The notes: generated by a model not told the origin, from the letters alone. A DNA stretch of 29,253 bases from Calditrichaceae bacterium (GCA_050178385.1 JBFXGD010000028.1:1-29253), one strand, 5' to 3'; shown: positions 1 to 29,253, counted from the stretch's first letter. Translations and numbers: made by a program.

Positions 1-97
1 TTTTTTACTGTTAGTTAATTTCACGCTGTTTTTTAGCTATTTCATTCCTGAGCTAACCCTGATTTGAGTTGTTATTTTGAAATTCTATTTGAATTTA

Positions 98-2191
98 TTA
101 TATTATCTTTTCGACCTTTGGTTGGTTCTTCTCAAATTCCTGCAGCTGCCGGGTGTATTTCTTTAACTGATCATGACGACCTATGATGGTTGTCTGTTTT
201 TTTGAAACTGAACCGCCGGATATTTCTCTGTTAAAATTTACCATTTCTCCGGATGAAGTGGCCAGTCTAAGATTTGGATACTTTTCAGATAAAATCAGCG
301 CTTCATTAAAATTGTCTACGACAGCCACATCCCCAAGAAGAATTTTTATCAGATGACGGTACTTATCATCTGTAACGATTAAATCTGAGAGCAGGGTTAG
401 GGAATTGAGGTCCTCCGGAAGTTCAGGAATTTTAATAAAACTTGTTCGATTCAGAGGAATACAAGTAATTCTGCCTTTATCTGATTCGCGGACGAGTTGT
501 ATCATTTTTTTTGCGGAATCTATATCTTCAACTAAAATATAATTAAGCGCCTCTCCCAGAACCAGTTCAACGAGCTGCGCATAATTTTCATCAACCGATA
601 TAAGTTCGGCCAGAGGGCCATGGATCCCTTTGATCTGGTCTTTCTGTGTCATCACAAATTGCGTGCTTTTTGAATGACCTTCATAATTGGCGATAATATG
701 CTGAAAAAAAGATTGGCGTGAGCGAACTTTCTCTGTTTCTACATGTAAAGTTTGCCGCTCTGTTTCGGCAGATTTTGATTTTTCCTGTAGCTGATTTGAT
801 TTTACATTGAGATCTTGAAGCTTATCGTTAAGTTCTTTAAGCCTCATTTCGGAAGTTTGTCTGTCTTTCCGGTAATTATTGAGTTCTGCTTCCTTCGTTT
901 TTAACGCTTCCGATCTGGACGCGATATTTTCGTCAATTGTGGTAACCTGTTCAGTGAGAAATCCCAGCTGATATTCTTTTTGTTTGAGAACTTCCTTCAT
1001 GTTTGACAATGACTGAAGCTGTAATCTGAATTCGCTGTTAAGTTTATCGATATCAGCTTTTTCCTTTTGCAGTTTTTCTAATTCCTTCAGTCGTTCACTC
1101 TCAATCTCGGAGTAATTGCGGTCAATGATTTCTTTTTGTGAAACAAGCTGGTCCAATTCATTCTGATATTGAACTACATTTTCTTCAAGAAGAACAATTT
1201 TATTCTCATAATCTTCAATTTCGACTTTATAGCGATCTCTCGTTTTTGTGTTTTCTTCAGCTTTGGTTTTAGCGACAGCATCAGCCTGGTTAATTCTTGC
1301 AATTTCAGCGTCTAATTCATGAATGGATGTATTTATTTTTTGTAATGCCTGCTCGGTTTTTATCTGTTCACGTTTATAATCTTCAAGTAACGCTTCATCC
1401 ATTGTGATTTGATGCGAACTTTCTTCCTTCAGCTTACTCGCTTCTTTAAGCTGAACTTCAAGAGGTCTTATGCTTTCCAGTAAGCGGTGATATCTTAGTC
1501 GGGAGAGATCAACTTCGCATTTTTTAAGTTCTTCATTAAGACTTAAATACCTTCTTGCCTTCGCGACCTGACGAGACAGCGAACTTACGGTTTTATCCAC
1601 CTCAGTTATTATATCATTAATACGGGTCAAATCGATTCGGGTGGCATCCAGCTTTTTTAACGCGGATTTTCTTCTGACTTTGTACTTTACAACACCGGCG
1701 GCTTCTTCGAACAACTGACGGCGTTCCTGCTTGTTTTCACTAAGAATACTTTCAACCATCTTTAGTTCAATTACTGAATAAGAGTTCGCGCCCATCCCGG
1801 TATCCATAAATAGATCAAGCACGTCTTTAAGTCGCACCGGCGTTTTATTTATAAGATATTGGCTTTCTCCTGAGCGATACAGGCGTCTTGAAATAACGAC
1901 TTCGTGAAATTCAGTGTCAAGAATATTTTTATTGTTTTGGATGGTCATCGAGACTTCAGTCATTCCAACAGGTTTTCTGGTCTTCGTACCGTTGAAAATC
2001 ACATTTTCCATCTTATCGCTTCTAAGAGAGCTGACACGCTGTTCACCTAAAACCCATCGAATCGCATCAACAATATTTGACTTACCGGAACCGTTGGGGC
2101 CGATGACACAGGTCAGGCCCCCGCTAAACTCAAGTTTTGTCTTTTGAGCAAATGATTTAAAACCAAGAATGTCCAATTTCGATAAATACAT
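98..2191 (-). CDS. smc: Chromosome segregation protein SMC, N-terminal ~700 aa (head N-lobe, coiled coil, hinge); frame interrupted by stops at the window edge, so probably partial
   Basis: N-terminal GFKSF, Walker A GPNGSGKSN, LRSDKMENVIFNG, RRLYRSGESQY, FEEAAG, long coiled coil, then hinge (GIHGPLAELI...ALNYILV...GRITCIPL...LLGDVAVV...ISGG). The C-terminal signature/Walker B lobe is absent; canonical SMC is ~1150-1200 aa. Confidence 0.95.
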   Translation of the reverse strand: MYLSKLDILGFKSFAQKTKLEFSGGLTCVIGPNGSGKSNIVDAIRWVLGEQRVSSLRSDKMENVIFNGTKTRKPVGMTEVSMTIQNNKNILDTEFHEVVISRRLYRSGESQYLINKTPVRLKDVLDLFMDTGMGANSYSVIELKMVESILSENKQERRQLFEEAAGVVKYKVRRKSALKKLDATRIDLTRINDIITEVDKTVSSLSRQVAKARRYLSLNEELKKCEVDLSRLRYHRLLESIRPLEVQLKEASKLKEESSHQITMDEALLEDYKREQIKTEQALQKINTSIHELDAEIARINQADAVAKTKAEENTKTRDRYKVEIEDYENKIVLLEENVVQYQNELDQLVSQKEIIDRNYSEIESERLKELEKLQKEKADIDKLNSEFRLQLQSLSNMKEVLKQKEYQLGFLTEQVTTIDENIASRSEALKTKEAELNNYRKDRQTSEMRLKELNDKLQDLNVKSNQLQEKSKSAETERQTLHVETEKVRSRQSFFQHIIANYEGHSKSTQFVMTQKDQIKGIHGPLAELISVDENYAQLVELVLGEALNYILVEDIDSAKKMIQLVRESDKGRITCIPLNRTSFIKIPELPEDLNSLTLLSDLIVTDDKYRHLIKILLGDVAVVDNFNEALILSEKYPNLRLATSSGEMVNFNREISGGSVSKKQTTIIGRHDQLKKYTRQLQEFEKNQPKVEKII

Positions 2192-2212
2192 AATTTTCCG
2201 AGTATTTTATAG

Positions 2213-4756
2213 TTATAATAAATTCTGAGCATTAAATATCAGCTTAAGATATTCATATAAATACGGCTCAGGCTTGAATAAAATCCAGAAGATAAGGAAA
2301 GGTACACAATAAGACAAGAGCAGCAACATTAAAATTATACTTGTCCTGGCTCTGAATAATACCTGAATGCCGTTGATTATTCGGGCATGCGCCCATAAAA
2401 TAAAAAACAGAAACAGATAGATCATGTAAGTACGAAGGCCGCCGGCAGACAGAAGTTGGTACATGGCAAGGCTCAATGGTAAAAGGAATATAAAAGGCGC
2501 GCCGGACCAGAATCCAATTGCGACTCCCTGTCTGAATCGCATTTTTTCTGCTGAAAAGAAACTGAATACTCGTAACAAAACACTGATTATAAAAGGATAA
2601 CTGTAAAAGATTAAAAAGAAAACGAGAACAGTCTTCCCGGGAGATATACTCATTTTTAGAAAGGTCTCATATAAATCCAGAGGTCCGAGTAGGTGACTGG
2701 CGGCTTCCTGAAATGTATAGGAGCCATGATAATAATTGATCACAGAACTTACAAAAACAGACAGCAGGACAGATGAATAAGCCCCGACCAGAAAAGAACT
2801 GTAAAGTGGAATGATTCTTCTCTCCCGCATATCTACAAAAAAACCGTATGGATGTCTCAAAGAACGTTTTAGATTTTCTCTAAGTCTCACTCTCTGTCTA
2901 TATATCAGTAAAAACAAAACGGTAGCAATAAATGTGATGAGAGAGAAAAAATTTGTTTTTTTTGTGACCGGTTTTTCCGGTAGAAGATTTATGTGTTCAG
3001 AATCCCAGATATTCCCGGCTGATTTATTGATCCAGGTTTTTGCCTTTCGATCGTATGTGAGCATTCCTGTCCGTATGACGAGATGATCCGGATTGTTTAT
3101 GGTGTTATGGTTTGGAAAACCGCTTTTCCAGTCGACAAAACTATCTAAAAAGCCTCCCTTTAAACCCAGTTGATTCATCGCCATCTGAATTTCGCCGCTT
3201 ATCAAGCCATAATTTTTGATCGGATCTGTTCCATTTTTGTCACTCTCAGTTCTGTTGGACAGATCAATTCCGATTTTCCCGGCGTATAAATATGGAAAAT
3301 TTAATCTCTCATTTCCCGATGACCCGTTTAGAATTGATTTGTAAGTATCATACATGTAAAAATCCGCGGCATTTTCGGGAGGAAGCGGATAGCCGGAGAT
3401 GGGCGATATGTAACTTAAAACATCCATTTTTGTTCTTACGCTTCCACTCAAAATGAGCATAAATTTTTGAGCTGCCGATTCATGAACGGGAATCTCCTGG
3501 CCGATTCCGAGTGCAACAAGGGAAGGAGATTCGGTACTGTATAATCCAAGACTTTGTATCGTTGATTTTGAAGTCTCCAGAAGATAGTCATTCTGGTACA
3601 GGGGCAGTGGATATCGCCATATAGGTATTTCAGCGAATACAAGCAGACCTAATGAGTCAGCGATATGAATCGCAGTAAAATCAGGCAGATAGTGCGGAAA
3701 GCGAACAGCATTGAATTGAAGTGATTTAATTTTTGAAAGATCAGAAACCAGGGTCCCGAAATAATCTTTTGATTTTAAACTTTCAAGGTTTTCATAGTAA
3801 CTCACACCTTTAATCACAACAGGCTGATTATTGAGAAAAAAATTATTCTCCTGAATCTGTACAGATCTTAACCCGAATCGGAGTGTATCTTCAATTATTG
3901 TATCATAACCGTTTTTTACTGAAATGATCATACTCAGTTTTTTTGGATTTTGAGGTGACCAAAGATATTCATCCGGTACCTGGGCATCACCTTGAATTAG
4001 TTGTTTCTCCGGGTCTAGCCCTGTTCGTCGCTGGAATAATTTTACGCCCGACGGAGAGAATATCTGTTCATCTACCTGAAATCGTTTTGCATTGAAAGCC
4101 TTAAGATCAGATTCATTTGTGAGAAATAAATTGACCTGATAGCTGTATCCAAAGCCAACCGCGGGTTTGAAAGTTTTAACTTTCACGTTTGCATTGCTTA
4201 TCCTGTTTTTGCTCTCAACTGATAAATACAATGGCCTTACAATTCCCGTGAGCCCGGGTTCATCGAATATATTTACAAAAGACGGGAAACCGAATTCCGG
4301 GGTCGCTGAACCCGACAAAGTTATTATTAGTTGATTTTTAACCCCCTTATTCAGAATGTCAGAAGGGATTTTAACAGAGAATGGAGCTGAATTGTTGATT
4401 TGATTATGAATAATTTTTCCGTTTAGTATAAACTGTCCGGATCCTTTGATACCGTTGCTTTTTAGAAAGATTTCAGAATTACCTGCATCAAATGCGACAT
4501 TGAAATCACATCTCAATTTAATTTGATCCGTCGAACTGGAATAAAAGGGGAGACTCAGTGACGTCCATTCACCGGTTGGGGATTGGATCTGCCAGTTATC
4601 CTGGCGGTAAAGCGGCACAATTCTGCCGTTTGATAAATATGCAGCTGATTTACCCCAATTAAGATAATGCAAATGATTTGTCTGTTCAGTTGCCGCTAAA
4701 AAAGCAGGCATAAAAACGACAATAAAAGTCATCAGAATCAGTTTGATGTTCTGCAT
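2213..4756 (-). CDS. Exported glycoside hydrolase family 2-fold protein (TIM barrel) fused to a C-terminal multi-pass membrane, Yip1-like domain; possibly catalytically inactive
   Basis: Signal peptide; LWSPQNPKKL, FGLRSVQI...FFLNNQPVVIKGV, NAVRFPHY, ADSLGLLVFAE, PSLVALGIGQE and GMLTYDRKAK match GH2 (beta-glucuronidase/galactosidase) motifs. About 6 hydrophobic helices in the last ~245 aa, with Yip1-like HPYGFF and FWSGAPF. Confidence 0.8.
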   Translation of the reverse strand: MQNIKLILMTFIVVFMPAFLAATEQTNHLHYLNWGKSAAYLSNGRIVPLYRQDNWQIQSPTGEWTSLSLPFYSSSTDQIKLRCDFNVAFDAGNSEIFLKSNGIKGSGQFILNGKIIHNQINNSAPFSVKIPSDILNKGVKNQLIITLSGSATPEFGFPSFVNIFDEPGLTGIVRPLYLSVESKNRISNANVKVKTFKPAVGFGYSYQVNLFLTNESDLKAFNAKRFQVDEQIFSPSGVKLFQRRTGLDPEKQLIQGDAQVPDEYLWSPQNPKKLSMIISVKNGYDTIIEDTLRFGLRSVQIQENNFFLNNQPVVIKGVSYYENLESLKSKDYFGTLVSDLSKIKSLQFNAVRFPHYLPDFTAIHIADSLGLLVFAEIPIWRYPLPLYQNDYLLETSKSTIQSLGLYSTESPSLVALGIGQEIPVHESAAQKFMLILSGSVRTKMDVLSYISPISGYPLPPENAADFYMYDTYKSILNGSSGNERLNFPYLYAGKIGIDLSNRTESDKNGTDPIKNYGLISGEIQMAMNQLGLKGGFLDSFVDWKSGFPNHNTINNPDHLVIRTGMLTYDRKAKTWINKSAGNIWDSEHINLLPEKPVTKKTNFFSLITFIATVLFLLIYRQRVRLRENLKRSLRHPYGFFVDMRERRIIPLYSSFLVGAYSSVLLSVFVSSVINYYHGSYTFQEAASHLLGPLDLYETFLKMSISPGKTVLVFFLIFYSYPFIISVLLRVFSFFSAEKMRFRQGVAIGFWSGAPFIFLLPLSLAMYQLLSAGGLRTYMIYLFLFFILWAHARIINGIQVLFRARTSIILMLLLLSYCVPFLIFWILFKPEPYLYEYLKLIFNAQNLL

Positions 4757-4806
4757 GGATGAACAATTCCCGGTATGTTTAGAGTATTAATATAATAATT
4801 TTCTGT

Positions 4807-5517
4807 TTACATCAATGTGAGTGCATCTCTCACGGCCTGCTCAAATCCAATAGCGAGGGCTTTTGTAAAGATTGGCCTCCCGACCACAATATCTTCAATG
4901 TAATTGATTTCTGAGATATCCCGCAGATTATCATATCCAATTCCACCAGAAATATTAACTCCAAGACCAAGTTTTCCGGAGGCTAGAACCAGTCCGGTTA
5001 AATTTTCAATCGCCTGGATTTCGCGGCCCATGTCGTCAGCATCAGTAAGCGCGTTTGCTTTTAGCTCCACGTAATCGAACTCTAATTTGCCGGCTATTTT
5101 TACCTGACTGATATCAGGATCAACCAAAACGGAGCTTAGAATGTTATTTGAACGTAATTCAGTAACATATTTCTCAAGTTGGGATGCGTAGGTATCAAGA
5201 TTTATAGCATCCGCTTCGACGGAAGAAATATCTCCGGGGGCAACAAATGTGATCATATCCGGTTTAATCCTGATAAGTTTGCGGATATTTTCCTCGGTAA
5301 GATTTGTCCGCACGTTCAGGTAAGATTTTACTATCTGCCTGAACAACATAATATCACGTTCATTCACTGTCTTCAGATCATCACGCAGATAACAGACAAT
5401 GCTCTCTGCGCCGCCTAATTCCGCCAGAATCAATGCCTGAATTGGATCAGGTTCATTGCCTCCAAGAAGATTTCGTACATAAGCGACCGGATCAATATCA
5501 AGAGCTAATCGACGCAT
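4807..5517 (-). CDS. PdxJ (pyridoxine 5'-phosphate synthase)-family protein with a degenerate active site, 236 aa
   Basis: Colinear with PdxJ over its full length (LALDIDPVAYVRN, EPDPIQA, YLRDD...ERD, LVDPD, YVEL, LGLGVN, GFEQAV). Start placed at ATG 5517 (MRRL) behind GGAGG at 5522-5526. Symbol withheld because the catalytic residues are replaced. Confidence 0.85.
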   Translation of the reverse strand: MRRLALDIDPVAYVRNLLGGNEPDPIQALILAELGGAESIVCYLRDDLKTVNERDIMLFRQIVKSYLNVRTNLTEENIRKLIRIKPDMITFVAPGDISSVEADAINLDTYASQLEKYVTELRSNNILSSVLVDPDISQVKIAGKLEFDYVELKANALTDADDMGREIQAIENLTGLVLASGKLGLGVNISGGIGYDNLRDISEINYIEDIVVGRPIFTKALAIGFEQAVRDALTLM

Positions 5518-5565
5518 TTTGCCTCCATAATAATTCAAAAAAACTGCTATTTCTTTCAGGGAAAG

Positions 5566-6096
5566 TCAGAATGTGGACAGATCTTCCCATCGGGTTATCT
5601 TCCAGATACCGGAACTTTTTTTTGCAAAATTAAACAGCGCCTCACCGTTAATAGGGGGGATTTCAACGCCGCCGTTCAAGGTTAGCTGAAATGTCCTTTT
5701 TATCTCAGCTTCTGTACTATCCTGAAAATAATACTGAAAAATTGTTCCACCCCAGACAAGATTTATATTTTGGAAATGTCTGAAAAGCCCGACTGTTGTC
5801 CGGATATCAACATCCCGTCCCCAGGTTAAATCAGTTACAGGATCGGTTGCGTAATTCTTTGAAATGAATAAAAAACTACTGTCGAGCAGATCAGAATAAA
5901 CCAGTGAATCTTTAAAATTATAAGCATAACTAAAATTAGTCAAGACCTCATCAGGGTTTTGTTGATCTGTTATGATCAGGCTGGATGAGTATTTACCGCT
6001 TTTAATCTCCGGCGCGAATGGATTCACACATCCGTATAAGGAAATGAATAAAAGGATTACGGCAATGCTCCGGGTACTGGTGTTTTGCCTTTCCAT
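5566..6096 (-). CDS. Hypothetical lipoprotein, possibly NTF2/SnoaL-like fold
   Basis: Hydrophobic N-terminus with lipobox LYG-C; C-VNPF; helix PDEVLTNFSYAYNFKD followed by beta-strands ending WKITRWED. Start is 1 nt after the upstream stop. Confidence 0.75.
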   Translation of the reverse strand: MERQNTSTRSIAVILLFISLYGCVNPFAPEIKSGKYSSSLIITDQQNPDEVLTNFSYAYNFKDSLVYSDLLDSSFLFISKNYATDPVTDLTWGRDVDIRTTVGLFRHFQNINLVWGGTIFQYYFQDSTEAEIKRTFQLTLNGGVEIPPINGEALFNFAKKSSGIWKITRWEDLSTF

Positions 6097-6097
6097 C

Positions 6098-6727
6098 CTA
6101 ATTACTGCTCCAGCGGTAATAGCTTTTCAGAAATGACCATGTTTTATCGTAATTTTCATCAAGCGCGAAATCAGACCAGAAGTAGATATACCAGTAATCC
6201 AGAGTTGTCCGCGAACGGAGTAGTTTGAATTTGGCGCGTCCCTGATATACAGACACTGAATCTCCAAAATTAATTTCAAGGGTATATCTGAAATAATTAC
6301 TCTCAACAGAATCATCAATCGCAGACGCGTTTATTGCCGTTAATGACACTGAATCAGCATAGTTAAATTTAATTACAGGGTAATTGACTTTTCCTGTTTG
6401 CAGAAGATTTATAAAATAATTACCTTCATCCTCAAAAGTCCAGACCGGGACAAAATAGTCAAACAGATTTTTTTCAGGTTCAAAATGAAACGGAGTTATG
6501 TTCTGCATATTAGAGTTCGTAAAATTTTCCAGATATTTTTGAACATTTTTCTGTTCAATCGCCCTGGCGAAGTTTGTTAAAACAATTCTTGGAGAAGTAG
6601 GCGCGTCGAATACGGCGGTCAGTGATTGATTGTCTGGTGATTCCGGACTCCTGACATCGAATGGATTTGTGCATCCCGTAATTAGCAGAATTATTAAAAA
6701 ATAATATTTGATTTTTATGCCTGTCAT
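6098..6727 (-). CDS. Hypothetical lipoprotein, related to the downstream lipoprotein
   Basis: Lipobox ITG-C; C-TNPF; PRIVLTNFARAIEQKN; terminal WYIYFWSD. ATG 6727 preferred over TTG 6745, but the start is uncertain. Confidence 0.75.
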   Translation of the reverse strand: MTGIKIKYYFLIILLITGCTNPFDVRSPESPDNQSLTAVFDAPTSPRIVLTNFARAIEQKNVQKYLENFTNSNMQNITPFHFEPEKNLFDYFVPVWTFEDEGNYFINLLQTGKVNYPVIKFNYADSVSLTAINASAIDDSVESNYFRYTLEINFGDSVSVYQGRAKFKLLRSRTTLDYWYIYFWSDFALDENYDKTWSFLKSYYRWSSN

Positions 6728-6898
6728 TAGCGTTGGTTGTCTCAAATAATGTCAAAAAATTTACTCTTAATTTTAAGGAATTAAACCTAAAAAAGCTAAT
6801 GATAATCATGGATAATTTGTTTTTTAAAAAATTTAAATTTAATTTTAAAAATTATTTCAGATCATATATATTAAGACTAATTTTTAACATCCGGCTAA

Positions 6899-8926
<2,028 letters not shown>

Positions 8927-8934
8927 CTTTTTAA

Positions 8935-8963
8935 TTGACTTTAAATGTATGTAAAACTAAATT
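8935..8963 (+). promoter_or_regulatory. Putative sigma70-type promoter for secD-secF-STAS
   Basis: TTGACT (8935-8940), 17 nt spacer, TAAATT (8958-8963) in the ligA-secD spacer. Confidence 0.55.
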
Positions 8964-9036
8964 ATATGTCTTTTAAAATGACTAAAATTATTAAATCATA
9001 TTATTTTCAGGAATTACCGGGAGGAAGGTGCATTTA

Positions 9037-10917
9037 ATGAAATCGAGTACTACAACGAAGTTTGTTCTAATTCTTGTGGTTCTGCTTGTAGCTGTATACC
9101 TTTTATATCCGACCTACAAGCTGAACTCAATGACGGAAGCTCAGCAAAGTGAAATGCAGATAAAAAGTCAGAAAGATTTCTTCGATTTAAAATCAAAAAC
9201 CATCAATCTTGGTTTGGATTTACAGGGTGGGATGCACGTTGTTCTGGAGGTGGATATAAAAGAACTGCTAAATCGCCTTGCCAAAAATCAGAATGATGAT
9301 TTCAGACTTGCGCTTGAGGAAACTCAAAAACAGGTAGAAGTATCTGATGAAGATTTTATCTCCGTATTTAATGAAAAATTAAATGAAAAAAACGCGAATA
9401 TTGTTCGGTTTTTTGGGACGGCTGAACGCCGTACAGAGGCGGATGTTGTCAGTTATCTTCGTGAGCAGACCAAGGAAGCTGTCGGTAGATCTCTTGAAAT
9501 TATGCGAAATCGTGTTGATGAATTCGGTGTCTCAGAGCCAACAATTCAGAGACAGGGTGATCACCGTATCATTGTTGAACTCGCTGGTGTCACGGACCCA
9601 TCGCGTGTTCGTCAGCTCATTGGTAAAACTGCGCTTCTTGAATTCAAATTGTTGAAAGACAATGTGGTAAGCGCTCAAATTGCTGAAAAAATCAATTCAT
9701 ATATCAATTCAAAAATATCTCCCTCGGACACTTTGGCAAAAACAAATGAAGCAAAGGGAGATACCGGAAGTACTGCTCTTGAAGATATCTTTGGAGTGGA
9801 AAACAAGAGCGCGGCAACAAAAGCAGCTGTTTCTGATACGACTACAAGCGATCTGTTCGAGCAGAATTTGTTCTTCCTGGATCCGCGTGATAAACAGACA
9901 CTACTTGTACCCCGGGATAAGGAATTAAAATTTAAAGCGCTTCTGAACTTGCCGGAAATTCAAAGAATTATCGCTGAAGAAGCAGGCAGTGCTCAATTTT
10001 ACTGGGGGGCAAAGCCGGAATATAATGACGAATATTATCAGGTTTTTCTTGTAAACAAAAACCTGGAATTGAGTGGCGAAACAATTGTCGACGCCTTGCC
10101 TCAGCCGGGCAGCCAGTCTGATCCGAATTCTATTGGCAAATTTGAAGTATCTTTAACGTTTAACGATGAAGGTTCACGTGTGTTTTCGAGAGTCACCGGA
10201 GCCAATATCGGCAAACGGCTGGCAATTATACTCGATAATAAAGTGTTTCTTGCTCCATCGCTTCGTGTGAAAATTTCAAACGGAAGAGCGCGTATTACCG
10301 GGCTGGAAACAATGGATGAAGCGAAGGATCTCGGGATTGTCCTAAAAGCCGGCGCATTACCTGCCCCGGTTGATATAATTGAAGAAAGAACGGTCGGACC
10401 ATCACTGGGTATCGACTCCATACGCGCCGGTAGCTATTCAGCGATTTTAGGAATGTTTTTTGTAATGATTTTCATGGTAATATATTATCGTCTTTCAGGA
10501 ATTGTCGCCGATATAGCGTTAGTTCTCAATATTGTATTTATCATGGCGATTATGGCCTATTTCCATGCAACGCTTACTCTCCCGGGTATAGCCGGTATCA
10601 TCTTGACTATCGGTATGGCGGTTGATGCAAATGTGTTAATTTTTGAACGCGTTCGTGAAGAATTGCGCCGTGGAAAAACCGTCCGCGCTTCGATAGAAGT
10701 GGGTTACGGAAAAGCATTCGTGACTATTTTGGATGCCAACGTAACTACATTTATCGCGGGTCTTGTGTTGTACACATATGGTTCGGGTCCCATCCAGGGA
10801 TTTGCATTAACATTAATGATTGGTATTTTAGCGAGTATGTTCACGGCGATCATTGTGACACGCGTGATTTTTGACTATACGCTCGAAAAGAAAGCAATAA
10901 AGAATTTGAGCATATAA
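9037..10917 (+). CDS. secD: Protein translocase subunit SecD
   Basis: LGLDLQGGMHV, RNRVDEFGVSEP, ERTVGPSLG, TLTLPGIAG...IGMAVDANVLIFER, DANVTT, GFALTL. ATG 9037 follows the purine-rich GGAGGAAGG; GTG 9028 is an alternative start. Confidence 0.97.
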   Translation: MKSSTTTKFVLILVVLLVAVYLLYPTYKLNSMTEAQQSEMQIKSQKDFFDLKSKTINLGLDLQGGMHVVLEVDIKELLNRLAKNQNDDFRLALEETQKQVEVSDEDFISVFNEKLNEKNANIVRFFGTAERRTEADVVSYLREQTKEAVGRSLEIMRNRVDEFGVSEPTIQRQGDHRIIVELAGVTDPSRVRQLIGKTALLEFKLLKDNVVSAQIAEKINSYINSKISPSDTLAKTNEAKGDTGSTALEDIFGVENKSAATKAAVSDTTTSDLFEQNLFFLDPRDKQTLLVPRDKELKFKALLNLPEIQRIIAEEAGSAQFYWGAKPEYNDEYYQVFLVNKNLELSGETIVDALPQPGSQSDPNSIGKFEVSLTFNDEGSRVFSRVTGANIGKRLAIILDNKVFLAPSLRVKISNGRARITGLETMDEAKDLGIVLKAGALPAPVDIIEERTVGPSLGIDSIRAGSYSAILGMFFVMIFMVIYYRLSGIVADIALVLNIVFIMAIMAYFHATLTLPGIAGIILTIGMAVDANVLIFERVREELRRGKTVRASIEVGYGKAFVTILDANVTTFIAGLVLYTYGSGPIQGFALTLMIGILASMFTAIIVTRVIFDYTLEKKAIKNLSI

Positions 10918-10953
10918 TTCTTACGAGATTTGATGGAAGGAGATCCATAGAAA

Positions 10954-11847
10954 ATGCAGTTTTTCACTAACACAAATGTTAACTTTATCGACCGCAGAAA
11001 AGTGGGGTACCTATTCAGCGCAGCTCTGATATTGATTTCAATAATTTCATTAATAGTTCATGGCGGACCGCGGTATAATATTGATTTTACGGGTGGAACG
11101 CTAGTTCATCTTAAATTTGAAAAAGACGTAGAAATTCAGACAATCAGAAGTACTCTGAGCTCACACGGTTTCGGAGATTCTGAAATCAAACACTTTGGGG
11201 CTAAAAATGAAATTTCTATTCGCGCGGGTATAGAACGCACGGACGAGGAACTTTCTACAACCATTGAGAATCTCATCAGTGAAGCTCTTCCGGATAACCC
11301 ATTTATAGTTCAGAGGGTTGAAAAAGTCGGGCCAAAGGTTGGTCATGAGTTGATTTTAGATGCGCTAATGGCAATTTTCTGGGCAATGCTGTTAATTCTG
11401 ATCTATGTCATGTGGCGTTTTGAGTTCAAGTTCTCTATTGGGGCCATAAGCGCTTTGATGCATGATATCATTATCACGCTTGGAATTTTTTCTGTGCTGA
11501 ATATAGAGATTTCCGCGCCAATTATTGCGGCGGTTTTAACGATTGTAGGTTATTCTCTAAATGATACCATAGTTGTTTATGACCGTATTCGTGAAAATAT
11601 GAAAGCCAGCCGTAAAGGTCTTTCGGATCTTACGACGCTTGTGAACGAGAGCATTAATGAGACATTGAGCCGAACGATCATGACGTCTGGTACAACAATG
11701 ATTGTGGTACTGGTGCTGTTTTTCTTTGGCGGAGAAGTGTTAAGAACGTTCGCTCTGGCATTGACTATCGGTATTGTAGTTGGTACTTATTCATCCATAT
11801 TTATTGCTAGCCCTATAGTGGTAGACTGGAAAAATAAAAAAGCATAA
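10954..11847 (+). CDS. secF: Protein translocase subunit SecF
   Basis: IDFTGG, VGPKVG, HDIII, GYSLNDTIVVYDRIRE, TLSRTIMTS, GTYSSIFIA; AAGGAG upstream. Confidence 0.97.
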   Translation: MQFFTNTNVNFIDRRKVGYLFSAALILISIISLIVHGGPRYNIDFTGGTLVHLKFEKDVEIQTIRSTLSSHGFGDSEIKHFGAKNEISIRAGIERTDEELSTTIENLISEALPDNPFIVQRVEKVGPKVGHELILDALMAIFWAMLLILIYVMWRFEFKFSIGAISALMHDIIITLGIFSVLNIEISAPIIAAVLTIVGYSLNDTIVVYDRIRENMKASRKGLSDLTTLVNESINETLSRTIMTSGTTMIVVLVLFFFGGEVLRTFALALTIGIVVGTYSSIFIASPIVVDWKNKKA

Positions 11848-11866
11848 CTGGATAAAGGAAATAAAT

Positions 11867-12202
11867 ATGAACATCCAGGTAACTGAACACAACGGAGTTT
11901 CAATCATCTCACTTGCCGGCAAGATAATGGGCGGACCTGAAGCAGGGCAAATTAATGAGCAGATAAATCTTCTGCTTGACCAGGGAAGCAAAAAGATTAT
12001 CATGGATCTTGAAAATGTGGAATGGATGAACAGTTCCGGGCTAGGGATTCTGATCGGCGCAATCACCACGTTGAAAAATAACGGTGGTAAAATGGCTCTG
12101 ATACACGTGTCCGAGCGTATCCTGAGCCTTTTGAAAATCACTAAATTGATAAGTGTATTTAGTGTATATCCTGACCTGGAAAGCGCTTTAGCGGAAATTT
12201 AA
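11867..12202 (+). CDS. STAS-domain anti-sigma factor antagonist (RsbV/SpoIIAA-like)
   Basis: 111 aa; IIMDLENVEWMNSSGLGIL phospho-Ser motif; LLKITKL; AAAGGA upstream. Confidence 0.9.
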   Translation: MNIQVTEHNGVSIISLAGKIMGGPEAGQINEQINLLLDQGSKKIIMDLENVEWMNSSGLGILIGAITTLKNNGGKMALIHVSERILSLLKITKLISVFSVYPDLESALAEI

Positions 12203-12218
12203 TCTGTAACTTCTTGAT

Positions 12219-12251
12219 AAACTCCGGGCGAGTACCGGAGTTTTCTATTTT
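12219..12251 (+). terminator. Intrinsic terminator after secD-secF-STAS
   Basis: AAACTCCGG (12219-12227), 7-nt loop, CCGGAGTTT (12235-12243), then T-rich TCTATTTT. Confidence 0.75.
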
Positions 12252-12262
12252 TAAGGATTACT

Positions 12263-13537
12263 ATGTCAGTAAAAATTGTGGTAGGCAGCCAATGGGGCGA
12301 CGAGGGAAAGGGCAAGATAATTGATGTCCTCAGTGAAACTATGGATCTCGTTATCCGGTATCAGGGCGGCGCCAATGCCGGTCACACAGTTTGTATCGGT
12401 GAAGACAAGTATGTGCTTCATCTGTTACCATCCGGCATACTGAGACCAGGTGTGAAATGTATCATCGGTGGCGGTGTTGTTCTCGATCCGGAAGCATTTC
12501 AGGATGAACTCAACTTTCTAAAATCCGTCGGAGTTGATTATCAGAATAGACTAATGATATCACCGAGAACACATGTGATTTTCCCATATCATAAAATGCT
12601 CGATAAGCTCTCGGAGACCGGAAAGGGGAAAGAACAAATCGGCACAACAGGCAGGGGCATCGGACCTGCATATACTGACAAGTACAGTCGTATGGGAATT
12701 CGGGCTGTTGATCTGATCAATGATGATATACGAAATCAAAGATTAAAGGAAAACATCAGCCAAAAAAATTTTCTTTTTGAAAAGTATTACAAATCCAGAC
12801 CGATAGAGCTTGATGAAATTCTAAATACAGGTGCAATGTACGCGGAAATAATTAGACCATATGTCACCGAAACAGTGGAAATGGTCAATCACTTCTTACG
12901 GCAGGACAAAAATATTCTTCTGGAGGGCGCCCAGGGTGCCCTTCTTGATATTGATTATGGATCTTATCCTTATGTGACATCTTCTCATACAATATCTGGT
13001 GGAGGAACAATCGGGTCAGGTGTTCCGGTTACATCCGTCGACGGAGTCACAGGCGTTATGAAAGCATATCTTACACGTGTAGGAAACGGCCCGTTTCCAA
13101 CTGAAGAAGATAATCAAACTGGTCAAAAACTGCGTGATATAGGCGCGGAGTACGGGGCGACAACAGGACGTCCCCGCAGATGCGGCTGGCTTGATCTTGT
13201 AGCCGCGAGATACTCCGTACAGATTAACGGAATAACCGATCTCGCACTCACAAAATTGGATGTTCTTGATCAATTTGAAAAAATTTATGTTTGTACATCC
13301 TACAAGCATAAAAATCATACTCTAAACACCTTTCCGGCTGATCAGACATTATTATCGGAAATTGAGCCCGTTTACGAAGAATTACCCGGGTGGAAAGAAT
13401 CGATCAATTCAATCAGGTCTTTTAACGGGCTGCCGCTTAAAACAAGAAATTATATAAAGTATATTGAAGATTTTTGTTCTGTTCCGGTGAAGTATATTTC
13501 GGTAGGGCACAGACGTGAAGAGATTATCATTAAATAA
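12263..13537 (+). CDS. purA: Adenylosuccinate synthetase
   Basis: GSQWGDEGKGK, QGGANAGHT, IGTTGRGIGPAY, EGAQG, YPYVTSS, TRVGNGPFPTE, GATTGRPRRCGWLD, TKLDVL. Confidence 0.99.
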   Translation: MSVKIVVGSQWGDEGKGKIIDVLSETMDLVIRYQGGANAGHTVCIGEDKYVLHLLPSGILRPGVKCIIGGGVVLDPEAFQDELNFLKSVGVDYQNRLMISPRTHVIFPYHKMLDKLSETGKGKEQIGTTGRGIGPAYTDKYSRMGIRAVDLINDDIRNQRLKENISQKNFLFEKYYKSRPIELDEILNTGAMYAEIIRPYVTETVEMVNHFLRQDKNILLEGAQGALLDIDYGSYPYVTSSHTISGGGTIGSGVPVTSVDGVTGVMKAYLTRVGNGPFPTEEDNQTGQKLRDIGAEYGATTGRPRRCGWLDLVAARYSVQINGITDLALTKLDVLDQFEKIYVCTSYKHKNHTLNTFPADQTLLSEIEPVYEELPGWKESINSIRSFNGLPLKTRNYIKYIEDFCSVPVKYISVGHRREEIIIK

Positions 13538-13546
13538 ATTTAAGCA

Positions 13547-14428
13547 ATGAAACGATTTCTACTCATTTTTTTTTTACTCATCCAGTTTTATTCATGTTAT
13601 TGCGCTGATAAGACTGAATCGTTTGATAATTCTGATATTATTTTTGAATTATTATACATCTCAAACCTGAATGGAAGCCTTGAGAATTGCGGATGCGGAG
13701 TACCGCCGCTTGGAGGTGTCGACCGGATAGCATCTGTGATCAATCAACAACGATCTGAGAATCCCCAATTGTTCATTGATGGAGGCGATTTTTTAAATAC
13801 ATATCCATTCCATCTATTGAACAGCAGTGTAGTGGACGGATACAAATATCTTAGACCGGATGGAATGATTCTGGGTGATCAGGAATTTGTTGAAGGCCCG
13901 GTATTCCTAAATAAATTGACACAAGATTTTAAGAATTCCATCATCGCGTCAAACTATGGTATTAAGGGTATGAAGCTGAAAGAAGATCTTGGGTTTAAGT
14001 CTCCTTCCGGAGAACGGATACGGTTGTTTGCTTATCTTGATCCCGTATCATTTGATTTTATTCAAGCGGACAGCTCCGTATATTTTGACATGAAAAAATT
14101 TGATTCGCTTTATCAATCAATCAGCCCTGAAGAAATCTCCGGTGTGATCTATCACGGAACAAGCGGTGGGCTTGAATCGTTTCTACATAAGTATTCAGGT
14201 TTCGATCTGATACTTTCTTCTCATGAGCAAAGTCTTAACTATAACAGCAATTCTTCGCCAGCGGTGATAAGCGGAGGAGCCGACGGCAAGTCACTTATAA
14301 ATATTCAAGTTTTAAAAACAGAGACCAATATCAAAGTCATGGTGTCTCACATTCAAATCGGATTAGAGATCGCGCCGGACCCCGCTGTTTCGGATATAAT
14401 TTACAAATATAAAAATAATTTACACTGA
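13547..14428 (+). CDS. Exported UshA/5'-nucleotidase N-terminal-like (calcineurin-like fold) protein with a CGC motif
   Basis: Signal peptide; LLYISNLNGSLENCGC...GGVDR, FIDGGDF, LGDQEF, IASN, YHG, LSSHE follow the motif order of 5'-nucleotidase N-domains. There is no C-terminal substrate domain. Confidence 0.7.
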   Translation: MKRFLLIFFLLIQFYSCYCADKTESFDNSDIIFELLYISNLNGSLENCGCGVPPLGGVDRIASVINQQRSENPQLFIDGGDFLNTYPFHLLNSSVVDGYKYLRPDGMILGDQEFVEGPVFLNKLTQDFKNSIIASNYGIKGMKLKEDLGFKSPSGERIRLFAYLDPVSFDFIQADSSVYFDMKKFDSLYQSISPEEISGVIYHGTSGGLESFLHKYSGFDLILSSHEQSLNYNSNSSPAVISGGADGKSLINIQVLKTETNIKVMVSHIQIGLEIAPDPAVSDIIYKYKNNLH

Positions 14429-14430
14429 TT

Positions 14431-15474
14431 TTGAAGGAGTTTGCCATCAAAGCGCAGGAGATCATAAAAGCAGCAATAGCCAGCCTATTTGCCGGAAATA
14501 ATTTATCCCGTGAAGAAAGCAGGGTTATCATGAAACTGATGATGGAAGGCAAGATAACGGATGCTCAAATTTCGGCTTATCTGGTTGCTCTGAGGATGAA
14601 GGGGGAGACGGTCGATGAAATTGCGGGTTCCGCGGAAGCAATGATCGAGAAAGTTGACGCTGTTAATTTTAAATATGACAATTTTGTTGATACCAGTGGA
14701 ACAGGTTGTGACAATCTGCATACATTTAATATCTCCACCACCGCGGCTTTCGTGACGGCCGGGGCAGATGTGGCCGTGGCAAAGCATGGAAACCGCTCCG
14801 TTCTGAGTAAATGCGGCAGTTCTGATATTTTAAAGGCTCTGGGTGTAAATATAGATATTTCTAATGATATTGTTTCACGATGTTTTCATGAAATTGGTAT
14901 CGCTTTTCTGTTTATGCCGAAATATCATAAGTCGTTTCAATATGCCCTTGGACCGCGGCGAGAAATAGGCGCAAGGACCCTGTTCAATGTTCTGGGACCC
15001 ATTACTAATCCCGCCCAGACGCGTCATCAGTTGATTGGTGTCTATGACGCGTCTCTTATGCGAAAGCTTGTCGATGTAATGCGTGAACTTGGTGCGCATC
15101 AGGTGATGGTTGTTCATGGGGATGACGGACTTGATGAGATTACAATCACCGGAAAAACGCATGTATGTGAGCTTATCGACGGTCAGGTTTATGAATATGT
15201 GATTTCACCGGAAGATTTCAAAATGAAAAGTTCGCCGATCTCAAGTGTTCAGAGCAGTTCATGTGAAGAAAATATCCGCTACACGATGAACGTGTTAAAC
15301 GGAGAAGACAGCCCCGCCACGGATATCGTGATGTTAAATGCCGGTGCCGCGATCAAAGTCAGCGGTAAGGTCGCTTCTTTGGCGGAAGGGATCGAGTTGG
15401 CCAGGGAATCTATATTAAGCGGCGCCGCGAAGAAAAAATTGGAGAATTTAATCAAAATTACAAATTTATCATAA
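14431..15474 (+). CDS. trpD: Anthranilate phosphoribosyltransferase
   Basis: LRMKGET..EI, DTSGTGCD..TFNIST, VAKHGNRS, GSSDIL, RREIGARTLFN.LGP.TNP, HGDDGLDEI, LNAG. Start codon uncertain (TTG 14431). Confidence 0.92.
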   Translation: MKEFAIKAQEIIKAAIASLFAGNNLSREESRVIMKLMMEGKITDAQISAYLVALRMKGETVDEIAGSAEAMIEKVDAVNFKYDNFVDTSGTGCDNLHTFNISTTAAFVTAGADVAVAKHGNRSVLSKCGSSDILKALGVNIDISNDIVSRCFHEIGIAFLFMPKYHKSFQYALGPRREIGARTLFNVLGPITNPAQTRHQLIGVYDASLMRKLVDVMRELGAHQVMVVHGDDGLDEITITGKTHVCELIDGQVYEYVISPEDFKMKSSPISSVQSSSCEENIRYTMNVLNGEDSPATDIVMLNAGAAIKVSGKVASLAEGIELARESILSGAAKKKLENLIKITNLS

Positions 15475-15522
15475 CTGTTTTCCATGTCTTTAGGAGACTT
15501 TTAATACGGGATTTGTGATTGT

Positions 15523-15559
15523 TGTCCGGAGTCTCAACTCAAGACCGGATACTTTGATT
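15523..15559 (+). terminator. Possible weak terminator hairpin after trpD
   Basis: TGTCCGG (15523-15529) pairs with CCGGATA (15545-15551) with one G-U pair; inner TCT/AGA; only a short U-tract (CTTTGATT). Confidence 0.3.
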
Positions 15560-15601
15560 AACGGTTTCCAAAAATTCCCTATAAACTTCTGTGTAAAAGA
15601 A

Positions 15602-15631
15602 TTGCGTCAGATAGTGGCGTTTTTATATATT
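15602..15631 (+). promoter_or_regulatory. Possible sigma70-type promoter for the chorismate mutase-mltG-pcrA run
   Basis: TTGCGT (15602-15607), 18 nt spacer, TATATT (15626-15631). Confidence 0.35.
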
Positions 15632-15807
15632 GTTTCATCTCAAATGGAAAGAATGTGGAAATTACCGCGTTGATTAAAACACCAGGGATGAAATCCTTTA
15701 TTTTATTGCAGAAAGTCATTTGTTGGACTGATAAAATCAATCCGAATTATTGCACCAAATATAATCGGAACATAATAAAATCCAAATACACAAAACGGGT
15801 AATCAGT

Positions 15808-16098
15808 TTGAAGGATAAAAACTCCAAAATCAACGGGTTTCGTATAAAAATTGATGAAACCGATAAATCGATTGTCAGATTATTGAATCAGCGCGCGGTT
15901 TTTGCGGTTGAAATTGGAAAAATAAAACGCAAATTGAATTTACCGGTTTATACGCCCAGCAGAGAAGAGGAAGTGATCAGAAATGTGAAATCAAACAACA
16001 ACGGTCCCCTTCAAGACGATGCGATCCAGCGTTTGTATGAAAGGATAATAGACGAATCGCGACGGCTGGAACGTGAATATTTTTCCGAAGATGAATAA
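15808..16098 (+). CDS. Monofunctional chorismate mutase, AroQ/type II
   Basis: FRIKIDETDKSIVRLLNQR...IGKIK...VYTPSREEEVI...IIDESRRLE. TTG 15808 gives a typical ~96 aa protein; the frame stays open upstream to 15655. Confidence 0.88.
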   Translation: MKDKNSKINGFRIKIDETDKSIVRLLNQRAVFAVEIGKIKRKLNLPVYTPSREEEVIRNVKSNNNGPLQDDAIQRLYERIIDESRRLEREYFSEDE

Positions 16099-16100
16099 AA

Positions 16101-17174
16101 ATGGGTATAAATTTTTTTAAGAGACTTTCAAATAAGCAGAAAAGTCTGATTCTGATCTTATTCCTGTTGCCGATTTTTGTGATAGATGTTCTCAATTATT
16201 TTACATTACCCGAGGGAGTGTATGCGCCTCCGGATAAAATTGAGATAAATATACCGAGAGGGGCAGCGTTGAGTCAAATTGCGGATTCGCTCAGTAAATA
16301 TGAATTGGTTAAGAATAAAAAAATGTTCATATTCTGGGCGCGGGTACTTGGATATGAAAATAAACTTAAGGCCGGATTGTTCAAGATACCGGTTAATTTG
16401 AATAATGCCCAATTACTGACATATCTATCACAGGCGAGGGCACAGGAAATTTCCGTCACTATTCTGGAAGGCTGGAATACCGCCAGAATCGCGCAGGAAT
16501 TAGAACAGAAATTAAATATAAACGCTGTAAAATTTGATTCATTATGCCGGGATTCAAGTTACACGGAGGAACTTGGTATCGGTGAGAGTACATTAGATGG
16601 ATATCTGCTCCCGGATACCTATTCTTTTTATTGGGGTATTAGCGAAAAATCCCTGATCCATTTTTTTGTCAACAAAACATTATCGCTGTTCGAATCGGAT
16701 ACTGTAAAGTCAGCGATTAAAAAGCTAGGAATGACGCGTCACCAAATTCTCACACTTGCATCGATAGTTGAAGGTGAGGCCATTTTTGATGATGAACGGT
16801 CAATTATTGCATCTGTATATTATAATAGGTTGAGAAGGCATATGAAGTTGCAGGCGGATCCGACAGTTCAGTTTATAGTGGATGATGCCCCTCGTAGATT
16901 GTTGTACAGGGATCTTGAAATTGATTCGCCATACAATACATATTTATATTACGGATTGCCTCCCGGGCCGATCAATAATCCCGGGAAAGCTTCGATTTTG
17001 GCATCTCTGTTCCCTGCAGACACAAAATATTTGTTTTTTGTAGCCACAGGAGACGGGCGGCATGCGTTTTCTGTGACAGCATCCGAACATGCAAGAGCAA
17101 AAGCAGCGTTCGACAAAGTCAGAAGAGAAGTGTATCGGAAGAAACGACAAGAAAAGTTAAAGGAAAATGATTAA
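16101..17174 (+). CDS. mltG: Endolytic peptidoglycan transglycosylase MltG (YceG family)
   Basis: N-terminal TM; VTILEGW, DGYLLPDTY, LASIVEGEA (catalytic Glu), LQADPTV, SPYNTY..GLPPGPINNPG, YLFFVA. Confidence 0.95.
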   Translation: MGINFFKRLSNKQKSLILILFLLPIFVIDVLNYFTLPEGVYAPPDKIEINIPRGAALSQIADSLSKYELVKNKKMFIFWARVLGYENKLKAGLFKIPVNLNNAQLLTYLSQARAQEISVTILEGWNTARIAQELEQKLNINAVKFDSLCRDSSYTEELGIGESTLDGYLLPDTYSFYWGISEKSLIHFFVNKTLSLFESDTVKSAIKKLGMTRHQILTLASIVEGEAIFDDERSIIASVYYNRLRRHMKLQADPTVQFIVDDAPRRLLYRDLEIDSPYNTYLYYGLPPGPINNPGKASILASLFPADTKYLFFVATGDGRHAFSVTASEHARAKAAFDKVRREVYRKKRQEKLKEND

Positions 17175-19387
17175 TGATTTCTGGTTACGATGATTTAAAT
17201 GATGTTCAGTTAGAAGCAGTTAAAGCCACGGACGGACCTGTTCTTATTCTTGCCGGTGCGGGCAGCGGGAAAACCCGGAGCCTTACTTACCGTATCGCTT
17301 ATCTTATTAATGAAAAAAAAATTAAATCTTCCGAAATTCTCGCCGTGACATTTACAAATAAAGCAGCCAGGGAGATGAAGGAAAGGGTAGAGAAACTGCT
17401 TGGATCAAATATTACATCATTATGGATTGGCACGTTCCATAGTATTTGCGCGCGAATTCTTCGCGCCGAATCCGATCAACTCGGATTCTCAAACAGCTTT
17501 ACTATCTACGATTCCGATGATCAGGTAAGAGCCCTGAAAAAAATCATAAGCATTCTGAACGTTCCGCAGCAATTATATTCGGCAAAGATGATTCAAAGCC
17601 GTCTTTCGCGAGTCAAAAATCAATTTCTTTTTCCGGATGATCTTGATTCGGAGTCAGGTGACGGTCTGGATGAATATCTTCCTCAGATTTACCGCGAATA
17701 TCAGAAGTTTCTTAAAGAAAACAATGCCATGGATTTTGATGATCTGCTTATAAAGCCGATTGAATTGTTCGACAAAAAACCTGAAATAAGAAAAAAATAT
17801 TCAAATAAATTTAAATATGTTCTGGTTGACGAGTACCAGGATACCAATCGCGCACAATATCTTTTTATAAAGAAGCTGGTTACCGGACACCGCAATCTCT
17901 GTGTTGTCGGTGATGAGGATCAGTCCATTTACGGCTGGCGCGGCGCTGATATCTCAAATATTTTAAATTTTAATAAAGATTTTAATGACGCGAGAATCTA
18001 TAAACTCGAAGAAAACTACCGTTCAAATGAGAATATACTCCTGGCTGCAAATGCAGTCGTAGGGCATAACACGGAACGTATTGGTAAAAACCTGTGGACA
18101 CGACGCAAAAAAGGGGATAAAATAACCGTATACGCGGCCCAGAACGATATGGATGAAGCAAAAAGGATAGTTGATGTTGTCCATGAAGAAATGTACACAA
18201 AAAAGAGAAGTTTTAGTGACATCGCTGTATTATACCGCACAAATGCACAGAGTCGTGTCATAGAAGATGAACTTCGCAGGAATGCAATTTCCTACATCAT
18301 TATCGGCGGCGTAAAGTTTTATGACCGAAAAGAAATTAAAGATATTATCGCCTATTTAAAACTGATTGTTAATCCGGCCGACAGTATCTCATTGAAGAGA
18401 ATTGTAAATTTCCCTTTAAGAGGAATCGGTGATACAACCATATCGAAAATCGAAAAATTTGCTGAAATCGAAAACATCAGTTTATTTAATGCCTTGGGAC
18501 GTGTAAAAGAAATTTCTTCAATTTCCCCGGCTATGGGCGGGCGGGTCATCGAATTTTATAATTTAATTTCTAATTATATAAGTCTCAAAGAAGAGTTGTC
18601 CACCATTGAACTCGCTTCCACTCTGGCGTCAGAAACAGGGATTCTGCATCACTATCAGACAGAATATGATCAATATGAAAGTGAAAGTAAAGTCGCTAAT
18701 ATTAAGGAACTTTTTCAGAGTATCGAGCAGTTTACAGAAGAACGAATAAAAAACAAAATGGAAAGCAACCTTGCTTCATTTCTTGAAGATGTAAGTCTTA
18801 TGACTGATATCGATTCATGGAACAATTCGAACAATGCCGTCACTTTGATGACATTGCATGCTGCCAAGGGGCTTGAATTTCCGGTTGTATTTATCACGGG
18901 GATGGAAATGGGATTACTGCCGCTTCAGCGAAATTCCGCTGACATCAGTGAACTCGAAGAAGAGAGACGTCTATTATACGTGGGTATGACCAGAGCTGAG
19001 GAAAATTTATATCTTAGCTTTGCCCGATCCCGCCGTAAATATGCGAGCTTTGTTCAGTGTACACCGTCCTTATTCCTTGATGAGATACCAGTGGAACTGC
19101 TCAGCTATACACCGGCCTCCCGGGAAGCGCTTCCCCAGAGATCTAATCGCGGAAAAGCGCGCAGAAAAAAAATTCAATCATACTTTGAAACCGCAGACGA
19201 AAATCAAACGGTTGATGATACATATAAAGTGGGACAGGAGGTATATCATTCCACTTTCGGAAAAGGAAAAATCCTGAATCTCGAAGGTGCCGGAGACAAG
19301 ATGAAAATAACGGTTCATTTTCAGGATGAAGGTATCACTAAAAAATTAATTCGCCAATATGCTAACCTGAGCCCGATTGAAGGTTAA
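17174..19387 (+). CDS. pcrA: ATP-dependent DNA helicase PcrA/UvrD
   Basis: LAGAGSGKTR, VTFTNKAA, GTFHS, VDEYQDTN, VGDEDQSIYGWRGA, LEENYRS, LYRTNAQSR, MTLHAAKGLEF, EEERRLLYVGMTRA, C-terminal Tudor-like V.HSTFGKG. TAATG overlap with mltG. Confidence 0.97.
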   Translation: MISGYDDLNDVQLEAVKATDGPVLILAGAGSGKTRSLTYRIAYLINEKKIKSSEILAVTFTNKAAREMKERVEKLLGSNITSLWIGTFHSICARILRAESDQLGFSNSFTIYDSDDQVRALKKIISILNVPQQLYSAKMIQSRLSRVKNQFLFPDDLDSESGDGLDEYLPQIYREYQKFLKENNAMDFDDLLIKPIELFDKKPEIRKKYSNKFKYVLVDEYQDTNRAQYLFIKKLVTGHRNLCVVGDEDQSIYGWRGADISNILNFNKDFNDARIYKLEENYRSNENILLAANAVVGHNTERIGKNLWTRRKKGDKITVYAAQNDMDEAKRIVDVVHEEMYTKKRSFSDIAVLYRTNAQSRVIEDELRRNAISYIIIGGVKFYDRKEIKDIIAYLKLIVNPADSISLKRIVNFPLRGIGDTTISKIEKFAEIENISLFNALGRVKEISSISPAMGGRVIEFYNLISNYISLKEELSTIELASTLASETGILHHYQTEYDQYESESKVANIKELFQSIEQFTEERIKNKMESNLASFLEDVSLMTDIDSWNNSNNAVTLMTLHAAKGLEFPVVFITGMEMGLLPLQRNSADISELEEERRLLYVGMTRAEENLYLSFARSRRKYASFVQCTPSLFLDEIPVELLSYTPASREALPQRSNRGKARRKKIQSYFETADENQTVDDTYKVGQEVYHSTFGKGKILNLEGAGDKMKITVHFQDEGITKKLIRQYANLSPIEG

Positions 19388-19460
19388 AGATATCGGAGGC
19401 AATACAGAATTTTTAGCCAATTTATTTGGTGTGAGAGTCCATTTTATTAAACGGAAATAT

Positions 19461-22400
19461 ATGAAGAAATTTTATATCTGTATTTTGTTATTCATGGCGA
19501 TTACCCCTTTATTTGCCCAGGGTGAATCTGAAAGTAGTGATTTTTCCTACGCGGTCAAATTGTATAATCAGGAATTTTATGATTTAGCGGCCCAGCAGTT
19601 CATAAAGTTTTATAATAATTACCCCAACAGCTCAAAGATCGATGAGGCAAAATATTATTCAGGTGTTTCTTTGTTTAACCTGAAGGATTATTATCAGGCC
19701 CGTATTGAATTTCAGTCACTGGCGCTTGAGTTTCCCAAAAGCACTCGGGCAGGGGAAAGCTGGTTCAAGATCGGAGAATGTTATGAAAAAACAGGTAAGC
19801 CTTCGGAAGCTGTAAAAGCTTATGAAACAATTAAAGTACTGTATCCCGAACATCCGCTGGCTCCAAATGGACTCTATCTTGCCGGAAATATCGGTATCGA
19901 GCGCGAAGAATATGAAAAATCTTATCAGAATTTTTCTTCCATTCTTGAGAGATACTCTGAATCCGGTTTTTATTACCCGGCTATGGTTAAAGCTGGATTA
20001 TGTCTTGCCCGGCTTGATGATCTTGAGAAAGCTAAACAGTACCTTCAGAAAGCGCTTGATTCGAAGCCGGATGAAGCGGTGTCCGCAGAAGCGAATCTTA
20101 TACTCGGCAGGATAAATGCAGGCCAGGGATATTATACGGATGCCAGAAATAGATTTTTGACCGTCATAAATAATTATTCGAAGTCACCCCAGGTCAGCGA
20201 AGCGATTAAAGAAATTTCAAAAATATATATCCAGGAGGGTGATTATAACAATGCCCAGATTTACCTGACAAAGGGGCTGAAAGATAAGGTATCCGCTGAA
20301 AATTCGGATAAATTGAGATTTCTGCTGGCTGATGTTTATTATCTCAACGGAAAATTTGCTCTGGCTGAAAAAGAATATGAGCAGATCGGCCATGTTAAAA
20401 ATGATTCACTTAAGCTAATACTGAGCTTTAAAAAGGCGTTGGCAAAAAAGAAACAAAGCCTCATCACTCAGGCAAACGAATTGCTTGGGAACGCTCTGAA
20501 AGAGTTTAATAATAAAAACTCTGGCCTTTATTCTGCTATTTTTGATATTTATATCGACTGGCTTAAGGATGGACGAAAATACCGCCTGGCTATTTCTATG
20601 CTGGGGGACCGAATCAACAAGATCGATCTTCTCGAGCAGCGCATTAAACCGACAAACCGCCTGGTAGAATTTCTAATAAAAACAGAACAATGGCATGATA
20701 TTATTCGCTTGCTCCAACCGTTTTTATTGATTCAGGATAATTATCCCGAAAAGGATGATGTCTACTACTCTCTTGCTTACTCATTTGAAAAAATATCAGA
20801 TTATTCTCAGGCGGCATACTATTATAATCAACTGATCACTAATTTTCCAGCGAGTTCTTATTATTCCGATGCTTTGCAGCGCATTGATTATCTGAGAGAT
20901 TACAGTCTGATTGATCAGAATGTCGCAGTGTCAAAACTGGCCGGTTTAATTGGCACTTTTCTTAACGACAAGAATGATCATTTACAATTTGAATTGGGAA
21001 AAATTTATTTTAATGATCTTAAGGATTATAACAGCGCTGAGAATCAATTTAAGCAGGCTCTTGTAAATGATACCGCGAAAGCAGGGGATCTTTACCTGTA
21101 TTTGGGAAAAACTCTTCTGAAAAAAGCTTACCGGAGAAACCTGACGAGCGACGAGACCTTGTCCTATTTAAGAAGCGCCAACGGATTTTTTACAAAATCG
21201 ATCGAGAATATATCAACTTGTTCAAGACCTGATGAAGCTTCATGGTTGCTTGTCAATACAAGTGTAAGCATTGATACTCTTCCGCTGGCCAAAGAAAAAA
21301 ATTATATAGAAACTCTTATAAAAAAATATCCAGCCAGTAAACTCATAGAAACCTGGTACAAAAGCCTTGCGTTCGATCTTGCCTTTGATCCTGCTTTTCA
21401 AAAGGACTCTATAAAATATTTTGAGTTACTGATCAACAATTATAGAAATTCTGATGATTACTCGGCCTATCTTTATGGGTACGCCAGGTTAATGCAGGAA
21501 AAAAATAAGGAAAATGCCATCAATTTCTATAAAAAAATAGCATCTGATTATGCGCATGAAAATGAGGCGGCTGACGCGCTTCACGAAGTCGCGGCTTACT
21601 ATGAAGAGAAGGCTCAGTTTAAAGATGCGAATACGCTTTATAAAAATCTTCTTGATACGTACTACTATTCGGATGCGGCGGTTGATGCAAGACAAAAAAT
21701 CGGAGCGATTTATTTAAAGGCCGGATCATATCAGGAAGCGATCGATGCACTGAACAAACAAATCCATTCACCATTCATAACTGATTACGTTTTAAGTAAA
21801 GAGTTCCTGCCGCAGACGCTTTACAGTAATGTCTTTTTCCTGGCGAAAGCTTACGCGGGCCAGGGAGAGTATAAAAGAGCTCTTGAGAATTATAAATTCT
21901 ATCTGAACCTGGCCGCGAATGGCGCATTAAGAGACGATGCCAGATTTGCAATGGGTGAGATATATTATTCCAAAAACCAATTCAATGTTGCATTCGATAA
22001 CTTTATCCTCGTTTCGCGCGAAGATACTGATCTGTATGTCAGGTCACGAATGTACGCCGCCGAAATTCAGTTCAAAAACGAAGAATATAAAGAAGCGGCA
22101 GCTAATTTTAATGAATTGTCAAAATTGCTTCAGGGTAAAGATGCCGAGAGTGATGTTTCCGGTAAATATATTATATGTCTTATCCGCGACGGAAATTTAG
22201 CCGAAAGTGAAAAGGCGATCGCGGCGTTTAAAAAGAATTTTAATAAATCGGATCACTTTTTCGCTCAGTTTACTCTGGAATTTGGAAAATATTATCGTTT
22301 GAACAAAGATTTTAACAAGGCTATAAAATACTTTGAACAGGTCAAGAAAAAATATAAGAATTCCGAATCTGTCGATGATGCGGATTATTTTCTGGCGTTA

Positions 22401-23084
22401 ACATATCTGACGCTGAATAAACACGAAGATGCTTTAAAAATTTTAAGTAATTTCTCATCAAATTACCCAAAAAGTGAGCTTCTTTCAGCGGTTTACAACA
22501 CCCTCGGAACAATATATTTCCGATCCGAGAAATACGATTCCGCCATAGCCGTTTTTAAAAATTCCCTTGAATTGTCGCCGGATCCGAATCTCGAAGTACA
22601 AATTATGTCGAATCTGATTAAAACTTACAGCCTTACAGGATTCTGGGATGCAGCTCAGGGATTGGCGAGACAATATGTTGAAAAATTTCCGAATGCGGAC
22701 GATATTCTTGATAAAAAAATCTTAATCGGGCAGGCATTTATAAATTTGAATCAGTTCCAGACGGGTGTGGAATATCTCAAGAAAATAAAACTTGAGGCCG
22801 ATAGTGAGAGAGAGCCGGAAATTCAGTTTTATATTGGTGAAGCTCTCCTGAAAGCCGGACAATATGAAAGCGCGATCGCAGAGTTTGTAAAGATCCCGCT
22901 TCTTTCAAAAAAGACAAAATTGCAGTGGGAGGCCAGCGCCCTTTATTACTCCGGGCAGGCCTATGAAAAGTTGGGCAGGATTACCGATGCTGTTCGTATG
23001 TATCAGGAAATTGTAAACCGGCCGGGAATAGATCTTATTCTAAAAAAAGATGCTGAAAAAAGAATCAAACAGATACAGGGTTAA
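19461..23084 (+). CDS. Large exported tetratricopeptide-repeat protein (~1207 aa)
   Basis: Signal peptide MKKFYICILLFMAITPLFA-Q at ATG 19461 (the ORF-track TTG 19377 overlaps pcrA). Many TPR units with the CpoB/BamD-type 'F...YP.S....A.Y..G' pattern along the length. Confidence 0.88.
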   Translation: MKKFYICILLFMAITPLFAQGESESSDFSYAVKLYNQEFYDLAAQQFIKFYNNYPNSSKIDEAKYYSGVSLFNLKDYYQARIEFQSLALEFPKSTRAGESWFKIGECYEKTGKPSEAVKAYETIKVLYPEHPLAPNGLYLAGNIGIEREEYEKSYQNFSSILERYSESGFYYPAMVKAGLCLARLDDLEKAKQYLQKALDSKPDEAVSAEANLILGRINAGQGYYTDARNRFLTVINNYSKSPQVSEAIKEISKIYIQEGDYNNAQIYLTKGLKDKVSAENSDKLRFLLADVYYLNGKFALAEKEYEQIGHVKNDSLKLILSFKKALAKKKQSLITQANELLGNALKEFNNKNSGLYSAIFDIYIDWLKDGRKYRLAISMLGDRINKIDLLEQRIKPTNRLVEFLIKTEQWHDIIRLLQPFLLIQDNYPEKDDVYYSLAYSFEKISDYSQAAYYYNQLITNFPASSYYSDALQRIDYLRDYSLIDQNVAVSKLAGLIGTFLNDKNDHLQFELGKIYFNDLKDYNSAENQFKQALVNDTAKAGDLYLYLGKTLLKKAYRRNLTSDETLSYLRSANGFFTKSIENISTCSRPDEASWLLVNTSVSIDTLPLAKEKNYIETLIKKYPASKLIETWYKSLAFDLAFDPAFQKDSIKYFELLINNYRNSDDYSAYLYGYARLMQEKNKENAINFYKKIASDYAHENEAADALHEVAAYYEEKAQFKDANTLYKNLLDTYYYSDAAVDARQKIGAIYLKAGSYQEAIDALNKQIHSPFITDYVLSKEFLPQTLYSNVFFLAKAYAGQGEYKRALENYKFYLNLAANGALRDDARFAMGEIYYSKNQFNVAFDNFILVSREDTDLYVRSRMYAAEIQFKNEEYKEAAANFNELSKLLQGKDAESDVSGKYIICLIRDGNLAESEKAIAAFKKNFNKSDHFFAQFTLEFGKYYRLNKDFNKAIKYFEQVKKKYKNSESVDDADYFLALTYLTLNKHEDALKILSNFSSNYPKSELLSAVYNTLGTIYFRSEKYDSAIAVFKNSLELSPDPNLEVQIMSNLIKTYSLTGFWDAAQGLARQYVEKFPNADDILDKKILIGQAFINLNQFQTGVEYLKKIKLEADSEREPEIQFYIGEALLKAGQYESAIAEFVKIPLLSKKTKLQWEASALYYSGQAYEKLGRITDAVRMYQEIVNRPGIDLILKKDAEKRIKQIQG

Positions 23085-23108
23085 TAATTCCACTAAAAGG
23101 GAGACATC

Positions 23109-24446
23109 ATGCATAGATTCAAATTTATGATAGCGGCCTTATTTATCCTTTTTGGTTTAATCGCCTGTTCGGGTTCAAAAAAGTCCGGAGAGATTGAAGT
23201 TCCATTTGAAAATAATCAGCTGAAGCAAGATGTTGAAAATCTGCAGAAAAAAATAAAGGATAATCCCAATACCTTGGAATACCGCAGGCAATTGGCCACT
23301 CTTTTGCAACAGAACGATAGAGGGCTGGATGCTCTGCAAGTTCTTGAGCGTGGATTTGCGATAGATCCGAATGATGCTGAAACAAAATTTCTTTATGCTG
23401 AAATTGCGTTGGATTTGGGTGATAATCTGAAAGCGTTCAGAGCATACAAAGATGTATTACAAAGCTCTGACGGAGATGCTTATCTTGACAGGGTCGCTCC
23501 GAAATTTGCCGATGCGTTTCCCCTTACGAAATTGATTGGGACAGATGCCAATGAAGCATTTGGGACATTTTCCGCTTCAGGGGACAAAGTTGTTTATCAA
23601 TCAGACCAGAACGGAAACTGGGATATTTATGAATATGATATAGCCAGTACAAATATCACTCAGCTGACTAATTCTCCCGCGCACGAAGAGAATCCTGTCA
23701 TGTCGCCGGATAGTAAAGAAATTATGTATACATCAACTCTGGAAGATCATCGGGATGTTGATTATGACCAAAAACTTAGAGATATATTTGTAAAAGATCT
23801 TGCAACGGGTCGTGAAAGGAATTTGACAACTAACGGATCAAACGACTGGCGTCCGCGATATTCAGCTGATGGCAAATTGATCGTATTTATTTCTGAAAGA
23901 AACGACCTTCGAAATGTTCCGTTCTATGAGCTCTATGGTGATGTCTTTCTTATGGAAGGGGACGGGAAATTTCAGAGAGCGTTGACAAAAAATTCTCAAA
24001 ATAACGGCGGAGCATGTCTGACGAACGGAAGCACAGAGGAAAAAGGCGTCATTTATTTTGATTCAAACAGAAGCGGAGCTTACGAAATATATAAGATGGA
24101 TGCGAAGGGCGCTAAAGCAACCCAGATCACGTTTAATGCCAATTCAAACGAAGTCTCTCCGGACGTGTCATCAAGAGGGGATAAAATCACCTTTTTTTCC
24201 GACAGGAACGGGAATTATGAAATCTATTTAATGAATAATGACGGCTCAGCAGTTCAAAGGCTCACATCGAATATTGCAGATGACTTGAATCCCGTGTTTT
24301 CACCCGACGGAACTAAGATAATCTTTCATTCAAACCGCGGCGGAAATTTTGATATCTATATGCTCGATCTGACTCAGGAAAAAAGTACTCCGGCTTTATA
24401 TGAGCTTATTTCACGGATCGACAAAGCCATTGAAGCTCTTCAATAG
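23109..24446 (+). CDS. Lipoprotein with an N-terminal TPR region and a TolB-like (PD40) beta-propeller
   Basis: AAGGGAG RBS; lipobox LIA-C; TPR helices; repeated P.(F/Y)S.DG..I.F.S.R.GN.(D/E)IY blades. Confidence 0.88.
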   Translation: MHRFKFMIAALFILFGLIACSGSKKSGEIEVPFENNQLKQDVENLQKKIKDNPNTLEYRRQLATLLQQNDRGLDALQVLERGFAIDPNDAETKFLYAEIALDLGDNLKAFRAYKDVLQSSDGDAYLDRVAPKFADAFPLTKLIGTDANEAFGTFSASGDKVVYQSDQNGNWDIYEYDIASTNITQLTNSPAHEENPVMSPDSKEIMYTSTLEDHRDVDYDQKLRDIFVKDLATGRERNLTTNGSNDWRPRYSADGKLIVFISERNDLRNVPFYELYGDVFLMEGDGKFQRALTKNSQNNGGACLTNGSTEEKGVIYFDSNRSGAYEIYKMDAKGAKATQITFNANSNEVSPDVSSRGDKITFFSDRNGNYEIYLMNNDGSAVQRLTSNIADDLNPVFSPDGTKIIFHSNRGGNFDIYMLDLTQEKSTPALYELISRIDKAIEALQ

Positions 24447-24461
24447 ATAATGATGTAATTA

Positions 24462-24496
24462 AAAAAAACCCGGTGCAATTTTCACCGGGTTTTTTT
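24462..24496. terminator. Strong intrinsic terminator, potentially bidirectional
   Basis: AAAAAAACCCGGTG, 7-nt loop, CACCGGGTTTTTTT perfect inverted repeat just after the TolB-like gene. Confidence 0.9.
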
Positions 24497-24497
24497 A

Positions 24498-24526
24498 TTG
24501 AATATCTGAGTTCAGGATTGTATTTT
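24498..24526 (+). promoter_or_regulatory. Putative sigma70-type promoter for the helicase-exonuclease pair
   Basis: TTGAAT (24498-24503), 17 nt spacer, TATTTT (24521-24526), immediately after the terminator. Confidence 0.45.
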
Positions 24527-24559
24527 CAAACAATGTAAATTATCAGGATTGCCCAAATA

Positions 24560-26836
24560 ATGAACCTCCCGCAACTAATAGAATATTTGTCCGAAGATCA
24601 GGATTTTCAAAAAAATATCACCAAATGGACAGTCATAAATGAACGCCCTGCCGTCTATGAAAACTTCCCGGAAAATCTACATGAAAAATTAAAGGAAGCG
24701 CTGTTAAAAAAGGGTATCCGTCAGCTTTATTCACATCAGGTCGAAGCCTATAACCAGGCCAGAGAAGGAAAAAACGTGGTGATAGTCACTCCGACCGCTT
24801 CCGGAAAAACGCTCAGCTATAATCTCCCTGTATTTGAAACGATGCTCAAAAATACAGAAGCGCGGGCATTGTACCTTTTTCCAACCAAAGCTCTTTCACA
24901 GGATCAGGTCAAAGAAGTCCAGGATCTTGTTGACCTTGTTGATTCGGGAATTAAGTCGTTTACTTTTGATGGTGATACTCCCGCCGATATCCGCCGGACA
25001 ATCAGATCCGCCGGTCACCTTGTCGTCACAAATCCCGATATGCTTCATCAGGGTATTTTACCGCATCATACCTTATGGATAAAATTGTTTGAAAATTTAA
25101 AATTTATTGTTCTTGATGAAATTCACGCCTACCGTGGTGTTTTCGGGAGTCATCTTACAAATATTCTAAGGCGTTTAAAAAGAATTTGTGAATTTTACGG
25201 GAGCAATCCTCAATTTATCTGCTCAAGCGCGACGATTGCAAATCCGCAGGAGCTGGCTGAAAAATTAACGGGAGAACCGGTGACGATAATTGATAACAAT
25301 GGTTCCCCTTCAGGTGAAAAACATTTCTTATTTTATAATCCGCCGGTCATAAACTATGACCTGGGACTTCGAAAATCTGTTGTCTCCGAAGTCAGGAATG
25401 TCGTGAGAAAACTGCTCCCCACGGGAGCTCAGATTATCGTGTTTGCCAGAAGCCGTTTGCGTGTCGAAATACTCGTTACCTATATAAGAGAGACCGCGGC
25501 TCAACTAAAAATTGATCCAAATAAAATACGCGGTTATAGAGGCGGATATCTTCCGAGAGAAAGAAGAGCTATTGAAAAAGGCCTTAAAAATGGCTCGATT
25601 CAGGTCGTGGTCAGCACTAACGCGCTTGAACTGGGGATTGATATTGGGCAGCTGGATGTGGCCGTTATGGCCGGGTATCCCGGATCAGTCGCCAGCACAT
25701 GGCAGCAATCGGGAAGAGCCGGCCGCAGGCAAAGTCTTTCAATGGCAATTCTGGTGGCGTCAAGCGCGCCTTTAGATCAATATATCATTGAACATCCGGA
25801 TTACTTTTTTCTCAAAAATCCGGAAACAGCCCAGATTGATGGTGATAATCTGCCGATTCTAATGAGTCACCTTAAATGCTCCGCGTTTGAACTGCCGTTC
25901 AATGAAAAAGAGCGATTCGCGAATGATATAACAACCCATTTACTGGATTTTCTTACAGAAGAACGTGTATTGAGAAAAACAAACGGTAAGTATTTCTGGA
26001 TGAGCGAAATATACCCTGCCGATGAAGTAGGACTGCGTAACGCTTCAGCGGAAAATGTTGTGATTATTGATACGAGCGATCAAAACAGGGTCATTGGAGA
26101 AATTGATCTGTTTTCTGCCCCTGAAATTGTTCATAAGGATGCAATTTACATACATGACAGTGTACAGTATCATGTGGATGAATTTGACTGGGATGAACAG
26201 AAAGCCTACGTGCATAAAGTAAATGTTGATCATTACACTGACTCGATCACAAAAACGGATTTAAAGATTCTTGATATTCTCGAAGAAGGGAAAGATAGAG
26301 AATTCGGATATGGCAAGTTCTATGGTGAAGTCGCGGTAACGAGAGTCACAACAAGCTACAAAAAAATAAAATTTCATACCCATGAAAACATAGGGTTGGG
26401 TAGAGTATATCTGCCTGAAATGGAGATCCAGACAACCTCGCTCTGGTGGGAGTTTCCTGATGATCTGTTCATCGATCCATACTTTAAGGAATCCGTTATC
26501 GGTGATGGCTTAAAAGGCATCGCCTATACATTACAAAATCTGATTCCGCTGTATATCATGTGTGATGTTTCAGATATTTCGGTAATCCCTATGGTAAGGG
26601 CTCCTTTTAGCGGAAAGCCGACCATTTATGTATATGATAAATACCAGGGAGGCGTGGGATTGAGCAGGAAGCTTTACGCGATTGACCGTACAGCGTTGCG
26701 GGCGGTAAACGAACATATTCAGTCGTGTCCGTGCGCGAACGGCTGCCCGTCCTGCACCGGTCCAACTATTGAAGGTGGTATTTTTGGTAAAAAAAGCGCG
26801 ATTAAGATATTAAATTTATTATCCCTGAATGAATGA
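24560..26836 (+). CDS. mrfA: SF2 DEXH helicase with C-terminal DUF1998 (MrfA/YprA, SftH, Hrq1-like)
   Basis: YSHQ, TPTASGKT, FPTKALSQDQ, TNPDML, DEIH, SATIAN, TNALELGIDIG, QQSGRAGR; C-terminal MCD...YD..GG.G...CPCANGCPSC cysteine cluster. Confidence 0.9.
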   Translation: MNLPQLIEYLSEDQDFQKNITKWTVINERPAVYENFPENLHEKLKEALLKKGIRQLYSHQVEAYNQAREGKNVVIVTPTASGKTLSYNLPVFETMLKNTEARALYLFPTKALSQDQVKEVQDLVDLVDSGIKSFTFDGDTPADIRRTIRSAGHLVVTNPDMLHQGILPHHTLWIKLFENLKFIVLDEIHAYRGVFGSHLTNILRRLKRICEFYGSNPQFICSSATIANPQELAEKLTGEPVTIIDNNGSPSGEKHFLFYNPPVINYDLGLRKSVVSEVRNVVRKLLPTGAQIIVFARSRLRVEILVTYIRETAAQLKIDPNKIRGYRGGYLPRERRAIEKGLKNGSIQVVVSTNALELGIDIGQLDVAVMAGYPGSVASTWQQSGRAGRRQSLSMAILVASSAPLDQYIIEHPDYFFLKNPETAQIDGDNLPILMSHLKCSAFELPFNEKERFANDITTHLLDFLTEERVLRKTNGKYFWMSEIYPADEVGLRNASAENVVIIDTSDQNRVIGEIDLFSAPEIVHKDAIYIHDSVQYHVDEFDWDEQKAYVHKVNVDHYTDSITKTDLKILDILEEGKDREFGYGKFYGEVAVTRVTTSYKKIKFHTHENIGLGRVYLPEMEIQTTSLWWEFPDDLFIDPYFKESVIGDGLKGIAYTLQNLIPLYIMCDVSDISVIPMVRAPFSGKPTIYVYDKYQGGVGLSRKLYAIDRTALRAVNEHIQSCPCANGCPSCTGPTIEGGIFGKKSAIKILNLLSLNE

Positions 26837-28011
26837 TGGATATTAATAAAAAGCTGCAATTTTATAAATCCGGAAAAAACACCCTTTCCGAAAACAAAAC
26901 GATCAATGCCCCTGTAAATGCCCTTGCCCAGCATTTTAGCGGAGAGATTATTTCACCCGAAGCACCATACATCAAAATTTCGCGTGTGGTACAGTTGCCC
27001 GGTATGCCCGACAAATTGGATATACGTTTTTTAAGTAAGGGGCAAATGAACAAAGAAATTTTGCCGGAAAACTGTCTGTTTTTTGATCTTGAAACGACAG
27101 GACTAGCCGGTGGAGCAGGGACTTTTGCTTTTTTATTGGGATTCGGATTCATCAGAAATGACGAACTGATTATTGAACAATATTTTTTACCGGATTACGG
27201 AAGGGAGTATGATCTATTCAAAAACTTGAAGGAATGGTTGAACAATTTCTCACATCTTGTATCTTTTAATGGTAAATCTTACGATTTGCCTCTGTTAAAA
27301 AACCGGTTCATTTTAAACAGAATTATACCATCATTTCAATCAATGCTTCAAATCGACCTGCTCCATATAAGCCGCCGTCTGTGGAAAGACAGCATAGATT
27401 CTTGTAAACTCAGCTCAATTGAAAGTCATCTTTTTGGCATTACCCGTTCAGGTGATATCCCCGGAGCGCTAATTCCGCAGGCATATTTTGACTTTATCCG
27501 TACCGGAGTTGTGCATAATATCATTAAAATCATCGAACATAATTATCAGGATATTTTGTCTTCCGCGCGGATTCTCATGCGAATCCATGAAATTGAGTCA
27601 AATCCGGCTATATTAACAACGGATCCGCAGGCTTTATTGAGATTTGCCGGTTTGGCTTTTGAGAATGGTCATGAAGAAATTCTGAATTTGGTCGGGGAAA
27701 TGTATGAGGATATACCGGATCAGATTAAGGTATGGCAGAGTATTATTTATAAAAAAAACAAATCATGGCAAAAAGCTGTTTTTTTATGGAATGAGCTAAC
27801 CGCATCCCAAAGTTTCTTATTTTTCGCTCTTGAAGAATTAGCAAAATATCATGAGCATGTAAAAAAGGACCACAAAACGGCTCTTTCTTTGACCAATCGG
27901 GCGATTAAAAACCTGGAAAATCTAAGCCAACTGGATGCTTCTCTTGATCCGGAATTATATTTTTCCTCTTTCCAGCACAGAAAAATGCGTCTACTCTTAA
28001 AATTATCTTGA
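26833..28011 (+). CDS. mrfB: DEDDh RNase H-like exonuclease with C-terminal TPR (MrfB/YprB-like)
   Basis: FFDLETTGL, SFNGKSYDLP, IDLLH, DIPG..IP..Y, HNYQDI; C-terminal EELAKYHEH helical repeat; ATGA overlap with the helicase. Confidence 0.87.
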   Translation: MMDINKKLQFYKSGKNTLSENKTINAPVNALAQHFSGEIISPEAPYIKISRVVQLPGMPDKLDIRFLSKGQMNKEILPENCLFFDLETTGLAGGAGTFAFLLGFGFIRNDELIIEQYFLPDYGREYDLFKNLKEWLNNFSHLVSFNGKSYDLPLLKNRFILNRIIPSFQSMLQIDLLHISRRLWKDSIDSCKLSSIESHLFGITRSGDIPGALIPQAYFDFIRTGVVHNIIKIIEHNYQDILSSARILMRIHEIESNPAILTTDPQALLRFAGLAFENGHEEILNLVGEMYEDIPDQIKVWQSIIYKKNKSWQKAVFLWNELTASQSFLFFALEELAKYHEHVKKDHKTALSLTNRAIKNLENLSQLDASLDPELYFSSFQHRKMRLLLKLS

Positions 28012-28036
28012 CAGAAAATGCTCATCAGACTATATT
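28008..28036 (+). promoter_or_regulatory. Near-consensus sigma70 promoter for the acyl-CoA synthetase, overlapping the mrfB stop codon
   Basis: TTGACA (28008-28013), 17 nt spacer, TATATT (28031-28036). Confidence 0.7.
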
Positions 28037-28079
28037 TATATGTTATTAAATCCCGCCTTTCACACCATATGGAGGTATT

Positions 28080-29253
28080 ATGACCTATCAAAATCTAGCT
28101 GAAATGTTTTTCAGAAAACGCAAGGATCTTGGTTCAAAATCCGGCTACATGTTTAAAAAAGACGGTAACTGGATCTCAATTAGTTGGAAAGACGCAGTTG
28201 ACCGGGCAGAAAATGTGTCTGCAGGCTTAGCTTCATTGGGGGTTAAAAAAGGAGATAAGGTCGCGATTATTTCCGGGAACAGGGTCGAATGGGCGTTGAC
28301 TGATTATGCGACTTGTGCTCTTGGGGCTGTTTTAGTCCCTATTTACCCATCCTTGTTAAAGGAACAGGTCAGATACATTCTAAATGATTCAGAATCTGTC
28401 GTTGTTGTCGTATCAGATGACATTCAAATGGAAAAGGTGGATGCGGTAAAAAAAGAATTAAAAACCACAAAACATTTTTATGTTCTTGACTCAGCATCCG
28501 GGAAAGAAAAAGATCCCTGGTTTACATTTGAAAGTCTCGCGGAAAAAGGAAAACAATTTCTCAAAGAGAACAAAGATTATGTGTCAAACAGCATTTCTGA
28601 AGTAAAGCCGGATGACTGGTCAACGATAATATACACTTCCGGAACCACCGGTGAGCCGAAAGGCGCGATCCTGACTCATAAAAACTTCATCTCGAATGTT
28701 GAAGATTCCACAGCAGTTTTAAAAGTTTATCCTGATGATATATTATTATCATTTTTGCCCCTAAGCCATGTTTTAGAGAGAATGGCGGGACATTACCTGT
28801 CCTGTTATTATGGCGCGACTGTAGCGTATGCTGAGAGCATAGATACCGTAGCGGAAAATATGGGTGAAATAAAACCGACACTTATGGTGGCTGTACCGAG
28901 ATTATATGAAAAAATGTACGGGCGCGTTCTTGAAAATGTTGAGATGGGCTCTCCCCTCAAAAGAAAAATTTTCTACTGGGCGCTAAAAGTGGGAAAAGAA
29001 TATATAAATAAAATTATGGATCATCAGCCAATCCCTTCAGCATTGCAGTTCAAGAGAAATCTCGCGTATAAACTTGTTTTTCATAAGTTGAGTGAGCGGG
29101 TTGGTGGAAGATTGCGTTTCTTTATAAGCGGCGGAGCTCCGCTCTCGGCTGATATCGCGGAATTTTTCGGCGCTGCCGGCATATATGTTCTTGAAGGTTA
29201 CGGTCTCACCGAAACATCCCCGGTGATTTCAGTAATCACTCTGGAAAAATTCA
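28080..29253 (+). CDS. Long-chain fatty acid-CoA ligase (AMP-dependent synthetase), 3' partial; absent from the ORF track because it runs off the window
   Basis: GGAGG at 28071-28075, ATG 28080. Manual translation gives MTYQNLAEMF...LGVKKGDKVAIISGNRVEW...TIIYTSGTTGEPKGAILTHKN...SFLPLSHVLER...VPRLYEK...FFISGGAPLS...EGYGLTETSP. Confidence 0.93.
   Translation, partial: MTYQNLAEMFFRKRKDLGSKSGYMFKKDGNWISISWKDAVDRAENVSAGLASLGVKKGDKVAIISGNRVEWALTDYATCALGAVLVPIYPSLLKEQVRYILNDSESVVVVVSDDIQMEKVDAVKKELKTTKHFYVLDSASGKEKDPWFTFESLAEKGKQFLKENKDYVSNSISEVKPDDWSTIIYTSGTTGEPKGAILTHKNFISNVEDSTAVLKVYPDDILLSFLPLSHVLERMAGHYLSCYYGATVAYAESIDTVAENMGEIKPTLMVAVPRLYEKMYGRVLENVEMGSPLKRKIFYWALKVGKEYINKIMDHQPIPSALQFKRNLAYKLVFHKLSERVGGRLRFFISGGAPLSADIAEFFGAAGIYVLEGYGLTETSPVISVITLEKF

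Follow-up and report, generated by a model that had tools for sequence, protein, structure and literature searches.

A conserved PdxJ-family barrel that has lost the catalytic residues of pyridoxine 5′-phosphate synthase

Introduction

Why does a bacterium keep a homologue of PdxJ in which the residues for pyridoxine 5′-phosphate (PNP) synthesis have been replaced? This question is raised by a gene, here termed PdxJL, on a contig of a Calditrichaceae bacterium (GCA_050178385.1, JBFXGD010000028.1); the whole stretch of 29,253 nt that was analyzed is referred to as the window. In a preliminary description of this DNA, which relied on a by-eye alignment, the gene was regarded as an intact PdxJ homologue whose fold is maintained by selection for a role different from PNP synthesis.

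PdxJ forms PNP from DXP and 3-amino-2-oxopropyl phosphate. In E. coli PdxJ, the residues H45, E72 and H193 are taken here to be the acid/base residues of the reaction, and N9, H12, R20, R47, H52, T102/T103, G194 and G215/H216 to contact substrates and phosphate. A precedent for an inactive protein derived from an enzyme of the vitamin B6 pathways is known from plants, in which PDX1.2, a conserved pseudoenzyme paralogue of PdxS/PDX1, acts by joining the active paralogue.

Materials and Methods

The protein sequence of PdxJL was compared with the PDB by phmmer and with the profiles of Pfam and NCBIfam; the curated equivalog cut-offs of the latter are those by which NCBI names pdxJ. Alignment A1 consisted of the PdxJL of the window and 50 sequences of its phylum (host phylum), 51 sequences in total. 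Sequences were classed as canonical if the triad H45/E72/H193 was present, which was the case for 67 sequences. Unless PdxJL numbering is indicated, residue positions are those of E. coli PdxJ. For the scan of species genomes an alignment of six distant dead PdxJ sequences (A3) was used as query. Most of the genomes surveyed were MAGs.

The dN/dS ratios were calculated according to Nei-Gojobori. The phylogenetic tree was computed for 56 rows with IQ-TREE under the PMSF model in a short search without outgroup, and branch support is given as SH-aLRT only. The structure of PdxJL was predicted with AlphaFold2 on A1 and compared with known structures by Foldseek.

Results and Discussion

PdxJL belongs to the PdxJ family in both ancestry and fold

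The Pfam PdxJ model (PF03740) matched PdxJL with 183.5 bits (E 4.5e-54; gathering cut-off 24.5) over residues 3-236 and profile positions 1-234 of 234. Together with the open frame and the GGAGG in front of the ATG (Table 1), this bears out the earlier view of the gene as an intact PdxJ homologue. The protein starts with M-x-R-L, and since the 50 orthologues in A1 align from this same start, a TTG seven codons upstream is an unlikely start codon. Homologues of equal length with 58-96% identity are abundant. On the same Pfam model canonical PdxJ genes reach 316-326 bits versus 183 for PdxJL, and all six NCBIfam pdxJ equivalog models place PdxJL below their curated cut-offs, the best being NF003625 (153.9 versus 190 bits), with TIGR00559 at 123.3 versus 192.75 bits.

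Table 1. Features at the PdxJL locus, in coordinates of the window.
Feature	Position	Strand	Remarks
847-aa GH2-like protein	2213..4756	-	directly downstream of PdxJL
PdxJ-like (PdxJL) CDS	4807..5517	-	236 aa and stop; PNP-synthase residues replaced in TIM barrel
GGAGG, Shine-Dalgarno-like	5522..5526	-	4 nt 5′ of the ATG at 5515..5517; read from sequence
Putative lipoprotein, 176 aa	5566..6096	-	directly upstream of PdxJL; lipobox-like Cys by eye
Putative lipoprotein, 215 aa	6098..6745	-	first in the co-directional cluster, divergent from ligA

The AlphaFold2 model of PdxJL has eight strands (pLDDT 93.4, pTM 0.90), and its lowest confidence was found in the former lid region. According to Foldseek, the model reaches a TM of 0.93 to six PdxJ entries, including 3gk0, 5dlc, 3f4n, 1ho1 and 6rg0, and the next fold families are ribulose-phosphate-type barrels, for example ribulose-phosphate 3-epimerase, with a TM of about 0.68. 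In the predicted structure the PdxJ-type (beta/alpha)8 barrel is kept. Prediction of a PdxJL homodimer gave a score of 0.10 against a mark of 0.42, a value that is taken to speak neither for nor against a dimer, and a search of the ESM Atlas with PdxJL, PF03740 being excluded, returned no usable match.

The catalytic residues and the lid sequence are lost across the host phylum

In the phmmer comparison PdxJL residues 4-235 were aligned with residues 6-237 of E. coli PdxJ (1m5w/1ho1; E 4e-26), with one gap per side in the loop after strand 4. In this alignment NIDH is replaced by DIDP (N9D, H12P), R20 by L, VHLREDRRH by CYLRDDLKT (H45Y, H52T), MNLE by LNVR (E72R), EIH by ELK, NAGHG by NISGG (H193G) and IGH by VGR (H216R), and the loop PEKRQEVTTEGG has become APGDISSVEAD-A (T102E, T103A). 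R47, G194 and G215 are retained. Every substitution that had been listed by eye was thus reproduced by the computed alignment, and this alignment did not restore H45, E72 or H193; the corresponding residues of the PdxJL of the window are Y43, R70 and G191.

The signature that has been lost is a strict one. In 26 complete PdxJ genes from other phyla N9, D11, H12, R20, H45, R47, H52, E72, T102, E153, H193, G194, G215 and H216 are common to all, with only position 70 varying, and nearly all of 41 triad-bearing metagenome representatives carry this same canonical signature. Among the 51 host-phylum sequences of A1, E72 is present in none (44 R, 7 H) and H193 in none (50 G, 1 A); H12, R20 and H52 are each absent from all 51, and H45 occurs in four. 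The catalytic face has nevertheless kept part of its residues, as D11 (51/51), N70 (48/51), E153 (49/51) and G215 (47/51) are retained, and R or H is present at position 72 of this face in all 51 sequences. In PdxJL numbering, the conserved positions of the old catalytic face are D9, N68, R/H70, E151, N188, G191 and G213. Position 194 of the phosphate loop is poorly conserved, with about 55% G and Pro in two sequences. In total, A1 has 16 invariant columns and a further 25 with a conservation of 90% or more.

PdxJ is octameric, and its residues 95-105 form a lid, an active-site loop that closes (PMC10471632). At the lid positions 93-104, eight of twelve are conserved at 82-100% in the 67 canonical sequences, and the same positions are variable in PdxJL. 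Hence, the host phylum as a whole has lost the residues for catalysis and substrate binding, along with the conserved sequence of the lid. In the dead loci of the sister clade described below, Q, L, I or K is found at position 72, and over the dead clade as a whole positions 45 and 193 are variable.

Conversely, R3, M88, K140, D148, Y149, K182, G186 and E208 are conserved in PdxJL and not in the 67 canonical sequences. These positions were considered as a new functional surface of PdxJL; as they were also found in the nearest canonical PdxJ proteins, L074 and L075, they are inherited and not new, and the proposal was dropped.

Vitamin B6 synthesis and supply of the PdxJ substrate

No second PdxJ-family gene was found in the genome of the window, which is 94% complete. 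Its PdxS and PdxT genes adjoin each other, and PdxS is present in 82 of the 86 host-phylum genomes. PLP synthesis is, judging from gene content, covered by PdxS/PdxT in the genome of the window and in most of the host phylum. The search of the genome that the preliminary description had proposed thus ended with canonical pdxJ absent and with PdxS/PdxT and PdxA present.

No DXP synthase gene over the cut-off was detected in the genome of the window, the best match being a transketolase-like pair with 175.5 versus 465.95 bits. Of the 86 host-phylum genomes, 10 have a dxs gene over the cut-off; all of these belong to family f8, and families f1-f7, with three single-contig genomes among them, have none. 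As dxs is absent from the other 76 genomes, DXP, the substrate of PdxJ, is not made in most of the host phylum. HMG-CoA reductase is present in the genome of the window, which fits isoprenoid synthesis via the mevalonate route. The occurrence of dxs in 10 of 86 genomes and of HMG-CoA reductase in that of the window suggests, as a side observation, that the mevalonate and MEP routes are split within the host phylum. A role of PdxJL as a DXP sensor in the genome of the window was also considered and rejected, with dxs absent from f1-f7 and the HMG-CoA reductase of the mevalonate route present.

PdxA of the genome of the window passes the TIGR00557 cut-off (336 versus 290 bits), and the only pdxH-like match, with 34.6 bits, spans 41 residues where a contig is cut off, so that the pathway context of a functional PdxJ (dxs, PdxA and PdxH) was found only in part. 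PdxA occurs in 35 of the 86 host-phylum genomes and is absent from 51, which nearly all keep PdxJL; PdxA is found mainly in families in which PdxJL retains R47. By family, PdxA was observed in f1, f2, f3 and f5 and was absent from f4, f6 and f8. The PdxA gene of the genome of the window (G000:C69:10823-11698; L002 1408..2394) stands alone between unrelated genes, one metH-like and one for a methyltransferase, in a genome without DXS and without a functional PdxJ.

Outside the host phylum PdxS was found in four of five genomes with PdxJL that were checked. The fifth, a Latescibacterota-labelled genome, has no PdxS; it carries PdxJL behind a deacetylase gene and a second, triad-bearing PdxJ elsewhere. 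As this genome keeps PdxJL without PdxS, retention of PdxJL is independent of the B6 route used. Among five checked genomes with canonical PdxJ, none contained PdxS.

PdxJL is retained under purifying selection

A PdxJ-family match was found in 82 of 86 host-phylum genomes and in all 53 high-quality ones, nearly always as a single copy. Comparison of PdxJL with its counterpart in a genome of the same genus resulted in a dN/dS of 0.046 (dN 0.026, dS 0.57), and four other unsaturated pairs gave values of 0.03, 0.12, 0.07 and 0.017. Simple decay, for which a dN/dS near 1 and a lack of conserved orthologues had been named as indications, is not what was seen at dN/dS values of 0.02-0.12 and with a match in 82 of 86 genomes. 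As a homologue of an enzyme that has lost the catalytic residues and evolves under purifying selection, PdxJL can on sequence grounds be described as a pseudoenzyme.

Broken or split copies of PdxJL are few (G020, G044 and G061). In two of these exceptions, a TAA lies inside the match or the gene is split in two (G020:C30:26012-26710; G044:C7:776653-777349). Genome G039 contains two equally scoring copies on opposite strands, 12 kb apart (C18:33608-34306 and C18:46336-47034).

Non-catalytic PdxJ proteins form a wider clade

A search of 1.84 billion representatives with PdxJL gave 1985 matches. Among the best 150 of these, 133 were full-length, 41 with and 92 without the triad, a ranking which favours relatives of the query and is no census. 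Of ten clusters of distant representatives, three carry a name, namely one function name, one Calditrichota and one Zixibacteria. The scan of species genomes yielded 53 loci: 22 non-catalytic ones outside the host phylum, 26 complete and one broken canonical ones, three of the host phylum and one fragment. The 22 outside non-catalytic loci include KSB1-, Latescibacterota- and Gemmatimonadetes-labelled MAGs. At L107 (5995..6704), in a Gemmatimonadota-labelled MAG, a canonical pdxJ is matched in two pieces that lie in different frames, due to either a frameshift or an assembly error.

In the tree of 56 rows all 39 non-catalytic rows, which stem from the host phylum and from KSB1-, Latescibacterota-, Zixibacteria-labelled and other MAGs, were located together on the same side of a branch whose SH-aLRT support is 98%. 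Split and support were unchanged after 32 active-site and lid columns and a single long row had been dropped. The separate conserved clade for which an alignment and a tree had been proposed as a check was thus recovered. The nearest canonical neighbours of the dead clade are L074, L075 and Chitinispirillaceae-labelled genes. This topology favours one ancient loss of PdxJ catalysis, although fast-evolving rows may attract each other. FastTree also places triad-less rows near or within the canonical clade, and further independent losses of the triad are likely from these sequences.

Gene neighbourhood of PdxJL

In the host phylum PdxJL is embedded in a conserved arrangement of genes. A homologue of the 176-aa lipoprotein is located directly upstream of PdxJL in 50 of 50 loci, and the 215-aa lipoprotein was found upstream of it, divergent from ligA, in 47 of these. 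For neither lipoprotein was a Pfam or NCBIfam family matched; their family HMMs cross-hit, and the two are distant paralogues. The 176-aa lipoprotein has a dN/dS of 0.11 versus the genome of the same genus, and its clusters in the ESM Atlas bear no family name, with a weak NTF2/SnoaL-like match as a lead only. The 847-aa protein directly follows PdxJL in all 30 loci from the nearer families and in none of the 20 from the farther families. Its match to Pfam Glyco_hydro_2_C (34.3 bits) is limited to the first 83 positions of the profile, NCBIfam beta-galactosidase models matched it weakly, and no family covers its membrane part. By eye, it displays a signal-like N-terminus, a GH2-like region with sugar-binding, Ig and partial TIM parts, and hydrophobic helices in the C-terminal third.

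Outside the host phylum, a gene for a membrane-anchored PF04748 protein (divergent polysaccharide deacetylase) is located directly upstream in 21 of the 22 non-catalytic loci, the remaining locus having only 265 nt of upstream DNA. In 12 of the 22 loci (KSB1-labelled and other MAGs) the family HMM of the 215-aa lipoprotein detected a gene upstream, preceding the PF04748 gene, compared with none of 27 canonical loci. In E. coli, PF04748 is represented by YibQ/SddA, which deacetylates denuded peptidoglycan strands in the periplasm and has been linked to septal amidase control (bioRxiv 10.1101/2025.02.18.638797). The order deacetylase-pdxJ also occurs in 5 of the 27 canonical loci. The adjacency is thus inherited, with PdxJL as the positional descendant of pdxJ, and it need not be functional. 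An obligatory partnership with the deacetylase in the host phylum was discarded, as the genome of the window lacks a PF04748 gene.

The gene yjeF, for NAD(P)HX repair, adjoins PdxJL in nine of nine f8 loci and is near PdxJL in the sister clade; clustering of yjeF and pdxJ has been published before (PMC5938422). Another observation concerns a membrane protein of about 400 aa without a Pfam family and with a conserved N-terminus (L064 2433..3650, homologues in L057-L081), encoded two or three genes upstream of the sister-clade dead PdxJ, between yjeF and the lipoprotein gene.

Possible role of PdxJL

Compared with PdxJ (EC 2.6.99.2, PF03740, 1ho1/1m5w), PdxJL is alike in length, fold and number of strands (eight; TM 0.93) and keeps, besides D11, N70, E153 and G215, the core residues DP, E33, G36, D55 and P86, whereas H45, E72, H193, H12, R20, H52, T102/T103 and the lid sequence are replaced and most host genomes lack DXP synthase. 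The preferred reading, to which a probability of roughly 55% is assigned, is that PdxJL has a non-catalytic binding or structural role. The barrel would no longer make PNP, and the dead clade would be old and probably of single origin. PdxJL would act by binding and not by catalysis, because the lid, which in PdxJ closes over the substrates, is free of constraint and the members of the clade do not share an acid/base set that could stand in for the lost one. The Arg/His at the position of E72 would lie beside the retained equivalents of D11, N70 and E153 and the glycine after strand 8, and this cluster may either plug the old pocket by salt bridges or accommodate an anionic ligand different from DXP. 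The dN/dS of 0.02-0.12, the conserved clade and the presence of PdxS/PdxT agree with selection for a role outside PNP synthesis, as anticipated in the preliminary description.

A neofunctionalized enzyme, catalyzing another reaction of a probably phosphorylated or anionic substrate with the equivalents of D11 and E153 and Arg/His 72, is a possible though less likely explanation. The residues D9, N68, R/H70, E151, N188, G191 and G213 (PdxJL numbering) are conserved on the catalytic face across the host phylum, the dN/dS of PdxJL is as low as that of enzymes, and the nearest other folds, at a TM of about 0.68, are phosphate-binding barrels such as ribulose-phosphate 3-epimerase. On the other hand, there is no alternative residue set across the dead clade, since the R/H found at position 72 in the host phylum gives way to Q, L, I or K in the sister loci, with positions 45 and 193 free to vary; moreover, the lid loop is unconstrained, and in the phosphate loop position 194 varies, with Pro in two sequences.

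With regard to the origin of a binding or structural role, the clade probably descends from the pdxJ gene that in related lineages follows a gene for an SddA/YibQ-like peptidoglycan deacetylase. As in the sister dead clade, the canonical pdxJ genes L074, L078, L080, L082 and L084, from Chitinispirillaceae-labelled MAGs and one other MAG, lie behind such a gene. The L074/L075-type proteins (L075 was compared alongside) have R3, M88, K140, D148 and K182 in common with PdxJL but keep the full catalytic signature, unlike PdxJL; the genomes of the nearest canonical PdxJ proteins have one PdxJ each, PdxS in 0 of 5 and no match to the lipoprotein family upstream. The retained role could be a second, non-enzymatic job already held by the ancestral PdxJ in this gene cluster, which is weakly suggested by the fact that the conserved operon partners are envelope proteins, namely lipoproteins in the host phylum and an SddA-like deacetylase in other lineages; the envelope link of PdxJL is a weak lead from gene order. 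In its most specific form, PdxJ of the FCB-type lineages would have had a second, non-enzymatic job linked to the envelope or division gene cluster around it (SddA-like deacetylase, lipoproteins and membrane proteins), and one ancient lineage would have kept only this job once another PLP source had arisen, giving rise to a family of dead barrels in several phyla, PdxJL among them, that would serve envelope functions as cytoplasmic binding or scaffold partners. This scenario is speculative and regarded as rather improbable.

That PdxJL is still a PNP synthase with unusual residues, as in public annotation, is very improbable. The full-length Pfam match, the naming of its relatives in public sources and the survival of part of the DXP-dependent route in the genome of the window, namely PdxA over the TIGR00557 cut-off and the pdxH-like fragment of 34.6 bits at a contig edge, are in line with such a function, but the signature of all 26 complete canonical genes is lost and every NCBIfam equivalog model scores below its cut-off (153.9 versus 190 for the best). 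Besides, DXP synthase is absent from the genome of the window and from 76 of 86 host-phylum genomes, PdxS/PdxT are present, and 51 of 86 genomes, nearly all of them with PdxJL, lack PdxA.

Practically no weight is given to a decaying relic, that is, a pseudogene with a frame still open: the catalytic residues are lost and PdxJL evolves faster than its neighbour LigA (31-39% versus 50-58% identity to the farther families), but it is full-length in 53 of 53 high-quality genomes with dN/dS values of 0.02-0.12 and few broken copies, 16 invariant and 25 further columns of A1 at least 90% conserved, and a confident fold. Equally negligible is the view of PdxJL as the inactive or regulatory partner of a functional PdxJ, in the manner of plant PDX1.2, for which one Latescibacterota-labelled genome with a dead and a triad-bearing PdxJ might speak: the genome of the window and nearly every host-phylum genome have a single PdxJ-family gene, none of the 51 host-phylum sequences is canonical, and a canonical pdxJ in the unassembled 6% is argued against by its absence from three single-contig genomes. 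The hetero-oligomer subunit mentioned in the preliminary description consequently found no support. PdxJL and PDX1.2 are nevertheless alike in being conserved, inactive proteins that derive from an enzyme of vitamin B6 synthesis; the two differ in that there is no active PdxJ in the genome of PdxJL and that PdxJL belongs to the DXP-dependent route.

Annotation and significance

PdxJL should not be filed as pyridoxine 5′-phosphate synthase. NCBI and JGI sources label its relatives with this name. In a comparative B6 study of 2023, pdxJ is the signature of the DXP-dependent route and is called well annotated, and Caldithrix abyssi is one of ten genomes listed there as apparently having both B6 routes (PMC9997740). 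The misannotation as pdxJ that had been expected is therefore seen both in these names and in the survey entry for Caldithrix abyssi. The PdxJL family makes genomes look two-routed for vitamin B6, and where PdxJL is mistaken for pdxJ, metabolic reconstructions of the host phylum and of several candidate phyla are wrong at this point. No paper describing such a non-catalytic PdxJ family was found in a literature search whose coverage left out most subscription journals.

Here, a central biosynthetic enzyme has been kept very long after losing its chemistry, in genomes where its substrate is mostly not made, which makes PdxJL a clean case of an enzyme fold apparently retained for a second function. 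This function is accessible to experiments, given the small size, apparent solubility and confident fold of the protein and the existence of cultured members of the host phylum.

Other features of the window

An SMC gene (1..2191, minus strand) ends at codon 697, where two stops in frame lie close to the start of the contig. After these stops, the sequence in the same frame resembles the continuing coiled coil of the L087 homologue and contains further stops, so that either the contig end is of poor quality or smc is broken. At 24560..28011 (plus strand) the gene for a DEAD/Helicase_C protein that bears an MrfA Zn-binding domain precedes one for an RNase_H_2-type exonuclease, a gene pair that resembles the MrfAB DNA-repair module.
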